A stretch of DNA of 64,000 nucleotides from a virus. The notes beneath the pieces were generated by a model that saw only the letters and a program-made list of their open reading frames with translations, was not told the origin of the DNA and searched no databases. The position numbers and the translations under genes were made by a program. Shown one piece after another: positions 1 to 64,000 of the stretch. The stretch is from the IMG/VR virus record IMGVR_UViG_3300019458_000032, positions 12,588-76,587 of that record. One strand, given 5' to 3'. Positions within the stretch are counted from its first letter, which is position 1, and each line of letters opens with the position of its first letter.

Positions 1-1
1 A

Positions 2-547
2 TTTAAGTTTCGTGGTATTGATCAGTTTGTAAATGCTTTGTATCCGGCATTAACGGTTGAAGGTGTATTTATGGCTCCTCGTTGTGTGAATTATACACAA
101 GAATTGAAAGATGTTACACGTGGTAGTGGTAAAGCGGGAGTTGATAAACACGTAGCTATTATGATGGAATATGATTTCTTTGCGGAAGATGGGTCAAAGG
201 TTACAGTGGGTCCTATTCCCGCCGAAGGATTAGATTCTGGCGATAAAGCAACAAATAAAGCATTATCTGCCGCACTTAAATATGCTTTAATTCAAACATT
301 TAGTGTTCCAACAGAAGATATGGCTGAAGCAGATAAAGAGAGTCCTGAAATTGGGACAGCTAAAGATAAAAAATCACAACCTGAAACAAAAAGAACACGC
401 TCAAGTTTCGCTAAAGAAAGCAGTCAAGAACAAGTGGGAAGTACTACTACAGTTCCTGTTTCTGCCACTGCAAATGGTAGTGGTGCTGCATCATTAACCG
501 CAAAAGCGGGACAAACAACCCCTGTGCCCAATAATGGGTGGAGTTAA
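2..547 (+). CDS. ERF-family ssDNA annealing protein (5' truncated by window edge)
   Basis: Frame is open from base 2 (FKFRGIDQFVNALYPAL). ERF-type signature EGLDSGDKATNKALSAALKYALIQTFSVPTED, followed by a low-complexity C-tail. Confidence 0.85.
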   Translation, partial: FKFRGIDQFVNALYPALTVEGVFMAPRCVNYTQELKDVTRGSGKAGVDKHVAIMMEYDFFAEDGSKVTVGPIPAEGLDSGDKATNKALSAALKYALIQTFSVPTEDMAEADKESPEIGTAKDKKSQPETKRTRSSFAKESSQEQVGSTTTVPVSATANGSGAASLTAKAGQTTPVPNNGWS

Positions 548-549
548 TA

Positions 550-996
550 ATGTCAGAAGAATTGGCACCAGTATTAGAAACCCCTAAAGAAGAAGTTAAT
601 ATTCTGGACGTAATTAATAATCCAGAGAATCCAGCAACGGAAGAGCAAGTTAAAGCTGCTACAGAAGAGTTGGCAGTTAAAGCAACGACTCCTGAACAAC
701 AAATTGAGCAAGTTGCGCAGTTCTTTAAGCTTTATATGCAAGTTTTTAAGAATCAAATCGAAGGTTTGAATAATAAGGCTTTGAAGAGAATTATTACAAG
801 ACTTGTAGAATTTCCTTTACAGGAAGATGAAATTACATGGCCCTTTAAGGAAGAGAAGGAAATTTTTGCAGTAGGTCATAGACTTTTAGAAGCCAAATAT
901 GGTATGGCTCAATATGTTTTAAATAATCAAATTCAAGAACTAGGTTCTGAAGATAAAAAAGAAGAAGGAGTTAAAGAAAATGGCGAGCAAACGTAA
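550..996 (+). CDS. hypothetical protein (acidic, helical)
   Basis: ORF with likely ATG at 550, tightly packed between neighbours. Confidence 0.6.
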   Translation: MSEELAPVLETPKEEVNILDVINNPENPATEEQVKAATEELAVKATTPEQQIEQVAQFFKLYMQVFKNQIEGLNNKALKRIITRLVEFPLQEDEITWPFKEEKEIFAVGHRLLEAKYGMAQYVLNNQIQELGSEDKKEEGVKENGEQT

Positions 997-1243
997 AGTT
1001 ATCGGTAGTGTGGTTAGAGGTAAAGAAGGAAAACCTGATTACATCAAAGTGCGTGGTACACACGTATTGAAAGATGGTCAGTTTTTGAATCTTGAGAGTA
1101 AAGATCAGCAACTTGCAAGTCTTGACGCTGCTGTGGCTAGTAAGAAAGTTTCAGTCGAAACAGCCGCTGGAGTTCGTGAACGCATTAATAAGATTCCAGA
1201 TTTTGTAAGATTTGAAATTATTTCCATCGAAAGAAACGATTAA
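980..1243 (+). CDS. small hypothetical protein
   Basis: ORF preceded by AAGGAG ribosome-binding site (RBS). Confidence 0.6.
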   Translation: MASKRKVIGSVVRGKEGKPDYIKVRGTHVLKDGQFLNLESKDQQLASLDAAVASKKVSVETAAGVRERINKIPDFVRFEIISIERND

Positions 1244-1247
1244 TATA

Positions 1248-1363
1248 AAGCTAGCCTTTAGGAACAACTGCCTGGCGGAGTGTAGCTAACATCGGGAGGT
1301 GACGAACCCGAGGACCAGGAAAGCTTACTTAATTACATTTAGAACAAGGCGGTTCTAGGTAAG
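1248..1363 (+). ncRNA. candidate structured intergenic RNA element
   Basis: GC-rich intergenic stretch with nested stems AAGCT/AGCTT, CCTGG(1271)/CCAGG(1315), TCGGG(1292)/CCCGA(1307), then CTTAC/GTAAG enclosing TAGAAC/GTTCTA. Confidence 0.35.
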
Positions 1364-1375
1364 GGATAACGGCTC

Positions 1376-1403
1376 AGGGATGAGAACTTGTCCCTATTTT
1401 TTT
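1376..1403 (+). terminator. intrinsic terminator
   Basis: AGGGATGA-gaac-TTGTCCCT hairpin followed by ATTTTTTT. Confidence 0.65.
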
Positions 1404-1415
1404 ATTAGGAGTAAA

Positions 1416-1763
1416 ATGGATATTCAATTTTACCACCATAAAACTGGACCAAGTCGATTCACTGCCTGTGTAGAAGTTCCCGAACGTGAAATGCTCGAAA
1501 ATCTCATCAGAATAGACACCTACAAGAATATCGTTATTCCAATCGGTTTTTCATTTGTACATCCTAATGATAAATATGTTAAAGAACAAGGTCGTCTGTT
1601 ATCTGGTGATAGACTTGTAAATGAATTTTTCAATTTAACCCATGTTGTATACAAAAATGAGCATCAGTGTACGGAACTTCATTTACAAAACGAATCTACT
1701 ATGGTAGTATTAGAGTTACATCCTAATAGAAAAAGAGCTTATTTAATAAAGGTAGAAATTTAA
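1416..1763 (+). CDS. hypothetical protein
   Basis: ATG at 1416 preceded by AGGAG. The ORF-track start at 1380 lies inside the terminator. Confidence 0.6.
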   Translation: MDIQFYHHKTGPSRFTACVEVPEREMLENLIRIDTYKNIVIPIGFSFVHPNDKYVKEQGRLLSGDRLVNEFFNLTHVVYKNEHQCTELHLQNESTMVVLELHPNRKRAYLIKVEI

Positions 1764-1765
1764 TT

Positions 1766-3730
1766 ATGTCAGAAACAAAATATATTCGTGTTACAAAGGG
1801 TTTAAACGATAAAGGTATTCTGGTTTCACCTGAAGACTATAAAGCCCTGGATTTACAACCCGATCAAGATTATTATTCAAGCATTCATTATTATAATGAA
1901 CTTCAATTTAGAAAATTTAAAGAAACTGGATCTATTTCTGGAATTACTGATGTCAAAACTGATAAACTAGTATTTGATTTGGATTATAAAACAGATTTAG
2001 AAGTAGCTCGTCAAGATACTCTAACCATTGTAAAACGTTTAGAAGATATTGGAATCAATAAATCTAAGATTCAATTTTACTTTTCGGGTCAAAAAGGTTT
2101 TACGGTTGTTGTGAATCTTAAACAATATTTGAGCCCTGAACGTCTAGCAAACATCGCTTTAAATGTTATTGGTAAGAACATTAAAACTCTCGATACATCT
2201 TTGTATAATGCTTCAAGACTACTGAGGGTTCCAAATACTCGACATCCTGTTACTGGGTTATTTAAAATTCCTCTAACTTTTAATCAACTTTCTAAACTTA
2301 AAATAGAAACAATAAAAGAAAATGCAGTTAGACCAGGTTCAACCCCACCTGTTACAGAATCTGTTGAATTATCTGAAGAACTCATTAAAGAAGAATTAAA
2401 GGCTGAAGAAAAAACTCAATTAGAATCTAGGGCCTATTCTTTAGAATTAACTAAGAAACCTTCTCAATGGAAGAATTGTAAATGGTCATTACTACAAGGT
2501 AACTTCGATAGTGGTGAACGTCATAATGCTCTTATGGTTATCGCAGCAACTTGTCGCGGTTTAGGTTATGACAAAAACACAACATATTATATGTGTAAAT
2601 CTGCTTTAAAGAAACAAGCAGCTAGAACTGGTTATGATGAATTTTCAAAAGAAGAATTATATAAGAACATTATTGAACAATCTGTATTCAAAGATAACTG
2701 GGAAGGGGGTCAATTTTCCTGTAAAACTTCTGGGTGGTTACAAAGTTATTGTAATCGTTTAGGCGAACATAAATGTAAAGATCGTGAAGTTGAAGACAAA
2801 CCATGTGTTAATTTTGACGACATGACTACAAACTTTTTAACATATGCTAAAGACTTTGAGAAGAATGTCATTAGAACCGGAATTAAGGGACTAGATAATC
2901 ATTTAATTCTTTGTACTTCAACTCTAAATGGATTGCTTGGAAATCCTGGCAGTGGTAAGACCACAATGGCCTTAAATTATCTACGTAATACGTCTTTAAG
3001 CGACATTCCTTCGGTCTTTTTGAGCTTGGACATGGGTATGCCCCTTGTATACGGAAAACTCATCCAGAAACGTTTGGGGCTGTCTTTTGAGAAGGTTATG
3101 GAACTCTTTAGAGATAAACCCAGTGATCTTAAAGATGTTGTATCAGATATTAAAAAAGAATATAAGAACGTTGGGTTTAATTTTAGATCAGGTTTAACTG
3201 TGCCCGATATTAAAACGGTTATAAAAGAACATGAAGAAACTTTGGGCGGGAAAAAGGTTAAACTTCTTGTAATTGACTATCTCGAATGTTTAGCTGGACC
3301 TTATTCCGATGCAACTGCCAATTTTGGATTTATTGCTAATCAACTTAAAGATCTTGCTAATGAAATGGAAATCTGTATTCTATTATTACTTCAAACTCAA
3401 AAACATTCTACCCCCGATATTGCAGATCCACTCTTGAGTTTAAAGGGAGTTAAAGGGTCATCCATTATTGAACAAAGTTGTACAGTGATTCTAACCCTTT
3501 GGAGAGAGGGATACAATCCAAAACACGTTGAAGATGATAAGTATATTTCATTTGCTATTGTAAAGAATAGATTTGGAAGTCTTTGGAGTGGAGATTTCGG
3601 GTGGAATCCTGTATCAGGTGATATCACTGGACTTACAGAAGAGCAGAAATGGGAGCTTGAGAACTTTAAAGAACGTAAAGTTAATGAAAAAGCTGAAAAT
3701 GAAGCAAAAAAGAAAGAAGAATGGTCATAA
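1766..3730 (+). CDS. AEP-type primase fused to DnaB-like (SF4) helicase
   Basis: Primase motifs LVFDLD, FSGQKGF and RLLRVPNT. Helicase Walker A GNPGSGKTT, Walker B LLVIDYLE and KNRFG. Confidence 0.9.
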   Translation: MSETKYIRVTKGLNDKGILVSPEDYKALDLQPDQDYYSSIHYYNELQFRKFKETGSISGITDVKTDKLVFDLDYKTDLEVARQDTLTIVKRLEDIGINKSKIQFYFSGQKGFTVVVNLKQYLSPERLANIALNVIGKNIKTLDTSLYNASRLLRVPNTRHPVTGLFKIPLTFNQLSKLKIETIKENAVRPGSTPPVTESVELSEELIKEELKAEEKTQLESRAYSLELTKKPSQWKNCKWSLLQGNFDSGERHNALMVIAATCRGLGYDKNTTYYMCKSALKKQAARTGYDEFSKEELYKNIIEQSVFKDNWEGGQFSCKTSGWLQSYCNRLGEHKCKDREVEDKPCVNFDDMTTNFLTYAKDFEKNVIRTGIKGLDNHLILCTSTLNGLLGNPGSGKTTMALNYLRNTSLSDIPSVFLSLDMGMPLVYGKLIQKRLGLSFEKVMELFRDKPSDLKDVVSDIKKEYKNVGFNFRSGLTVPDIKTVIKEHEETLGGKKVKLLVIDYLECLAGPYSDATANFGFIANQLKDLANEMEICILLLLQTQKHSTPDIADPLLSLKGVKGSSIIEQSCTVILTLWREGYNPKHVEDDKYISFAIVKNRFGSLWSGDFGWNPVSGDITGLTEEQKWELENFKERKVNEKAENEAKKKEEWS

Positions 3731-4104
3731 TGAAAAAAGTTATCATAGCTGGTTCTAGAACTTTACTTCCCTCGGTAGGATTTATAGAAAGATCTTTAAG
3801 AATGGTAGGATTAACTGACAATCAATATCGCATTATAAGTGGAAATGCATATGGTGTAGATCAGGTTGGAGAAGCGTTGGCAAAAGAATCCGGTTGGCCC
3901 TTCGAAATCTTTCCGGCTGATTGGGAAACTCATGGAAAATCCGCCGGTCCTATTAGAAATAAAGAAATGGCTCATTATGCAGATATTTTACTTTTAATAT
4001 GGGACGGAAAATCAAAAGGTTCTTTAAATATGAAAAAGAATATGCTTAATTTAGGTAAACCAGTTCACGAAATAATTATCAAAAGAGATTGGAATTTGAC
4101 ATGA
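3730..4104 (+). CDS. SLOG-superfamily (DUF2493/YspA-like) protein
   Basis: KVIIAGSR, ISGNAYGVD, FPADW-HGKSAGPIRN-EMA, WDGKSKGS. Confidence 0.8.
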   Translation: MKKVIIAGSRTLLPSVGFIERSLRMVGLTDNQYRIISGNAYGVDQVGEALAKESGWPFEIFPADWETHGKSAGPIRNKEMAHYADILLLIWDGKSKGSLNMKKNMLNLGKPVHEIIIKRDWNLT

Positions 4105-4400
4105 CAATATTCAATGATACCTTTATTGGAAAAGAAGTTGAGATTGTGACAAATTTTGCTCAAAAAACACACCATGAATCTGAAGAAGGGTCTTATATTG
4201 AAGAAGGCCCAATTGTATTTCGTGGATTTCTTGTAGGAGTTGATGAGGATCATTATTTGCTAGGAGAAACTCTAGATAAGGTTACAGATTGGATTCCTAA
4301 ATCAGCATGTTTAAAAGGTGGACTTTCTAGACAAGAGGAAAGTGGTGCAAATTTAGATGACATTTTTGATAATATGCCAACAGGTGGTGGATTAAATTGA
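4101..4400 (+). CDS. hypothetical protein, possible Sm/LSm-like fold
   Basis: FIGKEVEIVT...FRGFLVGVDEDHYLL resembles the Sm1 motif. ATGA overlap with upstream gene. Confidence 0.4.
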   Translation: MTIFNDTFIGKEVEIVTNFAQKTHHESEEGSYIEEGPIVFRGFLVGVDEDHYLLGETLDKVTDWIPKSACLKGGLSRQEESGANLDDIFDNMPTGGGLN

Positions 4401-4714
4401 AATATTTGTTGTTAATTGCAACATCTTTATTTATTCTTTCTTGTGGTGGACCTCAAGGAGCAACAGGACCACAAGGAGAACCTGGTGTATCTCCCATACC
4501 AGAACCAATTAAATTTTGTCCAAGTTATACAGGGAAATATCCTGGACCCTTCCCCGAATATGGGATTTGTTTATCAGGTAATATATATGCAGTCTATTGG
4601 GATAACAAAAATGCATGGTTAGCTCAAGTTTATCCAGGTCGTTATAAATCAACTTCAACAAGTGCTCCTTGCACCTTTACAGTTGAACCAAATTGTGTTA
4701 TAAAGGAAGAATGA
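4397..4714 (+). CDS. lipoprotein with short collagen-like repeat
   Basis: Signal peptide with lipobox ILS-C, GPQGATGPQGEPG repeat, Cys-containing C-terminal domain. Confidence 0.7.
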   Translation: MKYLLLIATSLFILSCGGPQGATGPQGEPGVSPIPEPIKFCPSYTGKYPGPFPEYGICLSGNIYAVYWDNKNAWLAQVYPGRYKSTSTSAPCTFTVEPNCVIKEE

Positions 4715-4875
4715 AGATACCATTTGGACCATATGAAGACACTGAAGTTAAAGATCTCCCTGTATCATATTGTGAAAAGTTATTAACTAAAATCGATATA
4801 CGAGATAAAAGATTAAGGGCTGAGTTAGAAGAAAGAATAAAAATTCCAAATATAAAGGATGAAGAAAATGAGTGA
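4711..4875 (+). CDS. small DUF3820-like (PFG motif) protein
   Basis: MKIPFGPY...VKDLPVSY resembles the MPFGKY...DLP..YL family. Confidence 0.55.
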   Translation: MKIPFGPYEDTEVKDLPVSYCEKLLTKIDIRDKRLRAELEERIKIPNIKDEENE

Positions 4876-5875
4876 TTCTGTAGAAGATGCTAAAGATTTT
4901 GTTGAATTAACTGAATCTAGATCAAAAACAATATCTAGATTAGACGCCATTTTCGGTAAATCAACTCAACCTTCATTGTCAATACCCAGTGATGAAGAAG
5001 ATAATGAATCATCTCCTGGTACACCAGTTCAATATCAATTATATAGAAATGGATATTCTCCCACAAATCAAACTGTTAAAAAACTTCCATCCGGCTGTTA
5101 TGAAATTACGGCAGATAATAATTGTGTATATGTTTATCCTGCCCCTAAACCAACTGGACTTCTTTTAGAACTTCCTGAAATGAGATCAGAAGAAGTTATT
5201 AACGTGATTGAAAATTTTTGGAATTCAGAAAAAGATTATAAAGAAGGAAATGAATTTGTTGTTGGTGGTGCAGCATTTAAGGCGGGCATCATGTTGTATG
5301 GTCCTCCAGGATCGGGGAAAACTTCCGTTATTAAAATTGTCTCTAATAAACTTATTGAAAGAGGGGGGACGGTTTTTTATGCATCTGGAAATCCAAATTT
5401 AATTATGGGATTTCTAGAGAATTTTTCTCAAATTGAAACCAATCGTAAATGTGTAGTTGTTTTAGAAGATATTGATAGTTTAATTATGAATTGGGGAGAA
5501 AGTATATATCTTGCTATGTTGGATAGTGCTAAATCTATAGATAATGTATTATTTATTGCGACCACAAACTATCCCGATAGATTAGATCCAAGAATTTATA
5601 ATAGACCAGGTAGATTCAGTCATGTAATTAAAGTTGGGTTGCCAACAGAAAAAGCTCGCGAAGCTTATTTAAAGGCGATTCTTAAAGATCATCGTGATGT
5701 AGAATATATTGTAAAACATACTGATAATTTTAGTGTGGATCATCTAACGGCTCTTGTTAACTCAACTTATCGAGAAAAAAAGGATCTTAAAAACGAGATC
5801 ACTAGACTTCGTACTCTCTTCAAAGTTCCTAAATCAGAAGAAGATAAAACTATGGGGATAGGTAGTGACATCTGA
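4868..5875 (+). CDS. AAA+ ATPase
   Basis: Walker A GPPGSGKT, Walker B VVVLEDID, SRH motif TTNYPDRLD...RPGRF. Confidence 0.9.
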   Translation: MSDSVEDAKDFVELTESRSKTISRLDAIFGKSTQPSLSIPSDEEDNESSPGTPVQYQLYRNGYSPTNQTVKKLPSGCYEITADNNCVYVYPAPKPTGLLLELPEMRSEEVINVIENFWNSEKDYKEGNEFVVGGAAFKAGIMLYGPPGSGKTSVIKIVSNKLIERGGTVFYASGNPNLIMGFLENFSQIETNRKCVVVLEDIDSLIMNWGESIYLAMLDSAKSIDNVLFIATTNYPDRLDPRIYNRPGRFSHVIKVGLPTEKAREAYLKAILKDHRDVEYIVKHTDNFSVDHLTALVNSTYREKKDLKNEITRLRTLFKVPKSEEDKTMGIGSDI

Positions 5876-8039
5876 ACATGATTTAATCTACGGTAAAGCT
5901 TCCGTGGATCGAATTGTTAATATTGAAGTCACTGACGATGTTGCAGAGATTTATCGTGAATTAGAAGATGGTTCTATAAATGTCACTGTAGTTCCTAATA
6001 AATTTTGGATATTAGCTAATCAGCAATTGGATAGAAATTTTGTAAGACTCAAGGGTGATCTTCATTATAAATGGGGTCGTCAATTTTCAGAACGTAAACA
6101 ATTCTCTCAATTCAGATATTTTACTAAACAACGTGATGAGGATATATTTTCTGTATATGATGCGAAAGAAGCTTTAATGCTTAAAGATGGTTATACATAT
6201 TATAAAAATATGAGACCACAAGATGTATCAATTCTATCATTCGATATTGAAACAACATCATTAGATCCAAATATTCCAGAAGCCACAGTTCTTCTTATTT
6301 CTAATACACTTAGAAAGAATGGAAAGATTGAGAAGAAATTATTTTCTTTTGAAGATTCTGGAAGTGCTGGGCAAATGATAGAGGACTGGTGTGATTGGGT
6401 AAGAAAAGTTAATCCAGCTATTATATGTGGACACAATATTTTTTCTTTTGATTTACCATATTTAAATTCTATTGCTGAAAAATGTGAAGTCGAATTAAAA
6501 TTGGGTCGCAATGGAAATATTGTTAAATTTGATAAGTTTGAATCACAAAAAAGAATAGATCAAACTAGAGATCAGAATTATAAACGTTCTCATATTTATG
6601 GTAGAGAAATTATTGATACAATGTTTCTTGCGATTGATTATGATATTTCAAAAAAATATGAATCATATGCATTAAAGAAAATCATTGCTCAAGAAGGTTT
6701 AGAGAAAAAAGATCGTGTATTTTATGATGCCGCTAAAATTAGAGTTAATTATAAAGATCCTGTAGAATGGACTAAAATAAAAGAATATTGTAAAGATGAC
6801 GCAGATGATGCATTAGCACTCTTTGATTTAATGTCTGCACCCTTTTTCTATATGACTCAATCTGTTCCTAAATCATTTGAATTGATGATTCAATCTGCAA
6901 CCGGATCAAAAATTAATTCTGTAATGATGAGAGCTTATTTACAACAAGGACATAGTCTTCCAAAAACAAATCCAGTTGTTGCATATCAAGGTGCAATATC
7001 TTTAGGTAAAGAAAATGCTGGAGTATTTAATAATGTTTGGAAAGTTGACGTTGCAAGTCTATATCCTTCAATTATGATTGAATATGAAGTTTGTGATAAA
7101 GCTAAAGATCCAAATGAATACTTTAAAACTCTTGTGAGGGTGTTTACGGAAAAAAGATTAGAATATAAAAAGAAAGCTAAAGAGGATAAATATTATGATG
7201 ATCTCCAGGCCGCGTTCAAAATATTCATTAACAGTGCTTATGGTTTCCTTGGCACTCAAGGGCTATCGTTTAACTCTCCATCTAATGCGTCGTTTATCAC
7301 AGAAAAAGGGAGAGAGATTCTTAACAAGGCAATTGCTTGGGCAGCCGATCAAAACCTTCAACTTGTCAATGCCGATACAGATTCTATTTCTGTTACTGAG
7401 AAAGATGGCTCATATATTTCTGTGGATAAACGCAAAGCTTTACTTCAAAGCTTATGTTCTCTATACCCTAGCAGAATCTCATGGGAAGACGACGGATATT
7501 ATACAAAAGTAATTACGGTTGGAACGAAAAATTATATCTTAAAGAAAGAAGATGGTAAAGTAACTATTAAAGGTTCTGCATTAAAAGGTAAAACTCGTGA
7601 ACCCGCATTAAATGAATTCATGAATAAAATGATTGATAAACTTCTAAATAATGATACAAATTATTTATCATTGTATTATGAATATGTTAAAGAAATATTA
7701 CAAATTAAAGATATTACTCGTTGGGTAATGAGAAAATCTATTTCTGAAAATACAATAAAATCTACACGTCTTAATGAAACAAAGATTATAGATGCCATTA
7801 AAGGAACAGAATATAGAGAAGGTGATAGAGTTTACATGTTCTTTAAATCTGACGACACTCTTTGTTTACTTGAAAAATATGATGGTGATTATTCTAGAGA
7901 AAGATTTTTAGAAAAACTTTATAATACAGTTGAAATATTACATTTGGTAATAGATGTAAATCAATTTCCAGATCTAAGTCTAGCAAAGAAAACTATCATG
8001 AAAAGATATCATATTGACTTGGATAATTTTACATTATGA
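5865..8039 (+). CDS. family B DNA polymerase with 3'-5' exonuclease
   Basis: Exonuclease motifs DIET, GHNIFSFDLPYL and YCKDD. Polymerase motifs DVASLYPS, K-INSAYG and DTDS. Confidence 0.95.
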   Translation: MTSEHDLIYGKASVDRIVNIEVTDDVAEIYRELEDGSINVTVVPNKFWILANQQLDRNFVRLKGDLHYKWGRQFSERKQFSQFRYFTKQRDEDIFSVYDAKEALMLKDGYTYYKNMRPQDVSILSFDIETTSLDPNIPEATVLLISNTLRKNGKIEKKLFSFEDSGSAGQMIEDWCDWVRKVNPAIICGHNIFSFDLPYLNSIAEKCEVELKLGRNGNIVKFDKFESQKRIDQTRDQNYKRSHIYGREIIDTMFLAIDYDISKKYESYALKKIIAQEGLEKKDRVFYDAAKIRVNYKDPVEWTKIKEYCKDDADDALALFDLMSAPFFYMTQSVPKSFELMIQSATGSKINSVMMRAYLQQGHSLPKTNPVVAYQGAISLGKENAGVFNNVWKVDVASLYPSIMIEYEVCDKAKDPNEYFKTLVRVFTEKRLEYKKKAKEDKYYDDLQAAFKIFINSAYGFLGTQGLSFNSPSNASFITEKGREILNKAIAWAADQNLQLVNADTDSISVTEKDGSYISVDKRKALLQSLCSLYPSRISWEDDGYYTKVITVGTKNYILKKEDGKVTIKGSALKGKTREPALNEFMNKMIDKLLNNDTNYLSLYYEYVKEILQIKDITRWVMRKSISENTIKSTRLNETKIIDAIKGTEYREGDRVYMFFKSDDTLCLLEKYDGDYSRERFLEKLYNTVEILHLVIDVNQFPDLSLAKKTIMKRYHIDLDNFTL

Positions 8040-8974
8040 AGTTTCCTAGAGAAGAAATTAATTTTATTTTCGACGACGGGGGAGTTGGAGATAACGTGGC
8101 GAGAATGCCTTGTTTACGTTATATCAAGGATCATTTTCCATGGGTTACTCCTTACTTATGGACACCAGATTACTTTCTAGAATTTGCTCGTAATATTGCT
8201 CCAGACATTAAAATTTATCCTTTTTCTCAAGGGTATAAGAAATTTAAAGATAAAATACCTGGAAGACAAACTACAATGAAACATCATGATACTCTTTCAA
8301 CACATTTAACAGATCATGCATTCCATGTATTAGCTAATAGACAAGTTAAGATTGAAAATAAAAATTATCTACCCTTAAGAAATATAGATGGTATAGATAT
8401 TACAAGATTTAATCTTCCAAAAGAATATGTTGTAATGACAACAGGATTTACTGCTCCTATAAGAGAATTTTTACCCCAAAAGGTTAACACAATTGTACAA
8501 TATTTAAATGAAAGAAATATGTCTGTAGTATTTCTTGGAAGTAAGCAAGCAATAACTGGTGGTATGTCTCAAGACATTACTGGTAATTTTAACACAGAAA
8601 TAGATTATTCTAAAGGTTTAAATCTTGTTGATCAAACTTCACTTCTTGAAGCTGCTAAAATTATAGCCCAATCTAAAGCAATTATTGGATTGGATAATGG
8701 ACTTCTACATCTTGCTGCATGTAGTGATGTACCTATTATAGGTGGATTCACAAGTGTAGATCCATGGCTTAGGAATCCCTATCGTCATAATGAATTAGGT
8801 TGGAATTGTTATAATGTAGTTCCACCTGACTCTGAACCTGAGAAGTTCTTTCAATCCAGAATGGATTTTCTGTATGAACATGATTATAGATATAGTTTTT
8901 ATAAAAATAATAATTTAATTGAGAGTCTACCAACAGAAGATTTTATTAAATATCTAGAAGAGGTTTTGAAATGA
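8036..8974 (+). CDS. GT9-family (heptosyltransferase-like) glycosyltransferase
   Basis: GVGDN near N-terminus; LLEAAKIIAQSKAIIGLDNGLLHLAA signature. Confidence 0.85.
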   Translation: MKFPREEINFIFDDGGVGDNVARMPCLRYIKDHFPWVTPYLWTPDYFLEFARNIAPDIKIYPFSQGYKKFKDKIPGRQTTMKHHDTLSTHLTDHAFHVLANRQVKIENKNYLPLRNIDGIDITRFNLPKEYVVMTTGFTAPIREFLPQKVNTIVQYLNERNMSVVFLGSKQAITGGMSQDITGNFNTEIDYSKGLNLVDQTSLLEAAKIIAQSKAIIGLDNGLLHLAACSDVPIIGGFTSVDPWLRNPYRHNELGWNCYNVVPPDSEPEKFFQSRMDFLYEHDYRYSFYKNNNLIESLPTEDFIKYLEEVLK

Positions 8975-9525
8975 GAAATGTTGGTGGGGAGAGTCGTAAG
9001 ACTTATCAACAGAAATTAGATTCAGGCTTCTTCACTAAATGGATGTCGGGTGTAGGAATTGACATAGGCTACAAAGGTTACGAACAAAATGTTGTCTCAA
9101 TCCTAGAAACGGCCCAAGGCATTGATATGGACACACCAGGCTATGACGGTAAAACTCTTCCATTTCTTGACAAATCTATGGATTATGTGTATAGTAGTCA
9201 TACATTAGAACATATCCTTGATTATAAACAAGCTATACAGGAGTGGTTCAGAGTTATAAAAATTGGTGGATATATAATCACAGTTGTACCGCATCAATGG
9301 TTATACGAAAAAAAGAAAGAACTCCCAAGTCAGTTCAACGGAGACCACCGTCGCTTCTATTTGGCATCATCGCTTCTCAAAGAATTTGAAGATTCATTAG
9401 AAGTTAATAGTTTTAGAGTTAGACATTTAAGAGAAAATGATGAAGGTCATAATTATAACGATCCTCCCGAAGTACATGGTAGATGGTTATATGAAATTGA
9501 ACTTGTTATAGAGAGGATAAAATGA
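8971..9525 (+). CDS. class I SAM-dependent methyltransferase (type 11-like)
   Basis: GIDIGY, LPF-D-SMDYVYSSHTLEH, EWFRVIKIGG. Confidence 0.85.
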   Translation: MRNVGGESRKTYQQKLDSGFFTKWMSGVGIDIGYKGYEQNVVSILETAQGIDMDTPGYDGKTLPFLDKSMDYVYSSHTLEHILDYKQAIQEWFRVIKIGGYIITVVPHQWLYEKKKELPSQFNGDHRRFYLASSLLKEFEDSLEVNSFRVRHLRENDEGHNYNDPPEVHGRWLYEIELVIERIK

Positions 9526-9971
9526 AAATATTTCCTTGGTTAGTAATTGGCAAATGGGTTAATGTTGTTTTTGGGTCTGGATATTTAAAACGACTAATAA
9601 TTTTTGAATGTAAATATTTATTCAGTATTTATTTAAATATTTGAAAAACAATTGAACATGATAGATTCCATACACATGCATTTTCATCCATTAGTTTTAT
9701 GATGATGGGAGAATATGATGAAGAACGTCTTTTAGAAAATGGAAAAATTATAAAATATACTATAAAAGCTCCATTTATTCGTTTTATCAGTCGTAGTAAT
9801 AATCATCGTATGTTAGAGGCCAGAGGATTAACGATTTCAATGTCAATTACTGGACCTTGGGACAAAATATGGTCTGAAACTTTAATTAAAGATAAAAATA
9901 AAAGATTTTTAACATGGGGACGTAAAGTATTATTTGAAGAAAAACCAAATGACAAAAGAATTACAGGATAA
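9522..9971 (+). pseudogene. cupin-like protein interrupted by an in-frame TGA at 9642-9644
   Basis: ATG 9522 (ATGA overlap) is in frame with ORF 9699-9971. A single TGA lies just before the HTH...E / H cupin-like motifs (FHTHAF...GEYDEE...NHRM). Confidence 0.65.
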
Positions 9972-9973
9972 AT

Positions 9974-10567
9974 ATGAATAGAGTTATTATACGTTATAAA
10001 AGAGCTAAAAATATAATAGGAAAAAGATATAATAGATTGGTAGTTTTAGAACAAAATGGTTGGAAAGAATTAACAAATAATAGAACCGCAATATGGAAAT
10101 GTCTATGTGATTGTGGAAATATTGTTGATGTACCATTAACTTATTTAAATGTAGAAAGTACAGGAAGTTGTGGATGTTTACAAAAAGAAGTTGCCGCCAG
10201 AAATGGAAGGGCTAATTTTAAAGGTGATGAGATCTCTGGTTTTAATAAAATTAAAGGTGAATATAAAAAAAGAGCAAAACTTAAAAATATGGATTTCGAT
10301 TTAACGGATGAACAAATAAGAATTTTATTTACAGATAAATGTTATTATTGTGAAGCTGAACCAAAACAAATATCTAGAGTTAATGCTATTGAACAAAGAG
10401 GTTTATTTCTATATAATGGTATTGATAGAGTTGATAACACTAAAGGGTATACTTTAGAAAATTCAGTTAGTTGTTGTAAATATTGTAATACTGCTAAACA
10501 TGATTTAACCGTTGAACAATTTATAAATCATATGAAATTAATTTTAAAAACTTTGGAGTCAAAATGA
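9974..10567 (+). CDS. HNH homing endonuclease
   Basis: GKRYNRLVV, WKCLCDCGN, SCGC, CYYC, GIDRVDN-KGY-EN-VSCCKYCN. Confidence 0.85.
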   Translation: MNRVIIRYKRAKNIIGKRYNRLVVLEQNGWKELTNNRTAIWKCLCDCGNIVDVPLTYLNVESTGSCGCLQKEVAARNGRANFKGDEISGFNKIKGEYKKRAKLKNMDFDLTDEQIRILFTDKCYYCEAEPKQISRVNAIEQRGLFLYNGIDRVDNTKGYTLENSVSCCKYCNTAKHDLTVEQFINHMKLILKTLESK

Positions 10568-11418
10568 ACAGGTCTGCGTTCATTTGTATTTGCACTGCTG
10601 AATACCTAAATCACTACATTGAACTCTATAAGAGTTTACAAGAACATGCTCCAGGTGAGAAACAAATTCTCTATTATATTAAAGCAAAAAAAACAATAGA
10701 TGAAATAAAAGAAGAACATGGATTCGACGAAATAGTTGATTTAACTTCAGAATTTTATACATGTAATCCTTCATACAATATTCTAGAACGTATATGTTCT
10801 CTTAGAGCTAGAGTTGTATTGGATGCTTTCGAGAAGGGATATACAAATGTTGTATTTCTTGGAGCTAAAGTTGAGTTCTTTAGCAGTCCTCATCATCTAA
10901 TTAGCCCTTTAAATGCCTTTATTGCGCCCTATAAGGCTGTTGTAACCCCTCATATCCTAGAACCCTTACCAGATGATGGAAAGTTTCCTTCTAACGCTTC
11001 TGTGAGCTTTACAGGCCATATATCTACAGATGTTGTAGCTTTTAGAAATGACCCAGAAATCATAAAATTTCTTCAATGGCAAGATGAAATTATGAAAACT
11101 CAATGTAAAACTACAAATAACACATATTTAGATCAATCCTGGCTTAATTTTCTTCCATTCTTTGTTAATAATGTTTACATTCTAAGACATCCAGGTTATA
11201 ATGTAGCTTATTGGTGCTATAAACAAAGAAATATGGAAAAATGTATGGATGGTCGTTGGATGGTTTCAAATAAAGATGAAAGAGATTTTCTAACATGTTT
11301 TCAATATTCAGGATTAGATTTAAATAACCCTGAGAATATAAGTACACATCAGAATAGATATAAAGCAGAAGGTGATTTTTTAGAATTTTTAAAAGATTAT
11401 GCTAAGAGAGTGAAATGA
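10564..11418 (+). CDS. putative GT-A-like glycosyltransferase
   Basis: AFICIC-EYL N-terminus; DQSWLN-LP, ILRHPGYNVAYW and FQYSG pattern seen in glycosyltransferase-like proteins. No canonical DxD seen. Confidence 0.6.
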   Translation: MNRSAFICICTAEYLNHYIELYKSLQEHAPGEKQILYYIKAKKTIDEIKEEHGFDEIVDLTSEFYTCNPSYNILERICSLRARVVLDAFEKGYTNVVFLGAKVEFFSSPHHLISPLNAFIAPYKAVVTPHILEPLPDDGKFPSNASVSFTGHISTDVVAFRNDPEIIKFLQWQDEIMKTQCKTTNNTYLDQSWLNFLPFFVNNVYILRHPGYNVAYWCYKQRNMEKCMDGRWMVSNKDERDFLTCFQYSGLDLNNPENISTHQNRYKAEGDFLEFLKDYAKRVK

Positions 11419-11615
11419 AAAGAAGTGAGATGATTTTAAATATAGCATCAGAATTAATACATGAACATACAAATCTTATACCATTTGACAAAGCTCAAGA
11501 TTTAGCTGAAATTGTTTTAAATAGAATTGAAAAAGACGGAATGTTACCACCAATTGAACCATATCGTCGTGTTGAAGATTTAGATTTGGGTGTTCCAGAA
11601 TGGGAAGAAGAATGA
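11415..11615 (+). CDS. hypothetical protein
   Basis: ATGA overlaps at both ends. Confidence 0.6.
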   Translation: MKRSEMILNIASELIHEHTNLIPFDKAQDLAEIVLNRIEKDGMLPPIEPYRRVEDLDLGVPEWEEE

Positions 11616-12235
11616 AAGTAATAATCCCAGCATGCGGCTACGGAATCAGGATGGGGATGCAACCCAATGAATCTAAAGAGATGCTCATTGAAGAAATGCC
11701 TCATCCTGCTATGAAAAATTACAATCAACCAATTATTCAATATTCATTGGATATTTGTGAGCAATATAATTTAGATCCTATTGTAATAACTAGACCTCAC
11801 AAGGAAGATCTTATAGAATATCTTCATAAACACAGAATTGAAGTTATGATTCATCAACCCAAAGACGGTGAAGAGTGGGCATTAACAGTATTAGCTTCAC
11901 AAAGACATTGGGAAGAGAATAATTTATTATTACTACCCGATACAAGATTTCATAGCACGGGTATTGTTTTAGATATTGAAGAGGGTTTAAAATTGGGCAA
12001 TAATGCAGTATTTGCATTACATAACGTAGATGATCCTCATAACTGGGGAATTATTAAAGATTATAATTTAATTGAAAAACCCAAAACCCTTAGTGTTGGA
12101 AGATATTGGGCTTGGGGGTTAATTGCGTTTAAAGATTATTATGGAGAAGAACTATTTTCTTCAAAACAATTAACTTTAAAAGATGTTGGATTTTGTTATT
12201 TAGATCACTTTAGAGATATTACGAGAACTAAATGA
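11612..12235 (+). CDS. sugar-phosphate nucleotidyltransferase (NTP_transferase family)
   Basis: KVIIPACGYGIRM...KEML; LLPDT; WGII...EKP. Confidence 0.8.
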   Translation: MKVIIPACGYGIRMGMQPNESKEMLIEEMPHPAMKNYNQPIIQYSLDICEQYNLDPIVITRPHKEDLIEYLHKHRIEVMIHQPKDGEEWALTVLASQRHWEENNLLLLPDTRFHSTGIVLDIEEGLKLGNNAVFALHNVDDPHNWGIIKDYNLIEKPKTLSVGRYWAWGLIAFKDYYGEELFSSKQLTLKDVGFCYLDHFRDITRTK

Positions 12236-13299
12236 AAGATAACTTTGGATTTTATTATTACGATATTTCCAAATTTGAAGAACTTGTAGAACAGAAGTAT
12301 ATAAGAAAATCTGAAACAGATGATCTTGTTTTATACACATATACAGAACAAACAACTTATGAAAAATATTGGAATGACTATACAAGAGCCGCCAGAGGTT
12401 TAATTCTAGATAAACACACAGGAGAACTTGTTGCTAAACCTTTTCCTAAGTTTTTTAATTTAGGCGAAATGCCTGAAGTATATTTAACAAATCTTCCTTC
12501 TCTTGAATATACTGTATCCGAAAAAGTTGATGGTTCATTGGGTATTATTTATTTCTATAACAATAAATGGAATGTTGCAACAAAAGGTTCATTTGCTAGT
12601 GAACAATCAATTAAAGCTGAAGAAATATTAAAAAAATATGATTTAACTAAAATTAACACTAAAACAACTCTACTAGTTGAAATTATTTATCCTGAAAATA
12701 GAGTAGTTGTAGATTATAACAACGAAGAAAAACTTGTTTTAATCGGTGCTTATAATAATGTAACCGGTAACGAATTTATAGATTTAGATGTCTATTCAAA
12801 TTTAACTGGTTTGCCATTAAGAAAAACATATTCATACACAATCAATGAAATGATAAAGTTACAAAAAACTATTCCCAAGAATCAAGAGGGATTTGTTATT
12901 CGTTTCTCATCTGGATTAAGAATTAAAATTAAAGGCGAAGAGTATTTAAAAATACACAAAATTATATCTAATTTATCACCATTAAGTTTCTGGGAAGTTA
13001 TGGAAAATGGAAAAGTTCCTATTAACTATATTCAACAAGTACCAGAAGAATTTCTTGACCAATTTGAACCAATTGTAATTGAGTTAGAAAAACGATATAT
13101 TCAAATTAAAAAAGAAGTTGAAGAAGAATTTCACACTTTGCCAAATAAAGAATCTAGGAAAGAAGTAGGATTGCATCTTAAAAAATTTACATATAATCAT
13201 GAATCCGCAATGTTTCCTATGTTACTTGATAAAAAAGATGTTGTAGACAAATATATAATGAAACAAATTAGACCAAAGGGTAATAGCTTTAATTTATAA
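12232..13299 (+). CDS. T4 Rnl1-like RNA ligase
   Basis: ARGLI...KPFPKFFN, motif I EKVDGSLG, EGFVI, KIK-EEY. Confidence 0.9.
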   Translation: MKDNFGFYYYDISKFEELVEQKYIRKSETDDLVLYTYTEQTTYEKYWNDYTRAARGLILDKHTGELVAKPFPKFFNLGEMPEVYLTNLPSLEYTVSEKVDGSLGIIYFYNNKWNVATKGSFASEQSIKAEEILKKYDLTKINTKTTLLVEIIYPENRVVVDYNNEEKLVLIGAYNNVTGNEFIDLDVYSNLTGLPLRKTYSYTINEMIKLQKTIPKNQEGFVIRFSSGLRIKIKGEEYLKIHKIISNLSPLSFWEVMENGKVPINYIQQVPEEFLDQFEPIVIELEKRYIQIKKEVEEEFHTLPNKESRKEVGLHLKKFTYNHESAMFPMLLDKKDVVDKYIMKQIRPKGNSFNL

Positions 13300-13301
13300 A
13301 T

Positions 13302-13526
13302 ATGGACAACATACACGATATTACAAAAATTAAAAAAGCCAAGTTAATTGTTAAAGAACTAGAAATGGCTTTACAGGTAATTGAACTATCTATAGTGGGA
13401 TTAAAACCATTTAAAAAATATACAGGAATAAAAGAAACAATTTATTCATTAAACGATAATAAAGAAACTCTTAATTTTCATTTAGAAGAATGGACAGAAA
13501 TCTTAAATTCTAAAGGTAAAACATGA
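13302..13526 (+). CDS. hypothetical protein
   Basis: ORF packed in operon. Confidence 0.55.
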   Translation: MDNIHDITKIKKAKLIVKELEMALQVIELSIVGLKPFKKYTGIKETIYSLNDNKETLNFHLEEWTEILNSKGKT

Positions 13527-13912
13527 GTGAAATAAAATATTATAAAAATACATTATGGCTTAAACCTTTTGTGGATAGCGTAAAGTCATTGGTGGATCAC
13601 GATAAAATAAAGCTCATCAGAGGGTATAGTGTTCAACCTGGTAAAGAAAGAACACAATATGGGTCTATTATTCGTTATAATGATGACACTTATACAATAA
13701 ACTTAAAACTATATTCCTATAATAAAAATTTAAAGAAACAAGTTCCTGATGATTATGAAATTATTCTATGTACGTTAGCGCATGAATTAGCACACACAAA
13801 GCATTGGATACATAAACCCGAACATTTTAAGCTTTTTTCGTTGATTTTACTACGTTTTTGTCGTATAATGAAGAAATTGAATATAAAGGATACAAATCAA
13901 GCTTGGAAATAA
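13523..13912 (+). CDS. zincin-like metallopeptidase (HExxH; WLM/SprT/YgjP-like)
   Basis: TLAHELAH-KHWIH-PEHF. Confidence 0.65.
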   Translation: MSEIKYYKNTLWLKPFVDSVKSLVDHDKIKLIRGYSVQPGKERTQYGSIIRYNDDTYTINLKLYSYNKNLKKQVPDDYEIILCTLAHELAHTKHWIHKPEHFKLFSLILLRFCRIMKKLNIKDTNQAWK

Positions 13913-13919
13913 CAACTAT
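13910..13919 (+). promoter_or_regulatory. phage promoter-like motif TAACAACTAT
   Basis: Same 10-mer as the seven minus-strand copies; co-oriented with and upstream of gene 13948. Confidence 0.55.
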
Positions 13920-13947
13920 ATGTATTCAATAATATTACAGGAGTAAT

Positions 13948-14745
13948 ATGAAAAATAGAAAAAATGGTCCAAAAATTCTAACATTAGACATAGAAACATT
14001 TGGATATGTAGTTGAAACATGGGGAATTTGGGATCAAACTATACAACCGGATCAAATTATTAAAGATTGGTGTGTTGCAAGTTGGTCAGCTAAATGGATA
14101 GATGATCCCCCGGAAAAGATTATGTATATGGATAATAGAGATAGAAAAGACCCCAGAAATGATGAAAAAATTATTAAAGCAATGCATAAACTTTTAAATG
14201 AAGCTGATGTTATTGTAACTCAAAACGGAAAATCTTTTGATATTAAGAAGTTAAATGCTCGCTTTGCTTTTTACGATTTAACTCCAACCAGACCATATAA
14301 ACATTTTGATACAAAACAAGCAGCTAAAACTAAATTCGGCTTTACATCCAATAGTTTAAAACATCTTTGTGAATATCTTCATATTAAATATAAAAAATCT
14401 GACCATAAAAAGTTTCCAGGACGTGAATTATGGAGACAATGTGAGGCTAAAAACTTAAAAGCCTGGAAAGAAATGGAAAAATACAATAAAATCGATGTAT
14501 TAGCTACAGAAGAAGTTTATAAAAAATTAGAACCCTGGACTAATACTCTTAATTTGGCAATTTTCACCGATTTAAATGAAGTAACTTGTAATTGTGGAAG
14601 TACAAAATTTCACAGTAGAGGGTCTGCAAAAACCAAGACTTGTATTTATAAAAGATATCAATGTCAAGGATGTGGAACTTGGGTACAAGGAAAAAAAATA
14701 CCTTTAACTAAAGAACAAAAAGAAAATCTTAGAAAAAAAGTTTAA
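13948..14745 (+). CDS. RNase H-like (DnaQ-type) exonuclease with C-terminal Zn ribbon
   Basis: LTLDIET, NGKSFDIK, YNKIDV; CNCG and CQGCG. Confidence 0.8.
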   Translation: MKNRKNGPKILTLDIETFGYVVETWGIWDQTIQPDQIIKDWCVASWSAKWIDDPPEKIMYMDNRDRKDPRNDEKIIKAMHKLLNEADVIVTQNGKSFDIKKLNARFAFYDLTPTRPYKHFDTKQAAKTKFGFTSNSLKHLCEYLHIKYKKSDHKKFPGRELWRQCEAKNLKAWKEMEKYNKIDVLATEEVYKKLEPWTNTLNLAIFTDLNEVTCNCGSTKFHSRGSAKTKTCIYKRYQCQGCGTWVQGKKIPLTKEQKENLRKKV

Positions 14746-14766
14746 TTATTAACCGTGAGGTAAATT

Positions 14767-15021
14767 ATGTCAGATGGTAATGCAAAGTATGTTTCTAAAG
14801 CTTCAGATTTACAGGTAATTCTTGATTATCTGTCAAAGAAGACTGTAGCTGATGCAATCCAAGATTCAGGTCTTTGGGAAGCGGTAAGTGCTTTAAGACG
14901 CGCCATTCCTCTTGAATTAGAATTGAAGCTTAAGGCCGAACAAGACGTTAGAGACCTTGTAAAAGCTTCAGAGGCTGGAACAGCAGGTCCTGCCGAAACA
15001 ACGTCATCCCAGGCCGTTTAA
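14767..15021 (+). CDS. hypothetical protein
   Basis: ORF with GAGG RBS. Confidence 0.6.
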   Translation: MSDGNAKYVSKASDLQVILDYLSKKTVADAIQDSGLWEAVSALRRAIPLELELKLKAEQDVRDLVKASEAGTAGPAETTSSQAV

Positions 15022-15035
15022 AGAGGAAATAACAC

Positions 15036-15461
15036 ATGTTTAATGACGACTCTAACCCTAAAGCTCAACTAGAAAGAATGAGAATGAGGGGTGAAGGCGG
15101 TGCTCCAACCAGAGCAAGCTCTTTGCCCTCTGACCCTGCTTCCAGAAAGAACTATCCTATTGCTACGGGAGTTCTAGACTACTTTCCAGATGCATTAGCT
15201 GCATTGGCTCAAATCTCTAAAGCTGGAAATGATCAACATAATCCAGGACTTCCCTTACGTTGGACTAGAAGTAAATCTGGAGATGAATCAGATACATGTA
15301 TGAGACATTTCCTACAAAGAGGTACAATAGATACCGATGGTATGAGACATACAGCCAAAGCTGCTTGGAGAATGCTAGCCCTTTTACAGAAAGAAATTGA
15401 ACAAGAACAAGATAAACAGTTGACAATTAAAGAAGATCCTGATAATATAGAAAATAGTTAA
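15036..15461 (+). CDS. DUF5664-like dATP/dGTP diphosphohydrolase domain protein
   Basis: YFPDALAALAQIS-AGNDQH...W...MRH...D-DG-RH-AKAAWR-LA. Confidence 0.65.
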   Translation: MFNDDSNPKAQLERMRMRGEGGAPTRASSLPSDPASRKNYPIATGVLDYFPDALAALAQISKAGNDQHNPGLPLRWTRSKSGDESDTCMRHFLQRGTIDTDGMRHTAKAAWRMLALLQKEIEQEQDKQLTIKEDPDNIENS

Positions 15462-15470
15462 AGGATTATT

Positions 15471-16082
15471 ATGACCACCTATTTTAGTGATGTTAAATAT
15501 ATTGAAATAGAACCTCTATTGGAAGAATTAAATGAAATCTTCTTAGAATCTGAAGAAGAGTTAAAAAAACTTAATAGAGTCTATAATTTACAAGAAACTG
15601 GTCCCCATGCTGTAGTTCCCGATCAATTTAAATATCATGGAACTATCACAAGAATTAGAAATGATGGAACAATCGCATTTCAACTAAAACAACCACCTGG
15701 TGCTATTTCTCTATCTTATAAAAATATTGAATCTGATATGTATTTAGATAGAGTACATTTAGATCCCTTTGATATTCAGAATATTTTGAAGGATAAAGAT
15801 AGTTCTAAAAAAATTATTAATAAACTTGTAAATGATATGTTAGAAAATCTTAAAAAACATAAACAATTAGATATTTCTAAAAAATATATTGGAAAAACAA
15901 TCGCAACTATGGTAAGACCTGGTACACAAAGTAGGATTGTTACAAATTATCAGGATGAATTTATAGAAATTAGACTTTATTCTGATGCAACTGAGATTTC
16001 TCAAGGAGAAAAAAATGACTCTACCACAATTAATTCTACAGAAAGCTCAACAAGCGGAACTACAACAAACATTACCGATTAG
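15471..16082 (+). CDS. hypothetical protein
   Basis: 203-aa ORF with AAGGA RBS. Confidence 0.6.
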   Translation: MTTYFSDVKYIEIEPLLEELNEIFLESEEELKKLNRVYNLQETGPHAVVPDQFKYHGTITRIRNDGTIAFQLKQPPGAISLSYKNIESDMYLDRVHLDPFDIQNILKDKDSSKKIINKLVNDMLENLKKHKQLDISKKYIGKTIATMVRPGTQSRIVTNYQDEFIEIRLYSDATEISQGEKNDSTTINSTESSTSGTTTNITD

Positions 16083-16212
16083 AATATCTAATAAAGATTA
16101 TAATATCATTACAGATAGTTATGCTATTATTAAAGAATTAGAAGATGCTGGATTTCATGTAGAAACGTTTACAGAACGTTTCTCTAAGACATATGGATTG
16201 GTTATTTCTTGA
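16015..16212 (+). CDS. hypothetical protein
   Basis: ATG 16015 with AAGGAG RBS. Confidence 0.55.
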   Translation: MTLPQLILQKAQQAELQQTLPIRISNKDYNIITDSYAIIKELEDAGFHVETFTERFSKTYGLVIS

Positions 16213-16652
16213 ACATAAAGATTAAAAAATTACATCCTGATGCCGTAATACCATCATACGCCAAACTTGGTGATGCTGGATTAGATTTAACTGCTATATC
16301 TATGGAATATAATAGATTACATTCTGGAAGTAAATTTATAACATATGGAACTGGATTAGCTATAGAGATTCCAGAAGGATATGTAGGTTTAATATTTCCC
16401 AGAAGTTCAATTTCTAAAACATATTTAGATTTATCAAATTCTGTAGGTGTTATTGATAGTGGTTATAGGGGAGAAATACTGTTTAAATTTCGTATAGATG
16501 CTGGTGCTAGACCCAACAAGGAATGTTATAAAGTTGGCGATAGAATTGGACAATTAATCATCATTCCTTATCCTAAAATTGAATTTGAAGAAGTTACAGA
16601 ATTATCTCAAACAGATCGTAATACTAATGGATTTGGGAGTTCTGGATTATGA
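16209..16652 (+). CDS. dut: trimeric dUTPase
   Basis: AGLDL, RSS, GVIDSGYRGEI, GDRIGQL, R-GFGSSG motifs. Confidence 0.95.
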   Translation: MNIKIKKLHPDAVIPSYAKLGDAGLDLTAISMEYNRLHSGSKFITYGTGLAIEIPEGYVGLIFPRSSISKTYLDLSNSVGVIDSGYRGEILFKFRIDAGARPNKECYKVGDRIGQLIIIPYPKIEFEEVTELSQTDRNTNGFGSSGL

Positions 16653-16805
16653 AATATCACGAATGTGGTAAATGTGAAATATTTTTTGATTTTTGTAGAT
16701 GTGAAGAAATAACTCGAAAAAAATTAGATGAATTACCAGGTGCATCAATTGATGAGATAATTAAACACGCCGGTGAATATATAAATAATTGGATTGACAA
16801 AAAAT

Positions 16806-17087
16806 ATGGGAAAACAAAAACTAAAGAACCATCGTCCAGACGAACATCTTCTAGGGCAAATAAGAGAACTAAAATGTCAAATAAGAAAACTAAGTCAAGA
16901 AAATCGAAGACTTGAAAAACTATTAGGTTATAATCAAAATACTATTAGAGAGATAATAGAAGAACAATTACCTGACTGCGAGAACTGTGGAAAAGGTTTT
17001 TTAAGAGAGATAATTGTTTTGGATAGAAGAATTAAGCTTTGTAATGTATGCGACTGGAGAAGTAGGGCGGTTAAAATTCATGGATGA
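16806..17087 (+). CDS. coiled-coil plus Zn-ribbon hypothetical protein
   Basis: CENC...CNVC. Confidence 0.5.
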   Translation: MGKQKLKNHRPDEHLLGQIRELKCQIRKLSQENRRLEKLLGYNQNTIREIIEEQLPDCENCGKGFLREIIVLDRRIKLCNVCDWRSRAVKIHG

Positions 17088-17517
17088 TGTAAAAAAAGAT
17101 AAAGATATTATAGTTTTACCAGATGGTACAAAAGTTAATCGTAAAACTTGGCTAACATCGGGTCTTAGACGCATGAGCTATCGCTGGAGACCTCGTAATG
17201 AAGCCGAGAGACAAGCTAGAGTTGATCGTGGTCTGTATAAATGTGCATATTGTGAACAATCCTTTAGAAATGGTCAATATGCAATAGATCATATTATCCC
17301 AATCATTAATGTAAAGACTGGATGGACAAATTGGGATGATTTCTTGGAAAAGCTCTTTTGTGACGTAGATGGATTTCAGATTTTATGTCATGCATGCCAC
17401 GAAAATAAAACCTCCACTGAGGACCTATTAAGAACTCATTATAATCAACAAAGAAAAGAAGATGAAAAGCCCTTGACAAAACGTAAGAAACGTAGTAAAG
17501 TGATTAAAGATGAGTAA
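17080..17517 (+). CDS. HNH endonuclease
   Basis: CAYC...IDHIIP...QILCHACHENKT. Confidence 0.8.
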   Translation: MDDVKKDKDIIVLPDGTKVNRKTWLTSGLRRMSYRWRPRNEAERQARVDRGLYKCAYCEQSFRNGQYAIDHIIPIINVKTGWTNWDDFLEKLFCDVDGFQILCHACHENKTSTEDLLRTHYNQQRKEDEKPLTKRKKRSKVIKDE

Positions 17518-17836
17518 GTTATTAGAAATTTGGGATAGATGGTCAACGACGGGCATTAAAATGCCCTTCCTTCATGATCCTGAAACAGGTAAACCTTCAG
17601 AAACATTGCTTTTCTATAAAGCAACCACTACAATCACAATTTGTTCTCTATTAGCGTTACATTTTAAAGTAATAACTCCAGGAACAACATTCACAACAGC
17701 GGTGGTTAATTTATTGGCGTTTGTTTGTTATAGAATGAGAAAATTGGATAAAGTAAAATTGGATCTTGACGATCAGTCGATTGAACTAGATAGTGATGAT
17801 AATAATGATGATAAACAAGAAAAGGAAAAAGAATGA
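17510..17836 (+). CDS. small two-TM membrane protein (holin-like candidate)
   Basis: Two hydrophobic segments and a highly charged C-tail; close to spanin-like genes. Confidence 0.45.
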   Translation: MSKLLEIWDRWSTTGIKMPFLHDPETGKPSETLLFYKATTTITICSLLALHFKVITPGTTFTTAVVNLLAFVCYRMRKLDKVKLDLDDQSIELDSDDNNDDKQEKEKE

Positions 17837-18768
17837 AAAAATTTGTACTAGGTTTAACTTTATTGGCGGCTGTGGGTTCAGCTAATGCGTCTGGAACAAA
17901 GACAACAGCACCTTCTAATGGAACACCTAAAGTAACTCTCACTAAAGATAATATGCTTCTATTGTCAACATATATTGATGAACAAAGTGTTGCTAAAACC
18001 GTTAAAATTGCTAAAGAGATGGACGCTAGACTTAAAAGTAATGAACCTATGTACTTCGTTCTTAATTCTGGTGGTGGTAGTATTGACAGTGGTTTAGAGA
18101 TGATTGAAAATCTTCAAAGTTTGAATCGTCCAGTTCATACTATTACAATTTTCTCGGCATCTATGGCATTTCATACCGTTCAAGGACTTGGTAATCGTTA
18201 TATCCTAGCGAATGGCACACTTATGACTCACAAAGCTAAAGGTGGATTTGAAGGTGAATTCCCTGGACAACTAGATTCTAGATATGGCTATTATCTTAAA
18301 CGTATCTTCAGGATGGATGAACAAGTAGTTGCTCGCACAAAGGGTAAACATAACAAAAAATCATATGCAGATCTTTATGAAAATGAATACTGGTGTGATG
18401 GTCAAGAATGTATTAAACAAGGATTTTCTGATCTTGTAATTAAAGCTCAGTGTGATAAGAGTCTTGATGGCACTCGTGATGAAGTTGAAAAATTGATTTT
18501 TATGGGTATGCCTGTAGAAATTACTCTAGTATTTGATAAATGTCCTTTGAATACTGGTCTTCTTGATGTTAAAGTTGCAATCAATGGTGAACAATTGTTT
18601 TCAGTTGATAAAGAAAAACCTGTTCAAAAAACAAAAGTTGAAGACAGAAGTTATTATTACTCTAGTCGTGATCACGACTGGGATAAAGAAGATCTTGTAA
18701 AACTTAACGAAGCAATTCAGGCTAAAATTAAAAAAATCACTAATCGTGAAGTTATTAAGGGATATTAA
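17833..18768 (+). CDS. ClpP-like serine protease with N-terminal signal peptide
   Basis: LNSGGGSI, SASMA (Ser), MTHKA (His); leader MKKFVLGLTLLAAVGSANA. Confidence 0.8.
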   Translation: MKKFVLGLTLLAAVGSANASGTKTTAPSNGTPKVTLTKDNMLLLSTYIDEQSVAKTVKIAKEMDARLKSNEPMYFVLNSGGGSIDSGLEMIENLQSLNRPVHTITIFSASMAFHTVQGLGNRYILANGTLMTHKAKGGFEGEFPGQLDSRYGYYLKRIFRMDEQVVARTKGKHNKKSYADLYENEYWCDGQECIKQGFSDLVIKAQCDKSLDGTRDEVEKLIFMGMPVEITLVFDKCPLNTGLLDVKVAINGEQLFSVDKEKPVQKTKVEDRSYYYSSRDHDWDKEDLVKLNEAIQAKIKKITNREVIKGY

Positions 18769-18770
18769 TA

Positions 18771-19055
18771 ATGACTAGCGTATTAATAATGATGGTTGTT
18801 GCACTGGTAGTCTTACTGGTGCATCAACATTTGAAAAAGAATAGTGCAGAAGCTTTAAACGACAATCTCGAATCAAAAGAAAAGGTTCTTGAAAAAGAGA
18901 AAGAGATTGCTAAAAATGAAGGTTTAATTACTGCCGAAGAAGAAAAACGTAAACAAATTGAATCAGATTTAGAGAAAAAGAAAAATGAAGAAGTTTCTAA
19001 AGACAACCTTTTGGATTTTTTTAATAATCGCAGTTCCGACAACGATAGTAAATGA
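18771..19055 (+). CDS. inner-membrane spanin-like protein
   Basis: N-terminal TM helix followed by a charged coiled coil. Confidence 0.5.
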   Translation: MTSVLIMMVVALVVLLVHQHLKKNSAEALNDNLESKEKVLEKEKEIAKNEGLITAEEEKRKQIESDLEKKKNEEVSKDNLLDFFNNRSSDNDSK

Positions 19056-19180
19056 CGATAGATTTTTGAGATATCTAAAAGTTATGCAATGCACTAAAGA
19101 TATAGTTAATATAATCGATAAGAATTATCTTTATTATAGCAACGTTAGAAATATTGTTACCTGGTGTGAAAATCATGTTG

Positions 19181-19570
19181 ATGAAATATATTAATGTATT
19201 TGTAATTTTATCACTTATTGGAAATCTATGCTACGCTGAAGATGTTACTTTTCTCAATCAAGGAGACAAGGCTCCATACACCGGATATCTTTTTACTGAA
19301 TCAAAAACAAAAGAAGTTAGAATTCAACTATTAGAACGTGATTCCTATAAAGCACTTAATGATTCTTATGAAAAAACAAATGTGTGGCTTAAACAGAATA
19401 TTGATCTTAAAGATCAACAAATAACTATTGTATCTCAAAGAAATGATGATTTAGCTAAAGCTCTTAGAGAAGAGAAAACCGCTAATAATTGGGAAAGAAT
19501 ATTTTACTTTGCAATTGGAGTACTTGCTACCTCAGCAGCCGTGTATGGTGTTAAGAAAATCACCCAATAA
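19181..19570 (+). CDS. spanin-like envelope protein
   Basis: Signal peptide, GDKAPYTGYL, coiled coil, C-terminal TM helix. Confidence 0.45.
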   Translation: MKYINVFVILSLIGNLCYAEDVTFLNQGDKAPYTGYLFTESKTKEVRIQLLERDSYKALNDSYEKTNVWLKQNIDLKDQQITIVSQRNDDLAKALREEKTANNWERIFYFAIGVLATSAAVYGVKKITQ

Positions 19571-20264
19571 TGTATCTACAGAAGAACTTCTAAAACAGTT
19601 AAAAACAACTGAAGAAATTCCTGAAGAACAATTAATAAAAGAAGAAAATGAACAGTCTAGTATTGATTTTATTAGATTCTTTAATCTTAAACCTGGCAAC
19701 GAAAGAATAGGTAGTCACGACCTTTATAAATTGTATAGTTTGTGGTACAGAGGAAATGAAAAACTGCGTTCTCTTCAATTCTCGGTTCAAGTTGGTAAAT
19801 ATTTACCTAGATATACCGGTGATGGTAAAAGTTGGTATTTAATCGACGAAAAATTAATAGATTTACATGAACGTGCATTTAAATTAATAAAAAAAGAAAA
19901 GAAAAGATACAAAAGTCCAAATGTTAAAGCTGATTTTGATAATTATCTAAAGAAGTATAATATATCTAAAGGAACAAAATATAATTTCACGTGGATAGCT
20001 GGAGAAGTTCTATATTCATTATATGATGAGTATGCGTATGGAATAAAAAAGAAGAAACCACTATCTGAACAACAATTTTTAAAACTTTGTAAGATATACT
20101 TCCCAGACTATAAAAGGGACGAGAAGATATTATGGTTTAATATTCATGATTCCATTTCAAATATCATGACAGCGGAAAGGATTTCCGCAATAATGACAGG
20201 GAGAAGTCAACGTCGTGCCAAAGAAAAAAAGCAGAAGAAGCAATACAGAGCATCCAGCTCTTAA
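19545..20264 (+). CDS. hypothetical protein with two tandem winged-helix-like repeats
   Basis: Two similar halves (LYKLYSLWY...QF...KYLP and LYSLYDEYAY...QF...IYFP) and a basic C-tail. Start uncertain. Confidence 0.5.
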   Translation: MVLRKSPNNVSTEELLKQLKTTEEIPEEQLIKEENEQSSIDFIRFFNLKPGNERIGSHDLYKLYSLWYRGNEKLRSLQFSVQVGKYLPRYTGDGKSWYLIDEKLIDLHERAFKLIKKEKKRYKSPNVKADFDNYLKKYNISKGTKYNFTWIAGEVLYSLYDEYAYGIKKKKPLSEQQFLKLCKIYFPDYKRDEKILWFNIHDSISNIMTAERISAIMTGRSQRRAKEKKQKKQYRASSS

Positions 20265-20691
20265 ACCTAGTTTAAATCTAAAAACAAGATACGAAGAAAT
20301 AGAAGATTTATCTAGTTATGCCAATAGAACTGATATAGATACTCTAACTTTGTCCGATGAAGATCGTGATTGGCTTAATAAGTTTGCCGAAGAGTATGTA
20401 AATGATAAATTAAATAGGAAAAATCTAAAGAAAAATATACATAATACAGAAAAATTAAAGAAAACTTGTGATGATAGAAACAATGCCAGAAATAGAGATA
20501 TTCTGACTCAAGTGAAGGCATATGGAAAACTTGTAGATATTAATAGTATTAGTGAATTTGAGCTTGTTTCTGAAGATATTGAAGATTTAATTATAGAGAA
20601 AATAGAAAGAGATAGATTAGAGGAGCTTAAGAAGTCTAAGAAGCTCAAGAAGCGCGGCAAGACCAAGAACAAGACCAATGGCTCCCTTTAA
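20215..20691 (+). CDS. hypothetical basic protein (possible regulator)
   Basis: Last + strand gene; converges on and overlaps the - strand block. Confidence 0.55.
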   Translation: MPKKKSRRSNTEHPALKPSLNLKTRYEEIEDLSSYANRTDIDTLTLSDEDRDWLNKFAEEYVNDKLNRKNLKKNIHNTEKLKKTCDDRNNARNRDILTQVKAYGKLVDINSISEFELVSEDIEDLIIEKIERDRLEELKKSKKLKKRGKTKNKTNGSL

Positions 20692-20949
20692 TTTCCAATT
20701 ATCTTTTTTTAAAGGTTCTAGTTCTTCTTTAATAAGTTTAAATTCTTCTTTATTATCTTCTTTTTGACGTTTTAAATCTTCTTCTAATAAATTTGTACGA
20801 TAAATATGAATTCCAATGTCTTCACGCATCTCGTGTTGACTATCTTTTATCCCAGAAATATCTTTTTGCATCTCTTTAGTGGATTCTTTAACTTCTTTTA
20901 AAGAATCTTTAATAGCTTCTAAAATTTCGTAGAATTCTTGTTTATCCAT
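20617..20949 (-). CDS. coiled-coil protein with C-terminal TM helix
   Basis: Heptad-rich body and hydrophobic C-terminus. Confidence 0.6.
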   Translation of the reverse strand: MDKQEFYEILEAIKDSLKEVKESTKEMQKDISGIKDSQHEMREDIGIHIYRTNLLEEDLKRQKEDNKEEFKLIKEELEPLKKDNWKLKGAIGLVLGLAALLELLRLLKLL

Positions 20950-20952
20950 ATA

Positions 20953-21459
20953 TTATTTGTTCATCATTCTTCTTTTAGCGTCTTCATGAGCCCATTCACT
21001 AAATTTTTCCCAATCTTCGTTACTTAATTGACCTTCACTTGTAATATCTTCATAAGCTTGTCCCCTAGCTTCAGGATCATCTGGAAGACTATTCATGTAT
21101 TCGATTGCTCTATTTAATGATTCACTGGATCTATTAGCTTTAAATTCTTGTTCAGCAGGATTTTCAATAATTTTTAATTCACTTTCGGAATCAGGTTTTC
21201 TAGTATTTTTATTTTGTTCTTTTAATTTATTGATAAATTGTTGAACTCTTTCTTTACTATCTTTTGGTTTTTCAGGATTATTTAAAGCTGCGTAATCCAC
21301 TGGTTCTTCTGCCGTAGAAGAAGGAGTTCTAAATCTAACGTTCTTACCAGTTTGACCAAATACAGGTCTATCTGTCTCTATGATTTCTTTTCCACCTTGT
21401 TTAGCTAAAGAAGCTTCTGCTAATTTTTTTAATAATTCTTGACGTTGTAATTCATCCAT
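20953..21459 (-). CDS. hypothetical protein
   Basis: ORF packed in the virion operon. Confidence 0.6.
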   Translation of the reverse strand: MDELQRQELLKKLAEASLAKQGGKEIIETDRPVFGQTGKNVRFRTPSSTAEEPVDYAALNNPEKPKDSKERVQQFINKLKEQNKNTRKPDSESELKIIENPAEQEFKANRSSESLNRAIEYMNSLPDDPEARGQAYEDITSEGQLSNEDWEKFSEWAHEDAKRRMMNK

Positions 21460-21461
21460 AA

Positions 21462-23483
21462 TTATTCATTTTCTCCAGATTGTTGTTCACCATTTATCTT
21501 AAGACGAGCTAAAGGATTTTGCATAATTGAGAATATGGCAGCATTAACTGCTGCTTGATCTTTATTATCTAAACCTTTTAATAACGCATTACCAAGGTTT
21601 TCTAAACCTGGAACATCTGAAATCTTAGATGCAATAGATCTAATTTCATGTTCAGGAGCATTTAATAGTTTTTTTGTAATCTCAACTGGAGTTCGAGTGA
21701 TAGTATCTTTATACAAACCATATTTATTGGCCACATTTATCACGGAACCTTTACCAAATAAAGATCCTTTTGCTGCGGTTTGAAGACTTTCTTGTGGATT
21801 AACTCTCCAAGCATGTTGAATCATTGCAGATTGATCGGCTTTATCTCTAACCATTTTTTCAATTGATTTAGATTGAGAATCAGTCGAATCAATCATTTTG
21901 GGTGTACTTTCCTTTTTAATTAAACCTTGTTTAACTCTTTGGGCTTCACTTGTCTCAAATTGTTTTAAACCTTTAATAAAATTACTAAAGGTTTCAGCAT
22001 CTTTAGAAGAACCAAAACCAGGATTTTGAGATCCTTGAATCATTTTTCTTGTACTATCGAAAAGTTTACCTTCTTGATTCTTAATATTACTGAGCTTAAC
22101 ACCGCTAATATCTACAGGAGTTGAACCTGAAATAATAGTTTCTGGCACTAAACGTCTAAATTCTTCAAATCTATTTGCCGCAATTTTATATTCAGGAACT
22201 GCTTCTTTTAAAATAGAACCAATTCGATATTGAAAATCATATCCCATATTTGCAATATAAGGATCTTTAACTTTTATAGAATCAGCTAAATCAACTACAT
22301 CACTTCTTAAAGATTGTAGTTCTTTAGGAGTCATTTCGGTTTTATTTTTTAATTGAAATAATGTATCATATAGTTTTTTAGCTTTAGGATTTGCAGAAAT
22401 TGTTGCATCTTTTTGCGCAACATCTGCGAATTGTTGTGCCATTCCTATGAGTTCATCACTCATGTCAATAATTTGACCAGAATCGGTTGCTTTATTAATT
22501 GATTCACCGACAGATTTACCTAATTGATCATCAACTTTATAAATTCTATCTACAAGATCTCTAGAAGCTTCTGTATCAGCATGTAATAATCCAGATTTTA
22601 ATTTAGGTCCTTCTTGTCCAGGAGTTAAAATATCTGGTGATCCAAATTTAGCTTTATCACTATAAATATTAACGCCTTCTTCACCGAGTTCTTTAGCTTT
22701 TCTAACTTGTCTTAAAAATGGAGTATCTTCTATAAAATCTGTCATTTTAGATTGAATTTTTTCTTTAGCTGCTCCACCAAATCCTTTAACTGCTTGACCA
22801 ATTCCCATAAGTGTAGCACCAGCTACACCGCCAGTTAAAGCACCTTCTGCTGTATCTTTAATTAATTGTTCTTTTTCTTCGGGAGTTGCGCCCAAGATCT
22901 TACCTTCAGATTTTCCTGCCCCATAAATTGCACCTTCGGGGGCAGCAATTAAAGCGGCGGTTCCTGCTCTTTTAGCTAATTCCTTAAGAGCGGCCTTCTT
23001 ACCTTGTTCTTTTAAGATTTGTTTTAACCCAACTTTAGCAATAGCCGGAGCTGTTGCACCTGCGGTTAATAGAGCTGGAGCAATGGCACCACCAATTTCA
23101 CCAATTGTTGATAAATAAGGACTTCTTTCTTCAGATTCTTTGAGTTTTTGCTGTTCAAGTTCATGATATTTTCTATAAAGTTCTTTATAATCATCTCTTG
23201 TTTTATCACCAAGAGCTATATCAGAACCCGCTTTCAATGCTGCCAAAGCTTCATCACTAAATCCTAATGACAAACCTTGACCAACTCCACGTGCTAAGTC
23301 AGTTCCAGTTTCAAATGTACCTTTACCAAGATCTCTTAAGCCTGTTTTAACTGAACTACCTAAATCTTGAACTTTTTGAGATAAGATTTGACTAGTTGTA
23401 GGAGTTAATGGAACGTTCTCAAATCCCTCGTCTAGAGGAACTTCTTGAAACCCATCATCTAAATTTAAATCTTTTTTAGCCAT
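21462..23483 (-). CDS. putative internal virion/ejection protein
   Basis: Helical and Gly/Ala-rich (RGVGQGLSLGFSDE); position downstream of the nozzle gene. Confidence 0.65.
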   Translation of the reverse strand: MAKKDLNLDDGFQEVPLDEGFENVPLTPTTSQILSQKVQDLGSSVKTGLRDLGKGTFETGTDLARGVGQGLSLGFSDEALAALKAGSDIALGDKTRDDYKELYRKYHELEQQKLKESEERSPYLSTIGEIGGAIAPALLTAGATAPAIAKVGLKQILKEQGKKAALKELAKRAGTAALIAAPEGAIYGAGKSEGKILGATPEEKEQLIKDTAEGALTGGVAGATLMGIGQAVKGFGGAAKEKIQSKMTDFIEDTPFLRQVRKAKELGEEGVNIYSDKAKFGSPDILTPGQEGPKLKSGLLHADTEASRDLVDRIYKVDDQLGKSVGESINKATDSGQIIDMSDELIGMAQQFADVAQKDATISANPKAKKLYDTLFQLKNKTEMTPKELQSLRSDVVDLADSIKVKDPYIANMGYDFQYRIGSILKEAVPEYKIAANRFEEFRRLVPETIISGSTPVDISGVKLSNIKNQEGKLFDSTRKMIQGSQNPGFGSSKDAETFSNFIKGLKQFETSEAQRVKQGLIKKESTPKMIDSTDSQSKSIEKMVRDKADQSAMIQHAWRVNPQESLQTAAKGSLFGKGSVINVANKYGLYKDTITRTPVEITKKLLNAPEHEIRSIASKISDVPGLENLGNALLKGLDNKDQAAVNAAIFSIMQNPLARLKINGEQQSGENE

Positions 23484-23485
23484 AA

Positions 23486-25525
23486 TTATTTACGACCTTG
23501 TACAATTTCTTTTGTTCCATCAGAATATACAAATTGTGTTTGATTTGTTGTTGGGTTATAACCCTTTTTAATTATAGTTTTTTTAGCTTTAGCACTATCT
23601 GGTGCTTCTTCAGAACTACCTTCATTATCTAACATGAAACCCAAACCATGCGGATCTAAAATGTTTCTAGCGGATTCAGGTCTTCTTCTTAAAGTTTCAA
23701 TATAAGGACCCATAATCTTTTTCTGGGTTTTCATAATTTGTTCTTTAGCTAGTTCTTTTTCTCTTTCCACTGTTTCCATTGTTCTCTTAACGAATTCACC
23801 TTGAGCTGCACCTTTTGGAATATTTGTAATATATTCTACAATTTTTGCTAAATCTCCAGAATAAGTATTAGGTATTAAATGTGCAGTACCAGTAATTGTG
23901 CCTTGGCCACTAGATAATAGAGTGTCTAATGAACGAGCCAATTCGTAAACTTGACGAGTATCCAATTCACCTTTATCTTTATATTGATTAGCGAGAGCTT
24001 CAATTGCCTCTGCTGAACGTATATTATTAGCAGCTTTACCAAATGCTGATCTAGAAGATCCAATTTCAGATGTTAAACGTTTACCAAGATCATCCAAACG
24101 TTTTGTATCCATTTGATCTTGTTTTTCTTCAATTTTAATTTGTGTCATCGCTTTACGATTTTCAGCAGCTTCTTTAGCGGCTTGAATTCTAGCTTTTCTG
24201 TTTTCTTCTGCGGTAAATTCTCTAGATTTACGATTCTCTTCGGCAATTTTCTGATCAGACTCATTCTTTTCTTTAGATTGTTGAGCACGAGCTTCTTGAG
24301 CAACTTTAGCTTCAAAGTCTTTAAATACAAGAGGAACGATTTTACTGCCAGTTTCCGCTGACATATCTCCAGAAACTTTAACGCCCATTTTAGCTAGATA
24401 TGCTTTAAATGCTTTAGAAGTTTGACTATGGGGATCATTTCCTTCTTGGGCCATTCTATCTTTTACATCTTGAACTTTTTGATCAGCTTGTTTAATATTA
24501 GAGTCATATACATCACCATATAGAGGTTTAAAGCCCCCAATAGCCGCTGCACCACGTTCTGAAATCTTACCTAGGTTGTTCCAAAGGATTTGCATATCGC
24601 GGGCTTCTTGAGCCTTATTAAGAGCATCTACAACATCATAATTTTGTTTTCCAAGATCCATTTCAAATTCTGGAGCTTTGGTGCCCCCTTCTTCAGAAGC
24701 TGATTCATTTGCAACAAAATCTTCATTCTGCATAGTTTGCTCTAAAGATTTATCGTCGGCATTTTCTTCAGAAACGTTTTCAATTGTTGAAGGTTTACCT
24801 TTTTTAGGTTCACTTAGAATTTTTTTATTAGCTTTATAAGGATTTTTAGCTTTCTCTGTTTTTTTAGGTTCTTCTTTAGGAGGTTCTGGTGTTTCTAAAG
24901 GTTGTTCTTTATTCTGTATTTCTTCAGATCCATCGGTTAATAAACCTAAAGCACCAATTCCGGCAAGACCCAAACCAATATTGCGAGAAGTATTAGATTT
25001 TTTAGGAATAACAGGTGTAATATCTTTAACTTCTCTATATACAGCATCTTCAATAATTTCTTCTGGAGATGCATTTTTCATCAAAGATTTTTCACCTTGA
25101 ACGGTAGCATTTCTTCCCATAGATGTTGAAGGAAGATTAGGATTTCTATATGGATTACCTTTTAATATAAAGTTAGGATCTTTATTTATATATGGTTCGC
25201 CCTTTAAAATGAAATTCGGATCTTGATTCAATTTTACAGTATCGGCAGCTTTTGTGATTTGTCCAGGTATTGGGGCATCGCCCATTTTACCAGAAGCTCT
25301 AGCCGCGTTTTCAATTTCTTGTAAAGGACTGATACTCATTGCTGGTTTTGGAGCACCTAAACGAGCCTGTTGTTCAATTGCTTCTCTGGCCATTGAAGGA
25401 GATAATTTAAAAATATCATGTGCCGCTTCAGCCTCTTCTTTTGATAGTTTTCTACCAAAAGCTTTACCTTCAGCACTTTCTGTACTTTTTACAAGTTTTT
25501 TAATAATGTTATTAAGTTGAGACAT
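23486..25525 (-). CDS. putative internal virion/ejection protein
   Basis: Coiled coil, one hydrophobic segment, internal DPNFILKG-PY duplication. Confidence 0.6.
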   Translation of the reverse strand: MSQLNNIIKKLVKSTESAEGKAFGRKLSKEEAEAAHDIFKLSPSMAREAIEQQARLGAPKPAMSISPLQEIENAARASGKMGDAPIPGQITKAADTVKLNQDPNFILKGEPYINKDPNFILKGNPYRNPNLPSTSMGRNATVQGEKSLMKNASPEEIIEDAVYREVKDITPVIPKKSNTSRNIGLGLAGIGALGLLTDGSEEIQNKEQPLETPEPPKEEPKKTEKAKNPYKANKKILSEPKKGKPSTIENVSEENADDKSLEQTMQNEDFVANESASEEGGTKAPEFEMDLGKQNYDVVDALNKAQEARDMQILWNNLGKISERGAAAIGGFKPLYGDVYDSNIKQADQKVQDVKDRMAQEGNDPHSQTSKAFKAYLAKMGVKVSGDMSAETGSKIVPLVFKDFEAKVAQEARAQQSKEKNESDQKIAEENRKSREFTAEENRKARIQAAKEAAENRKAMTQIKIEEKQDQMDTKRLDDLGKRLTSEIGSSRSAFGKAANNIRSAEAIEALANQYKDKGELDTRQVYELARSLDTLLSSGQGTITGTAHLIPNTYSGDLAKIVEYITNIPKGAAQGEFVKRTMETVEREKELAKEQIMKTQKKIMGPYIETLRRRPESARNILDPHGLGFMLDNEGSSEEAPDSAKAKKTIIKKGYNPTTNQTQFVYSDGTKEIVQGRK

Positions 25526-25528
25526 TAT

Positions 25529-27079
25529 TTATTTACCTTTATTATGATTATCAATTTCTGTCATTAGTTCATGATGATTTTGCATCAATTTTAAAAGTTT
25601 TTTACCGATTGTACCTTGAGCAATAGTTTTAGGTACTACAATTTCTCCAGGACTCACCATTGCATGAACTGTATCATTGGCTGGATGATCACCCGGAACC
25701 ACTTCTTGCCCGTGAACTTCACCACCATGAGTATAGTCTTCGGCCATTATTCTACCGCCATCGGCGTAACCTTCGTCGAAATTTCTACGATTTTGTTTTC
25801 TAATACGTTCATATTTTTCTTGTAAAGTTTCTTCGTGTACTGGTTCTTTAGGTTTTTCAAAAGCTTTTTCTAAACTTTCAACAAATTCATCAAATGAATA
25901 AGGTCTTTTAACTTTTCCACCTTCTGCATAACCAACTAGATTTTTTAATTTATCAAAAGTTGAAGCTTGATTGGCCATTCCAGTTCTAATTTTATTATAT
26001 TCAGATTCACGATTATCTTTTTTATAATCTTCGTTGAAGTCTTTTTTAACTTCTCCACCATCTGAATAACCTGAAATTTCTCCACCTTCCCATTTTTTAT
26101 TTTTTTCATCTTTTAAATTAAGAAATCCACCAATTGTTGATAGTCCAGATCCAACCATTTGCCAAGGAGCAGCAGCTTGTGCAGCAGCATTTTGTCCTTC
26201 AGCCGTTAATGCAGCAGCTCTTTGTTGTTGAGCACCCGATCTCATTTGTTGACGTTGGGCTTGATCCTGCCAATATGTACGTTGTGCTTCATTTTGACGT
26301 AAACGTTCTTGATTTTCCATTCCAATATTAGCGTTTGAAATATTTTGAGCGGCATTTAAATTAGCTTCTTGGGCAGCATTTCTAGCACCGACATTTCTTT
26401 GCTGTACATTGCTTCTATTTTGAACGTTAAATTGTTCTAATGCATCTTGGGCAGCAGCTCTTGCACTATTTACATCAAAATCTTGTCCTCTAATTGAACC
26501 GCCCAATGTTCCAGCTTGATTGATAGCATTTAACGCATTAGCTGAAGACATTGCTGCTAATCTATCACCTTCTTGAGAAGCTTGATTGGTACCACTTTGA
26601 GAAGCTTGTAAAGCTGCGATTAATTCAGCACCTGATCCACCTTGACCACGGGCTTGAAAATTTTGCATAATTTGTTGACGTTTTGCTTCTGTATCACGAG
26701 CTATTTCATTTCTTATTTGATTTAAGGCAGCACGATCTTCAGGTGTTAACCCGCCTTTACCACGCTGTTGAAGAAGTTGTAAAGCTTCTTTTTGAGTATC
26801 TCTTAAACTAGCATCTTCTGTAATTTCACCAACTTTGGAAGGACCGGCAAGTATTTCTGTTTCAAGTTCTGGAGTTAAAATTCCAGCTTGTTGAAATTGT
26901 TCAAATATAATTTTCTTAGATAAATCAGGCGGCATCCCAATTCTATTGAGTTCTTCTTGGGCCTCAATCATTGCATTGCGTGCTTCACCTAAAGCTCCAC
27001 GAGATGCTTCTCTAGCAGCAATCCCACCTACGAGATTTGCAGCAACACCTGCTCCACCAAACATTGATTCTAGTGCCAT
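25529..27079 (-). CDS. putative ejection (pilot) protein with repeated [WY]x(x)GG motifs
   Basis: Gly/Ala-rich N-terminus, Q/N/A-rich helices, five GG motifs, then DTVHAMVSPGEIVVP. Confidence 0.65.
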   Translation of the reverse strand: MALESMFGGAGVAANLVGGIAAREASRGALGEARNAMIEAQEELNRIGMPPDLSKKIIFEQFQQAGILTPELETEILAGPSKVGEITEDASLRDTQKEALQLLQQRGKGGLTPEDRAALNQIRNEIARDTEAKRQQIMQNFQARGQGGSGAELIAALQASQSGTNQASQEGDRLAAMSSANALNAINQAGTLGGSIRGQDFDVNSARAAAQDALEQFNVQNRSNVQQRNVGARNAAQEANLNAAQNISNANIGMENQERLRQNEAQRTYWQDQAQRQQMRSGAQQQRAAALTAEGQNAAAQAAAPWQMVGSGLSTIGGFLNLKDEKNKKWEGGEISGYSDGGEVKKDFNEDYKKDNRESEYNKIRTGMANQASTFDKLKNLVGYAEGGKVKRPYSFDEFVESLEKAFEKPKEPVHEETLQEKYERIRKQNRRNFDEGYADGGRIMAEDYTHGGEVHGQEVVPGDHPANDTVHAMVSPGEIVVPKTIAQGTIGKKLLKLMQNHHELMTEIDNHNKGK

Positions 27080-27082
27080 ATA

Positions 27083-28378
27083 TTATCCTTGACTTTCTTC
27101 GTCAGTGGTTATATTACCTAAATAATTTTTATTCATATCATTAAATCTTTGCTGAGCATTTGCTAAATTAGTTCTTGCCCATAGTAAATTTTGTGTATCA
27201 GATCCACCAACAGCACCTGGGGCAAAAGCTGCGATCTCTGCTCTAGCCGCATTTCCCCATCCTTTTTTACCACTATTAATATGTTTATCATATACAGCTT
27301 GAATTCTTTGTGCCATTGCTAAATCACCTTCCACTGGAGCTAATTTAGCACGATTTGCGGCAATTGCCTGATTCAAACCTTCTTTATCATAAGCTAATTG
27401 ACCTTGTTCGTATCCACCAACTTTTGTAGGATCATACCCTTGTAAATCACTACCCATTAAACGTTTTAAATTACTAAATCTTTGAAATTGTTCTTGGTTC
27501 ATTAATTCTTCAGGTCTAGCGGCTTCATTGAGTCCACGGCCTTGAAAACGAACAACGTCGCCTAAATTAACACCATATGTACGATCACCGGCCTGTAATC
27601 CCAAGGCCTCTAATGCTTGTCTTGATAAATAATTTTCAGATGATCCACGTTGTCTTTCTTGTTCAGCTTGTGTTCTTAATGAAGCATCTCTTTCATTTGC
27701 AAGTTTTGCGGCTTCTTGGGCGGGAGTTAATACAGTTTGAGCACCCTCACCTGCACGTTGAGCAACGTTTCTTCCAAATCCTTGAGCTTGACTCTGATAT
27801 TGTTGTCCAACTTCTTGAGCCCCTTGTTGTGCAGATTGAGCTTGTTGTCCAAGACCACTAACTGATCTACGAGCACTTTTTAAATCTTTTCCACCAGTTG
27901 CACCTAAAAGAAGACTATCCAGTCTTTGTTGACCAGCTTGATATTGATTAGGACCAGCAGCATAACGTTGAAGGAGAGCTTGTCTACCACCAGCGGTTCC
28001 AACTTGTTGACCTAAATTTTGAGCTTCTTGAGCTTGTCCTGTTACAGATCCAGCATTTTTAAGACCTAAAGGACCAGTATATCCACCAGCTCTAAATCTA
28101 TCGAAATCTTTAAAATCTTGTTCATTAACATCATCTGGACGACTTAAAACGTCTTCTACACGTTGTCTATTGGCATCGGTATCTAATCTACCAGCCTCTG
28201 ATTGTTGATTAAACTCGCTCTGAGCCTGTTGTAATCCTTGACGAGCCTGTTCACCCGTTTCCTGAATTCCTTGACCCACAGCTTGTCCTAAACGCGTACC
28301 ACGATTTGCATTCATAATTCTCTGCAAATTGGTAAAGCCGGACCCTTGTGGTTTTGGTTTATTTATATTAGTTGCCAT
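27083..28378 (-). CDS. putative internal virion protein (Q/G/A-rich)
   Basis: Amino-acid composition and position. Confidence 0.6.
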   Translation of the reverse strand: MATNINKPKPQGSGFTNLQRIMNANRGTRLGQAVGQGIQETGEQARQGLQQAQSEFNQQSEAGRLDTDANRQRVEDVLSRPDDVNEQDFKDFDRFRAGGYTGPLGLKNAGSVTGQAQEAQNLGQQVGTAGGRQALLQRYAAGPNQYQAGQQRLDSLLLGATGGKDLKSARRSVSGLGQQAQSAQQGAQEVGQQYQSQAQGFGRNVAQRAGEGAQTVLTPAQEAAKLANERDASLRTQAEQERQRGSSENYLSRQALEALGLQAGDRTYGVNLGDVVRFQGRGLNEAARPEELMNQEQFQRFSNLKRLMGSDLQGYDPTKVGGYEQGQLAYDKEGLNQAIAANRAKLAPVEGDLAMAQRIQAVYDKHINSGKKGWGNAARAEIAAFAPGAVGGSDTQNLLWARTNLANAQQRFNDMNKNYLGNITTDEESQG

Positions 28379-28398
28379 ATAAAGACTTCTCTACTATA

Positions 28399-28408
28399 AC
28401 AGTTGTTA
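28399..28408 (-). promoter_or_regulatory. phage promoter-like motif TAACAACTGT
   Basis: Intergenic copy 20 bp upstream of gene start 28378. Confidence 0.65.
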
Positions 28409-28431
28409 AAATATTGATATAATTCAGCATA

Positions 28432-28848
28432 TTATGTTCCATAAGCCACTACAGTTATTAAATACTGTTGATCAGATTGTAACCCTGTAATATGATTAAT
28501 ATTTACGATATTGGAGTTCTGCCCAAATGAAATAAATGGAGAAGAAGTGGGATAACTAGTTGATATCGTTTGATTAATTACTTTTAATACGTTACAACCC
28601 AAAACTCTCATATTTACGTTATCTAGTTGAAAACTGGCACTATTTTTAGGAATTCCATTGGCATCAACGATTATAATTACATCCTTGACTGTGCAAAATA
28701 AATTATCTTTTAACGAAAGTTTACGATTTAAAGCTTCATAAAGAGGATCTAAATCGTTATTTATAGTAAACGCTAATGTTTCTATTAGATCCTGATCTTC
28801 ATCTTTGAAATTCTGTTTTTCTAATCTTTTTAATCCAGGTAAACGCAT
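28432..28848 (-). CDS. putative tail/virion protein
   Basis: Follows the nozzle gene; helical N-terminus, beta-rich C-terminus. Confidence 0.55.
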   Translation of the reverse strand: MRLPGLKRLEKQNFKDEDQDLIETLAFTINNDLDPLYEALNRKLSLKDNLFCTVKDVIIIVDANGIPKNSASFQLDNVNMRVLGCNVLKVINQTISTSYPTSSPFISFGQNSNIVNINHITGLQSDQQYLITVVAYGT

Positions 28849-31800
28849 TAACGATAAGCCCTTGAACTTTGACCTGTTTCTGCAACAAGTGTAATTCCAT
28901 ATATCTTATAAAATTCTCTAGCTATTCCATGTTCAAATTTAACGACAATATAACGACATCTAACATTATCTCTTGGTATATAACTTCTAAAGGGTGCAGC
29001 GTGTGAACCTCCACCAAAGAAACCTTCTCCAAAATTCATAAACCCGAATATACCATTGCCATCACCACTAAAAGGAACACGATTAAATTTGGGTTTTAAA
29101 TCTGAAGCAAAACTAATTGTTGCCGATGTGAAGGATTTATCTTTAAACATCATGGTAAATTCTCTAACCTGCTTTAAAGACAAAGGATCGTCAAAAGTTG
29201 ATGGAGAATATATAAAAGATGTTTTAATACTATTAAAGATAATCATTGGCCCTTGAATATAGGGCAAAGTCAAATTAACAGTTAATTCTTTTGTAATTTT
29301 ATTCACTCTAGTGATTACAGATTCTTGAACAGTTGTTCCAACTGAAGGTTGATAATTACTAAAATTAACTCCAACATCAAGATTTAATTTCTCAATAATT
29401 ACATTATAACACGTTTGAATATCCCTAAAATCAGTATCAATAGTTGAGAAACTTCCTGTAGTTCCTGCCGTTAAATTAACATTGACTGGAACACTAAAAG
29501 TTGTCGGACTTATAACTGTTACAGGATATGTATCATTGATTGGAGGATTAGAATTTGTTCCTGATATAGTTACAATTCTACCAGTATGTAATTCATGGGG
29601 TGTGGAAGTAGTGATAATAGTTGGATTTGAAATACTAACTGCCGTTATTGTTCCACTCTTTGTATCAATATTATCGAAATAATTCGAATCAGCAATGCCG
29701 GTATCTGCATCTAATTTTTGGGCTAATTCAATTATTTTTGTTCTTAAACTAACTCCGCCAATTGCTTCTAGAGTTGAAAAATAATCAGTATCATTAACAC
29801 TTGTATCAGTATCCAATTTCTTTAAAGTTTGATTATATTGATAAATAGTTAATAATTGATTTTGAACTAAAACATCGCCTTCAAATGTATCATCCACTTG
29901 AAAAAATTTCAATAATGTGTCAAAATAACTATTAGGTGCTAATTCATTAGAAATTTCTCTATCGGCATAATCATAACGATTAAATTGTTTACGTTCTTGT
30001 TCAATTGCGTTTGTATCACCTGGACCGGCGTATAATCTACCATCAGAATTAATAACCCCACATCTATAATCTTTATCTATAGAAGTCCAAGTTCTGGTGA
30101 TTTGGTCGTATCTATATCCAATTTCAGCATCTTCATCTGTTGTGGTTTTTACAGTATAAACAATATATGAGTTGTCTGCTTCATACCCAACTCCCCATGT
30201 TGCTGTTTTAAAATCAGGATAATTATCAGAACCTAAACGTAAGAAAATATCATCTAGATTTTTTGTAATAACATCTGTACCAGATTCTGTAATGATAGAG
30301 ATTCCATGGGTTGTCCAACCGTAGATAACATTGTTCACAACTGCCAGTGAATCAGGTGGAATGAGTATACAACTACTATCAAATAATGCTGTAACAAACG
30401 GTGCAATTTCTCCCGAAATCCTGTATAACCCATCTTCTTTAAATACAAATAAACTATCGCGCAAAGGAAATATCCTTAAGATTTCTTTATCTTGAGAACC
30501 AACATCTAAGAAATTGACGATAGGCACAGCTTCTGGTTCTTGAAATTTTGAATAATAAATTCTATTTGGTTTTTCTTCATTATCAGAAAAAACTGCATTA
30601 CTAGCGATAACAAATGAACCCATTGTTCCAGCAACCGTAACATTTACAGGTATACTAAAAGTCGTTGAAGTTACATATGTAATAGAATACAAACCATCAA
30701 TAGAAGGAGTGGAATTAGAATTAATAATAACAACTTGATCTCCATTCTCCATCCCATGAGGACTGGCCGAGGTAATAACGGTTGGATTTGCTACAGAATT
30801 TGAAACTATATAATTTTCAGGTCCAATATCGGGATTAAAAGATAAACCAGTATTGTCATTATTACCCAATATATAAACTATTCCACTAGATAAATCTAAT
30901 GATTCCAAAAGAATTTGTCCAGGAACACCACCGGCAGTTGACAGATAATAAGCGGCAACGATTTCAGAAGAATTTTTATTTATAACTCTTACTAAACTAC
31001 GAGCCGTTTCATCAACCGCTTGACCAACAGATACTAGATTAGATAGTAACACTTGATTCTGAGATGCATCTTCTCCAATACCTTGTGTTAGTACAGAGAC
31101 TGTAAATCCTGATGTTTCAGCAGTTGCATCTGTTGTATAACCAGATAGAATATTTGTCACGGTAAAAGTATTTGTTGAAGATACTACACTAAAATCTGCG
31201 ATGAAAGTAGATAATTTATTGGCACTTTTTTCAGCAATTTGAGCGTCGGTTTCTGACCCATCAAATACAATTGGAATACTTATTCTTCCAGGAATGTTAG
31301 GATCTGTTGTTACACCATTACTATACCACGGGGTATAAAGTTTACCATCGTTGGCCGAATTTAAAAAGAAATAACTTCCTTCTCCCACTAAATTCAATAA
31401 AGATCCGGCAATAGTTGTGAACTGAGTTTGTTCATAAGTTCCAACTACAAATTTATAAACATTTGTCGTTGTTCCATTTGTAATAACAATTTGGGGTAAT
31501 TGATTTTTTACTGTGTGCGTTCCAGTTCCACCTGAAGTTATATCTACAGGAGAACCATCCTTTTCTAAAGAAATTTGAAACGTGTTTGCGGTTGCATTTA
31601 AAATATAATAAGTAACACTTTGAGTTATTCCACCAGGTAAATTAGAAGGGATAGCATTACTAAATTCAACAGATTGACCATCTAAATAACCGTGTGCTGT
31701 ATTTGTAATAACATCGGTTGTTGTATTTACATCAACGCTTGTGAATGTATTACTGTTTAAGCCCGATCCATAATCAAGAACCATATTTGTTACCCCTAGA

Positions 31801-33419
31801 AGAGATAACTGTTTACGATGACGAGTTTGTGTATTGGCGTAAAATGTATAATTTTTAAATGTATTTATATCTTTGGCCAAAGGAGGAATATCATTAGCTT
31901 GAGTAATTCCTTCACCAGTTGCTTCATTTGTGTAAAGATTTGCACCCCTAAATTCATCGGGCGTTATATCTTCAATTATAATTTCTTTAGCAGCTAATTC
32001 GGCAGTGGTTGGAAATGCCTCATAAACAAGTTTCATTTCATCGTCTGGCACTAAATCACTTAGAACAGTTGTTCCGGTAGCCTGTGCAATATCCGAACGA
32101 TAAACTTGAAAAAAATCATTAGATGTTACATTTTGAGGTATTGTTATGTTTAGTTTTGTATGAACTGTTGTTGTTATATCTAAAACATCAATATATTGAG
32201 AAGCTAAGGAATTTGAAATTACATCTTCGGGTTCTGATTGCAATCTAGTAATGATACTTTGTAGATATGTTTGTATTTCCACTAATTGAGCATTGGTTGT
32301 TGGTGTACTTGGAATTGAAGGTTGTGTTATAGATCTATATTCATTAGATCTAATAAAAGCAGATCCTGAAACTGTTCCAGCACCATCTGGAGCCGTTTTA
32401 TTAAAAGAAATAGTTGTAGCAGTTACAGCAGATAATGAATATGTTCCATCTAAAGAATTTGTTGCACTATCTGAAAATCCTGATATTTCAATTTTACTTC
32501 CAATTATAAAATAATCTGTCGGATCGCCAGTAGAAAATGTAATTGTAACAACATTACTAGTAACACTAACTGTACTAATATCTAAAGGATAAGATCCAGG
32601 GGTTGTTTCGTCTGCATATTTAATATCAAAATCTAATTTAGCTGCTAATGCTATAAGATTTGTTCGAAGTTCAGAAGCCGAAGCTGTTATAGGAAGTTTT
32701 AAAGTTTCAACATAATCACCATCAGTTATTAAACTTCCGGTTTGATTAATATCATCTAAAGCACCTAAAATAAAATTAAAATCTTGAAGTTCTAAGGCTA
32801 AAAGTGAATTATAAATTTCAGATCTTTGACTAGGTGTTCCACGAATCAAATTGTTGTTATTATCTCTTTTGAGCCATAAAATTCTATATGCAACAGCACT
32901 ATCTTGAGGTAAAAATGAAGTTTGATCACCTAATTCATAAACAATTTCTGAAGTTAAATCTACAGCTTTAATTCCACCAGCATCAACAATATATCCAGAA
33001 TCTGTGGTTAATTGAGAAGCATTTTTAGCTGAAATCTTTTTTATACCATCATTTGTTGTAAAATATAAGTTACCATTGGCTTCAATACTTTTAATACGAA
33101 GTCCTGGTTCAGTTTCTGTATATGAGCCAGAGAATTCATTAAAAACTTCTACACCACTTGTAGTTTGTGTTCCGGCATCAAATTCTAATTTATCTGAATA
33201 ATGGCGAATAATACGATCACGATAGCTAATTAATTGTTTAGCTCGATCGGAAGATGTTCCAAATGTTTCCCCGAAGATTTTCATTCCTCTACGAGGTTCA
33301 ATAACATTTTCATCTCTAATAATTATATTTTTAGCTTCTATCATGCTCCCAGGTGGTGTTTCCAACTGATTTATTGCGGTATTTAAACCGAGAGCTTTAA
33401 GAAGAATACTAGCTGGCAT
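28848..33419 (-). CDS. large tail nozzle/stabilisation protein with inserted beta-barrel repeats
   Basis: Nozzle-like core (EAKNIII...PRRG; NRIYYS; LFVFKEDGLY) and position after the adaptor; repeated inserts of type V/I-T-x-x-HG-x-x-G-x-x-V. Confidence 0.7.
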   Translation of the reverse strand: MPASILLKALGLNTAINQLETPPGSMIEAKNIIIRDENVIEPRRGMKIFGETFGTSSDRAKQLISYRDRIIRHYSDKLEFDAGTQTTSGVEVFNEFSGSYTETEPGLRIKSIEANGNLYFTTNDGIKKISAKNASQLTTDSGYIVDAGGIKAVDLTSEIVYELGDQTSFLPQDSAVAYRILWLKRDNNNNLIRGTPSQRSEIYNSLLALELQDFNFILGALDDINQTGSLITDGDYVETLKLPITASASELRTNLIALAAKLDFDIKYADETTPGSYPLDISTVSVTSNVVTITFSTGDPTDYFIIGSKIEISGFSDSATNSLDGTYSLSAVTATTISFNKTAPDGAGTVSGSAFIRSNEYRSITQPSIPSTPTTNAQLVEIQTYLQSIITRLQSEPEDVISNSLASQYIDVLDITTTVHTKLNITIPQNVTSNDFFQVYRSDIAQATGTTVLSDLVPDDEMKLVYEAFPTTAELAAKEIIIEDITPDEFRGANLYTNEATGEGITQANDIPPLAKDINTFKNYTFYANTQTRHRKQLSLLGVTNMVLDYGSGLNSNTFTSVDVNTTTDVITNTAHGYLDGQSVEFSNAIPSNLPGGITQSVTYYILNATANTFQISLEKDGSPVDITSGGTGTHTVKNQLPQIVITNGTTTNVYKFVVGTYEQTQFTTIAGSLLNLVGEGSYFFLNSANDGKLYTPWYSNGVTTDPNIPGRISIPIVFDGSETDAQIAEKSANKLSTFIADFSVVSSTNTFTVTNILSGYTTDATAETSGFTVSVLTQGIGEDASQNQVLLSNLVSVGQAVDETARSLVRVINKNSSEIVAAYYLSTAGGVPGQILLESLDLSSGIVYILGNNDNTGLSFNPDIGPENYIVSNSVANPTVITSASPHGMENGDQVVIINSNSTPSIDGLYSITYVTSTTFSIPVNVTVAGTMGSFVIASNAVFSDNEEKPNRIYYSKFQEPEAVPIVNFLDVGSQDKEILRIFPLRDSLFVFKEDGLYRISGEIAPFVTALFDSSCILIPPDSLAVVNNVIYGWTTHGISIITESGTDVITKNLDDIFLRLGSDNYPDFKTATWGVGYEADNSYIVYTVKTTTDEDAEIGYRYDQITRTWTSIDKDYRCGVINSDGRLYAGPGDTNAIEQERKQFNRYDYADREISNELAPNSYFDTLLKFFQVDDTFEGDVLVQNQLLTIYQYNQTLKKLDTDTSVNDTDYFSTLEAIGGVSLRTKIIELAQKLDADTGIADSNYFDNIDTKSGTITAVSISNPTIITTSTPHELHTGRIVTISGTNSNPPINDTYPVTVISPTTFSVPVNVNLTAGTTGSFSTIDTDFRDIQTCYNVIIEKLNLDVGVNFSNYQPSVGTTVQESVITRVNKITKELTVNLTLPYIQGPMIIFNSIKTSFIYSPSTFDDPLSLKQVREFTMMFKDKSFTSATISFASDLKPKFNRVPFSGDGNGIFGFMNFGEGFFGGGSHAAPFRSYIPRDNVRCRYIVVKFEHGIAREFYKIYGITLVAETGQSSRAYR

Positions 33420-33422
33420 ATC

Positions 33423-34655
33423 TTACCAACCTCTTAAATTGTTGCGTTTTCTCGAAATTAATTTTAAGAAAGTATGACGACCAATAACTTTTTGAGGACT
33501 TCCCTCTGATCTATTATCAATTAATTTAGCTTGATTTGCTTCCATTTCTTGAATTTTACTCATACTTGATTGTAAACCTTGTTGATCACCCAAAGCCGAT
33601 AATATCCTAGCCGAAGTTCTTTCAGCTAAAACATTGTGTAGATCTGGAGGAATTTGTGGTATAATACATTCGTTGGATAAACAAATATAATCACCAACTA
33701 TTAGATCTTCTGGTATATCACCAGCACCAAATTCAATGTTTGAACCAGAAATTCCAGTTATTGGAACTTGTACGTCAAAACTAATAATTTTATGACCAGG
33801 TTTAGTTTGTAAAAAATCTATTAAATCACCATTGGTAATATTGTCAGGAATTTCATTAAATTCAATTCCACTTGTAGAAGCCACTATGAATCCAGATGAA
33901 TTACTAACTTCAATATCATATTCTTGATTTAGGAATTTTAAAGTTGCAGTATCGGTAGAAGGAGTTCCATTAACTGCAATAGTTATTCCATTTGTATTAA
34001 TTGCACCTACCAAATTTGTTGCTGTATCTATAGATGTTGCACCAATTTGAAATTCATCAACTCCAGGAGCACCAGCGGTTGCTGTGAAAATTTCATCGTT
34101 AATTGTTACAGTATCACCCGCAACAACCGAAGTATTTACAATTTGAATTGATTCTGTAAAGTAATTAACAATAGCTGCTCTATCGTTTTTAACTAATTGA
34201 TTTACTCTAAGATAATATATAAAGTGTAAAGATCCAGTGGGTTCTGATCCAATATCTGGAATCAAAACAACATCGTTTCCTTCTAATTTATATTTATACG
34301 GAGGAGTTCCTGAACTAGCACCTGTACTGAACATATCATCATTTCCCGTAACTCTAGTCATTTCGAAAAGATTACCGGAAACATCTTTAAAATAAAGATC
34401 TCTAAATTTCATCCCAATTGCTCTATCGGGAATAGCGTATCTACTTCTATTAGTTTTTAAAGGAATATCTTTGGTTGTAACAAGATATTCTTCATGAAAC
34501 TGTAGTATACTTGGAATCTGAGATGAAGCCATTTCTTCATTAGCGAAAGCTAAAATATCTTCTTCAGAAAAAGTAGATTGATCTGTTGGGAACATAATCT
34601 TACGTTTTACAGATTCAATTAGATCGTCAGATGTGAGCCATGGTTTAGCGGCCAT
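33423..34655 (-). CDS. head-tail adaptor-like protein
   Basis: N-terminal helices (DDLIESVKRKI...EDILAFANE), RYAIPD, C-terminal helices; position. Confidence 0.6.
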   Translation of the reverse strand: MAAKPWLTSDDLIESVKRKIMFPTDQSTFSEEDILAFANEEMASSQIPSILQFHEEYLVTTKDIPLKTNRSRYAIPDRAIGMKFRDLYFKDVSGNLFEMTRVTGNDDMFSTGASSGTPPYKYKLEGNDVVLIPDIGSEPTGSLHFIYYLRVNQLVKNDRAAIVNYFTESIQIVNTSVVAGDTVTINDEIFTATAGAPGVDEFQIGATSIDTATNLVGAINTNGITIAVNGTPSTDTATLKFLNQEYDIEVSNSSGFIVASTSGIEFNEIPDNITNGDLIDFLQTKPGHKIISFDVQVPITGISGSNIEFGAGDIPEDLIVGDYICLSNECIIPQIPPDLHNVLAERTSARILSALGDQQGLQSSMSKIQEMEANQAKLIDNRSEGSPQKVIGRHTFLKLISRKRNNLRGW

Positions 34656-34666
34656 TACTTTTATCC

Positions 34667-35107
34667 TTAGCTATTTTTAAGCATTTCTTCTTTTTTAGCT
34701 TGCAATTTTTCCATGAGTCTGTCAACATCTTCAGGAGATTTGCAATCTTCAGCGGTCATAATTTCAGCATCTTCGGGAGATTCACCCTCGTCACTATCAT
34801 CATGTTCGGGTTCTGATTTCATTTCTTCTGGCATACCTTCAGGTTCAGCATTGGGATCTCCGTTATTAACGTTCTCATCGTTTTGGTTGAGCATTTTTTG
34901 TGCTTCACCAATACCATGTTTAAGACCTTCTTCAGTATTAGAAGCTACACTAACCTTTTTCAAGCCTTTAACTTTACTTCCAAGCATTTCATTGGCCATG
35001 TCTCTCATACCATGAATTGCTTTCATCTTAGCTTCTTTGTCAGAATCAGAAAGATTTTTACCCTCTTTCTTTTTCTTCATTAGCATTTTCATCATTTTAT
35101 CGTTCAT
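34667..35107 (-). CDS. hypothetical Met/Lys/Glu-rich protein
   Basis: ORF with AAGGAG RBS. Confidence 0.6.
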   Translation of the reverse strand: MNDKMMKMLMKKKKEGKNLSDSDKEAKMKAIHGMRDMANEMLGSKVKGLKKVSVASNTEEGLKHGIGEAQKMLNQNDENVNNGDPNAEPEGMPEEMKSEPEHDDSDEGESPEDAEIMTAEDCKSPEDVDRLMEKLQAKKEEMLKNS

Positions 35108-35127
35108 TTTATTTTTCTCCTTCTATA

Positions 35128-38100
35128 TTAATTATTAACTTTTGTTATTCTAAAATAATTTCTAGCATCATCAGCATAACCACCACCTGTTCCAAAATGT
35201 GGTCTAATTATGTCGCCTCTAAATAATTCTAATGTTATAGATGTAGAATCTGGATTAGCTGCCCCTTGTGGAGTAGTTAATGCAATTCTATCAGTTCTTG
35301 TAATTGTCGCAATGCTAGTTGTTAACTGTGAAGAATTCCTACTTAGACCTATATAATTGGCACCAGAAGTTACTTCATCTGTTACTGTTATAAAATATAA
35401 TCCATCTTCATTAATAGAGAAAGATGCACCTAATGTTGCAGAATCTGCGTATGTAATAGCGGTTCCGGTGTTTTTATTAATATTTGTATATCTACGAATA
35501 ACATCGTTCGTTGATCCAAAACCATTACCTGTATCTAACCATACTTCACTACGATTTGATGAGCTTTGAACAGGTACAATAGATTCTGAAACTATAATAT
35601 CAAAATAACCATCTCCAATTCCACCCGTTGCATCATTTTCTCCAATAGAACGACTGGTATTGGTTGCTAAGTCATTACTACCAGCATTAATAGTTAAAAC
35701 TCCGGTTGTGGGATCATAGGACCAAACTGTACCAGATGAGCTAGTTGAAGAAATAATTCTTAAATCTGTATATACTAACCCAGTTCTTCCTGAATTAGAA
35801 TAAAATTGCATAGAATATTGTTTATTTTTACCAATAAAAATATCCCATAAAGATATTAATCCAGAAGTTTGTGCTGAAGTATAGTCAGCCGCATGTAATC
35901 TAATACCATTATCACTAGATGGAAGAGTTGTTGGAACTTGATCACTAAATGTATTACTTGTTGCAGTATCTTTTGAACGAGAACGATATTCACCTAAAAC
36001 TGTTGGAGTTGTTGTAACTCTAGTTCCATTGGCAATTATATTAGAAATTCTAAAAGTACTAGAATTGGAATTTAAAACATTTGTTGACCAGCCAGAAATC
36101 GGAACAATTGCTTCAAATGAATAACTTGTATCAGTATTAGCAATACTAATATTGCTACTACCAATTAAATCTGCATTTGCTGAAGAAAATCCACCAACAA
36201 TTGCTAAATTTGTTGTATTGTAAATTTTTACATAACCCCATTCTTCTGCACCGGAGGTCCAAGCAGAAGCGGCTCCTACAACATTTTGAGAACCAGTCGT
36301 TGAAATATCTATCTTTGTTGTATCAATTGAATACCCCGAAGGAAGTGGAAATAAATAATCACCCGATCCACCAGAACCTGCGGAACTTTGTTCAAAATCA
36401 AAGCGAATGTGCATATCGCTTCCAACACGTCTCCAATAAGCATTTTTTCTAACGATTGTACCAGGAGTTGGAGCAGTAGTTACTGCACCAATTGTTAAAG
36501 TATATGATTGCCAATCAGACATTGCTGGACCAAAAGATACATCCTGAGGACCCACAAAAACATCATCAAATGAGAATGTTACTGCGGTTGTGGAAGTTGA
36601 TGCGAAATGAAATCCAAATCTAATTTGAGTACAATTGGCCGGAACATCAAAAGTCATTCTAAGAGTTGATGTATTAACAACGTCATTATTAAACGGGGTA
36701 ATTACTTGAGAATTTGTTACATCATATACAAAAGATTTTAAATCCCCTGCTACAAGACTACCTGAAATAATTTTTAGAGGAACTTCAATTGTTGTTGGTT
36801 TTCCTCTATATCCAAGAGGAATATTGGCAATACAAGAAGCGCCTTCACCTTGTTCGTTAGCGGCACCCTTTGTTACTTTTAACGAGCCAGAACCATCTAG
36901 AACTTCTCCACCAGTAGTTGTTCTAACTATTGTAATACTGGGACTTCCACCAGTCATATCAACCGGAGTAGATCCAGCAGCATCGGCGTAAACAATCCAA
37001 TTTCCAATACTGGCTTCAGCATTAAAATTATCTTGATTTACGGGTTGGAAGGTTGTATCGAGAGTGATAAAATTAACTCCACCCCCACCGCCTGATCCAA
37101 TTGGAATTAAAGTAGATCCATTATCAACATAAACTCTTTGTTGATCGGTTGCATATGCAATAACTGCTTCAACTCTAGTTAATGCATCTAATGCACTTTT
37201 TGTTCCTTTGGGGAGAATTAATTTTCTACCATCAGTCATTGTGCTAAAATCAATTGCTTTATTCGTCAATGTTTGAGGGTAATCATTACCAACAAGTGTT
37301 GTATTTCCATCGGGCAATGTAATACTTCTTGTTGTACCAACAGTAATTCCAGAAGCTAATAATCTAGCTTTTTTCGTAGGATCTGTTGTATTAACGATTA
37401 AATTATTTGTATCATCTAATTCTTTATTTTGAACTCTATTGGCACCAGAGTCTGTAGAAATTCGAGTAAGAATTTGATCATTAAGATCGGGAACAGTTAA
37501 TGTTCTAGTTGTTGCAGTTGTTATGTTAGCAACATCAAATTGTAATCTTTTTGTATTATCACCATTGTCAATAATGTATGTAGAATTATCAACAAGACTC
37601 TTATTGGTTAATGTCTGTGTACCAGTTTCTGTAACAGTTCCGCTAGCACCAGCAGGAACTGCCCATGTGCCATCTGCTTTTAAAAATTTCAATGCTGCCG
37701 CATCGCCAGAGGCTGGAGCTGGCACTAATCCTTTTGTTCCACCTGATCCAGAATCACCAACAAAATCATTTAATTCGGCAGTTAATTGTGTAGAAGTTAG
37801 ATCCAGTGGATCGCCAGTTGAACCAGTATTATTACCTTTAAACGTATGTGCTGCCATATTGGCAAGCTTTGCGTTTGTAACAGCATCGTTTGCAATGGTT
37901 GCGGGAACTGATCCTGGACCAGTTGCTGTAACATCTCCAGTTAAAGCCGTAATAGCAGATCCAGATACGGCATCTATTTGAGCTTGAATTGGACTTGTAA
38001 CACCAATTAAATAACTAAGTTCTGTAGTTGATACGGCAGACGCTGTTAAAAACCCTGAACTATCAAATTGTGCAGCTTTACTTGCACTAGCTAGAATAAA

Positions 38101-38298
38101 ATTTGAAGAGGTTGAAATTGTTTTGTTTGACATGGAAGCAGTGTGAGATTCTGTTAATACCGCCGATGAATCTGTTCCATTATGAAATAATACTTTACTT
38201 AGAACTGCGGAAACTTGAATTTCACCTAGTTTATCTAGGCTCATTGTTGATTCAGGAACAACTCTTAAACCATGTAGATATTGAAATATATTAAGCAT
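35128..38298 (-). CDS. tail/head fibre-like protein
   Basis: T/S/G-rich; repeated QTLTNK and TRTLTVPD/TRSITLPD motifs; carbohydrate-binding-like central domain. Confidence 0.7.
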   Translation of the reverse strand: MLNIFQYLHGLRVVPESTMSLDKLGEIQVSAVLSKVLFHNGTDSSAVLTESHTASMSNKTISTSSNFILASASKAAQFDSSGFLTASAVSTTELSYLIGVTSPIQAQIDAVSGSAITALTGDVTATGPGSVPATIANDAVTNAKLANMAAHTFKGNNTGSTGDPLDLTSTQLTAELNDFVGDSGSGGTKGLVPAPASGDAAALKFLKADGTWAVPAGASGTVTETGTQTLTNKSLVDNSTYIIDNGDNTKRLQFDVANITTATTRTLTVPDLNDQILTRISTDSGANRVQNKELDDTNNLIVNTTDPTKKARLLASGITVGTTRSITLPDGNTTLVGNDYPQTLTNKAIDFSTMTDGRKLILPKGTKSALDALTRVEAVIAYATDQQRVYVDNGSTLIPIGSGGGGGVNFITLDTTFQPVNQDNFNAEASIGNWIVYADAAGSTPVDMTGGSPSITIVRTTTGGEVLDGSGSLKVTKGAANEQGEGASCIANIPLGYRGKPTTIEVPLKIISGSLVAGDLKSFVYDVTNSQVITPFNNDVVNTSTLRMTFDVPANCTQIRFGFHFASTSTTAVTFSFDDVFVGPQDVSFGPAMSDWQSYTLTIGAVTTAPTPGTIVRKNAYWRRVGSDMHIRFDFEQSSAGSGGSGDYLFPLPSGYSIDTTKIDISTTGSQNVVGAASAWTSGAEEWGYVKIYNTTNLAIVGGFSSANADLIGSSNISIANTDTSYSFEAIVPISGWSTNVLNSNSSTFRISNIIANGTRVTTTPTVLGEYRSRSKDTATSNTFSDQVPTTLPSSDNGIRLHAADYTSAQTSGLISLWDIFIGKNKQYSMQFYSNSGRTGLVYTDLRIISSTSSSGTVWSYDPTTGVLTINAGSNDLATNTSRSIGENDATGGIGDGYFDIIVSESIVPVQSSSNRSEVWLDTGNGFGSTNDVIRRYTNINKNTGTAITYADSATLGASFSINEDGLYFITVTDEVTSGANYIGLSRNSSQLTTSIATITRTDRIALTTPQGAANPDSTSITLELFRGDIIRPHFGTGGGYADDARNYFRITKVNN

Positions 38299-38306
38299 TT
38301 ATTACC

Positions 38307-38798
38307 TTAACTTTGTAAAATAGATTGAGCGACAAATGTTAATTTTCCCGAATGACTAGAACCACTTAATGCGGTCGTTGAAAATCTAATTTGTCCAGCA
38401 TCTGTAATATTAAATGAAATTTTACTTTCACTATCACCTAATATTCTTTGAGCTAATTGCCATTTATTATTAACAGGACCATTGGGATTATATAGAATTA
38501 AGATTTCACCAGATTCTTCAGATTGTTCCAATGTAGTTGTTCTAAAGACCGCATAACGTATAAAAGCCGATCTAACGGTCGATGTGGGGAAGGATAGAGC
38601 AGTTATATCAATATTTGTTCCAGGATTGTAAGGATCGAGTATTAGAGCTTGTGGAGCCACATCAAATGCTCCTACCACAGCAGCTAATGCTGCTTCTACA
38701 GCTAAACCGAATTGAACCATGGCTTCTGCCCAATTAGGGGATTCAGCAGATTCTGGAAACTCTATTAAATTGCCTTGAATATTTATTTCGATAGACAT
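38307..38798 (-). CDS. putative virion protein
   Basis: Position in the structural operon; beta-rich. Confidence 0.55.
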   Translation of the reverse strand: MSIEINIQGNLIEFPESAESPNWAEAMVQFGLAVEAALAAVVGAFDVAPQALILDPYNPGTNIDITALSFPTSTVRSAFIRYAVFRTTTLEQSEESGEILILYNPNGPVNNKWQLAQRILGDSESKISFNITDAGQIRFSTTALSGSSHSGKLTFVAQSILQS

Positions 38799-38830
38799 GA
38801 ATATCCTATAAAGATGGTATCTTACATATA

Positions 38831-38840
38831 ACAGTTGTTA
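38831..38840 (-). promoter_or_regulatory. phage promoter-like motif TAACAACTGT
   Basis: Intergenic copy upstream of 38798. Confidence 0.65.
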
Positions 38841-38881
38841 AAATAAGGCTAATTTAACAGAAAGAAAGTTTAATGTTATAA

Positions 38882-39487
38882 CTATTGAATTTTATTGGAT
38901 TTTTTCATCTTTATAACATGGGTATCTTTTATAGATTTGATATCGTGTTCTGCAATTAAAAGAGGTCTTAAGTTAGTATAATGACAAAGTTTATAAAAAT
39001 CCTCTTCTATATCAGATTTACCCAAAGGTATAATATGGTCTATTTCCCAATAGAGAGCATAGTTTTCCCAAGTCATTCCGGGTTCAAATCTCTGTTCTAT
39101 ATACGTTTTAAGTTCTTCATATGTACATCCTAGATATTGTTCAGTTTTATTGGTTTTATTCCATCTTTTAGATTTTAAAGCTCTATTAATTCGACTTCTC
39201 ATACACTTTTTAAGACGAAATAATTCATCGTTATAATATCTAAATTTATCTCTTTTTCTGCTAGAATCTCTAGCTTTTTCAGATCTTTTATATTCTAATT
39301 GTCTTTTTTTAACTTCTGGACGTTGGCGATATTCTCTGCCGTACTCTTTGTTTTTTCCTAATCTATTAGAATTAATACATTTATTACAAGTTCCACGTCT
39401 ATATACTTTATCTTTATAATAAGCACATTTTTGAAATTCTTCTATTTCTTTAGTAAGTTTACATGTTTTACATTTTTTTAATATCAT
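38882..39487 (-). CDS. free-standing HNH homing endonuclease
   Basis: CKTC...CNKC; YLGCT-EEL...GMTWENY...WEIDHIIP...HYTNLRPL. Confidence 0.85.
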   Translation of the reverse strand: MILKKCKTCKLTKEIEEFQKCAYYKDKVYRRGTCNKCINSNRLGKNKEYGREYRQRPEVKKRQLEYKRSEKARDSSRKRDKFRYYNDELFRLKKCMRSRINRALKSKRWNKTNKTEQYLGCTYEELKTYIEQRFEPGMTWENYALYWEIDHIIPLGKSDIEEDFYKLCHYTNLRPLLIAEHDIKSIKDTHVIKMKKSNKIQ

Positions 39488-39551
39488 GATAAGATTATAA
39501 CATATATATTTTTAGAAATCAAGTTTCAAGAATTGCGCAAAATTTTTATGT

Positions 39552-39584
39552 AAAAAAAAAGGCCTGTTTAATTAAAAACAGGCC
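39552..39584 (-). terminator. intrinsic terminator after major capsid gene
   Basis: GGCCTGTTT/AAACAGGCC stem followed by T9 on the - strand. Confidence 0.85.
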
Positions 39585-39604
39585 CTTCTAAATACTCGTT
39601 TTTA

Positions 39605-40834
39605 TTAAGTATTAACAATTCCAGTTAAGATAACGTTGCGCCCAGGTGCAGCGCAGAACAAAGCTTGATCTGTGTACAGACGAAGCTCGTAAGCAGCGGC
39701 GTTCTCAGAATCTTTAAAGAACTGATCACCTTGACCAGGACGTTTAAAGGTAATGTCACTTGAACCTACTCTTGACCATTCACTAAGATCGAGCATATAG
39801 GCATAACCTTCTTTAACGTAAATGGAAGGTTGAATTTCAATCTCACCATTTTGCGAAAAGAATGTCAATGCACGAGAACCGTTTTTGGCTCTTTCTGTGC
39901 TATAGCTTGAATCATATTGACGAAGAGCAGCTTGGTCGTTGTTAAGATTTGCCCATCCGCGAGGATTAACAAGCAATAACAATTTACCTTCTTGACCTTT
40001 TTCAACTGGGCGAGCAGCAGCAGAGATGATTTTAGCAAAGCTAAGAGCACCAGCAACTGAATAGCTGTTACCTTTGAAGATATTAAATGCGGCGACATCA
40101 ATACCAAACAAAGAACCAGAAGATTGAGTCAAAATTTGATGAATACCAGGGAACTCATTTCCATAAGCTCCACCATGCCAAAGCACATCACCGGCAACGA
40201 TGCCAGGAATAACTGATTCGAGAGTAACAGTTTTAGCATCCAAATCAACTTGTTTAACTTTAGCTTCACCGCGAGAAACTGCACCAGAAGAATCTCTAAC
40301 TTCTACAGGCATTTTTTCAGCACCAACCCAAATACCAGGAGCCCATTCGGCTGTAGTAATTGTGATTGTAGCACTTGAAGAAGAAGCAACTGTTGCATAG
40401 CCAACTTGACCATAGAACATTTCAGCTTCCAATTTCTTTGTCATGGATCTAAGCATATTGCCTACAACATATTTTGTTGCATCCATGAAAGCTTGTTTAC
40501 TACCTTGTGAACGACTTACAGCGGCAATACCGATTAAGCCTCTCAAAAGAGCAGAATTACCTTTAATTGTGGCATCTTTAATAACGCCACTGATTGCAGG
40601 ACGAAGATTAAATGCATCTTCATCGCTTGAAGCAAAAGTAATACCATGCTCAAGACCAAGAACAACAGGTTGGTGGTAGCTATTACCAGGCTGTTTATCT
40701 TTCGACATAAAGTCGATCATATTTAAAACTTTAACACCATCAGGGATAAGTTCTTTTACCTTATCGGCATAGACTTCCTTGAATAGTGCATTCATATCGC
40801 CATATTTATTTGCGGCAGCAGTTGCAGAACTCAT
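39605..40834 (-). CDS. major capsid protein
   Basis: 409 aa, downstream of scaffold, followed by a strong terminator. N-terminal LFKEVY and C-terminal pattern consistent with HK97-fold capsid proteins. Confidence 0.8.
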   Translation of the reverse strand: MSSATAAANKYGDMNALFKEVYADKVKELIPDGVKVLNMIDFMSKDKQPGNSYHQPVVLGLEHGITFASSDEDAFNLRPAISGVIKDATIKGNSALLRGLIGIAAVSRSQGSKQAFMDATKYVVGNMLRSMTKKLEAEMFYGQVGYATVASSSSATITITTAEWAPGIWVGAEKMPVEVRDSSGAVSRGEAKVKQVDLDAKTVTLESVIPGIVAGDVLWHGGAYGNEFPGIHQILTQSSGSLFGIDVAAFNIFKGNSYSVAGALSFAKIISAAARPVEKGQEGKLLLLVNPRGWANLNNDQAALRQYDSSYSTERAKNGSRALTFFSQNGEIEIQPSIYVKEGYAYMLDLSEWSRVGSSDITFKRPGQGDQFFKDSENAAAYELRLYTDQALFCAAPGRNVILTGIVNT

Positions 40835-40844
40835 ACATTACTCC

Positions 40845-41333
40845 TTATGCTTGTTCGTCAACAGCGTATTCAACTTCTAAACATAGGTTGTGTGTACCTG
40901 ATGTTAGAGCAGCAGAGCTGTCAATGGTTAAAAGAATTTTATCTCCAATTGCATCTAAACCATCAGCATCACCCAACGAAACGTTGAATGTATTACCTGA
41001 CTCAGATTGAGTTGTAGATTGGCGAGAACATGAAGCTCTCAAAACTTTTTTAACGGGTTCACTAATTTTCACTAAACAATTCATGATACCAGTTGCATCA
41101 GAGGGAGCATCTGTATAAGTAGGTGCTGTTTGACCAGGATCTAATGCGCCAGAGGCTTCTGAGATATCATCTTGACCAGTTCCTTCCAAACGTAAAAATA
41201 ATACGGCTGGATCGTCTACTGATCTTGTTTTACTAGCAGGGGTAGCATTGCCGACAACTTGGAACTTCAATACAAGCCTTTGGGCTTTCAACTGAACGTT
41301 CTGTACGACGCTGCTTTGTGCATCATAAGACAT
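40845..41333 (-). CDS. putative capsid decoration/minor head protein
   Basis: Between scaffold and major capsid genes; strong AGGAG RBS. Confidence 0.5.
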   Translation of the reverse strand: MSYDAQSSVVQNVQLKAQRLVLKFQVVGNATPASKTRSVDDPAVLFLRLEGTGQDDISEASGALDPGQTAPTYTDAPSDATGIMNCLVKISEPVKKVLRASCSRQSTTQSESGNTFNVSLGDADGLDAIGDKILLTIDSSAALTSGTHNLCLEVEYAVDEQA

Positions 41334-41488
41334 TTTTTTTCTCCTAAATTAATTAAATTACACTTCTAAAACGTTACTTTTCGATAAGCAAAGTCATAAA
41401 TGTGTCTATAATCTTTTTAAGATATCTACGCCCTATGAAAGGTAACGTGGAGTCCACTAAAGCAGACAATTATACTTTTCTATCATAT

Positions 41489-41498
41489 ACAGTTGTTA
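41489..41498 (-). promoter_or_regulatory. phage promoter-like motif TAACAACTGT
   Basis: Lies between a terminator and the capsid operon. Confidence 0.7.
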
Positions 41499-41555
41499 AA
41501 ATAATGCATTTTTTATGCCAAAATTTTTATTAATATATAACTATTTGATTTTATT

Positions 41556-41585
41556 AAAAAAAGGGCCAGCTTCATGGCCAGCCCT
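41556..41585 (-). terminator. intrinsic terminator after scaffold gene
   Basis: AGGGCTGGC-catgaa-GCTGGCCCT hairpin followed by a T run. Confidence 0.7.
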
Positions 41586-41643
41586 CTAAACTCTACCACC
41601 TTCGCAAGTGATAGAGGTTGCACTCTAATAGTATTTTAAGCTA

Positions 41644-42660
41644 TTAGAAGCCGAAATACTTCTTATAATCAATTTTAGCAACTTCTTTGGGTTGAGCACT
41701 CTTTCCGCCAGCATCTTTAATTGACGACGCGTGTGTAGGAGCTGGAGAAGCTTTAGCTTTAGCTACATGTTTCTTTCTCATACGATCAAAGAGTTCTTTT
41801 TTAAACATTTCCTCGATTACATCTTCAGGGGCAGAGTTGATAAATTCTCTAATTTCGGATTTAATATCTTCTCTAACCAATGGAAGAACATCATCGGGTG
41901 TAATATCGATATTATTTTCAACACCTAACAATAGGTAATCACTCATCTTTTTAACAATATATGGAGTAGGTTTTTTAAATTCTGATTTCTCCAAAGCTTG
42001 AGTCATGAGATTATCATATTTAATAATTTCATTCTGAAGAGCAGTTTCTTTGCGTTCTTTTTCTCTTTCAGCCGCTAATTTATCTTTTTCATCTTTAAGC
42101 GACTTAAGTTCTGCTTCCATTGCCTCTTTAGCTCTTTGCTCTGGACTCTTTTCCATATCAGCCAAACGTTTTTCGACATAGCCTTTAACCAAATCGTCTA
42201 CGTTCATTCCTAATCCACCCTCGGAATCGGCTAAAACTCCCAATGGATCGCTTGTAAGTCTTTGAATTAACTCAGAAACTTCTTTTTTGAGCTCAGAATA
42301 TTCGGCCATTCTTTTTTGAGCAGCACGAGATAATTGAAGATGTTTTTTAACCTCTTCTTCATTATCCAAATCAAGTTCTAAATCTTCTTCTTTTTGATCA
42401 ACCTTGATTTTATATTTTTTCTTATTAGCCTTTTTAGCTGCTTCTTTTTTCTTTTCTTCTTTTGAAGATTTCTCACTAGCAGCTTCTATGGACTCAGGTT
42501 GTTCATCTGAATTTTCTTCAGTCTTTTCAGCATCTTCAATATTTTCACTACCATCGGTAGATTCTGCTGTTTCTAATACTTCGGTATTTTCAGTATTAGT
42601 AGATTCAGCGGCAGGTGCTGAACTTTCTGGGGCAGGCGTTGAATTTGTTGCTTCGGACAT
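41644..42660 (-). CDS. capsid scaffolding protein
   Basis: Acidic disordered N-terminus, YKIKVD-KEEDLEL motif, coiled coil; upstream of the major capsid gene. Confidence 0.75.
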   Translation of the reverse strand: MSEATNSTPAPESSAPAAESTNTENTEVLETAESTDGSENIEDAEKTEENSDEQPESIEAASEKSSKEEKKKEAAKKANKKKYKIKVDQKEEDLELDLDNEEEVKKHLQLSRAAQKRMAEYSELKKEVSELIQRLTSDPLGVLADSEGGLGMNVDDLVKGYVEKRLADMEKSPEQRAKEAMEAELKSLKDEKDKLAAEREKERKETALQNEIIKYDNLMTQALEKSEFKKPTPYIVKKMSDYLLLGVENNIDITPDDVLPLVREDIKSEIREFINSAPEDVIEEMFKKELFDRMRKKHVAKAKASPAPTHASSIKDAGGKSAQPKEVAKIDYKKYFGF

Positions 42661-42737
42661 ACTATTTTCTCCTATTTACGCGCATTTAAGCGTGGTTAAT
42701 AATAGAATCGTCTTCACCATGAAGATAGATTCTAAAG

Positions 42738-42747
42738 ATAGTTGTTA
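42738..42747 (-). promoter_or_regulatory. phage promoter-like motif TAACAACTAT
   Basis: Intergenic copy upstream of the scaffold gene. Confidence 0.6.
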
Positions 42748-42748
42748 A

Positions 42749-43303
42749 TTATTCATCTTTTAATGAATTCATATAAGCTTTTTTAATTTCTTCATCTAAT
42801 TCTTCTGGAGTTGGTCTATTTGGATTTTGTAATAATTGTTGTGAATCTTCTTGAGGTGCCATTAAACTTCTTAAATTTCTATATTTTTGCACATAATTAC
42901 TATCATCTAAAATTTCTGGAGTAATTTGTTCAGGGTTTAAATTATGCCCTTTTAACCAACTATATGCAGCCTTTTCTTCATTTCCTTCTTGTTTTTCAAG
43001 TGAATGTTTAGCCAATTCTTCAGCTAAATGTTGTTCAATATTAGGATTTTTTTCTAAAGTTTGTTTTAATACATCTGGGGAAAGTTTATAAAGTTCTACC
43101 ATTTCAGGTGTAACCTCATTTTTTAATCTTTTTCGACTAATAATTTCTTTTACAGTATTAGGCATTAAACCGTAATTACCAATAGCTCTATCGCCTTTTT
43201 GAAGATTATCTAAAGTAATTTCTGGATGATTAAAATTCTTACCACCACTAGATTCAATTTGTTTTATTCTTTCCAAAAAATCTTTTATCTTTTTATCAGC
43301 CAT
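42749..43303 (-). CDS. lysozyme-like/lytic transglycosylase-like virion protein
   Basis: IKQIESSGG (catalytic Glu), AIGNYGLMP-T, AAYSW, YVQKY. Confidence 0.7.
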   Translation of the reverse strand: MADKKIKDFLERIKQIESSGGKNFNHPEITLDNLQKGDRAIGNYGLMPNTVKEIISRKRLKNEVTPEMVELYKLSPDVLKQTLEKNPNIEQHLAEELAKHSLEKQEGNEEKAAYSWLKGHNLNPEQITPEILDDSNYVQKYRNLRSLMAPQEDSQQLLQNPNRPTPEELDEEIKKAYMNSLKDE

Positions 43304-43440
43304 ACAATGGTTCCAATCATTAAAATATTCAAAAATAAAGATGAATAAAATAATCTTTTATATTTTTTTATGGTATAATTGTCCATAAAACTTCTTTTAA
43401 TTTTAGGATGATTAGGATCTTGAAATATGATTTTACCCAT
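43285..43440 (-). CDS. 51-aa single-TM protein (absent from ORF track)
   Basis: MGKIIFQDPNHPKIKRSFMDNYTIKKYKRLFYSSLFLNILMIGTIVWLIKR; fills the gap and has an AAGGA RBS. Confidence 0.55.
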   Translation of the reverse strand: MGKIIFQDPNHPKIKRSFMDNYTIKKYKRLFYSSLFLNILMIGTIVWLIKR

Positions 43441-43936
43441 TTTTATTCCTTAAATATTCAGATAATTTTTCATAAATTTCATGTGGTGGAGTAATTGCCA
43501 AGTCTATATTTAAATCTGGAACAATATTTTCTTCAATTAGACATTTATATACTTCATCACACAAAAACGCGTTATCTTTAGCCCATTTATTCTTTTTAGG
43601 AAAAGGAATTTTAAAAACTTTTTTTAATAACCCTCTCCACGCGAAATAAAAAAATCCTGGATAATCATAATCTCGACTATCGTATTTATCAACAATTCTA
43701 TCCCAAATTCTATCCTCAATTTCAATTGGTAAATTAAGTTCAATTAAATGAACAATTTCAAAAGATTTTTGAGCATTTCTAAAAAATTTTGGATGTGTTC
43801 CCATTAAATTAGATTCAAACATTAGTCCACCTGCTGGACTATTAAATACTAGAGCAAAATGACTACAATCGGTTTCTAAACCCCATCTAATTATATTACT
43901 CAATACTAAATTACTTTTTGTCCAAATTAATTTCAT
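43433..43936 (-). CDS. permuted papain-like NlpC/P60 (YiiX/YebB-like) protein
   Basis: SHFAL (His), YDY, FLCDE (Cys). Confidence 0.65.
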   Translation of the reverse strand: MKLIWTKSNLVLSNIIRWGLETDCSHFALVFNSPAGGLMFESNLMGTHPKFFRNAQKSFEIVHLIELNLPIEIEDRIWDRIVDKYDSRDYDYPGFFYFAWRGLLKKVFKIPFPKKNKWAKDNAFLCDEVYKCLIEENIVPDLNIDLAITPPHEIYEKLSEYLRNKNG

Positions 43937-44247
43937 AAACTACTTAATATTTGTATTAAACGATTTTTAAATACTTGTTTTCTCTCTTCAGTTAAAAAGG
44001 GAGCCATTTCTGGTGTGATCTTTATTGATTCAACTGCTTTATATGTTTCCCAAAGAGAACCAGTTGAACCATAATACATTACATCTCTAACAGCATCTAC
44101 AATTAATTTTGTCTTTCCGGCAGCAGTTATTTGATCGATTACGTTCTCTCCACCAAATTCATTTATTAAAACTTGAAATCCTTCTTGCGCTTTTTTTATT
44201 TTCGAAGCACCAATTGCTATTAAATATGGTGGTACATTAATTGTCAT
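43933..44247 (-). CDS. hypothetical protein
   Basis: Packed ORF. Confidence 0.55.
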   Translation of the reverse strand: MTINVPPYLIAIGASKIKKAQEGFQVLINEFGGENVIDQITAAGKTKLIVDAVRDVMYYGSTGSLWETYKAVESIKITPEMAPFLTEERKQVFKNRLIQILSSL

Positions 44248-44249
44248 AA

Positions 44250-44432
44250 TTATTCAAACACCAAAAAGAATTTACCAGTATCAAAATTCTGTAAAGGAGT
44301 TAGGTTTTCTTCCGCCATGCCTTTTAACCAGTATTTATTTTCACCTACTTTAGAATCTTGAAAACGAATTCCATCGTATGTGTTCCCATCAATCCAATAT
44401 TTTTGATCACCCTTGGGATCTACAGCACTCAT
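44250..44432 (-). CDS. hypothetical protein
   Basis: Packed ORF with internal duplication (KYWIDG / KYWLKG). Confidence 0.5.
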   Translation of the reverse strand: MSAVDPKGDQKYWIDGNTYDGIRFQDSKVGENKYWLKGMAEENLTPLQNFDTGKFFLVFE

Positions 44433-46897
44433 GAATTTACGCTCCAGTCATCTACATTAATCCAACCCGCAGTTCCGTCGCAGTCAACGTAAAATTGAAA
44501 TACAGCATCGTCTGTTATAGCAACCGTTGTTCCAGTTAATAACTCAAATGCTCCATTACCAGCCGCCGTTGAAGTCGCAATTACAGTGTCTGAAGTTATC
44601 CCAACTGCTGGATCTGCTTTTAAAATCAATCTTGGTTGATTACCATTATAAGCAGTGCCATCACCAGCAACAGATTTACGAACATAAACATTTATAACAA
44701 CAGTTTGTCCATTAGGTACTGCAACCTTTTTAAGGCTTCCTTGTAATTTATTTGTGGCTTGGGCGTTATTGGGAGTCATTCTAACGGATGGAGAACCCTT
44801 ATTGAAAATAGTTGTATCAGGTATAATAACTCCGTATTTTTTTGTTGTTATATGACTCCCAGCAGTTTGTTGGTTTCTAGCTGATGCAATATATGCATTT
44901 TCTGTCATATTACCAGCATTAGATAATTTTGTAGTAGAACTTCTTAAACAATTTCTCAATGTAACTCTTGGCCAAATTAATACACCTGAAACGTTAACAT
45001 CTCCGGTAGAATGTGTTGTTGTTGCGCCAAACGTTGAATTATCTACATAAATCTCATAACAATCACCCGCTATATTTAATCCAATTGGGCAGGTTAAAGT
45101 TACTCCAGAATTTATTGTCATGTTTTTTAAATAAATGTTTGCACAATCGGTTCCACCAAAACTAACATTTGCTGTCGCATTACCAAATGATGTTACAGTA
45201 TCAACTATAAAAGAAAATGCATTCGATAAATTTAAACCATTTGTGGTATTTCTCCAAGTAGTCACATTACTAATTGTACCCATTGGGTTATTCGTGACGC
45301 CCAAAAGATTTACTAAAGAAACACCAATAGTTGTATTCGAATGTGAAATAAATCCACTTAATGTTCCAAATATTTCAGTTGCGGTCCCAACTGAATCTTG
45401 TAATGTTATACCAGCTCCTGTGGCACTTACAGCAGTTAAATTTGTAATTGTTCCAGTTAAATCAGCGATATTAAAACAAGTCGCTCCGGTTAATATTGCT
45501 ATATTATTATTTATTGTATACGAACTATTAGTTGTTGCCGATTGAATTAATGCACTACTTGCTGTATTGTAAAATACATTATTAGTTATTGTATGATTGT
45601 TAGCGGTACCAGAATTAATATTTAATCCAATTGAACTGGCAACATTAAAATCGTGTATGGAGCAATTTGTTATTGTTGCACTACCTGTATTTATACCTAA
45701 ATCTATACCACGTTTAGATGCTGTTGCAGAACCCATATTATAAAATTCCATTGAATCGAAATTTATAATTGCTGTTCCTAGTATATTAACATATGTTTGA
45801 TTTGTCGTGCTTGCACTAAATATTTTAACATTTCTAGTTAAATTTATTAATTCGCCAGCAGTTGGACTAGTTCCAGAATGTGCATTTGTTATAGCGGTGA
45901 TTGTTAAAGTTGTACCAGACGCATTTGCTGTAAGTGCTTTACTTTCAGACTCAGCTTTTGTCCTAGTGGTTGAAGCTAAGGCGATAAGATCTCCATTTAA
46001 CCACCCCGTACTAACATTTGTAGTTAATGATGTGGCAGCAGCGGCAGCATCGGCGGCTAAAAATGCACTATTCGTTATAAGTGCTCCACCACCAGTGCAA
46101 GTAGAACCTAATCTAGATTCAAATCCAAATTGAACGTTTGAACCACAAACAAATTCTAACGATGCTGAACTAGTTGCTGGAACTCTTGTTCCCGCTGGAT
46201 TTCCCTGTTGATATATTGAATTTGTGTATACGGTTAAATTTCCACCTAATTTTAAATAATATGCAGTACTTGCTGTTGTCCCCCAGTCCAATGTTCCTCT
46301 ACCACATATTTGTATATTACCAAACGTGGTTGCTCCGGCATCGGCATTATCCATAGTTACTGTAAAACTATTTCCGGTTGTTGCTCCAGTTCTTTCCCCA
46401 GCTACCACTAAATTATCTCCAGATGCAGGGGCTTTAGTTGTGGTTGTTCTGAGTAATCTAGACCAATTAGAAGCAGTTGCATCTCTATAAAGAGTAACTT
46501 GAGCATTCGTTGACGTCTGAACTTGAACTGTATAATTTGTTGCAACTATTAATGATACAGGAGCGGAAAATTTCATAAAAATCCACCCAGTATTTGTCGA
46601 TCCATTAACTGCGATTATATCAGTAACGTTAATTGTTACAGTTGTTCCAATAACTGCTGCGGTTCCATCGTGAAGTCTAACGGAAAAAGTTCCAGTTGGA
46701 GCACCACTTCTAGCACTAACTTTAACGGCTATACCATCAATTATAATTGCTCCAGGGGTAAATGCCGAACTACTAACAAATGCTGTGGTTGTATTAGTTG
46801 TATTTGTCTCAGAATCTAATAATGACGTTGCATCTACTAAACTCCAAGTTGCCGCAGTTGTAAAATTTCCTGAACTATTATTTAATAAAGTCGCCAT
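44429..46897 (-). CDS. tailspike-like parallel beta-helix protein
   Basis: T/N/S/G-rich with ITNCSIHD, ITNNVFY and INNNIA repeats; INLTRNVKI linker. Confidence 0.75.
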   Translation of the reverse strand: MATLLNNSSGNFTTAATWSLVDATSLLDSETNTTNTTTAFVSSSAFTPGAIIIDGIAVKVSARSGAPTGTFSVRLHDGTAAVIGTTVTINVTDIIAVNGSTNTGWIFMKFSAPVSLIVATNYTVQVQTSTNAQVTLYRDATASNWSRLLRTTTTKAPASGDNLVVAGERTGATTGNSFTVTMDNADAGATTFGNIQICGRGTLDWGTTASTAYYLKLGGNLTVYTNSIYQQGNPAGTRVPATSSASLEFVCGSNVQFGFESRLGSTCTGGGALITNSAFLAADAAAAATSLTTNVSTGWLNGDLIALASTTRTKAESESKALTANASGTTLTITAITNAHSGTSPTAGELINLTRNVKIFSASTTNQTYVNILGTAIINFDSMEFYNMGSATASKRGIDLGINTGSATITNCSIHDFNVASSIGLNINSGTANNHTITNNVFYNTASSALIQSATTNSSYTINNNIAILTGATCFNIADLTGTITNLTAVSATGAGITLQDSVGTATEIFGTLSGFISHSNTTIGVSLVNLLGVTNNPMGTISNVTTWRNTTNGLNLSNAFSFIVDTVTSFGNATANVSFGGTDCANIYLKNMTINSGVTLTCPIGLNIAGDCYEIYVDNSTFGATTTHSTGDVNVSGVLIWPRVTLRNCLRSSTTKLSNAGNMTENAYIASARNQQTAGSHITTKKYGVIIPDTTIFNKGSPSVRMTPNNAQATNKLQGSLKKVAVPNGQTVVINVYVRKSVAGDGTAYNGNQPRLILKADPAVGITSDTVIATSTAAGNGAFELLTGTTVAITDDAVFQFYVDCDGTAGWINVDDWSVNS

Positions 46898-46899
46898 AA

Positions 46900-47145
46900 T
46901 TATTCTTCACCTTGTTCTTCTTGTTGATCTTCAATTGCGGGTTCTTGTTCAAGTTCAATAAGAATTCTTGAAATTTCTTTTTTAGCTTCTTGATATAAAA
47001 ATTCTTGATCAATTTCATCTGGAGATAATTTAAAAGTTTTTTCAATTCTATAAGTGGGTTTTCCACCTTCTAAATCTTCTAAAATTAGAGTATAATTAGT
47101 TTCACCAAATTGATAATGTTTATTAATATATCTAGATGTATACAT
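46900..47145 (-). CDS. hypothetical protein (possible fibre chaperone)
   Basis: ATG 47145 with AAGGA RBS. Confidence 0.5.
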   Translation of the reverse strand: MYTSRYINKHYQFGETNYTLILEDLEGGKPTYRIEKTFKLSPDEIDQEFLYQEAKKEISRILIELEQEPAIEDQQEEQGEE

Positions 47146-47146
47146 T

Positions 47147-49039
47147 TTAATTAAATCCTTTAGCAACAGCGACAACGTCCCATTTGGAATCTGTACTATT
47201 ATATATACAACCCATATAATCAACTTTATTTGCGCCCGTAGAAAGAACTAATGCTTCTATATCTAATCCAAATCTAAAAATTGCGTTAAATGCTAAAGTT
47301 CTTCCACCTGTTCCATCTTGTCTAAATCTATATGTTATCTTTTGTCCATTTGTAGGATTTGTTGGAGCACCCAATGTTCTATTAGTCGTTAACGTTACAG
47401 TAAATGTATTGCCCAATGATGCATCTGTTGCAATAGTTGCGGCATCAGTTAATGCTACAGTATTTAATGTGAATCCAGTATTTGTTCCTGATTCTTCACC
47501 ATGGGTTGCGAGAGGTCTAACTTCAATAATACCTGTTGTTGCATCTGATTTTAAAACAATACCAATTCTTTGCCATATACTATTAGGAGATGTTGGTTTT
47601 GTTGTCGTCAACGCTCCAGCGGTTGTTGCTGATAAATAAACTCTAGAACCAACAACAAATGCAGATGTGTCAAAATTCGATAGATTACCAATTGATAATA
47701 CTCTTCCGTATGCACCATTAGCAATTGTTTCCATTGCTAAACCAAGTGCTGGAACAGTATTTGATGAATCAGCTTTCGCTAATGCAATTGTCAAAGTATT
47801 AGATGTTGGGGAATCTGAACCATTTGCATAAACAGCTTGACCTTTAGTGATTGTGGAGCCTGTTGTATTCCTCGCAATAAAAATAGTATCTCTCAGAATA
47901 GTATTAACTGTTCCTGTTTCATCTAGAAAATGAAGTCTAGAAAATCCTTGAGATACATCTAAATAAATATTAGCTTTCGTTGCTGCTGGCGTTGATGGTG
48001 TAGAAGTTTGTGTAAGTTGTAAAAATGTAGTTAAGTTTAAAGCATTAAATGTTGGACTAGAAGACGTTGCAATGTCTTGTGGAGTTGCAAATGTTACCGT
48101 ACCTACACCGTGAGTAACAGTAATTTGATTAGCCGTACCCAATAAAGACTTGTATTCACCCGCTGTTGCACCGGCATTAACACCTAATACTTGATTGGCT
48201 GTCCCTAATGATGCAGGCAATTCTGCGTCAATTTTTGCTTTATCTGTTGAACTCATGAATCCATGAGCTAATGATGTTGCTAAAGCGTGTAATGTTGGAC
48301 TTGTTTGAGCACCATGATTATGAACGTGATCAGAAAGAGCAAAACTTGCAGCGGCCCCTTGAACGTTTGCCGTTCCAATTTGAACTGGAACTCCGCTTGG
48401 GATATTATGAACGTGGTCAGACCTAGCGAAACTTGTTGCAACTCCTTCTGCGTTTGATTGATCTGGAGTTTGGGTTACAACGATAGCTGTTGATAATGCA
48501 TCAGCACCACCTGGGTTATGACGAGATGCGTGAGCTTGAACTGTAATACCGTTAAATGTTGCTCCAGTTACTGCACCAACCGCATTGATGTCACCACCAG
48601 CATTGATATTTTTTTCTACACCTAAACCACCTTCGGTTACAATTGCTCCAGTATCTTTATCTGTAGATTGTGTAGTTCCTGAAGAAATTAAATTTACTAA
48701 AGTTACAGTGGAAGCTGCAAAATTTCCCGATCCATCTCTTTTTACAATTGTACTTGGAGTATTTACCGCTGTTGCAGCTTGAGTATCATTTACAGATGTT
48801 GCAATTTCAAGAGCAGTTTTTCCACCCACTGAGTTAACTGTAGCTGGAACTGATCCTGGACCGCTGGCAGAAACATCTCCAGTTAAATCGGTTATGGCAT
48901 CAGGTGTCCCAATAGGAACTTCATTACCATCGGAATCTTGAACATATACTACATCATCAGTTTTAGCATAAAGTAAAATAGCTCCAATTGGTGGTGGAGG
49001 AGGTGTTGAACTTACTTCATCTAATCTTATCTTTGCCAT
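47147..49039 (-). CDS. tail fibre-like protein
   Basis: ARSDHVH and ALSDHVH repeats, GGLGVEKNINAGG, C-terminal QDGTGGRTL module. Confidence 0.75.
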   Translation of the reverse strand: MAKIRLDEVSSTPPPPPIGAILLYAKTDDVVYVQDSDGNEVPIGTPDAITDLTGDVSASGPGSVPATVNSVGGKTALEIATSVNDTQAATAVNTPSTIVKRDGSGNFAASTVTLVNLISSGTTQSTDKDTGAIVTEGGLGVEKNINAGGDINAVGAVTGATFNGITVQAHASRHNPGGADALSTAIVVTQTPDQSNAEGVATSFARSDHVHNIPSGVPVQIGTANVQGAAASFALSDHVHNHGAQTSPTLHALATSLAHGFMSSTDKAKIDAELPASLGTANQVLGVNAGATAGEYKSLLGTANQITVTHGVGTVTFATPQDIATSSSPTFNALNLTTFLQLTQTSTPSTPAATKANIYLDVSQGFSRLHFLDETGTVNTILRDTIFIARNTTGSTITKGQAVYANGSDSPTSNTLTIALAKADSSNTVPALGLAMETIANGAYGRVLSIGNLSNFDTSAFVVGSRVYLSATTAGALTTTKPTSPNSIWQRIGIVLKSDATTGIIEVRPLATHGEESGTNTGFTLNTVALTDAATIATDASLGNTFTVTLTTNRTLGAPTNPTNGQKITYRFRQDGTGGRTLAFNAIFRFGLDIEALVLSTGANKVDYMGCIYNSTDSKWDVVAVAKGFN

Positions 49040-49048
49040 TTTATTTCC

Positions 49049-49360
49049 TTAAATTAATACCAATTCTGAATCGCCCAATAAAATAATATCACCCGTTACT
49101 AAATCTATATCTGTTCCAATAATTGTGTGCTTATCGGGAATAATAACATCATTTAAAATTTCTCTATTAAACACAAAAGCTTGTGCTCTTATATCCCCAG
49201 AATCGCCTAATATAGCTAAACTATTTTGTATCAGTTTTCCAGTTGTTCCATCAAATCTAGTAATTGCATTATCTGTAGAACTAGCTGGACCAAAAACATC
49301 TCCACCTTGATTATTCACCAAATCTAGATTGCCGGTTATTGGATTAAATTTAAAAGGCAT
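49049..49360 (-). CDS. small virion protein
   Basis: FNPITGNLD; GPASSTDNAITRFDGTTGKLIQNS fibre-type motif. Confidence 0.6.
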   Translation of the reverse strand: MPFKFNPITGNLDLVNNQGGDVFGPASSTDNAITRFDGTTGKLIQNSLAILGDSGDIRAQAFVFNREILNDVIIPDKHTIIGTDIDLVTGDIILLGDSELVLI

Positions 49361-49361
49361 T

Positions 49362-49853
49362 TTATACTACCGCCACATTTAAAATTAAACTTTTCGTTGA
49401 ATCTGTATAATTAACCGTCGCTGTCTGTTGAACTGTTCCAGCAATTCCACCAACTCTAGATGCATAAACTTCTTGGGTTGCGGATGGATATGTTGCTGTT
49501 ATTGCATCAAATGGTATTGTGAATAATTGAACCGTTTTTACATTTATACTACCATCTGTATTTATTTCAAGTTCATCACCATCACTGTCGTGTATTGCTA
49601 AATTATCTCCATCGGCAGCATCTACAGATATAGCTAATGAATTAATAACACTAACATCTAAAGCTGTTTTAGGACCAACGGTTGTGGATGTTAAAAAATT
49701 TGTTCCATCTCCCAGTCTAACACTATCAGTTGTATGACTTAAATCAACCGTTATCGACCCAATAGTTACTTCCGCATCCACGCGAATTCTATTGGTGGGT
49801 TCGTCATAGATATTTTGTATGACTTGTTGAAAGTCTAGTTTAGTGCCAGCCAT
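49362..49853 (-). CDS. putative virion protein
   Basis: Beta-rich; position. Confidence 0.55.
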   Translation of the reverse strand: MAGTKLDFQQVIQNIYDEPTNRIRVDAEVTIGSITVDLSHTTDSVRLGDGTNFLTSTTVGPKTALDVSVINSLAISVDAADGDNLAIHDSDGDELEINTDGSINVKTVQLFTIPFDAITATYPSATQEVYASRVGGIAGTVQQTATVNYTDSTKSLILNVAVV

Positions 49854-49858
49854 TTAAC

Positions 49859-51103
49859 TTACCATGTAGCAGTTGCTACGCGTACCCATGTATCAGTTGC
49901 TATACAAACATAAATAAATCCGCTATCCCATGCAATTTGTCCAGTAACTCCTGTTGCAGATGCGCTAGCTGGAGTATGAGTTACAGGGGATACTAAGAAT
50001 CCGGCTCTAGTTATATAAAAACCATCAGCTCTTGTACTAGAATCTCCACCAATACCAACCGTAAATAAATGATCAGTTGAAGCTGGTGCGCCAGGTGTTC
50101 CAACAACTGTATTGAATTGCCCAACGGCTAATTGATCATTAGCGGTTGCTATTGTTCCTTCACCCAATGCGGTTGAATTTGTCCCATCGGCAACTGCTTC
50201 TAATCCTTGTGCTAAGGAACTTCCACCATTTGCTTGAGTACTACTACCAAATGTTACAGATCTAAGACCTGATGCAACTGTTAAATTACCAGATGCAAAT
50301 GAAGAACCCCCAGATGCTATATTATCTAAACCTAAATGAAATGAATTAAGACCAGAAGCAAGACCTGTTACGCCTACGCTTGTTGATCTACCAAATGCAG
50401 CAGAGTTGATTCCGGTAGCACTAACTGCTCTACCTGCGGCAAACGACCTATCATTGGATGCGACGGTTTCTGCTCCCAAAGCTGTTGATGCAAATCCTGA
50501 CGCTAGAGTTAAATTCCCTAAAGCGGTTGACTGGTCTCCAGTTGCTTGATTACCCGCTCCAGCGGCAAATGATTCATCTCCAGAAGCTGTATTGCTAGAA
50601 CCAACATTCAAAGCATTAATGGAATCGTCAAATGTAAAATTAGAACTTCCAGCGAATGCACCGGAATTATTAAATTGGACTTGATTGCTTGATCCGGCGG
50701 CTCCAGTTATAAATGTTCCCCATGATGTATTTGTTCCATTTGTTGTTAATGCTTTGCCTGATTGGGATGTTTGTGTTGGTAAAAAAGCATTTAATGCGGC
50801 ATTAGCGGTTATTTGTCCAGTTCCACCATTCGAAATTCCTAAAGTTCCAGTGAATGAAATATTAGGAGTGGCTCCACCAGAACTAGCTAAAGGACTAGAT
50901 GCAGTAACGTTGGTTACTGTTCCTCCACCGCCTGGAGTTTCCCATGAACTTGTTGAACCATTGGTTGAAAGAAATTTTCCAGCTTGTCCAGTTTGATCTG
51001 GCAAGGAACCATTTTCAATTGCATCAACTACATCATCTCTAGCTTCGGGAGATCCTAGAGAACTTAATAGTAAATCTTTTGTTTCTTGTGATAATGTTGA
51101 CAT
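49859..51103 (-). CDS. fibre protein with YadA-head-like repeats
   Basis: About 14-residue S-A-G...A-G repeats; LPDQTGQAGKFLSTNG and LPTQTSQSGKALTTNG duplicates. Confidence 0.75.
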   Translation of the reverse strand: MSTLSQETKDLLLSSLGSPEARDDVVDAIENGSLPDQTGQAGKFLSTNGSTSSWETPGGGGTVTNVTASSPLASSGGATPNISFTGTLGISNGGTGQITANAALNAFLPTQTSQSGKALTTNGTNTSWGTFITGAAGSSNQVQFNNSGAFAGSSNFTFDDSINALNVGSSNTASGDESFAAGAGNQATGDQSTALGNLTLASGFASTALGAETVASNDRSFAAGRAVSATGINSAAFGRSTSVGVTGLASGLNSFHLGLDNIASGGSSFASGNLTVASGLRSVTFGSSTQANGGSSLAQGLEAVADGTNSTALGEGTIATANDQLAVGQFNTVVGTPGAPASTDHLFTVGIGGDSSTRADGFYITRAGFLVSPVTHTPASASATGVTGQIAWDSGFIYVCIATDTWVRVATATW

Positions 51104-51106
51104 ATT

Positions 51107-53155
51107 TTATCCTTGTGGGGGTAATTGTTGACTTGCCGTTACAGGTAAATCGGAAAAAGGTGGAGGAGGTTGAGGTAAACCTGGTTGACCTATATTTTGA
51201 ATTCCTGGACCAGAAATTTGTTCACCGGCTTGAGCTTGTCCTTGAACCGGAGACATTTGTTCTGGAATATTATTATCTGCCGATTGTTTATTTGGCATAG
51301 GTTGTCCATTATTTGCCGGAGGCATTGGGGCTCCAGGAAATGGAGGTAATTGTTGTTCACCAATCATTTGTAAAATACCAGGGTCAGTTGTTCTCAAGAA
51401 GTCAATATGAGCTTGAATGTGATTCAATACATTTTGAACAAGTTCTGGATTTTCTCTCAAATCTGGGTCAGCAAGAACCGATTGATGTTCTTTAATATGC
51501 ATACTATGCTGATCAAGCATTGTTGCAAGAGGTGATTTACCTTCAAGCATCATTTCATTTTCTTTTTTAATACAAAGAAGTTGGCTAATTTCGCCTTCAT
51601 AAGCAGCATCTAAACTACCCGTTTTAAGAATTTGAAAATATTGCTCGGGGGTTTTAAGGAGTTTCATCTGAAGAAGTTCATTGGCAATTTCCATACGACC
51701 TGCAATTGTTTTCGCAAGAGGATTACCCACATCAACTACAACACGATTAACATCTTTAATCATATCTCCAGTAAATTCTTTTAATTCTGCTCTATTAGAT
51801 TTACCAACAAGAGCAACCAATTTAGGTGTAGTTGAATATTTCTTAAGAATATTAAGAAGAGCAGTTCCTACATCTTCAATCATTTTTACATAATTTTGTT
51901 GCAATCTAGATGTAAATTGTAAAGACATTGATTGAACAAGAGCTAATGCTGTTCCTGTTCTCAAAGAAGCTTCTGGATTACCACGAGATACTGAACTAAT
52001 ACCAGTTAATGTTTCAGCTTCAGATTTAAATAAATCGATTGATTTAAAAATCTCTGTGGGGGTGCTTGTTAAATTTAAAGCTTCTGGTTTTACAGTTCCT
52101 TTAACAATGTTCATCCCACCTTCAAGACTTTCAATACTAAGATTAGCACCTTCTGGAACCCAAACATTAGAAACACCGTGAGTTGATTGATTTGTCGCCA
52201 AAGTACTATATAATGAATTTAAATTCTCTTGAATGGGATACATATCAAATAAATTTGTATATCCATATGGTGTACCAATAAAATTACCTGGACAGACTCT
52301 ATAAATAGGGATTTGGTCATAGGGATTTTGCATGTCTAATAAAACAGCTTCTGAATCTAAGAAAAGCATATATCTTCCATCAGGAACTGCTTCAGTTTTC
52401 TTGTGGTAAAATTCATACACAGGAACATCATCGGTTTCATCGTTTGTCATTAAATTTAAACGATAACGATAGAGTTCTGTCTTTGTTGGCATTGCTAAAA
52501 TTTTATCAGTCAATTCTGGATATTTAGCGATAAGATTATGTCTATTTTGATAAGTTCTAACGAGCATCCATTCATGCTTCCAGCTAGATTTTGTTCCATC
52601 AAATACAATATCGAATGGAGAGATTGTAGAAAATTCAACTTCTCCTTCATATGTAAAACTTTTTATTTCTTCATTGTAGTCATAAGCTTCGCCAGCAGTT
52701 GCATTCCATTCAAGTTTAACAAATCCGGCACCCATGAAGATAGACATTTCTACAGCTTCTTTAAGAACGTCTTCTAGATGTTTCTCTCTCATGTAGTAAT
52801 CAAGAATACCATTTGCGAGATTCGCCTGAGCTAAAGATTTATAGTCTGTATTAATAGCACGAGCTTCCATTGCTGGACGATTAGCTGTAACCATTACATA
52901 GGTATGTTCAGCTAAGTTTCTTAAGTGATTTACAGGAAGAACTGTTAGTTCACCTTGTTCTCCGGTGAATGAGATCTCATGATCGGCACCATCAACGTAG
53001 ATACCATGATATGCTTTCCACATCATTCTCAGTTTATCTAAATAATTATTTTTCTGTAGATCGTTATAGAAGCTTTCGGCTTTATTTAAAAGAATGCCAG
53101 CAACTTCATTACTTTCTTTTACGGCAAAATATTTATTATCCTGGGATGGTTCCAT
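51107..53155 (-). CDS. portal protein
   Basis: 682 aa directly downstream of TerL; P22-like portal features (ETLTGIS...G...TGTAL); Pro/Gln-rich tail. Confidence 0.85.
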   Translation of the reverse strand: MEPSQDNKYFAVKESNEVAGILLNKAESFYNDLQKNNYLDKLRMMWKAYHGIYVDGADHEISFTGEQGELTVLPVNHLRNLAEHTYVMVTANRPAMEARAINTDYKSLAQANLANGILDYYMREKHLEDVLKEAVEMSIFMGAGFVKLEWNATAGEAYDYNEEIKSFTYEGEVEFSTISPFDIVFDGTKSSWKHEWMLVRTYQNRHNLIAKYPELTDKILAMPTKTELYRYRLNLMTNDETDDVPVYEFYHKKTEAVPDGRYMLFLDSEAVLLDMQNPYDQIPIYRVCPGNFIGTPYGYTNLFDMYPIQENLNSLYSTLATNQSTHGVSNVWVPEGANLSIESLEGGMNIVKGTVKPEALNLTSTPTEIFKSIDLFKSEAETLTGISSVSRGNPEASLRTGTALALVQSMSLQFTSRLQQNYVKMIEDVGTALLNILKKYSTTPKLVALVGKSNRAELKEFTGDMIKDVNRVVVDVGNPLAKTIAGRMEIANELLQMKLLKTPEQYFQILKTGSLDAAYEGEISQLLCIKKENEMMLEGKSPLATMLDQHSMHIKEHQSVLADPDLRENPELVQNVLNHIQAHIDFLRTTDPGILQMIGEQQLPPFPGAPMPPANNGQPMPNKQSADNNIPEQMSPVQGQAQAGEQISGPGIQNIGQPGLPQPPPPFSDLPVTASQQLPPQG

Positions 53156-54624
53156 TACTTTTTCCTTTTGATATTAAATATCTGTTTATAGATTTCATTA
53201 ACATCGCCTTGATTAAACTTATTTACATTAGGAATAAATAGATCTTGTCTATCGATTCCATAATGAGTAGGATATGGATTCTTATTAAAATTAACAGCTC
53301 TTACAAAATATTTCAAAGCATCAACTGCGTCATAGTGGCCATGATCGGGGGAACGCGCAAATTTTTCTTTATTTGTGGCACTATTCCATCTAACGTTTTC
53401 TAAATGTAATATAAGAGTTTTACATCTAGGATTGATTATGATTTGTTTAGAGTTAAGTAAAGCTCTCATATGATTCAATGCTGAATCTTTATCGTCTTTT
53501 TTAGCGGTAGAAAAATATAACTTATTATTACTATATTTTAATATCTCACCAATTGCGATAGGATTAATATCACTAACACGAGAAAGAGGACGTTTAAGTT
53601 CGTTAATTTGTTGATCCAACCAAAGCTCATTCTCTTTATTAATAATTTGTTTAGTAAGACTTTCTAAATTATTATCAGGTTTTTGAAAATCCATAATAAT
53701 TTCATCTTCAATAACAAGTTTAGCATTTCTGAAATCATAATAACCAAAAAGGACTGCGGTTAAATCTTTTCCACCTAAATCCATTGCAACATAATTATCA
53801 AAGAAAGGAGGTCTAACCCATTCTTTTACAATATCTTTTTTGAGATTATTATTAAATTCAGGAATAACTGATGTATTTGAATCTTTTACGATTTCATTTA
53901 AATATTCTCTACGAAATCTTTCGGGTTCCATCTCATTTATGGCTTCCTCTATCTTTTCAGGAGTCATCAATGGATTGTCGTATATTGTTTTTTCCGTTAA
54001 AGTCTTTTTAAATTTAGCTTTCTCGATATATTTAAAGAATAAATGATCTAATTGTGTAGGAATTGTACTAGCTAAAACTGTTTTTCCGCCAGTATGAGTG
54101 GTTGTTGGAAATAAAACACCATCTATAACATCTTCAAGATCATTACAAAAACCCGATTCATCAACGAGATTTAAATGAGATTTAATACCTCTCATCTTTT
54201 CAAAATGCTTATTATCAGTACCAGCCAATTGAATCTGAGATCCATTGGTGAAATAAAATGTAGATTGTTTAACTTTATATTCAGGCTTCAAATCTTGGGG
54301 ACAATCATGCATAACCTCTTCAAACTTAGGAAGAAGAATATTTTCTGCATGTAACTTTGTATCTGTAACCATTTTAATAACAGAATTAGGTTGACGAATG
54401 GCTTGTTCTAAAGCTAATATACAAAGAAGGTATGTCTTACCACTTTGACGAGCTAAAACCCATACAAGACGTGAACGTTCTGGTGAATTATAGAAAATAT
54501 CATACATTTCTTTTTGAATGGGATGACATTTATAAGAGAGTATACCTCTATACCAGAGTTCCCTTTGAATCTCTTTCTTTGAGAGCGTAGGTTTTTTAAT
54601 TTCTTTATTTTCAGTGCTCATCAT
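53155..54624 (-). CDS. terL: terminase large subunit
   Basis: ARQSGKT Walker A, LNLVDESG Walker B, FRREYL, MDLGGKD, HYDAVDAL. Confidence 0.9.
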   Translation of the reverse strand: MMSTENKEIKKPTLSKKEIQRELWYRGILSYKCHPIQKEMYDIFYNSPERSRLVWVLARQSGKTYLLCILALEQAIRQPNSVIKMVTDTKLHAENILLPKFEEVMHDCPQDLKPEYKVKQSTFYFTNGSQIQLAGTDNKHFEKMRGIKSHLNLVDESGFCNDLEDVIDGVLFPTTTHTGGKTVLASTIPTQLDHLFFKYIEKAKFKKTLTEKTIYDNPLMTPEKIEEAINEMEPERFRREYLNEIVKDSNTSVIPEFNNNLKKDIVKEWVRPPFFDNYVAMDLGGKDLTAVLFGYYDFRNAKLVIEDEIIMDFQKPDNNLESLTKQIINKENELWLDQQINELKRPLSRVSDINPIAIGEILKYSNNKLYFSTAKKDDKDSALNHMRALLNSKQIIINPRCKTLILHLENVRWNSATNKEKFARSPDHGHYDAVDALKYFVRAVNFNKNPYPTHYGIDRQDLFIPNVNKFNQGDVNEIYKQIFNIKRKK

Positions 54625-55036
54625 TTGGTTTTACTTGGTTTAATGCAGCAATTAACTCTGCATCGCTTATATTTTTTCTAACCTCGATAGGTTTTGGAGT
54701 CTCTTTAATAGCCATTAATATCTTGCTATATATTTCAACGCGTTTTGTTTCTTCTAAAGTTAATTCTCTTTCTTTAGAAATATCTTTTAAACGCCATAGT
54801 TGCTCTCTGGCGATAGATTCTTCATCATTTGATGCTAATTCAATCAAAGGACTCTTGTTGGGGTTAATAACAGGAACGGTAGAATCTAGTAATTTCTTTA
54901 AATGTTTAACTTCTTCGTTCAACTGTTTATTTTTTTTAGTTAATTCTGTAATGGTTTTTTGTTGAGCTTTAGCAAACGCATGAAGATCAGCATATTCTGT
55001 AAATTGTTTAAGGATTTTATCTGTCGCATCGGCCAT
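54611..55036 (-). CDS. coiled-coil protein (possible terminase small subunit)
   Basis: Helical; overlaps the start of TerL. Confidence 0.4.
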   Translation of the reverse strand: MADATDKILKQFTEYADLHAFAKAQQKTITELTKKNKQLNEEVKHLKKLLDSTVPVINPNKSPLIELASNDEESIAREQLWRLKDISKERELTLEETKRVEIYSKILMAIKETPKPIEVRKNISDAELIAALNQVKPNDEH

Positions 55037-55038
55037 AA

Positions 55039-55329
55039 TTACTTGGCTCCAATTTGCCTAAATCCACCACTTAATTTAAGACTTGCAACATTTGTTTCAA
55101 TATTTTTAATAGCTTGTTCATGTTTACTAAGTTCAGCACTTAATTTAGATATGTGTTCTTGAAGATTCTTAATCTTTTTATTTTCAGCTTTATTATCAAA
55201 ATGAACTGTTAAAACTGCAAGAATAGCACACAATCCAACTTCTGAAAGGGATACATTTCCAGTAATAAGCAATTTAGATGAATAAGCGATTAATAATCCC
55301 AAAGGGATATATTTTAAGACCTTTTCCAA
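55039..55329 (-). CDS. two-TM plus coiled-coil membrane protein
   Basis: Hydrophobic N-terminal half; AAGGAG RBS. Confidence 0.55.
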   Translation of the reverse strand: MEKVLKYIPLGLLIAYSSKLLITGNVSLSEVGLCAILAVLTVHFDNKAENKKIKNLQEHISKLSAELSKHEQAIKNIETNVASLKLSGGFRQIGAK

Positions 55330-55451
55330 GTCAATCTCCTTATTGTTAAAATTTCAAAACAAGAAAAATATTAAAGCGTTAACTGCAATATATGGGCTAT
55401 GCCCTAATACCCCAAAAGAGGCGACCAGCACTAGCTAAACTTCTCTCTAAT

Positions 55452-55461
55452 ACAGTTGTTA
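55452..55461 (-). promoter_or_regulatory. phage promoter-like motif TAACAACTGT
   Basis: At the head of the packaging/structural operon. Confidence 0.7.
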
Positions 55462-55589
55462 TTATTTTAAGTTTTTTTATGCATTTAATTACCAACTATA
55501 TTATGTGAATCCAAATATTTGTCCCATATGTGCATTAAGTTGGCTATTGGAACATCCTACATTAAAAGAATGGAAGAAGTGTGTAACCT

Positions 55590-56096
55590 GTGGATATTGT
55601 TCTAAAATTAATAAAAAAATTGTTTTCATTGTTTCTGAAATCACCCCAGAGGACAGAAATACCAAGCTCTACAAACTCGATAAAAGAAAATAAACGAGAG
55701 CTTATAACGCTTATAGATCATTTGACAAGTTCGGGTAAATACCCTGATCGTATGAACTCACCAGAATGTACAGATGAAGTAAAAGATAGTGCAAAATCAT
55801 TAATAAATCAAGTAAATCAACTACTTAATGAACTTAATGTTGAAAAATGTAAAGTATCTTCAGGATTTAGAACTCAAGAAGCTAATGATACAACAGCTAA
55901 TGCTGCTAAGAAAAGTAGACATATGACTGGAAATGCTTTAGATATTGAAGATTTAGATGGATCTTTAAAAAAACTAATAACTTTAGATCTTTTAGCTAAA
56001 TATTCTTTATACTGTGAAGATTTTGAACATACAAAGACATGGCTTCACCTACAAGATATTCCACCGAAGTCAGGTCGTAGAATTTTTATTCCTTAA
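55590..56096 (+). CDS. peptidase M15-family endolysin
   Basis: SSGFR, SRH-GNALDI (H-x6-D), WLH. Confidence 0.85.
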   Translation: MDIVLKLIKKLFSLFLKSPQRTEIPSSTNSIKENKRELITLIDHLTSSGKYPDRMNSPECTDEVKDSAKSLINQVNQLLNELNVEKCKVSSGFRTQEANDTTANAAKKSRHMTGNALDIEDLDGSLKKLITLDLLAKYSLYCEDFEHTKTWLHLQDIPPKSGRRIFIP

Positions 56097-56267
56097 CTCC
56101 TGAATATCCTTAGCCTTTTTAAGAATAACCTCTTCTTCAACTGTATCAATTAAGGCTTCTAACTGCTCTTTTGATAGCTGCATTTGCTTATCCAGGGGTA
56201 TAAAAGCTAGAATAAGCTTATCTAATACCTCAGAATTAACAAATCTAATACGTTTTACTTCAAACAT
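56070..56267 (-). CDS. hypothetical protein
   Basis: Packed ORF. Confidence 0.45.
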   Translation of the reverse strand: MFEVKRIRFVNSEVLDKLILAFIPLDKQMQLSKEQLEALIDTVEEEVILKKAKDIQELRNKNSTT

Positions 56268-56719
56268 TGAGCCTCAACAATATCTTTAAATTGTTTGTAA
56301 ACATCGAATTTTGTTCCAGTATATTGTTTATCATCATCCATAAAATGATCGGGATCGTTTATATCTGGATGATCGTAAAAATAATGAGTTAATTCATGAA
56401 ATATTAAGGATACTCTTTCATCCTCATTTAGCTTATTAAAATGTTTCTCATCTACAACAATTATTACCTTTGTATATAAATTATTGGTAATTTTAGAAGT
56501 TCTAGCAACATATTTCTTATCATCAACTTCCCCGAAATTTAAACTAAACCTCCATGGAAGAAATAAAAAATCTTCTTGACATGTACTTTGAGCAATAAAT
56601 CTATATCTCTCAAGATATGGTTCTAGTCTTTCATCAATTGAATAAAAAGGTGCCACTAAATAAAGAACTATAATACCCAAAATTGAATAATAAACCTTCC
56701 TAGTCGTACTCATTTTCAC
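56255..56719 (-). CDS. membrane-anchored zincin metallopeptidase
   Basis: N-terminal TM; LIFHELTH-x4-H...FM (metzincin-like). Confidence 0.65.
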   Translation of the reverse strand: MKMSTTRKVYYSILGIIVLYLVAPFYSIDERLEPYLERYRFIAQSTCQEDFLFLPWRFSLNFGEVDDKKYVARTSKITNNLYTKVIIVVDEKHFNKLNEDERVSLIFHELTHYFYDHPDINDPDHFMDDDKQYTGTKFDVYKQFKDIVEAQCLK

Positions 56720-56925
56720 CTATTTCCAGAACGTAGTAACTTCATGTTATTCTTAGCTCTTTCACGATTGCACTGGGGGCATAAACTACCGTTCCAAGTT
56801 CCACCCTTTTCATCATGATATTTCTTATTTATATCATCAAATTTACCAACAAGAATGCGCTTTTTAAGTTCACCACATACCTTACATTTTCTATAATCAC
56901 TCTCCGTCATCTGTAGGAACTCCAT
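56716..56925 (-). CDS. small Zn-finger protein
   Basis: CKVC...CPQC. Confidence 0.55.
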   Translation of the reverse strand: MEFLQMTESDYRKCKVCGELKKRILVGKFDDINKKYHDEKGGTWNGSLCPQCNRERAKNNMKLLRSGNR

Positions 56926-57027
56926 AATTTTTATAAATAGTGGTTTTTACAATCTGATTCATCTTTCCAATGAGCCATAAACCACCTAATAAATACCCCA
57001 CCATAATAACCACTAATAATGCAACTC

Positions 57028-57168
57028 TCATTGTTCGTCTAATCCTCTTTGATAGTTCTCAATATCCCTTAAATCCATGGCACAATCCGCAACACTATGC
57101 CAATCCTCTTCCTCAATCTTTAAACGAAGATAATCGAGCATAATCTTTTTCTTCTCTTCAATACTCAT
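57028..57168 (-). CDS. 46-aa hypothetical protein (absent from ORF track)
   Basis: MSIEEKKKIMLDYLRLKIEEEDWHSVADCAMDLRDIENYQRGLDEQ; TAATG coupling to upstream gene and GAGGAG RBS. Confidence 0.55.
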   Translation of the reverse strand: MSIEEKKKIMLDYLRLKIEEEDWHSVADCAMDLRDIENYQRGLDEQ

Positions 57169-57536
57169 TACCCTTTATTCTCCTCACCGTGTTCATTAAG
57201 ATATATAACATTCTTAAAAATCTTTTCAACAGGTAAATCATCCACAAGCTTTATAGGCTTTGTCTCAATACTATCCACATATTTCTCAAGATTCAATGCT
57301 TTAACCACAGTCTCAGCCCATTGAACCCCACCATGAGACCACACCCTAATGAAGTAACCTCTTCCAAAATACTGTTTTAACAGCTCTACATGCCCTCTAT
57401 GGACCTTAAACTCACTAGTGGTACCTGAATAAGGGTTTCTAAGTTTTAAATCAACCTGAGCTGGATTATGAGCTGGACTCACAAGAGTTAAATCCACATC
57501 AAAACAAACAATATTATCGTTATAATTAACTTCCAT
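57168..57536 (-). CDS. minimal HAD-superfamily phosphatase
   Basis: FDVDLTL motif I, WSHGG motif II, KP and VDD motifs. Confidence 0.75.
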   Translation of the reverse strand: MEVNYNDNIVCFDVDLTLVSPAHNPAQVDLKLRNPYSGTTSEFKVHRGHVELLKQYFGRGYFIRVWSHGGVQWAETVVKALNLEKYVDSIETKPIKLVDDLPVEKIFKNVIYLNEHGEENKG

Positions 57537-57820
57537 TAGTTTACCACATCTCCATTATCTTGAATAACCATAGTTTTCTTTTCAAAATCAATTGTTACAG
57601 GGTATACACTAAGCATTGAACTAAGCCACACCATAAGATCATCTAGGGTTGAAACTTCAATCTTAATTTCTTTAGGAGCATCATCACTCTGCCTTAAGAG
57701 TCTCTCATATTCTTCTAATTCAATCCAACGTGATTGTTGTTCTAATGTAGTCATTGTATGTACTTCTTCAGGGGTGAGTAAAGCTCCAAAACCTGAAGCT
57801 CTTCTGAGTCTAAAGGTCAT
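57536..57820 (-). CDS. hypothetical protein
   Basis: Packed ORF. Confidence 0.5.
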   Translation of the reverse strand: MTFRLRRASGFGALLTPEEVHTMTTLEQQSRWIELEEYERLLRQSDDAPKEIKIEVSTLDDLMVWLSSMLSVYPVTIDFEKKTMVIQDNGDVVN

Positions 57821-58002
57821 AATTTCACCTTAATTTCATGTAATTTTTTAATTATTCTCAATATTAATATTGTAGGAATAAAAAATCCACCAATGAAAAA
57901 CATACATAAAACATCTAATAAACTAACAGATCTCACTTTCTTGGTTTCCCAATATGTTAAACCAATCCCAGAAATGATCCAATAGACAATTAATAATAAC
58001 AC
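57817..58002 (-). CDS. small two-TM membrane protein
   Basis: Two hydrophobic segments. Confidence 0.45.
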   Translation of the reverse strand: MLLLIVYWIISGIGLTYWETKKVRSVSLLDVLCMFFIGGFFIPTILILRIIKKLHEIKVKL

Positions 58003-58113
58003 ATCAATCCTATTAAAAAAATAATAATTGAATACATTTTAAAGTTAGGGCAACTAAAAGAATTATTAAACTCCAACCCACTATATTTTCAAATAAACCT
58101 AAAGTGTTTTTCT

Positions 58114-58326
58114 TCATAATCCACGACCTTCTACAGAATTAACAATTTCTTCAGGGGTTCTATGGCATTTAGAACATCTTAATCTATTACCCACATATTC
58201 CCATGTATGTAAAGGACATATATTATTAACTGAACTATAAACATTTGTATTTACAGGAAGAATCCAATTAAGGATAGGAACAACAATGAATATTAGAGCA
58301 ATAATAACAAGTAATCCGAATAGCAT
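58114..58326 (-). CDS. TM protein with Cys/His finger
   Basis: TM helix then CPLH-W...CSKC. Confidence 0.5.
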   Translation of the reverse strand: MLFGLLVIIALIFIVVPILNWILPVNTNVYSSVNNICPLHTWEYVGNRLRCSKCHRTPEEIVNSVEGRGL

Positions 58327-58357
58327 ATAAAGAATATACCACTCTTATAGAAACTTG

Positions 58358-58813
58358 TCAACTAGTTTTCACTTGTGTAGAAATAAATTTATAGAAATGC
58401 TTACCCTTAGAATCTGTATAATCATACTCATATATCTCTATATCAAATACAGCATGGTAGTCAAAGGGTTTATCACGATCCTGTATAGCATGATGATAAA
58501 TTGTTGTAGGAGGAAACTCATACAACCAATCTCTTAACATCGTAATAACATTATCCTTTACCAGATATAAAAGGATCTTAGAACTTTGTGTCATCGAAGA
58601 ATCATGTTTCTTCTCACCCTTTATAAACCTAAGATGCTTTCTACGCTGTTTCACTATATAAGCTTTGTATTTACAATAAAAGGATCTAATTATGACAAGA
58701 CATAGAAGAGCTATAGAACCTAAGATTATACCACCATAAAGAATAATACAGACAATATAACCTAAAGGCATGTTTCTATACTCGAATAAACGGTTTCTGG
58801 CCAGAGTTATCAA
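58358..58813 (-). CDS. hypothetical membrane protein
   Basis: TM segment; start uncertain. Confidence 0.4.
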   Translation of the reverse strand: MITLARNRLFEYRNMPLGYIVCIILYGGIILGSIALLCLVIIRSFYCKYKAYIVKQRRKHLRFIKGEKKHDSSMTQSSKILLYLVKDNVITMLRDWLYEFPPTTIYHHAIQDRDKPFDYHAVFDIEIYEYDYTDSKGKHFYKFISTQVKTS

Positions 58814-58923
58814 ATTGCATTCAATCGAGTATTCTTGGACAGAATTAACTCTTTATTTTGTTGTAAATTTATTAAATTATACGTTAATTTTTTGAATGCG
58901 AGTTAACGCCAACTCTTATATAC

Positions 58924-58933
58924 ATAGTTGTTA
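58924..58933 (-). promoter_or_regulatory. phage promoter-like motif TAACAACTAT
   Basis: Intergenic copy. Confidence 0.6.
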
Positions 58934-58937
58934 AATC

Positions 58938-59450
58938 TTAAATCAGATTTTTGAAGAATTTTTTACTCAAATCGTTTATAGCGTATATGGGAGAAATTAT
59001 TTTTAAATTATTTATTATTGAAGCAAATTCTTCAGCTTCAGGCATATTATTGAATACTCCAACCACTATATTTGTATAATATGTACTCTTCAGAGTTACA
59101 TATACAAGACTCTTCTTTATCTTAATAACAACCTTATATTTAGAAACTTGATTCTCGGCATATAGAGTATACCCCAATTCCTTGTAATATTCAACCCAAT
59201 ATTGATATTTCAATGATATATCAGATCTATCATCCTCTATTGTTTCTATAAATTCAAATTCAAGTTTATTACAATCCAATTGCATGTTTCTATAATTATG
59301 AACCCCACTACATAACATACCAATATGTCTTGTAACAGATCTTAATAAATCAATACTCCATGTAATATACAACCTCTTATCTTCTTTATTAATGAAGCAA
59401 TAAAGACCCATACGAGGTAGGTTATACAAGACTGTAAATAAGTTTACCAT
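58938..59450 (-). CDS. GIY-YIG-like nuclease domain protein (degenerate)
   Basis: GLYCFIN...LYITWS...RH...H-N...FEFIE...EY. Confidence 0.55.
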   Translation of the reverse strand: MVNLFTVLYNLPRMGLYCFINKEDKRLYITWSIDLLRSVTRHIGMLCSGVHNYRNMQLDCNKLEFEFIETIEDDRSDISLKYQYWVEYYKELGYTLYAENQVSKYKVVIKIKKSLVYVTLKSTYYTNIVVGVFNNMPEAEEFASIINNLKIISPIYAINDLSKKFFKNLI

Positions 59451-59455
59451 CTAAT

Positions 59456-59465
59456 ACAGTTGTTA
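59456..59465 (-). promoter_or_regulatory. phage promoter-like motif TAACAACTGT
   Basis: Only 5 bp from the ATG at 59450, implying a leaderless transcript. Confidence 0.6.
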
Positions 59466-59879
59466 ATAAAGCTGCATCTTACAACGCTTTACAATATCTT
59501 TAAAAATAGAAACAAATACAAAAGGTTAAATCTATTGTAAAGGTCTAATAGACAAGCTATTAGAGTTATTAGATGCAATATATTGGAGATAATAAACTAT
59601 GTTTCTATAATAAAAATCATGTAAGTATTTGTATTGACTGAGCATTAAGGGCAACACGTACTACGGTCCCTCTACCCCCCTCTACCTTATAGCTGACTCT
59701 GACGAGCTGTTTGAACAGAGGGTCGTTGATGAGTTTACTTCTTCTCTCTCTATCTCTACTATCCTATCTCTATTATCTATTCTCTTGCCTATTCTCTTGG
59801 TATACAGCATATGCTATACAGCTTAAGGGAATGGACGACAGCATTACCTAAGACCTTTTACATACATGCAAATTGCACC

Positions 59880-60000
59880 TGTCTACATTTTTGACAGTGT
59901 ATAGAAGTTTGACAGTGTAGTGATTTCACACACTTAAAGAGTTTCTGTATATTCTTTTGACAGTGGCGAACTTTTTTACAGATGTGATTTCAGCTACTTA
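59880..60000 (+). promoter_or_regulatory. duplicated enhancer-like array: 4x TGT-N11-ACA and 2x IHF-like sites
   Basis: Sites at 59880-96, 59898-914, 59946-62 and 59964-80 (last one TGG); TTTGACAGTG occurs three times; GTGATTTCA-N3-ACTTA at 59920 and 59984. Confidence 0.65.
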
Positions 60001-60004
60001 GCAC

Positions 60005-60021
60005 TTGGCACAGCGTCTGCA
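60005..60021 (+). promoter_or_regulatory. sigma-54 (-24/-12) promoter
   Basis: TTGGCACAGCGTCTGCA: GG(60007-8)-N10-GC(60019-20), close to consensus YTGGCACG-N4-TTGCW. Confidence 0.75.
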
Positions 60022-60032
60022 ATACTGGTTTG

Positions 60033-60446
60033 CAAGCGACGCAATTGTAGAACGTAGCCTCTGTCGTAGACGGCACCGCGATGTAACCAGTGCTTGTCTT
60101 GTTTCACCTAGAGGTTGTGCTTGAAGTGAGCAAGACTGTAAGTCATTGAGGGCGAGAAGCTAGTCGAAAGGTTGAGAGCTAACCTGTCTATGGCATGGGA
60201 AGAGTGAACACTCACGAGTACCATTAAGACCTAACAGCGTTAGATTAAATACCAAGTGGTCTCAATCTTATACCCTGTACTGAAGTCCTTTCGAGGATTG
60301 TATAGAAAATATGGTATTATAGCCGCTGAGAACAACGCACATGAGAACAACCCGAGCGATAAGACCCATGTCAAAGTTAGGGCTTATGTGAAATAAACTC
60401 AGTGAATTGCTATTGCTGACGTGTCTCGCGTTAGCAAGTGAATAGA
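60033..60446 (+). ncRNA. candidate large structured ncRNA/leader
   Basis: No + strand ORF of 60 aa or more, GC-enriched relative to flanks, many hairpins including a UUCG loop; bounded by the sigma-54 promoter and a hammerhead. Confidence 0.6.
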
Positions 60447-60516
60447 AGACGAAACAGGGAAATACTGTCAAAAGTATTCCCTGTAGCGTAGTTATTTCAC
60501 TACGCCTGATGAGTCT
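60447..60516 (+). ncRNA. hammerhead ribozyme, type II (HH1); predicted cleavage after GUA 60485
   Basis: AGAC-GAAA-[CAGGGAAATACT gtcaaa AGTATTCCCTG]-TA-[GCGTAG ttatttca CTACGC]-CTGATGA-GTCT. All core nucleotides and three stems present. Confidence 0.92.
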
Positions 60517-60538
60517 AATATTGTAAAGGAGAAATACA

Positions 60539-60808
60539 ATGGAAAATCAAGAGAAGTTAAATTCTATTCAAGCTCAAATTGAGGCTCTTAAAGCTGAAGC
60601 TAAAGCTTTAAAGCCGAAAAAAGAGCATACTCTCTCATTCAAAGTGAATGAGAAAGGTACAATTTCTGTATATGGATTGCAGAAATTTCCAGTGAGTTTG
60701 TATCCCACACAATGGGAAAAACTCTTTAAAACTATGCCTGAACTCATGAAGATTGTTCAGCCTTTAATTGACGCTGCTAAAGCTGCTAAAGAAGTTAAAA
60801 CAGCCTAA
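60539..60808 (+). CDS. small protein (coiled coil plus KV-EKG-ISVYGL-KFPVSLY-QW domain), flanked by two ribozymes
   Basis: AAGGAG RBS; first ORF after the sigma-54 promoter. Confidence 0.75.
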   Translation: MENQEKLNSIQAQIEALKAEAKALKPKKEHTLSFKVNEKGTISVYGLQKFPVSLYPTQWEKLFKTMPELMKIVQPLIDAAKAAKEVKTA

Positions 60809-60842
60809 TTCGACCTACCCTTCCCCTTACCCCTACCCTTAA

Positions 60843-60904
60843 GGTCGAAACGCTGTAGTGAGCCTATTACAGCGTCTGAGAGTGTATCTTTCACTGAGGA
60901 GACC
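60843..60904 (+). ncRNA. hammerhead ribozyme, type II (HH2); predicted cleavage after GUC 60876
   Basis: GGTC-GAAA-[CGCTGTAGT gagcct ATTACAGCG]-TC-[TGAGAG tgtat CTTTCA]-CTGAGGA-GACC. Confidence 0.9.
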
Positions 60905-60909
60905 ATAAG

Positions 60910-61311
60910 ATGATGACATATGATCGTGCTAGAGAGTTGTATAACTCTGCTAGAAATAAAGCTAAAGGAAAGCCTATAGGAAATAATCTTAGGCTTGTTA
61001 AAGTTTGTATGGTTGATAAGTATTACGAGCAAGAGGATGTAGTGATTACATTGCCTGTATATGGGATTGTTTATCACGACACTGTAATTGTAAAGATATA
61101 TCCTTGTGATGCACCGTTTAATGAATATAGGATATATAATGGTGGATGGTTCTCAATAACAACAAAGAAGAATATTAATAAGTTTATACCCTATACTGTT
61201 GTTCAACGAAAGGGTGAATGGTTTGTTCAAGTTGAAGGTAATCTTAAACCGTTTGTTGAAGGTTTAAAGTTGGGGATAAAATTAAATGTATTTCTGGCAC
61301 CTATTGTTTAA
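60910..61311 (+). CDS. phage hypothetical protein
   Basis: YHDT-IV...GGW-S-TTK-IN motif; SD GAGGAG lies within the HH2 core. Confidence 0.7.
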   Translation: MMTYDRARELYNSARNKAKGKPIGNNLRLVKVCMVDKYYEQEDVVITLPVYGIVYHDTVIVKIYPCDAPFNEYRIYNGGWFSITTKKNINKFIPYTVVQRKGEWFVQVEGNLKPFVEGLKLGIKLNVFLAPIV

Positions 61312-61484
61312 CTAATAGCGAAACTTACTCAGTTAGAGATATTAATAAACAACTAATTAAAATAAGATGTGATGATGGGTGTTTCGACTGGTTTAATATA
61401 AAAAGATTCATTAAAGTAAATGAATCATTAACAGAATCAGATATGTTAGACAATATACAACGCAATGTAAAGGATGATGTATGA
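61260..61484 (+). CDS. start-less ORF, paralogue of 63640-63909, possibly reached by -1 frameshift
   Basis: RFKVGDKIKC...LTESDMLDNIQRNVKDDV*; ends in an ATGA overlap with 61481; no ATG/GTG/TTG near its 5' end. Confidence 0.6.
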   Translation, partial: RFKVGDKIKCISGTYCLTNSETYSVRDINKQLIKIRCDDGCFDWFNIKRFIKVNESLTESDMLDNIQRNVKDDV

Positions 61485-61690
61485 TAACAGTAAAACTTAA
61501 TGATGTTGCTTATCTATCGCGTATCACTACTATTGATAGATATGGTAAGGAAAAATGTGGACCCTTAATTCACACCTTCACAAAGTCTATGGCTAATGTT
61601 TATAGAGATGAGTTTGAAGCAATGAAAGATGTACAGACCTTTAAGAATTGGGTTAAGAAAGAATTTAAATTTGAATTAATTAAGGGGTAG
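61481..61690 (+). CDS. hypothetical protein
   Basis: AAGGA RBS; packed ORF. Confidence 0.55.
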   Translation: MITVKLNDVAYLSRITTIDRYGKEKCGPLIHTFTKSMANVYRDEFEAMKDVQTFKNWVKKEFKFELIKG

Positions 61691-61694
61691 TAAT

Positions 61695-62474
61695 ATGAGT
61701 TGCAAAGTATATAGCTTAGATGTATTCCGTCGAACAAAGAATAAACAATCATCCCTTATAACTTTAGCATCTAATAATATAGTTAACAATACAGACTTTA
61801 ACTTTCAATCTATTATAGATATGTTATCATCTAGATTTGGCAACGATCAACCCGAAGGTGGAGTTATATACAATGACCCGGTAGAAGAAAATTATATTGA
61901 TGCTTATGGTAGAGGTTGTATTCATAATTCTATATTTCAATACCACCCTAAAGAAGGTTCAAACGAACCTTGGAATAGACCAATGCCATTTCCTAGTGAT
62001 ATAAATAAGATATATAAAGCCATTGAAAAGAATAAGGGTAAGACAATGTACTTAGGGTATAAGTCAGACCCTCTTATGTGGATGGATGATAGGTATAAGA
62101 TAACAAAAGAAATTATAAGATATGCAACATTATACAATGTTATTCTCATCATTAATACAATGAGTGATCTATGTGCTTATGATGATTACATTCACTTAAT
62201 AAAAGAAGGTAAACATATTATTAATATGAACATGAGCTTGAATGATGGGAATGAAGAATTAGAACGACGTCTAAGCCCTGGTGCTCCAAGTTTATTACGT
62301 CGTAATAAAGCAATTGAGAAGTTAAGAGTTAATGGTGTTGAAGTTACAATACAAGAGTTTAAAACAATTGAAATAAAGCATAAGCGATTTGCATTAGCTA
62401 TGGGTGGTAATGTTGGAGATGTCATTAAGAGTGGAGATAAGAATATTATATCCTCTATAACGCAATGGAACTAG
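61695..62474 (+). CDS. degenerate radical-SAM (SplB/Rv2578c-like) protein lacking CxxxCxxC
   Basis: DAYGRGCIHNSIFQY; G-KSDP; KITK; NT-SDL; LSPGAPS--RR-KAIEKL---GV-V. Confidence 0.6.
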   Translation: MSCKVYSLDVFRRTKNKQSSLITLASNNIVNNTDFNFQSIIDMLSSRFGNDQPEGGVIYNDPVEENYIDAYGRGCIHNSIFQYHPKEGSNEPWNRPMPFPSDINKIYKAIEKNKGKTMYLGYKSDPLMWMDDRYKITKEIIRYATLYNVILIINTMSDLCAYDDYIHLIKEGKHIINMNMSLNDGNEELERRLSPGAPSLLRRNKAIEKLRVNGVEVTIQEFKTIEIKHKRFALAMGGNVGDVIKSGDKNIISSITQWN

Positions 62475-62520
62475 AGTTCTAGTCCCTAGCGTTTAAGGTG
62501 TGTAAGAGTTAGGAGAGATT

Positions 62521-62865
62521 ATGAAAAAAGATGTAGCAATGAAGTGGGTTAAAGCATTAAGATCGGGTAAATATAAACAAGCAAAGGAAAGCCTTCAAAA
62601 TCAAAATGAAAATGGTTATTGTTGTTTAGGTGTATTATGTAAGATTGCTGAAAAAGAAAATATTCCAATTAGATACGACGAACAATCCATTTATAGATTA
62701 TTTGGTGAAACTTTGTTCCACCAATTTGCAGTTCAACAATGGTCTGAATTAAAATCAACAGAAGGTAATTTTAATAAACATAGATCGCTAGTTTATTTAA
62801 ATGATAATGGAAAATCATTTAAATATATTGCTAATGTAATTGAAAAACATTGGAGAAAATTATGA
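62521..62865 (+). CDS. phage hypothetical protein
   Basis: WVKALRSGKYKQ...YCCLGVLC...LND-G-SF-IA-IE pattern; AGGAG RBS. Confidence 0.7.
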   Translation: MKKDVAMKWVKALRSGKYKQAKESLQNQNENGYCCLGVLCKIAEKENIPIRYDEQSIYRLFGETLFHQFAVQQWSELKSTEGNFNKHRSLVYLNDNGKSFKYIANVIEKHWRKL

Positions 62866-62969
62866 ATTATAAAGATTATCATGATAAAAAACAAAAGATC
62901 AATAAAGAGATTTTACAAATTGTTTTAATAATTATATTAAGTTTGATAGTGGGGTTCTTTATAAAATAA
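62862..62969 (+). CDS. 35-aa single-TM peptide
   Basis: ATGA overlap; MNYKDYHDKKQKINKEILQIVLIIILSLIVGFFIK. Confidence 0.5.
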   Translation: MNYKDYHDKKQKINKEILQIVLIIILSLIVGFFIK

Positions 62970-62979
62970 GGAGAATAAT

Positions 62980-63144
62980 ATGTTTCATATATACGATGGA
63001 AAGTTTAAAATTACAAGTGACCCAATCTCCTTCAATTGGCTGCAAAAGATGTTTACAAATGCTGGAATAAACTGGTCATTAGTTAACACACTTCCACATG
63101 GATCAATGGTTATGTATAAGACATTTAAGATTGTGAGGGTATAA
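62980..63144 (+). CDS. 54-aa hypothetical protein
   Basis: AAGGAG RBS; TAATG coupling to next gene. Confidence 0.55.
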   Translation: MFHIYDGKFKITSDPISFNWLQKMFTNAGINWSLVNTLPHGSMVMYKTFKIVRV

Positions 63145-63266
63145 TGAGTTGTTCTGAATTCTATTGCAATGATTGTGGATATCAAGATTATAATTGTCAT
63201 GATCATAAAGAATGCCCTAATTGTGATTCTGTTAATACGGAATATCAAGCTGAATTAGAGCCGTGA
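63144..63266 (+). CDS. 40-aa Zn-ribbon peptide
   Basis: CNDCG...CPNCDS. Confidence 0.55.
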   Translation: MSCSEFYCNDCGYQDYNCHDHKECPNCDSVNTEYQAELEP

Positions 63267-63319
63267 TAAAGAGATAAGTCCCGAAGGAATAATGTATTAT
63301 TTTTATAGGGGAGATTTTT

Positions 63320-63640
63320 ATGAAGTCGAAGTGGCTAAGTAAAATTAGGTCTGAAATATGGTGTACTTTAGAAGAATTTAAAGATGGTTCTATGAAAATT
63401 ATAGATGCATGGCATCCGCAAGTAAAAGATATTTCTTATTTAAATTTAGATGAATTCTTAAAATTAAATGCCCATCTTAGAGTTTATCAAGATATAACAT
63501 TCAAAGATCATCTATTGAATACATACACAAACATTAATAAACTTAATGACAATATATGTAAGCATGAATATAAATCTTATAGAGGATTTACAGATAACTA
63601 TGAGTTTTGTATACATTGTGATAACAAAAGGAATTTATAA
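63320..63640 (+). CDS. hypothetical protein with C-terminal C-H/CxxC finger
   Basis: GGGGAG RBS; CKHEY...CIHCD. Confidence 0.6.
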   Translation: MKSKWLSKIRSEIWCTLEEFKDGSMKIIDAWHPQVKDISYLNLDEFLKLNAHLRVYQDITFKDHLLNTYTNINKLNDNICKHEYKSYRGFTDNYEFCIHCDNKRNL

Positions 63641-63909
63641 TGGAATATAAACCTGGAGATAGAGTTATTATTATAAAAGATAACCCTAATATAGGAATAT
63701 GTAAAGATGATAAAAAAAACCCCTTCATTATAGGTAAAAAATTTACACTTCGTTCTATTTTCTATAAAGACAGCATTAGAAATTTTACAGGTTGGCATCT
63801 TCATGGGACTGACTGGTGGATTGACGATGGATCTTTTAAATTAGCTGGACCATTAACAGAATCTGATTACCTGGATAATATACAAAGGAATATAGCCGAT
63901 GATTTATAA
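63640..63909 (+). CDS. hypothetical protein (YKPGDRV N-terminus), paralogue of 61260-61484
   Basis: Shared C-terminus LTESD-LDNIQRN--DD. Confidence 0.65.
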   Translation: MEYKPGDRVIIIKDNPNIGICKDDKKNPFIIGKKFTLRSIFYKDSIRNFTGWHLHGTDWWIDDGSFKLAGPLTESDYLDNIQRNIADDL

Positions 63910-64000
63910 AAAGTTAGGAGGATTATATGTTTAAATAGTGGTAGTTATAAATTTCCCAGAAGGAATATAGCCGATGATTTATAAAAAGTTAGGAGGATTA
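63885..64000. repeat. direct repeat of at least 41 bp with 75-bp period
   Basis: AAGGAATATAGCCGATGATTTATAAAAAGTTAGGAGGATTA at 63885-63925 and 63960-64000 (second copy runs to the window edge). Confidence 0.85.

Follow-up and report, generated by a model that had tools for sequence, protein, structure and literature searches.

A sigma-54-type promoter motif and two type II hammerhead motifs around a small gene in an uncultivated phage

Two type II hammerhead motifs, HH1 and HH2, bracket a gene for an 89-residue protein in the genome of an uncultivated tailed phage of ~85 kb, and a sigma-54-type promoter motif that recurs in other phages ahead of the same gene family lies upstream of them. Our preferred reading, to which we assign a probability of roughly 0.55, is that transcription starts at a sigma-54-class promoter and that the transcript carries a 415-nt leader and is cut by both hammerheads. 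The sequence is IMG/VR record IMGVR_UViG_3300019458_000032 (76,587 bases), of which we analyzed a window of 64,000 nt (record positions 12,588–76,587); coordinates are window positions on the + strand unless marked 'genome'. The order and coordinates of the elements in the original prediction held, with all of them found on the + strand.

Results

Genome setting and the flanked gene

A 1.09-kb gap (59451–60538) separates leftward structural genes from a rightward block of small genes. In the preferred reading, the gap would control the rightward operon, whose transcript may be an early, or first, one, judged by gene order only. No terminator-like sites were found on the + strand between 59300 and 61400, and no tRNA or tmRNA genes were found. 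Comparison of the region with GenBank phages by blastn gave no match; the nearest cultured phage, which infects Silvanigrella, shows 28–31% identity. The closest relative is G001, a 99%-complete contig that includes locus L006 and encodes a capsid protein 57% identical to that of this phage.

The 89-aa gene (60539–60808) has homologues that are common in phage contigs and in genomes of Acidobacteriota, Myxococcota, and Bdellovibrionota. The homologous loci came from an alignment-based search; when the 89-aa, 133-aa, and TerL proteins were used as single-sequence queries, no locus was returned. About 140 of the 154 family loci, and all 80 bacterial loci, carry neither the promoter motif nor hammerheads. 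The 89-aa protein is predicted to have an N-terminal coiled coil, a three-stranded sheet, and a long C-terminal helix, and its AlphaFold model has a pLDDT of 86.9. Pfam gave coiled-coil noise only, a PDB sequence search gave nothing, and fold searches gave weak PC4/Sub1-like (Z 4.2) and COMM-like matches, with Z values of up to 4.8 that the search tool rates as uninformative. The next gene (60910–61311), which encodes a 133-aa protein (phrog_554, with a weak Kyano_Gp96 match), would be the first cistron of the remaining mRNA in the proposed layout.

A conserved sigma-54-type motif upstream of the gene family

The −24/−12 assignment draws on a consensus match and on conservation. The sequence TGGCACAGCGTCTGCA at 60006–60021 reads TGGCAC-AGCGT-CTGCA, with exact GG-N10-GC spacing, and departs from TGGCAC-N5-TTGCW at a single position, where C replaces the T ahead of TGCA. 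Only one other site in the window comes within one mismatch of this consensus, and it lies inside a gene; the count of sigma-54 motifs within the window alone is not significant, and the site at 60006–60021 is unconvincing on its own. A perfect sigma-54 motif at genome position 2673 was set aside, as it lies inside an ORF.

The same arrangement of repeats, a GTGATTTCA-N5-TT box, TTGGCAC-N5-YTGCA, and then a homologue of the 89-aa gene is present in other phage contigs. The element lies upstream of the gene family at L002, L006, L011, L013, L059, L203, L211, and L242, and box and promoter occur together with the family downstream at L002, L011, L203, L211, and L242. Across the 154 homologous loci, the strict motif is enriched ahead of the gene family but not behind it: the 1 kb upstream holds 12 copies on the gene strand and 7 on the other strand, compared to 0 and 2, respectively, downstream. 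In the control region of G001 the motif clusters and 4 of 4 sites face the operon; some related phages carry it in 3–4 tandem copies. The proposed sigma-54-type promoter and upstream repeats are thus conserved in other phages ahead of the same gene family, and the most likely transcription start predicted from the motif is near 60032.

Upstream of the motif are three 20-nt direct repeats, TGTnTAnnnnTTTGACAGTG (repeat family D1; 59880–59965), which start at 59880, 59898, and 59946, each have the form TGT-N11-ACA, and lie at about −152, −134, and −86 relative to the predicted start. These repeats are candidate activator (enhancer) sites, and TGACA/TGTCA-type repeats occupy the same place at L002, L006, L011, L059, and L203. 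A GTGATTTCA-N5-TTAGC box (59984–60000) abuts the −24 element, and the form GTGATTTCA-N3-ACTTA occurs twice, at 59920 and 59984, the second copy of the box spanning 59920–59936. The box resembles the IHF site WATCAANNNNTTR, with two mismatches here and one in most relatives. Its position is kept in other phage contigs, with a distance to TTGGCAC that is identical at L002, L011, L203, L211, L216, L242, and L251. When viral contigs were searched with the box pattern, 108 matches were found, 8 of which had a −12 element at the right spacing compared to ~0.8 expected. Five of these eight had a homologue of the 89-aa gene downstream and correspond to four distinct phage contigs, because L163 is on the contig of L002 and L166 is on that of L011.

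An unlikely but still sizeable alternative is that the hammerheads cut a transcript from an ordinary sigma-70-type or other promoter located upstream, with TGGCAC-N5-CTGCA and the GTGATTTCA box bound by a different protein, such as a phage regulator. Sigma-70-like sites with 10 of 12 matches are present at 59584–59611 and 59925–59953, but shuffled sequence yields such sites at least as often (7.7 expected compared to 6 found). The box is unusually near the −24 element for an IHF site, and no sigma-54-dependent phage promoter was found described in the literature searched. This phage gave no match to rpoN or Sigma54_DBD, and neither it nor five related records contained a Sigma54_activat domain above the Pfam cut-off. 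Gating by a host activator, as asserted in the original prediction, is something we infer, with no activator or rpoN gene found in the phage or in the five related records. Against this alternative, the sigma-54 consensus is matched at over 20 sites from different phages, with GG and GC invariant at the exact spacing while the flanks vary, which is the pattern predicted for a sigma-54 promoter; the G after TGGCAC is often kept among these sites.

The leader

Between the predicted start and HH1 lies a leader of 415 nt (60032–60446) without a sizeable ORF, the only + strand frames within 60022–60446 being two short ones of 39 aa (TTG) and 46 aa (GTG). Its G+C content is 0.45 compared to 0.33 for the genome. 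The leaders at L002, L006, L059, and L242 likewise lack ORFs; four of the five leaders are enriched in G+C, and three of the five have fold z-scores below −3. No sequence similarity was detected between this leader and the other four, and pairwise local-alignment z values among the five all fell between −1.4 and 0.8. The 10-nt word TGAAATAAAC, common to this leader and that of L002, was accordingly treated as chance. The leader has a fold z-score of only −1.9 and matched no Rfam family. Given this lack of sequence conservation, the specific structured non-coding RNA of ~410 nt that had been proposed is unsupported.

Two type II hammerhead motifs in intercistronic positions

HH1 (60447–60516) consists of stem II (AGAC/GTCT), stem III (60454–60484), stem I (60486–60505), and a CUGAUGA core (60506–60512), and ends 22 nt before the ATG of the 89-aa gene. 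HH2 (60843–60904) consists of stem II (GGTC/GACC), which can be extended to 9 bp with one A–A mismatch, stem III (60850–60875), stem I (60877–60894), and a CUGAGGA core (60895–60901) that overlaps the GAGGAG ribosome-binding site of the 133-aa gene. Stems I, II, and III comprise 7, 4, and 8 bp in HH1, where stem III continues beyond a bulge, and 6, 4, and 11 bp in HH2. In both motifs the helices follow the order II(3')–III(hairpin)–I(hairpin)–II(5'), and the pairs that border the core are all matched. Both contain all invariant core bases, GAA among them, together with the A15.1–U16.1 and G10.1–C11.1 pairs, position 7 being free, as in the CUGAGGA of HH2. The three-way junction is the minimum-energy structure of each isolated motif, and the HH1 fold has a z-score of −5.2.

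When a strict descriptor was run on both strands of the 76,587-base genome, HH1 and HH2 were the only matches, and unrelated loci totalling over 1.2 Mb gave no hammerhead with the same descriptor. The chance rate, determined from 200 shuffles with looser stem thresholds than those of the strict descriptor, was 0.095 hammerheads per genome. We also built a covariance model, R1, from 18 IMG/VR type II phage hammerheads, none from this genome, and ran it with filters off. The first and second matches in the window, both over the full model length, were HH2, with a score of 30.6 bits and an E-value of 9.2e-7, and HH1, with 21.9 bits and 3.7e-4; the next-best match scored 11.9 bits. A third hammerhead-like stretch at 59690–59735 (CTGACGAG ... 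TGATGAG) was rejected, as it has no GAAA in register and no descriptor match, and a relaxed energy-based scan gave extra matches that were only long, weak, and implausible.

Rfam did not recover either motif. The search with Rfam hammerhead models advanced in the original prediction left HH1 and HH2 unmatched at the gathering score or at E values up to 10, and a single-family search with RF02276 (gathering score 37 bits) gave the same result. In Rfam scans of the window and of 59400–61200, the best match was JA01 inside an ORF, which is spurious, and no credible family emerged. By sequence reading, loop I of HH1 (UAUU) can form 4 bp with AAUA at 60517–60520 as in the type II consensus pseudoknot, and GAAAUA at 60531–60536 is also complementary to this loop; the corresponding pairing in HH2 (AUA/UAU) is only 3 bp.

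In other phages, promoter and hammerheads co-occur around homologues of the 89-aa gene. L002 has hammerheads on both sides of the homologue, one of which, in the HH2 position, passes Rfam, scoring 40.6 bits with RF02276 compared to a gathering score of 37. L006 has a type II and a type III hammerhead upstream, one of which passes the RF02276 gathering score, and L059 has a hammerhead downstream; downstream of the gene in G001 no hammerhead was found. Type II hammerheads in the whole records of these relatives occur only in the promoter-proximal region, and in several contigs with the promoter arrangement hammerheads are confined to the promoter-proximal 1 kb. Among 166 type II hammerheads in other phage contigs, the median start is 1 nt past a stop codon and the median end is 26 nt ahead of the next start, and HH1 fits this placement. 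A MAFFT alignment of five hammerheads was left out, as it is not structural.

It is improbable that HH1 and HH2 are inactive relics or chance look-alikes in a region consisting of a long 5' UTR and intergenic spacers. The failure to match Rfam and the 4-bp stem II of both motifs are in line with that explanation, as are the competing folds that dominate in longer context, where the probability of stem II is below 0.01 for HH1 and HH2 in a nearest-neighbour model that ignores tertiary contacts but still counsels caution. However, two perfect cores with long stems lie less than 400 nt apart on the coding strand, at odds with the chance rate and the empty control loci, and the independent R1 model gives significant E-values for both. 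Moreover, other phages have hammerheads at the same positions, with type III topology in the closest relative, which points to selection for cutting there. By core, stems, fold, and the R1 model, the two hammerheads proposed on the coding strand are real motifs in the standard intercistronic position.

From motif, fold, and comparison, we infer self-cleavage of both ribozymes, with predicted cuts after A60485 in HH1 (H17 = A) and after C60876 in HH2 (H17 = C). The fragment between these sites would be 391 nt (60486–60876), and the proposed 391-nt unit with an 89-aa ORF matches the sequence. In the least probable explanation, a kinase-like protein and an Rnl1-type RNA ligase of the phage, or host RtcB, would heal and seal the hammerhead ends, so that the unit is circularized or re-ligated and ends up as a circular mRNA encoding the 89-aa protein or as part of a spliced transcript: the unit is bounded by two same-strand hammerheads, the phage encodes an Rnl1-family ligase (12232–13299; PF09511, 73 bits) and a stand-alone AAA_33/tRNA-ligase-kinase-like protein (genome 10696–11142), and Perreault et al. 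raised such products as a possibility (PMC3088659), but they sought them and found none, neither a 3'-end healing enzyme nor RtcB was found in the phage, the closest relative lacks the downstream hammerhead, and phages commonly carry Rnl1 plus kinase for tRNA repair, a pair not known to be linked to ribozymes.

A predicted hairpin that competes with HH2

Directly past the stop codon of the 89-aa gene, a hairpin (60809–60849) with an 8-bp stem, TTCGACCT / AGGTCGAA, and a C-rich loop of 25 nt is the minimum-energy fold in context. Its stem sequesters the 5' stem II strand and the GAA of HH2, and the calculated pair probability is 0.97–0.995 for this anti-HH2 helix compared to 0.003 for stem II of HH2. 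When 60795–60821 was kept single-stranded, mimicking a terminating ribosome, the probability of HH2 stem II rose to 0.66. HH2 is thus predicted to be trapped for the most part in an inactive fold, and the earlier description of the RNA as cut without protein may therefore be too simple for this ribozyme. Because the hairpin starts right after the stop codon, HH2 cutting, and with it release of the next ribosome-binding site, may depend on translation of the 89-aa gene.

Discussion

In the preferred reading, host sigma-54 RNA polymerase would read the −24/−12 promoter and would require an ATP-dependent activator that binds the upstream repeats, and transcription starting near 60032 would yield an RNA with a 415-nt untranslated leader. 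Cutting after A60485 and C60876 would split the transcript into the leader RNA, a 391-nt mRNA encoding only the 89-aa protein, and a downstream polycistronic mRNA. Stem II of type II hammerheads is a short open helix, so the products could part after cleavage. A stem III hairpin and a 2',3'-cyclic phosphate would remain at the 3' end of each upstream product, each downstream mRNA would begin with a 5'-OH and a stem I hairpin, and the motif would end 22 nt (HH1) or 5 nt (HH2) ahead of a start codon. The net effect would be that of a natural 5'-UTR insulator and end protector. By computation, HH2 may stay inactive in the anti-ribozyme hairpin until the 89-aa gene is translated.

A broader and more speculative proposal, which we consider doubtful, is that these elements form a recurrent phage module combining host sigma-54 polymerase and a putative activator with a hammerhead-released leader RNA and a translation-gated second hammerhead. 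Here, a fast-evolving, G+C-enriched leader of 300–460 nt would be freed as a discrete molecule, spanning start to hammerhead in this phage and at L002 and bounded by a hammerhead on each side in the closest relative. The second hammerhead would cut, and unmask the next ribosome-binding site, only after translation of the first gene. If true, this would be the first natural ribosome-controlled hammerhead and the first phage operon built on sigma-54.

The locus offers a compact, testable case, with a predicted start, two predicted cut sites bounding a single-gene mRNA, and a computed anti-ribozyme hairpin at a site that a ribosome would open on terminating. Should the promoter indeed depend on sigma-54, the start of the operon would be tied to a host activator and ATP hydrolysis, linking infection to the signalling state of the host, a strategy not found described for phages in the literature searched. 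The promoter box and hammerhead signature also provide a simple way to find further members in metagenomes.

Comparison with known systems

The combination had been put forward as new, which overstates the case for the ribozyme half. A 2011 study (PMC3088659) described clustered hammerheads that flank single genes in phage and prophage transcripts and cut polycistronic RNA into mRNAs of one gene each, and tested them in vitro, so the ribozyme half was already known; the same work gives the triple hammerhead around ardA of A. tumefaciens as an example of clustered hammerheads and reports a loop I to 3'-tail pseudoknot of at least 4 bp in most type II members. Reviews still call the role of bacterial and phage hammerheads unresolved (PMC6765202). 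The newer element is the sigma-54-type promoter and its recurrent pairing with ribozymes in several phages, of which no description was found in the literature searched. As in the clusters of Perreault et al., same-strand hammerheads here flank a single small gene of a phage operon, have type II topology with a possible loop I to 3'-tail pseudoknot, and have the proposed role of cutting a long transcript into gene-length mRNAs. Unlike those clusters, the ribozymes here occur only in the first kilobase of the operon and follow a sigma-54-type promoter and a long ORF-less leader, a predicted anti-ribozyme hairpin beside a stop codon accompanies HH2, and the flanked gene comes from one recurrent family.

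HH1 and HH2 share the core, helix order, and open stem II of RF02276 (Hammerhead_II), but have a stem III of 11–12 bp rather than 6 and differ from the seed pseudoknot in loop I and the 3' tail. The promoter motif resembles bacterial sigma-54 promoters such as glnAp2, nifH, and Pu in its GG-N10-GC spacing with TGGCAC and TGCA and in having repeats upstream, at roughly −85 to −150, with an IHF-like box between; it differs in being a candidate motif in a phage genome and in having the IHF-like box directly abut the −24 element.

In T7, the polycistronic early RNA is cut between cistrons by host RNase III, and synthetic ribozyme insulators such as RiboJ remove a variable 5' leader and leave an mRNA with a defined, hairpin-protected end. 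The intercistronic cutting and leader removal proposed here resemble both. Unlike in T7, the cut would be made by the RNA itself, leaving a 5'-OH and a cyclic phosphate rather than the 5'-phosphate and 3'-OH left by RNase III.

Genomic position and hammerhead motifs

The window covers bases 12588–76587 of an IMG/VR virus record (76,587 bases, completeness rated 88%) with a G+C content of ~33%. Genes in the record include those for a primase-helicase, family B DNA polymerase, Rnl1-type RNA ligase, terminase, portal, and major capsid protein. The nearest GenBank phage is a Silvanigrella phage, with only 28–31% identity in TerL and capsid. Structural genes run leftward from ~20950 to 59450 and a second block runs rightward from 60539 to the record end; thus, the locus sits in a 1.09-kb divergent gap that heads the rightward block.

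Two hammerheads were predicted on the + strand, HH1 (60447–60516, cut predicted after A60485) and HH2 (60843–60904, cut predicted after C60876), and direct reading found both to be complete. From 5' to 3', HH1 opens with AGAC, which forms the 3' side of stem II, and GAA; a stem III hairpin (A15.1 to U16.1) leads to A17, the predicted point of cleavage; then come a stem I hairpin of 7 bp, CUGAUGA, and, as the 5' side of stem II, GUCU. HH2 follows the same plan on the same strand but has CUGAGGA, in which position 7 is free, and C17. In a search of the whole genome, on both strands and in all three topologies, HH1 and HH2 were the sole matches to a strict hammerhead descriptor, which gave 0.095 matches in shuffled genomes with stem thresholds looser than those for the real genome and none in >1.2 Mb of unrelated loci. 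The three-way junction was the minimum-energy structure of each isolated motif (z −5.2 and −2.5 to −3.2).

The check suggested in the original prediction, a covariance search with Rfam hammerhead models, reported neither motif at any threshold, and we therefore built an independent covariance model. A hammerhead pattern scan of IMG/VR yielded >118 contigs with type II hammerheads, 18 of which, equal in length and aligned without gaps, were used for the model. With filters off, HH2 (30.6 bits, E 9.2e-7) and HH1 (21.9 bits, E 3.7e-4) ranked first and second in the whole window, both with full-model alignments, and the next match scored 11.9 bits. Stem III is 6 bp long in the Rfam seed, which also has a particular pseudoknot, versus 11–12 bp in HH1 and HH2, a difference that probably explains the Rfam miss. 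Judged by sequence, HH1 and HH2 are real hammerhead motifs.

Hammerheads beside the same gene in other phages

HH1 and HH2 flank an 89-aa gene (60539–60808, + strand), homologues of which are numerous. The family core is KG-x-SVYG-x3-FPVTLY-x2-QW. The protein family has >420 matches in species-representative genomes (bacterial contigs such as L263–L342), mostly from Acidobacteriota (Bryobacterales, Terriglobia), Myxococcota, Bdellovibrionota, and Binatia, with several copies in some genomes; it has no Pfam entry, and a weak PC4/Sub1-like match is the sole fold lead.

Synteny in related phages, also proposed as a check, was found. Across 154 loci, viral and metagenomic, compact and convincing hammerheads were found only directly beside the gene homologue, on its strand. 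In phage locus L002, a type II hammerhead flanks the gene on each side, and the downstream one passes Rfam RF02276 with 40.6 bits. Two hammerheads precede the gene in L006: one of type III, 19 nt away, and one of type II, which scores 42.5 bits in Rfam and lies another 300 nt upstream. L059 has a type II hammerhead immediately downstream. L006 lies in G001, an 84.6-kb record (99% complete) with a capsid protein 57% identical to that of this phage, and G001 is a true relative. The different topology at the same position in G001 argues that hammerheads are kept there by selection for cutting rather than by inheritance of sequence. In five such phages, searched over their entire records, type II hammerheads are confined to the promoter-proximal stretch. 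Just 5' of the L059 gene homologue (L059:3846–3918), a stem I-like hairpin is followed by CTGATGAG, with UUAA in place of GAAA; this resembles a hammerhead, decayed or variant, in the place that HH1 takes here.

A conserved, putative sigma-54-type control region

The predicted sigma-54 promoter, TGGCAC-AGCGT-CTGCA (60006–60021), is a single good match, and counts of such motifs in the window are not significant. The case for a putative promoter comes instead from comparison between phages, where the motif is conserved upstream of the gene family. L002 carries an almost identical string, GTGATTTCA-N5-TTAGC-G-TTGGCAC-N5-CTGCA, with three further −24/−12 motifs slightly upstream, and behind its putative promoter come an ORF-less leader of 310 nt, a hammerhead, the gene, and the second hammerhead. 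We scanned IMG/VR for the conserved box abutting the −24 element plus TTGGCAY, leaving the gene family out of the query. Most of the 108 matches were chance, but eight had a correctly spaced −12 element (~0.8 expected), and in five of these the gene family lay ≤2.5 kb downstream; these five represent four distinct phage contigs, since two of the five matches hit the contigs of L002 and L011 again. Variant promoter forms occur in L006, L059, and L013, and L242 has four tandem −24/−12 motifs. Across the 154 loci, the 1-kb stretch preceding the gene contained 12 strict motifs on the gene strand and 7 on the opposite strand, versus 0 and 2, respectively, downstream (~0.3 expected per category); the motif was absent from 80 bacterial loci with the gene family. 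All four motifs in G001 lie in the early region facing the operon, and 4/5 motifs in a second record, G003, cluster within 700 bp. A G follows TGGCAC at many of the compared sites, as is typical of the sigma-54 consensus, and each phage has TGACA/TGTCA-type upstream repeats that differ in detail.

Against a sigma-54 reading, neither the phage nor its relatives yielded an activator gene or rpoN, and two sigma-70-like sites upstream may offer an alternative promoter. The literature searched, a single collection, contained no description of sigma-54-dependent phage promoters; such an absence does not prove novelty.

The top and loop of HH1 stem III, ACTGTCAAAAGTAT (60464–60477), form an inverted copy, 93% complementary, of the upstream repeat core ATTCTTTTGACAGT (59951–59964), and the stem III loop of the upstream L002 hammerhead contains TGTGACAG, similar to that phage's own repeats. 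A downstream operator is one possible reading of this resemblance, chance another.

The sigma-54-type motif and the ribozymes occur together. Strict or variant −24/−12 motifs are present in 10/154 homologous loci, and hammerheads lie beside the gene in 3 of these 10 versus 0 of the other 144 (~2e-4, calculated by hand; the phages are partly related and the events not all independent). In L211 and L242, found by promoter alone, a type III hammerhead lies ~1 kb downstream of it. The phages concerned span 33% to 55% G+C.

The leader RNA

The leader (60032–60446) contains no credible ORF and, at 0.45, has a higher G+C fraction than the window (0.33). With a fold z-score of only −1.9 and no sequence shared with other leaders, it was described too strongly as an ncRNA in the original prediction. 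The equivalent leaders of L002, L006, L059, and L242 are likewise ORF-less; 4/5 leaders are G+C-enriched relative to their own loci, three have fold z-scores of −3.2 to −4.6, and no pair shows detectable sequence similarity. Thus, the shared feature is a long, structured, fast-evolving leader; a defined ncRNA family is not evident. In G001/L006, the closest relative, the 300-nt stretch bounded by two hammerheads would be released as a separate RNA. Pyrimidine-only tracts occur on the + strand at 59668–59800 (CCCTCTACCCCCCTCTACC, then ~70 nt of CT-rich short repeats), and the C-rich 25-nt loop CTACCCTTCCCCTTACCCCTACCC of the hairpin before HH2 (60815–60840) resembles them.

Predicted control of cleavage

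Directly after the stop codon of the 89-aa gene, TTCGACCT (60809–60816) pairs with AGGTCGAA (60842–60849), which is HH2 stem II plus GAA. In a fold model of 60780–60930 that ignores tertiary contacts and co-transcriptional folding, this anti-HH2 helix has a probability of 0.97–0.995 and HH2 stem II 0.003; keeping 60795–60821 single-stranded raises the latter to 0.66. The HH2 core also provides the next gene (60910–61311, 133 aa) with its ribosome-binding site, GAGGAG. From the position of the helix and this overlap, we predict that HH2 activation is coupled to translation of the 89-aa gene, as the fold calculation supports.

A caution is that, in the same model with the same omissions, HH1 stem II also has a probability of <0.01 in long context. 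Leader sequence GTGAAATAAACT (60386–60397) is complementary, with one extra A, to loop I and the 3' stem I strand of HH1 (AGTTATTTCAC, 60490–60500). When 60380–60560 is folded, the leader pairing supplants stem I (probability 0.011) and may represent a second anti-ribozyme pairing.

Comparison with known systems

The arrangement, hammerheads flanking single phage genes, is of a kind already known. Type II hammerheads with a loop I to tail pseudoknot, and prophage clusters flanking single genes, were described by Perreault et al., 2011 (PMC3088659), who demonstrated in vitro cleavage and proposed that long phage RNAs are cut to mRNAs of gene length. The purpose of such hammerheads was still called unresolved in a 2019 review (PMC6765202). 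What the original prediction observed was confirmed and its interpretation was broadly right, but the novelty of ribozyme processing, like the ncRNA, was overstated. Among 166 type II hammerheads on other IMG/VR contigs, the median distance is 1 nt from a stop codon to the beginning of the motif and 26 nt from its end to the next start codon. HH1, ending 22 nt before the ATG, fits this pattern; HH2 is atypical, with 34 nt separating it from the stop codon. Viral contigs (L343–L459, e.g. L387 and L357) abound in type II hammerheads with UCGAAAC...GUC cores, and 36 locus strands among these have 2–8 in tandem at spacings of 200–900 nt.

What deserves follow-up is the sigma-54-type control region, which is conserved and coupled to hammerheads close to the promoter. 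After type II cleavage, the upstream product would have the stem III hairpin and a cyclic phosphate at its end, the downstream mRNA would start with a 5'-OH and the stem I hairpin, and only the 4-bp stem II would join the two. This phage encodes an Rnl1-family RNA ligase (window 12232–13299; PF09511, 73 bits) and a stand-alone 148-aa AAA_33/tRNA-ligase-kinase-like protein (genome 10696–11142; L460:10696–11142), types that act on 5'-OH RNA ends, the ends left by hammerheads; no RtcB or 3'-end healing enzyme was found in it. The likely effect of cutting would be to remove the leader and define hairpin-protected mRNA ends, resembling what RNase III does to T7 early RNA and what synthetic ribozyme insulators do.

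Follow-up and report, generated by a model that had tools for sequence, protein, structure and literature searches.

The window, by which we mean the whole 64,000-nt stretch of DNA analysed here, is the final 64 kb of a 76.6-kb IMG/VR virus record whose completeness is estimated at 88%. Its minus strand carries the genes for the large terminase, the portal and the major head protein, and a run of small genes occupies the plus strand from position 60539. Inside a 1.1-kb divergent intergenic region (59451-60538) sits the stretch under study, an ORF-free leader preceded by a putative sigma-54-type promoter and followed by a type II hammerhead ribozyme (HH1) and by the gene for an 89-aa protein (Table 1). 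The loci compared with it are labelled by L-numbers, L002 being the window's own record.

Table 1. Features of the leader region in the window and of the RNA found in the same place in a sister clade
Feature	Coordinates	Strand	Basis
Putative sigma-54-type -24/-12 element, TGGCAC-N5-CTGCA	60006-60021	+	Consensus match
Leader body, ORF-free, GC-enriched	60032-60446	+	ORF list, GC, fold
Possible domain enclosing Ha and AGAAGCUAGU (60155-60164)	60062-60195	+	MEA structure
Hairpin Ha, with CACCUAGAG (60105-60113) at the tip	60096-60136	+	Pair probability 0.83-0.90
Hairpin Hb, with UUCG loop 60290-60293	60270-60317	+	Inner helices 0.94-0.95
Long hairpin Hc, with two UGAGAACAAC copies	60324-60404	+	Pair probability 0.99-1.0
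11-bp hairpin Hd, adjoining the hammerhead	60413-60437	+	Pair probability 0.94
Type II hammerhead HH1	60447-60516	+	Pattern and stem scan of the whole record
Shine-Dalgarno sequence AAAGGAG, ahead of the 89-aa gene	60526-60532	+	
89-aa first gene	60539-60808	+	Conserved in relatives
Second type II hammerhead HH2	60843-60904	+	Whole-record scan; cleavage predicted after C60876
Sister-clade RNA	L017:6272-6553, L026:1355-1588, L079:3691-3944	-	Hammerhead-flanked
Sister-clade RNA, partial	L093:2-70, L023:5259-5285	-	

The promoter region

As the definition of a sigma-54-type site we used TGGCAC-N5-TTGCW, with the GG and the GC one helical turn apart. The element TGGCACagcgtCTGCA agrees with this consensus at 10 of 11 positions and has the GG-N10-GC spacing, and the 76.6-kb record contains two sites of this quality, both on the plus strand, against 0.31 expected. 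The position of the element at 60006-60021 therefore predicts a transcription start near 60032. Equivalent sites stand ahead of the leaders of L061, L003, L067, L029 and L025, and the predicted sigma-54-type -24/-12 sites are a family trait. Further sites were seen elsewhere: a perfect one at record 2674-2689 (window -9914), about 70 nt upstream of an ORF at record 2757; a weaker one at window 41520 (-), in the gap before the head-gene block; and four to seven in the divergent region of each of the relatives L073, L092, L067 and L038, three of those in L073 being head-to-tail repeats of 16 nt. A domain search of the record returned no enhancer-binding protein (Sigma54_activat), Sigma54_DBD, RtcB, sigma-54 or single-subunit/T7-type RNA polymerase, and our literature search found no paper on sigma-54-driven early transcription in phages.

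The DNA upstream of the predicted start is recognisable in a relative, as window 59844-60032 aligns by blastn with L061:3504-3684 (-) at 64% identity over 194 nt. This segment looks enhancer-like, with TTGACA-containing repeats and a GTGATTTCA box in addition to the -24/-12 element. C-rich, G-poor tracts of CUCUACCCC-like units were also noticed at window 59665-59800, upstream of the sigma-54-type site, and again at 60817-60840, immediately past the point where the 89-aa gene ends in its stop codon; L061 (~3880-3925 (-)), L003 (~800-835 (-)) and L038 (~6745-6765 (-)) have kept the upstream tract. A Rho-loading site and an enhancer element are both possibilities for such tracts.

The leader and its fold

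Only two plus-strand ORFs of at least 30 aa overlap 60033-60446, and neither is credible: the one at 60005-60124 (39 aa) has a TTG start and opens upstream of the predicted transcription start, and the one at 60256-60396 (46 aa) has a GTG start without a Shine-Dalgarno sequence. A hidden small protein was ruled out, as tblastx between leaders gave no conserved frame, and neither an internal sigma-70 promoter nor a plus-strand terminator was found within the leader. The GC content is 0.445 over the 415 nt, against 0.333 for the window as a whole; measured in 200-nt windows it is 0.44-0.50 over 59900-60299 and about 0.40 by 60499, and that of the flanking genes is 0.26-0.34. The original prediction, that the stretch has no substantial plus-strand ORF and a GC content above that of the genes around it, is thus borne out. 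It had also been unable to match the stretch to a tRNA, tmRNA, RNase P, SRP or intron, and the searches agree. Rfam 15 at the gathering score gave no match anywhere in the window (the models included GOLLD, ROOL, HEARO, OLE, raiA, 6S, RNase P, tmRNA, SRP, introns and riboswitches), the same collection at E<=10 over 59400-61000 gave nothing plausible for 60033-60446, and ARAGORN detected no tRNA or tmRNA gene in the window. Neither iterons nor an AT-rich unwinding element were found in the leader, whose sole tandem feature is a 10-nt motif in two copies.

When the thermodynamic ensemble was folded over the predicted transcript 60032-60446, five helices were robustly predicted, with pair probabilities of 0.83-1.0, and these make up four hairpin domains (Ha to Hd in Table 1). 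The inner part of Hb spans 60275-60305, with the UUCG-capped helix 60284-60299 inside. The UGAGAACAAC copies of Hc lie at 60327-60336 and 60342-60351; TGAGAACAAC, which had been reported to occur twice, is indeed seen at 60327 and 60342, both times on the 5' strand of this hairpin. The middle third of the leader is ambiguous in fold. The best alternative there pairs 60062-60073 with 60184-60195 in a long-range helix of 12 bp, which has a pair probability of 0.72 and would close the larger domain listed in Table 1; comparison with relatives lent this domain no support. All the stems listed in the original prediction are present in the sequence, but two of them are weak or sterically impossible as written: CTGTC/GACGG (60061-60073) has a probability of 0.07 and is displaced by the 12-bp long-range helix, and GAGTG/CACTC would leave a loop of 2 nt, the fold preferring GUGA/UCAC at 60204-60215. 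AGGTT/AACCT and CTAAC/GTTAG fall in the ambiguous middle, and the stems 60096-60136 and 60413-60437, the nest around TCCT-TTCG-AGGA and GCTGAG/CTCAGT are recovered with pair probabilities of 0.83-1.0.

For the leader by itself, the z-score of the fold was -2.26 (sense strand) and -0.96 (antisense strand), the value of -3.84 referring to a longer stretch that includes the hammerhead and the promoter. Twenty coding windows of equal length from the same genome had a mean z of -0.34 (sd 1.20, minimum -2.14), and their minimum free energies ranged from -62 to -116 against -118.8 for the leader, which was the most stably folded of the 21 windows. By this modelling, the fold appears to go modestly beyond what the composition predicts. 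Folding is strand-specific, because seven G-U pairs lie within the five robust helices; in six of seven leaders, folding is better for the sense than for the antisense strand.

The hammerheads and the first gene

Type II hammerheads were defined by a core CUGANGA...GAAA with a U-H dinucleotide, closed stems I and III with an open stem II, and a G10.1-C11.1 pair. The pattern scan found two of them in the record, HH1 and HH2. HH1 has the core (GAAA 60451-60454, CUGAUGA 60506-60512), the topology and covariation-backed stems of this type, the stems being of 7, 4 and at least 7 bp. Its stem II is formed by AGAC (60447-60450) as the 5' strand and GUCU (60513-60516) as the 3' strand, its stem III hairpin extends over 60455-60483 and its stem I hairpin over 60486-60505; U16.1 is 60484, and cleavage is predicted after A60485. 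The expected leader product, with its 3' end at this predicted cut, is about 454 nt long. In an alignment of 16 family hammerheads the core is invariant, and 14 of the 15 consensus pairs show compensatory changes. Within the family, type II hammerheads on the strand that corresponds to the window's plus strand were seen at over a dozen separate loci, and in the relatives the hammerhead ends 5-45 nt (in one case 115 nt) ahead of a ribosome site and ORF. Since the hammerhead always lies close before the ribosome site, its constant partner is the start of the mRNA and not the RNA upstream.

The hammerhead models of Rfam did not report HH1 even at E<=10 in a 100-nt slice, nor did they report HH2, and the type II hammerhead of L017 (L017:6554-6605 (-)) was missed as well; the type III hammerhead beside it in L017 reached 36.1 bits, below the gathering score of 48.5. 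We read this as low sensitivity of the models to these type II forms.

The first gene encodes an 89-aa protein with the invariant motif K..KG....YG...FP..LY..Q, which belongs to no Pfam or PHROG family. Cuts at HH1 and HH2 would release it as a 391-nt piece (window 60486-60876). Brackets of two type II hammerheads around this gene were observed in four lineages, namely in the window, L061:2638-3133 (-), L067:2203-2631 (-) and L092:762-1432 (-). The bracketed piece would be ~390-430 nt long, would carry a 5'-OH and a 2',3'-cyclic phosphate and could, in principle, be made circular by an RtcB-type ligase of the host.

Related loci

Relatives of the terminase number in the hundreds, P0003 being among the closest with 72% TerL identity. 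Cultured phages reach 28% TerL identity at most, and the family is therefore an uncultured one, with contigs of up to ~95 kb from varied metagenome samples. Alignment A1, of 24 terminase relatives, retrieved 58 viral and 80 metagenomic loci. Other routes were less productive: the stretch had neither a near nor a distant DNA match among GenBank phages; IMG/VR searches with the 89-aa protein, with the 170-aa neighbour protein or with a single TerL sequence gave no relatives; the 133-aa protein matched only itself in a set of 5.8 billion proteins; a 17-mer common to the promoters of the window and L061 had only chance-level matches in IMG/VR; and a scan of genome contigs gave two distant MAG contigs only and no clue to the host.

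The position of the leader is conserved. The layout of the family is a sigma-54-type promoter, 140-690 ORF-free nt, usually a hammerhead, and then the first ribosome site, and an ORF-free leader follows sigma-54-type sites in L061, L003, L067, L029, L025, L156, L160 and L161. In seven of the nine lineages measured, the GC content of the leader is 10-16 points above that of the locus. L061 (68% terminase identity) is fully syntenic with the window, having in order the C-rich tract, the TTGACA repeats, the sigma-54-type site, ~385 ORF-free nt, a type II hammerhead, the 89-aa homologue and a second hammerhead. In L003 (65%), the sigma-54-type site is followed by ~310 ORF-free nt, a hammerhead and the end of the contig; L067, L029 and L025 have the identical order, and their leaders are among the GC-enriched ones. 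The high-GC relatives L156, L160 and L161, reached through the 89-aa protein, have leaders that are 330-690 nt long and lie downstream of perfect sigma-54-type sites, with no hammerhead in the pattern scan, so that the leader there would remain attached as a 5' UTR. L160:1661-2345 (+) and L161:1640-2327 (+) have in common a leader of ~690 nt that follows a perfect sigma-54-type site; the final ~470 nt of this leader, with very long hairpins, are almost identical in the two, and the first ~220 nt differ.

The sequence of the leader behaves otherwise. In blastn, the window aligns with L061 across the promoter and the 89-aa gene but not across the leader, and comparisons of the leaders with one another by MAFFT, blastn, nhmmer and tblastx yielded no significant similarity. 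Against dinucleotide-shuffle controls, the 7- and 8-mers shared between leaders are at chance level (window and L061, p=0.43; window and L003, p=0.25); the collinear islands CACCTAGAG, AGAAGCTAGT and TTAAGAC, which had been considered as signs of homology, were dropped on this ground. RAGCTAGT, a CTAG-containing 8-mer chosen post hoc, is present in four leaders against ~0.07 expected from background, and an alignment of the leaders anchored on it gave no consensus pairs. Covariance model R1, built on the window's own central fold, had no match in the relatives with filters on or off. Judged by such comparisons, the leader itself is not conserved at 65-72% TerL identity. A comparison of relatives, of the kind put forward with the original prediction, gave no support for a conserved structure: the leaders could not be aligned, no consensus pair emerged and R1 stayed blank. 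The earlier claim of a noncoding RNA with a ribozyme-defined 3' end stands as to the end, where a genuine type II hammerhead is found, and more broadly as to a noncoding unit at the RNA level, outside any known family, with a promoter ahead and a recurrent layout. The analysis gave no evidence that the leader is a conserved, structured RNA, and the decoy, sponge or anti-defence roles suggested for it are speculative.

In a sister clade the slot is occupied by a different RNA. It is conserved, ORF-free and 230-280 nt long, occurs in L017 (to which L019 and L075 are identical), L026 and L079, and is flanked at its 5' end by a type II and at its 3' end by a type III hammerhead (Table 1), with compensatory changes in 22 of 52 predicted pairs. 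Its elements include a hairpin whose loop reads CAAAUAG, a core of GAGCGUCCUUGCGCAACAAGACGAGCUG, and a long hairpin that ends in a 3-bp stem and a GGGA loop; the RNA had no match in Rfam, and a pattern scan of IMG/VR returned only contigs already in the comparison set. Terminase identity is 68-79% among L017, L026 and L079 and 65-72% for the window, L061 and L003. At comparable divergence, therefore, a true structured RNA in this slot stays recognisable, whereas the window-type leader does not. At E<=10, models of the 5' domain (R2) and the 3' domain (R3) of the sister-clade RNA matched neither the window nor L061 nor L003. L038 shows a third arrangement, in which a promoter and a small ORF are followed by a type II hammerhead, 320 nt without ORFs, a type III hammerhead and the 89-aa gene.

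Discussion

The stretch is a real noncoding leader, predicted to be severed by a ribozyme. We consider it real at the RNA level because it is noncoding, folds in a strand-specific manner, shows a GC excess in seven lineages of phages that are AT-rich elsewhere and would be cut off by a ribozyme that covaries. As to its role, we tentatively propose that the leader acts in cis through its bulk properties, not through a specific fold, and that it is folded, left untranslated and then discarded. The rightward early transcript would open with it as an untranslated module. The host's RNA polymerase, carrying sigma-54, would start near 60032 and make ~415 nt of GC-enriched RNA, which would fold into a string of stable hairpins. 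The type II hammerhead would form once 60447-60516 has been transcribed, one strand of its stem II being supplied by the final bases of the leader, and HH1 would then cut in vivo after A60485. The freed leader would have a 5' triphosphate and, at its other end, the terminal 11-bp stem III hairpin and the 2',3'-cyclic phosphate that hammerhead cleavage leaves. The remaining mRNA would carry a 5'-OH, open with the stem I hairpin and start 53 nt upstream of the AUG of the 89-aa gene. Disposal of the leader would in this way give every early cistron a defined, context-free 5' end, and the arrangement would be the natural counterpart of a ribozyme insulator.

The role in cis agrees with the proposal of Perreault et al. 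2011 on processing, with the regular occurrence of a hammerhead next to a ribosome site, and with the relatives in which the leader would remain attached. In addition, a leader whose sequence is unconstrained at 65-72% TerL identity fits a requirement at the level of composition or structure better than one for a specific fold. However, 300-700 nt of mere spacer in a compact phage genome needs explaining, and we know of no reason that demands a long leader downstream of a sigma-54 promoter. Moreover, the sister-clade RNA and the L038 piece argue that the slot houses free-standing RNAs.

The released ~454-nt RNA might indeed be a free-standing, early, trans-acting ncRNA, for example a sponge, a decoy or an antisense regulator of a host factor. 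We take this alternative seriously, although we think it less likely than not, and between the two the role in cis is slightly favoured. Bona fide excised RNAs fill the slot in L017, L026 and L079, and L038 has its bracketed 320-nt piece without ORFs. Stable terminal hairpins and a 2',3'-cyclic phosphate would be expected to slow 3' exonucleases, and the cleaved RNA should be stable. The GC enrichment in seven of nine lineages, a leader z-score lower than that of all 20 coding controls, and the G-U pairs with their strand-specific fold also speak for this alternative. A trans-acting RNA would evolve fast, only short seeds or host-specific targets being of importance, and host-specific regulatory RNAs likewise show poor conservation. 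On the other hand, neither sequence nor structure of the leader is conserved at a divergence where the sister-clade RNA is, R1 finds nothing in the relatives, the z-score is modest, and no target or partner was identified; release is not universal either, as the high-GC relatives keep a leader without a hammerhead.

Two further explanations were weighed, and both are less likely, mainly because the GC excess and the length of the leader are maintained. The stretch could be functionless spacer or recombination debris in a divergent control region, the hammerhead trimming whatever lies upstream. The failure of the leader to align between a promoter region (64%, 194 nt) and an 89-aa gene that do, the chance level of k-mer sharing and the lack of a consensus fold all agree with this. 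Neutral sequence in a phage of 33% GC would nonetheless be expected to drift towards AT, and in seven lineages the slot has an excess of 10-16 GC points; its length is held at 300-700 nt in compact genomes, and its sense strand folds better than the antisense strand, which makes debris improbable. It is more improbable still that the stretch is an element of the DNA, such as an origin of replication, a site of packaging or of the terminus, or a series of sites for protein binding, with only incidental folds in the RNA. Divergent intergenic regions like this one of 1.1 kb are often home to control or terminus elements in phages, and RAGCTAGT recurs in four leaders where 0.07 would be expected, the motif having been chosen post hoc. 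Nevertheless, iterons and an AT-rich unwinding element are lacking and the GC content is above the genome average; recognition sites would be expected to be conserved, which the leader is not; and the strand-asymmetric folding and the hammerhead downstream point to RNA.

One could also imagine, though we think it rather unlikely, that a sigma-54-driven phage family sets aside the opening few hundred bases of its early transcript as a ribozyme-delimited RNA slot that each lineage fills differently. The ~454-nt RNA of the window would then be a fast-evolving, host-specific decoy or sponge acting in trans, or even a signal to RtcR, the sigma-54-linked RNA-repair regulator of the host, feeding back on its own promoter.

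Several systems invite comparison with the stretch. Like the leader, the lambda nut and HK022 put systems, which are cis-acting phage leader RNAs, have their place at the start of an early operon; unlike them, the leader has no boxA/boxB-like or put-like element that we could identify, and nothing links it to antitermination. GOLLD and ROOL are likewise noncoding RNAs in phage genomes, and differ in that the leader has no Rfam match. RiboJ is an engineered ribozyme insulator derived from satellite RNA. As in RiboJ, a hammerhead between promoter-derived RNA and the ribosome site would strip a variable 5' context and leave a 5' hairpin; here, however, the arrangement is natural, and the piece removed is long and GC-enriched. 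The RNA of the sister phages (L017/L019/L075, L026, L079 and, in part, L093 and L023) shares with the leader its family, its position in the early region immediately ahead of an early gene, its lack of ORFs and its hammerhead boundary. In contrast to the leader, it covaries and is cut on both sides, and R2 and R3 miss the window and its nearest relatives. A further precedent is that of Perreault et al. 2011 (PMC3088659), who described type II hammerheads flanking single genes in prophages, proposed that long phage transcripts are processed by them, and left the function of the arrangement open. The type II topology, the individual bracketing of small genes and the processing proposal are common to both cases, as is a possible pseudoknot between loop I and the 3' tail (UAUU in loop I, AAUA after stem II). 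The first hammerhead here differs in following a 415-nt noncoding leader from a sigma-54-type promoter, and a leader of this kind is not described there (PMC3088659).

Hammerheads that flank phage genes have been known since 2011. In the window, the first of them is tied to a sigma-54-type promoter, to an extended noncoding leader and to the conserved gene for the 89-aa protein, which lies between ribozymes. What is gained from this stretch alone, whose role is so far a proposal, is modest. The family, however, offers a natural comparison, its members having an unconserved leader, a conserved and doubly cut RNA, or a leader without a ribozyme; comparing them could tell whether the ribozymes serve mRNA maturation, the release of ncRNA, or both. 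Finally, a second ORF-free gap of ~600 nt was observed in the plus-strand operon of the record, upstream of the window (L002:4416-5014). ARAGORN detected no tRNA in this gap, and no tRNA or tmRNA gene in the first 12.7 kb of the record, and Rfam reported nothing for the gap at E<=1; it is made up in part of four GC-richer blocks, each bounded by its own terminal inverted repeat.

Follow-up and report, generated by a model that had tools for sequence, protein, structure and literature searches.

We conclude that HH1, an element in the long 5' leader of a phage operon, is very probably a genuine and maintained type II hammerhead ribozyme, which is predicted from its sequence to cleave and thereby to separate the leader constitutively from a single-gene mRNA. 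A second type II hammerhead, HH2, is found further downstream. Both are intergenic and lie on the coding strand, and together they bracket one gene of 89 aa. It is well supported that HH1 and HH2 form a new pair of hammerheads that had not been annotated, of a class and in a gene-flanking arrangement that have already been published (PMC3088659). Of modest interest beyond this are the way in which the stems seem to be braced other than by a pseudoknot, and the occurrence of a conserved cassette behind candidate sigma-54-type promoters.

The window, that is, the whole stretch of 64,000 nt that was analysed, comprises the last 64 kb of an IMG/VR virus record of 76,587 nt, for which CheckV estimates a completeness of 88%. 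At about 59.8-60.5 kb a leftward block of genes meets a rightward block. Between them there are about 700 nt without a convincing ORF, and HH1 lies at the right edge of this gap. Judging from the gene layout, the rightward operon is probably an early operon of the phage. The coordinates of the features discussed here, including those of a relative of this phage (IMG/VR contig L082), are collected in Table 1.

Table 1. Positions of the ribozymes, their parts and the neighbouring features (window numbering unless L082 is given)
Feature	Position	Strand	Basis or remark
HH1, complete type II hammerhead	60447..60516	+	core and stems read from sequence
HH1, stem II 3' strand AGAC	60447-50	+	
HH1, GAAA (G12-A13-A14-A15.1)	60451-54	+	
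HH1, stem III hairpin and A17	60454..60485	+	hairpin -15.5 kcal/mol
HH1, stem I hairpin GCGUAG(U)/(A)CUACGC	60486..60505	+	-8.3 kcal/mol
HH1, CUGAUGA (C3-A9)	60506-12	+	
HH1, stem II 5' strand GUCU	60513-16	+	
HH1, AAUA, 5' half of stem II extension	60441..60444	+	MFE fold; pairs with 60519-60522
HH1, UAUU, 3' partner of stem II extension	60519..60522	+	MFE fold
89-aa gene between HH1 and HH2, first small gene of the operon	60539..60808	+	
HH2, second type II hammerhead	60843..60904	+	descriptor match; MFE fold
Single-gene RNA expected if HH1 and HH2 both cut	60486..60876	+	391 nt, arithmetic from predicted cut sites
Sigma-54-type -24/-12 motif TGGCAC-N5-CTGCA, candidate promoter of the transcript through HH1	60006..60021	+	motif only
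L082a, upstream type II hammerhead	L082 2878-2941		descriptor
L082b, downstream type II hammerhead	L082 3247-3304		descriptor
Sigma-54-type motifs of L082	L082 2253-2268, 2342-2357, 2360-2375, 2543-2558, 3536-3551	+	fifth after second hammerhead

Read from 5' to 3', HH1 consists of the 3' strand of stem II, GAAA, the stem III hairpin, UH, the stem I hairpin, CUGANGA and the 5' strand of stem II. This is the type II topology, in which loops close stems I and III and the open stem II holds the 5' and 3' ends. Stem III (60454-60484) has 12 bp including A15.1-U16.1, arranged as 8 contiguous pairs, a bulged A60462 and 4 more pairs, and is closed by a loop of 6 nt. Stem I has 6-7 bp with a loop of 6-8 nt, which in the 7-bp form reads UAUUUC. 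The GUA triplet is G60483-U60484-A60485, where A60485 is A17. The 4 bp of stem II are followed by a 2x2 internal loop and then by a four-pair extension, AAUA/UAUU. Cleavage is predicted at 60485/60486, and the new 5' end at 60486 would lie 53 nt before the AUG (60539).

The sequence criteria for a hammerhead, as published, are the core C3 U4 G5 A6 N7 G8 A9 G12 A13 A14 A15.1 U16.1 H17 together with the pairs N1.1-N2.1, N10.1-N11.1 and A15.1-U16.1 (PMC3088659). All of them are found in HH1: CUGAUGA at 60506-12, GAA at 60451-53, A17 at 60485, and the core-adjacent pairs A60454-U60484, G60513-C60450 and G60486-C60505. Furthermore, the minimum free energy structure calculated with RNAfold for 60440-60525 is the three-way junction (-29.1 kcal/mol, z = -6.1), and none of 200 shuffled sequences folded as well.

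HH2 is built in the same order and reads GGUC, GAAA, a stem III of 11 bp, a GUC triplet, a stem I of 6 bp, CUGAGGA and GACC. Its stem II has 4 bp, then an A-A mismatch and, in the calculated fold, a four-pair extension CUUA/UAAG. The predicted cut of HH2 is at 60876/60877, about 390 nt downstream of that of HH1. Lying on one strand around 60539-60808, HH1 and HH2 are placed as clustered gene-flanking phage hammerheads are. Between the stop codon of the gene and HH2 there is a C/U-rich spacer of 34 nt (60809-60842), whereas in L082 the second hammerhead begins directly at the stop codon. An 8-bp helix of 60809-16 with 60842-49, proposed as a block of HH2, thus has no counterpart in L082. Across the 3' end of HH2 and the start of the next gene (60894-60912), the core strand CUGAGGA and the next G give GAGGAG, 8 nt before an ATG at 60910, so that this strand of the ribozyme doubles as the ribosome-binding site of the next gene; the overlap is not seen in L082b.

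To see how often such elements arise by chance, we used a descriptor of our own, which covers the three hammerhead topologies and demands an exact CUGANGA and GAAA, an H17 other than G, and stems flush to the core. Over the full 76,587-nt contig and on both strands, it matches only twice, at HH1 and at HH2, and relaxing the core by one mismatch did not bring up a third hammerhead in the contig. As a null model, 350 genomes of the same size and dinucleotide make-up were simulated with a first-order Markov chain. They contain 34 matches in total, or 0.097 per genome; the best of these has 16 contiguous stem pairs, as against 19 in HH1 and 21 in HH2, and not one of the 34 reaches either value. 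An earlier note on this DNA had described HH1 as a type II hammerhead, with each of its elements placed as in Table 1, a GUA triplet and a distance of 53 nt from the cut to the AUG. All of this can be read directly in the sequence. The note's view that three stems and both core motifs are very unlikely to coincide by chance is likewise borne out, as the simulated genomes yield about 0.1 matches each, and far weaker ones.

A search with the Rfam Hammerhead_II model, which the earlier note had put forward as a check, did not find HH1, neither at the gathering score nor at E <= 10. At the gathering score, Rfam reports no hammerhead in the whole window. With Hammerhead_II itself (RF02276; gathering score 37 bits) both HH1 and HH2 are undetected at E <= 10, whether short slices or the contig are searched. 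Narrow Rfam scans at E <= 10 gave only weak and partial matches to Hammerhead_1 (13.8 bits) and Hammerhead_3 (14.5 bits). The source of the 13.8-bit match is CUGACGU-GUCU at 60416-60426, a near-copy of CUGAUGA-GUCU with U for A9. Located 20 nt 5' of AGAC, this segment could close stem II transiently from the wrong side.

We attribute the miss to the sensitivity of the model, since it also misses L082a: in spite of its perfect core and its significant pseudoknot of 5 bp, this copy is unreported by Hammerhead_II at E <= 1. L082b, on the other hand, scores 40.6 bits and is thus above the gathering score. In this lineage the model therefore detects one of four copies and misses three. For HH1 and HH2, the failure is probably due to the geometry of the extended 4-bp stem II and to the long stem III. 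They share with RF02276 the open stem II with capped stems I and III, the A...A that flank stem II, and the C15.2-G16.2 pair. They differ from it in that their stem II has 4 bp, where the consensus has 2, and is extended past an internal loop, that stem III has 12 bp (HH1) or 11 bp (HH2), and that they are without a significant pseudoknot between loop I and the 3' tail, which the consensus has.

Further support for HH1 comes from comparison with L082, an IMG/VR contig of 10.8 kb that codes for a homologue of the 89-aa protein with 49% identity. Its layout is the same as that in the window: a hammerhead, the homologous gene and another hammerhead. The two regions are also syntenic: homology extends to three leftward genes as well as the small gene, with a similar long gap in between. 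At the nucleotide level no similarity between the window and L082 was found beyond the ribozyme core, and none between the leaders of the two phages.

We compared the stems of the four ribozymes (HH1, HH2, L082a and L082b) in an alignment that was anchored on the core by hand and counted with a script. Between HH1 and L082a there are 17 comparable stem pairs, of which 5 are identical and 12 are changed on both sides, while none is broken. Between HH2 and L082b, 8 pairs are identical, 1 is changed on one side and 6 on both sides. Taking the four copies together, two or three types of pair occur at 12 of the 15 shared pair positions. The only pairs that are the same in all four are G10.1-C11.1, A15.1-U16.1 and C15.2-G16.2, and these are positions known to be conserved in hammerheads. 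A lack of stem covariation among homologues had been named beforehand as grounds for giving up HH1; with 12 of 17 pairs changed on both sides in L082a and none broken, the comparison, although limited to four sequences, is in favour of HH1.

L082 stems from a survey of the relatives of the 89-aa gene. Profile-guided scans with this family yielded 154 loci of metagenomic or viral origin and a further 80 in cellular genomes. It was this set, which does not include the contigs of the nearest three relatives of the protein (P0003-P0005, 54-65% identity), that was surveyed for hammerheads. Convincing hammerheads were seen in one of these 234 loci, L082, and in none of the other 233 (153 metagenomic or viral and 80 cellular). 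Since so many loci of the family are without a convincing hammerhead, the ribozymes appear to go with this phage lineage rather than with the family of the gene. The Manatee Spring phage (L001), a tblastn match, was considered and set aside: it has no convincing hammerhead, and the single match of the descriptor is weak, of type III, and falls within coding sequence on the minus strand.

Other ways of looking for relatives gave little. Using blastn, we found no match of the region among 50,697 phage records. Single-protein scans of IMG/VR with four neighbouring proteins brought up no relatives, and the 133-aa protein encoded downstream has no relative among 5.8 billion proteins. With the leftward 170-aa protein as query, nothing but the contig of L082 and one truncated contig was retrieved, the latter without hammerheads. 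Scanning for DNA patterns like that of HH1 returned one match that is not a hammerhead and one unrelated type II hammerhead of a phage. In this hammerhead, on IMG/VR phage contig L238 (8855-8924, +), stem II comprises 4 bp (GGAC/GUCC) and the triplet is GUA; its contig has no proteins in common with the phage studied here.

The protein family itself is large, unannotated and widespread. It is found in phages and in many metagenome-assembled genomes, mainly of Acidobacteriota and also of Myxococcota and Bdellovibrionota, and some genomes carry several copies of it. The 89-aa protein has an N-terminal helix and a conserved core KG-x-SVYG...FPV-x-LY..QW. In its AlphaFold model (pLDDT 83), a long helix at the N-terminus is accompanied by three strands and two more helices. 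Searches with this fold returned only weak rows resembling PC4/Sub1, a binder of single-stranded DNA (Foldseek E > 1, VIA-align Z 4.2). Nothing usable was obtained for the protein from Pfam, PHROGs, NCBIfam, a sequence search of the PDB or the ESM Atlas.

Most type II hammerheads are reported to have a pseudoknot, in which loop I pairs with the nucleotides that directly follow stem II and without which cleavage at low Mg2+ is not fast (PMC3088659). For this pseudoknot-stabilised group, a pairing of at least 4 bp is expected there. In HH1 the corresponding pairing is UAUU/AAUA at offset 0, whose 4 A-U pairs do not exceed chance (shuffle P = 0.68), and in HH2 it comprises three pairs. The pseudoknots of L082a and L082b have 5 bp (shuffle P = 0.005) and 6 bp (P = 0.02), respectively. 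As HH1 has no significant pairing of this kind, its cleavage at high speed and physiological Mg2+ is not assured. A 4-bp stem II that faces a looped stem I of 6-7 bp is, we assume, the geometry of the classical hammerheads stabilised by loop-loop contacts. The same cassette of hammerhead, gene and hammerhead is found in two distant phages, with what seem to be two ways of bracing stems I and II: in one by a pseudoknot between loop I and the 3' tail, in the other by a 4-bp stem II that is extended past an internal loop.

HH1 is expected to be part of a transcript, because the 89-aa gene requires a promoter, and the stretch from HH1 to the ribosome-binding site is too short to hold one. Transcription would thus start upstream, where the best candidate is the sigma-54-type promoter at 60006-60021; a sigma-70-like match is found at 59925-53. 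No terminator-like site was seen on the + strand between these two candidates and HH1. Sigma-54-type motifs (TGGCAC-N5-TTGCW, with GG and GC fixed) occur upstream of the first hammerhead in both phages. On the + strand of L082, four of them are grouped within 300 nt of sequence upstream of L082a, one being a perfect match. In the whole 64-kb window there are only two at <=1 mismatch. A sigma-54 activator domain (PF00158) is not encoded in the contig. An Rfam scan of the leaders of both phages returned nothing.

In the mechanism that we propose, the three-way junction would form once the GUCU strand of stem II has been made. The 2'-OH of A60485 would then attack its own 3' phosphate, and the cut would part a non-coding leader of about 450 nt from the mRNA. 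At its 3' end the leader fragment would carry the stem III hairpin and a 2',3'-cyclic phosphate, and at its 5' end the mRNA would carry a 5'-OH with the stem I hairpin flush to it. A 2',3'-cyclic phosphate and a 5'-OH are the ends established for hammerhead chemistry. The two products should separate, since stem II has only 4 bp and a weak extension and contributes by itself about -2 kcal/mol. HH2 is predicted to cut the same transcript 391 nt further on, which would set the 89-aa gene free on an RNA of its own that has hairpins at both ends; in L082, the predicted cuts give a counterpart of 365 nt.

With the type II permutation, each of the two new RNA ends is left with a hairpin, which offers a simple rationale for its use by phages on operon transcripts. 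We infer that the ends, a hairpin with 5'-OH on one side and a hairpin with cyclic phosphate on the other, uncouple the stability and translation of the gene from those of the leader and of the downstream genes. That such ends would protect RNA follows from general knowledge of bacterial mRNA decay.

The main rival to constitutive cleavage is regulated cleavage. HH1 could be a conditional ribozyme, in which alternative pairings gate the cut and expression responds to transcription speed, to a factor or to a ligand; we consider this unlikely. It would fit with the fold calculated in a long context, where the minimum free energy structure exchanges stem I for a helix of about 17 bp (60380-60399/60490-60506) and is better by 2.6-5 kcal/mol than the fold constrained to the ribozyme. 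Furthermore, the GUCU at 60423-26 of the pseudo-core CUGACGU-GUCU (60416-26) could compete for AGAC, and the leader of about 450 nt has neither a + strand ORF of at least 60 aa nor an Rfam family. However, the same thermodynamic disadvantage is seen in all four hammerheads, including the Rfam-positive L082b. In long-context folds of HH1, a probability of about 1e-3 is obtained for the ribozyme structure, and since the value is equally low for L082b, it does not discriminate. The disadvantage arises mainly from the short helices of stem II and from tertiary contacts that the model ignores. Neither the leader nor the competing segment 60380-60399 is conserved in L082, and a minor active population would be enough, because cleavage is irreversible. 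For these reasons, we do not read the competition in the long folds as evidence for a switch. Much less probable still is that HH1 is a chance match or a decayed relic that no longer cleaves, with hairpins that act only as ordinary RNA structure, be it for stability, for pausing or as a site of RNase III. HH1 does go without an Rfam hit and without a convincing pseudoknot. Yet the core is perfect in HH1 as well as in HH2, the descriptor expects about 0.1 chance matches per genome and those with much weaker stems, and two copies bracket one gene in an arrangement that recurs, with compensatory changes, in a phage whose protein is 49% identical. A relic would not have kept 13 of 13 core positions in each of four copies when almost every position of the stems has changed.

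Another reading takes the cut ends as the starting point of a ligation: HH1 and HH2 would excise the 391-nt gene RNA, and the host RtcB or repair enzymes of the phage would make of it a circular, re-joined or spliced product. The 5'-OH and 2',3'-cyclic phosphate ends left by hammerheads are substrates of RtcB. The phage encodes an Rnl1-type RNA ligase of 355 aa (12232-13299, +; PF09511 E = 3e-20, phrog_562 E = 1e-59) and, just before the window, a polynucleotide-kinase-like P-loop kinase of 148 aa (L241 1492-1938, +, which is contig 10696-11142). The kinase matches AAA_33 (E = 5e-16) and also phrog_505 (polynucleotide kinase) and PF08303 (the kinase domain of tRNA ligase). On the other hand, a ligase of the Rnl1 type together with a kinase is the standard answer of phages to host anticodon nucleases, in which cut tRNAs are repaired, and this is what such a pair usually does, though in principle the two enzymes could work on ends made by ribozymes as well. 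HH1 and HH2 are not repeats of each other, and at the junction of a circle GUCU would face GGUC in a mismatched stem II. In the contig we found no RtcB and no phosphatase domain of the PNK type. Finally, when Perreault et al. examined clustered phage hammerheads for circular or spliced products, none turned up (PMC3088659). We therefore think it highly improbable that the gene RNA is excised for ligation. Very improbable, too, is the broader proposal that either the 391-nt RNA or the leader of about 450 nt is healed and sealed by the phage kinase and Rnl1 or by host RtcB to a circular or re-joined RNA, or is a stable and functional non-coding RNA behind a sigma-54 promoter.

Constitutive separation of leader and mRNA by a maintained hammerhead, which remains our preferred reading of HH1, agrees with what has been described in other systems. 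Type II hammerheads are common in bacteria and phages, and for clustered hammerheads on either side of single prophage genes cleavage has been shown both in vitro and in vivo (Perreault et al. 2011, PMC3088659). For these clusters it was proposed that they cut long phage transcripts into single-gene mRNAs. Like the clusters of Agrobacterium, Azorhizobium and Clostridium scindens, HH1 and HH2 have a canonical core and a phage context, and are two ribozymes a few hundred nucleotides apart around one small gene of a polycistronic transcript. They differ in that the bracketed gene belongs to another family, and that HH1 is predicted to remove in addition a leader of about 450 nt behind a sigma-54-type motif.

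In Desulfovibrio vulgaris, three type II hammerheads are active in vivo (Olzog et al. 2021, PMC8782182). Two of them, loc 2 and loc 3, are similar to our pair: they lie about 250-300 nt apart on one strand near small phage-like genes. However, they belong to a prophage-like region of the chromosome, were found by existing models and have been shown to cleave in vivo and in vitro, whereas HH1 and HH2 are known from their sequence.

The pair does not change the established picture of phage hammerheads. Its value lies rather in better models for annotation and in a compact system in which the effect of cleavage on expression could be tested. For the position of HH1 in its operon, the closest parallel is the HHphage hammerhead of the haloviruses HF1 and HF2, which lies just before the first ORF of an early transcript and whose cut site coincides with the mapped 5' end of the mRNA (PMC3088659). 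HHphage is a hammerhead of an archaeal virus and has a variant core with insertions, unlike HH1, and it lies 13 nt from the start codon; in HH1, this distance is 22 nt when counted from where stem II ends and 53 nt when counted from the cut site. Both are placed immediately upstream of the first ORF of an operon.

Follow-up and report, generated by a model that had tools for sequence, protein, structure and literature searches.

A type II hammerhead ribozyme in a cave phage genome whose catalytic core appears to double as the Shine-Dalgarno sequence of the downstream gene

An uncultured cave phage carries a complete, canonical type II hammerhead ribozyme (HH2, 60838-60909) between two of its small early genes, here called gene 1 and gene 2, and it is well supported by the sequence that its catalytic core doubles as the Shine-Dalgarno (SD) sequence of gene 2. 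The 3' half of the ribozyme, comprising the core strand from C3 to A9 and the 3' strand of stem II, is best explained as the whole translation initiation region of this gene. As for the use that the phage makes of this arrangement, we lean towards mRNA processing and insulation as the main role of HH2, with the ribosome-binding site (RBS) built into the ribozyme for compactness, and with the control of translation by cleavage as a secondary and unproven effect.

The source is an IMG/VR viral record of 76,587 bp (linear, 33% GC, CheckV completeness of 88%), of which bases 12588-76587 form the window, that is, the whole stretch of 64,000 nucleotides analysed here and to which our coordinates refer. 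The stretch is present in two cave-metagenome DNA runs, with no RNA run listed among those containing it, and family scans identified a family B DNA polymerase as well as head and tail genes in the phage genome. A second strain found in the cave DNA runs has 5 SNPs in 2 kb, none of them in HH1 (the upstream hammerhead described below) or HH2, a number too small to be informative. No close relative was returned by megablast of 58000-64000 against a phage collection, and none by locus searches with single proteins (gene 1, gene 2 and a 114-aa ORF); the sole match in a word-based protein search was the query itself, and the contigs with related DNA polymerases were too short to extend into the hammerhead region.

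HH2 is preceded on the same strand, 327 nt upstream, by a hammerhead of the same architecture (HH1), for which the minimum free energy (MFE) structure given by RNAfold is also the hammerhead fold (-27.1 kcal/mol, z = -5.3). HH1 has a U at position 7 and is followed by its own separate SD, AAGGAG (60527-32), and, after a 7-nt spacing, by ATG 60539, the start of gene 1, for which neither Pfam nor PHROG gave a match. Gene 2 belongs to a family with 415 homologues at E<=1e-3, and for that reason a minus-strand ORF overlapping HH2 (60805-61077) was judged spurious. No promoter-like or terminator-like site was detected on the plus strand of 60000-61300, and none separates HH1, gene 1, HH2 and gene 2. 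The features of the region are listed in Table 1.

Table 1. Positions in the window of the two hammerheads, their parts and the neighbouring genes
Feature	Position	Strand	Basis
HH1, type II hammerhead in the gene 1 leader; core CUGAUGA, GUA cleavage triplet, predicted cut after A60485	60447-60516	+	descriptor and fold
Gene 1, 89-aa ORF with a hammerhead on either side; stop TAA 60806-08	60539-60808	+	ORF list
Anti-ribozyme strand UUCGACCU; begins 1 nt past the gene 1 stop codon	60809-60816	+	exact complement of 60842-60849
C/U-rich tract, 25 nt, loop of the anti-ribozyme hairpin; last 4 nt CUUA (60838-41) can extend stem II instead	60817-60841	+	sequence, folds
HH2 stem II, 5' strand: CUUA, mismatched A, GGUC; C11.1 = 60846	60838-60846	+	MFE fold
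HH2 core G12 A13 A14 plus A15.1 (GAAA)	60847-60850	+	sequence
HH2 stem III hairpin, 11 bp, loop 60861-64, closed by A15.1-U16.1	60850-60875	+	MFE fold
HH2 C17, predicted cleavage site GUC/U	60876	+	position within motif
HH2 stem I hairpin, 6 bp, UGAGAG/CUUUCA, loop UGUAU	60877-60893	+	MFE folds of whole motif and of 3' product
HH2 core strand C3 U4 G5 A6 G7 G8 A9 (CUGAGGA)	60894-60900	+	sequence
GAGGAG, SD of gene 2, G5 to G10.1 of HH2; G7 = 60898	60896-60901	+	sequence, 8-nt spacing
HH2 stem II, 3' strand: GACC, mismatched A, UAAG; doubles as SD-to-AUG spacer, ends 1 nt short of the start codon	60901-60909	+	MFE fold
Gene 2, 133 aa, widespread small phage protein family	60910-61311	+	weak matches to phrog_554 and Pfam Kyano_Gp96

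The MFE structure of HH2 (RNAfold, 60838-60909) is exactly the three-way hammerhead junction, with a free energy of -24.2 kcal/mol (z = -3.2), and since stems I and III are capped by loops while stem II is open, its topology is that of the type II permutation. The core strand conforms to C3 U4 G5 A6 N7 G8 A9, in which position 7 is the sole free position; G12, A13 and A14 are in place, A60850 and U60875 form the A15.1-U16.1 pair, and position 17, which must not be G, is occupied by C60876, completing the GUC triplet. In stem II, GGTC (60843-46) is paired with GACC (60901-04), and the closing pair G10.1-C11.1 (G60901-C60846) is GC in 5/5 related hammerheads. In most type II hammerheads, loop I and the 3' tail are joined by a pseudoknot of 4 bp or more (PMC3088659), whereas in HH2 the complement between these elements is only 3 bp, AUA (60905-07) with UAU (60885-87), so that fast cleavage at physiological Mg2+ is not assured. 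An alternative to this contact is a stem II extended across an A·A mismatch at 10.5/11.5, an arrangement present in 4/5 related hammerheads.

An earlier note on this DNA had pointed out that the CUGAGGA core creates GAGGAG at 60896-60901, 8 nt before ATG 60910, and that the extra G is supplied by the variable position N7. Both statements were borne out: the coordinates are exact, the spacer being 60902-60909 and the gene opening with ATG ATG, and G7 is predicted to provide almost all of the SD strength, because the computed duplex with a generic anti-SD amounts to -9.2 kcal/mol with G7 and to -2.7 with U7. With the same generic anti-SD, the AAGGAG of gene 1 reaches -8.7 kcal/mol. The note had also named the use of a different start or RBS as a point to be checked. 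The start codon proved sound, because the N-termini of 35 aligned homologues coincide with M60910/M60913 (pattern M(M/L)TY...ARNKxKGKP), and no other SD candidate or purine run is found between the HH2 core and the ATG. In this genome, the first start of approximately 52% of the long ORFs is preceded by an SD of 4 nt or more, compared with 10% for random positions, and the spacing peaks at 6-9 nt. GAGGAG thus has the properties of an SD site, namely complementarity, a spacing of 5-10 nt, a genuine start codon and a genome in which SDs are used. The C/U-rich tract upstream was considered as an anti-SD mimic and discarded, as inspection found no pairing with the SD longer than 4 bp; RNAfold pairs only CCU (60804-06) with AGG.

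With the gene 2 homologue alignment, 80 viral and 80 metagenome loci were retrieved, and among the approximately 160 gene 2-family loci scanned hammerheads were present in one, the closest (L237, the same as L318 and part of contig L317; 38% identity), the remaining loci having ordinary SDs. L237 contains three hammerheads (HH-a, HH-b and HH-c). The one directly before the gene 2 homologue, HH-a, reads GUCGAAAC ... CUGAGGAGAC, followed by 6 nt and the AUG; its inner stem II pairs, its G7 and its SD geometry are the same as in HH2, and its stems I and III, the latter with a long insertion, are wholly different in sequence yet paired. HH-b repeats the layout of HH1, with U7, a separate AAGGAG and an ATG 26 nt past G10.1, while HH-c has U7 and three G's opening stem II, which give GAGGG 7 nt before the ATG. 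When HH1, HH2 and the three hammerheads of L237 are compared, five sequences from two phages only, the core is invariant and 2-4 pair types occur at nearly every stem position.

The two phages also have in common a block of 39 nt in the promoter region (60005-43, matching L237 830-866), and in both of them a leader without ORFs and richer in GC comes next, with a hammerhead at its end. The shared cassette of HH2 and HH-a, together with the block, the leader and the hammerhead, suggests that the ribozyme travels with its downstream gene. Conservation of the G7 cassette is seen in this one relative, and in this lineage G7 goes with the missing separate SD in 2/2 cases against 0/3, a comparison of few sequences in which HH2 and HH-a count as one event. 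Gene 1 has no BLASTP or HMMER similarity to the hammerhead-flanked ORF of L237, and therefore that ORF can be called gene 1-like by position only.

What we infer for HH2 is cleavage with its characteristic RNA ends, release of the product, and mutual exclusion between the folded ribozyme and the ribosome. According to the processing and insulation role that we favour, a transcript from a promoter near 60005 would comprise a leader of approximately 410 nt, HH1, gene 1, HH2 and gene 2, and folded HH2 would cut it after C60876. A hammerhead cut generates a 2',3'-cyclic phosphate at the end of the upstream RNA and gives the downstream RNA a 5'-OH. The upstream RNA would thus end in the 11-bp stem III hairpin and a cyclic phosphate, and the gene 2 mRNA would begin with the 5'-OH of U60877 and carry the stem I hairpin at its 5' end, the SD 19 nt from that end and the AUG at nt 34. 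At this point the products would be joined by stem II alone, and UUCGACCU, located in the upstream product, could capture the 5' strand of stem II, favouring release and freeing the SD. The predicted folds agree with this step, given that the 5' product refolds into a helix of 60809-16 with 60842-49 and no longer holds the 3' product, in which the probability of being unpaired is 0.76 for the SD and 0.73 for the spacer. Uncut RNA in the alternative fold described below and cut RNA would both be translatable, and each gene would receive a defined, hairpin-capped mRNA of its own. Products with a 5'-OH can be destabilised where the host has RNase J1, glmS being an example, so a stabilising effect of such ends is not assured.

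The competing structure is formed by AGGUCGAA (60842-49), which comprises the 5' strand of stem II and G12-A14 and pairs over 8 bp with UUCGACCU. When this upstream strand is included in the folding (60800-60912), the alternative hairpin becomes the MFE structure (-29.0 vs -24.2 kcal/mol) and takes 99% of the modelled ensemble (pair probability of 0.99; ensemble free-energy difference of 3.0 kcal/mol), leaving stem II of HH2 with a probability of 0.005. The ribozyme is disabled in this fold, in which the SD and the spacer are unpaired with probabilities of 0.66 and 0.74; in the hammerhead fold, 60901-09 is paired and the corresponding value for the spacer is 0.14. The weight of these figures as an argument against ribozyme activity is reduced by the fact that 70% of 115 bona fide hammerheads also have a stem II probability below 0.05 in context, and a low value in context therefore says little, the model undervaluing the junction. 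An 8-bp helix of this kind has a chance frequency of about 1e-3 (17/20,000 random genomic 29-mers and 29/20,000 shuffles) and is the sole case among 120 hammerheads, where about 0 were expected. It was rejected as a general or conserved feature of hammerheads, since the helix lengths in the 120 match those of shuffles, HH2 excepted, and a 5-bp helix (UUCGG/CCGAA) upstream of HH-c in L237 is within chance.

The helix could nevertheless couple the ribozyme to translation, if it keeps HH2 off until a ribosome terminating at 60806-08 melts it, in which case HH2 would cut only when gene 1 is translated and the same strand would then drive product release. Besides the rarity of this perfect helix and its position 1 nt past the stop codon, such coupling would agree with the result of masking 60806-22, as a terminating ribosome would do, which makes the hammerhead fold the MFE structure again. 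The lack of enrichment of such helices among type II hammerheads, to which the helix of HH-c brings no exception, argues against it, as does the possibility that the helix serves product release only, and we find this reading rather doubtful.

A second reading, put forward in the earlier note, is a switch gated by cleavage, in which the uncut fold locks the SD and the spacer, cleavage and release start the translation of gene 2, and ribosome loading blocks cleavage. In the established hammerhead structure, G5, A6, G8 and A9 take part in the folded core. HH2 folding and 30S binding would thus be mutually exclusive, because both use the same nucleotides, and the claim that the folded ribozyme occludes the RBS stands to the extent that this fold makes core residues of the SD and pairs 60901-09 up to position -1 of the AUG. 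It does not extend to the RNA as a whole, because with 60809-16 present the dominant predicted uncut conformer has a disabled ribozyme and a free SD, and no stable OFF state is predicted. The further claim that cleavage turns translation on retains the exclusion between folding and 30S binding, and it could draw on products held together by the 4+4-bp stem II alone (duplex energy of -8.4 kcal/mol) and on the conservation of the layout in L237, but the alternative fold exposes the SD without cleavage, and the SD would be no less accessible in an RNA whose ribozyme never folded. Moreover, an active natural hammerhead would stay uncut only briefly, which amounts to a delay and not to a switch. 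Engineered hammerheads that free an RBS do work in bacteria (PMC12192606), but no sensor or ligand domain is evident at HH2. We consider a switch of this type unlikely as the role of HH2, which may act in a switch-like manner transiently.

HH2 could also be a natural riboregulator with three states that links the two cistrons: termination at the end of gene 1 would melt the helix, the SD-bearing hammerhead would fold and cut, and the freed strand would displace stem II, so that a monocistronic mRNA of gene 2 would be released with its SD open. We offer this only as a speculative scheme with little probability in its favour; if true, the second gene would be licensed for processing and for independent translation by the translation of the first, and phage hammerheads would have a definite regulatory function.

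A strict type II descriptor had two matches in the 76.6-kb genome, HH1 and HH2 alone, and no match on either strand of 300 random first-order Markov genomes. The Rfam model RF02276 (Hammerhead_II), by contrast, left HH1 and HH2 unscored even at E<=10, in scans covering the window at the gathering threshold, slices of 1.8 kb and 91 nt at E<=10, and the genome with RF02276 itself. The gathering threshold of this model, 37 bits, serves as a test of detection and not as a defining property. RF02276 also misses the descriptor-canonical type II arrays of contigs L168, L148, L106, L007 and L004 and most of that of L130, and recognises a GC-rich pseudoknotted subtype (L200, parts of L122 and L130); for this reason, the missing Rfam match is treated as low sensitivity of the model and not as absence of the motif. 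That HH2 has no or negligible cleavage, being a leftover structured ribosome-binding element or a chance resemblance, would suit this missing match, the lack of a clear tertiary interaction joining stem I to stem II and the competition from the 8-bp helix, but it is very improbable in view of the canonical state of all invariant core positions, G10.1-C11.1, A15.1-U16.1 and GUC, of the silence of the descriptor in random genomes, of a second canonical hammerhead just upstream, and of stems that covary between HH2 and HH-a around a fixed core.

The role of the thousands of bacterial and phage hammerheads has been a question since 2011 and was still called undefined in a 2019 review (PMC6765202). 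Clustered prophage hammerheads were proposed to turn long transcripts into mRNAs for single genes (Perreault et al. 2011; PMC3088659), in a paper in which the words "ribosome" and "translation" have 0 occurrences each and the RBS is not mentioned. HH2 resembles those clusters in its core, its type II topology, its intergenic position on the coding strand, the bracketing of a small gene by two ribozymes and the proposed cutting of a polycistron, and it differs from them in that its core supplies the SD through G7, its stem II reaches the start codon, a pseudoknot between loop I and the 3' tail is not evident, and it is unscored by Rfam. In our literature search, with most subscription journals outside its scope, no description of an SD within a natural hammerhead core was found. 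An RBS inside the core and an unusual competing helix beside a stop codon make the question of hammerhead function directly testable with few mutants.

Among synthetic parts, the closest analogue is RiboJ (sTRSV hammerhead plus hairpin; PMC6206723), in which the cut likewise removes the upstream context and leaves a short leader with a hairpin and a 5'-OH before the RBS. This layout is matched closely by HH1 and in compact form by HH2, although RiboJ is synthetic, of type III and followed by a separate RBS, whereas HH2 is a natural type II hammerhead with the RBS inside the ribozyme. The engineered hammerhead/RBS switches (PMC12192606) are similar to HH2 in having a hammerhead directly before the start codon, a link between structure and RBS accessibility, and an RBS that is freed by cleavage. 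In those constructs, however, the RBS is paired with an added anti-RBS stem extension and an aptamer is attached, while at HH2 the SD is the catalytic core itself, a ligand domain is lacking, and the SD is open instead of closed in the predicted inactive conformer. The earlier note saw in HH2 a natural counterpart of engineered switches; HH2 does not correspond to a switch of the aptazyme type, as it has no aptamer-like domain and its SD is free in the dominant uncut fold that is predicted. As a layout, the HH2 type may be seen as a natural equivalent of RiboJ, of RBS-releasing aptazymes and of similar synthetic parts.

Natural ribozymes of other kinds offer looser parallels. Those in RNA viruses that infect fungi and plants (PMC13725137) are also small, fill an intergenic region or 5' UTR, cut a few nucleotides before a start codon and are linked to the translation of the downstream ORF; unlike HH2, they are eukaryotic, cap-independent, IRES-like, mostly of type I, carried by RNA genomes and without SD pairing. 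The glmS ribozyme of Gram-positive 5' UTRs is likewise a self-cleaving leader RNA whose cut alters the fate of the downstream mRNA, but it has a different fold and needs GlcN6P. Its cleavage lowers expression through RNase J1, and at HH2 neither a cofactor nor destabilisation is indicated.

In order to place HH2 in a wider sample, viral contigs were scanned twice with a pattern in which CGAAAC is followed after 25-55 nt by CTGA[G or T]GAG and this, after a further 4-10 nt, by ATG. Among the matches listed, compact G7 forms with real ORFs recur in unrelated contigs (L004, L007, L097, L106, L062, L066 and L070), compact forms with U7 and G10.2, which give GAGG, also precede real ORFs (L130, L132, L148 and L228), and some high-GC compact hammerheads have no SD at all. 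It is defensible to derive from these forms a design rule by which the invariant G8-A9-G10.1 becomes an SD when N7 or position 10.2 is G, a rule that would explain how about 70 nt can accommodate both a ribozyme and an initiation region in phages. Among the matches listed, only 19/50 of the U7 "compact" ones have an ORF of 40 codons or more starting at the ATG. Enrichment of G7 next to start codons was not shown among the matches listed, and the G7:U7 ratio is not normalisable, because ordinary gene starts also have the form CTGAGGAG...ATG. The expectation that homologues keep N7=G only when a start codon follows, also raised in the earlier note, fails as a general rule, given the U7 compact forms with real ORFs and one G7 hammerhead with a separate SD and a distance of 25 nt to the start; what holds is that the sole hammerhead-bearing orthologous cassette keeps G7, with its start codon 6 nt downstream. 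At the loci of the matches listed there were also about 64 bystander type II hammerheads outside the pattern, with N7 being U in 46, C in 11, A in 5 and G in about 2; in most of them the distance to a start codon is 11-30 nt, and an ordinary SD directly follows the ribozyme. A position immediately upstream of the initiation region is therefore the common arrangement of phage type II hammerheads in this sample, of which HH1 is typical.

In four of the five related hammerheads, stem II carries an A on both strands at position 10.5/11.5, following a stem of 3-4 bp; the two A's may provide loop I with a conserved contact in an internal loop, replacing the usual pseudoknot. All three hammerheads of L237, the phage contig with the closest relative of gene 2, have structured insertions of 60-80 nt in stem III, and their length is about 110-119 nt, versus 62-70 nt for those of the window.

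Coordinates of the features discussed
Feature	Sequence	Positions
A/A at stem II 10.5/11.5	Window	60842/60905
A/A at stem II 10.5/11.5	Window	60446/60517
A/A at stem II 10.5/11.5	L237 HH-a	
A/A at stem II 10.5/11.5	L237 HH-b	
Hammerhead with stem III insertion	L237	1383-1499
Hammerhead with stem III insertion	L237	2683-2792
Hammerhead with stem III insertion	L237	3173-3289
C/U-rich tract	Window	60817-60841
39-nt shared block	Window	60005-60043
39-nt shared block	L237	830-866
JA01 match	Window	60538-60673
Repeated 25-nt string	Window	63901-63925; 63976-64000

A comparison of the two phages revealed 82% identity over the 39-nt block, 3' of which both have a GC-richer leader of 410-520 nt, devoid of ORFs, with a type II hammerhead at its end; neither leader matched any Rfam family. 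The window copy of this block had been proposed as a candidate sigma-54-type promoter in the first, sequence-only reading. Closer to gene 2, and unlike the genome at large with its 33% GC, 25 nt are rich in C and U (ACCCUUCCCCUUACCCCUACCCUUA); this tract is predicted to form the loop of the anti-ribozyme hairpin, which would compete with the fold of HH2, the hammerhead preceding that gene. Neither a partner nor a role in protein binding was found for the tract.

A family of high-GC type II hammerheads, present in six other viral contigs (L142, L144, L150, L186, L196, and L211), ends at its 3' side in ...CUGAUGAGCAGCCACCC, immediately followed by an ATG that starts ORFs of 92-200 codons. No SD-like sequence is present at these starts, and initiation must occur by some other means. 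The Rfam Hammerhead_II model (RF02276) picked up the GC-rich pseudoknotted subtype (L200) and missed entire arrays of descriptor-canonical type II hammerheads in the viral contigs L168 (nine hammerheads), L148, L106, L007, and L004; the current model probably under-counts phage hammerheads.

Within gene 1, cmscan gave a weak match to the Aggregatibacter sRNA JA01 (E = 0.006; 31.9 bits versus a gathering score of 111), most likely a chance hit to AT-rich coding sequence. The 25-nt string GATTTATAAAAAGTTAGGAGGATTA, which contains a strong SD, occurs twice in the final 100 bases of the contig, 75 nt apart and with the second copy at its extreme end; this may reflect repetition of a gene-start cassette or an edge effect of the assembly.
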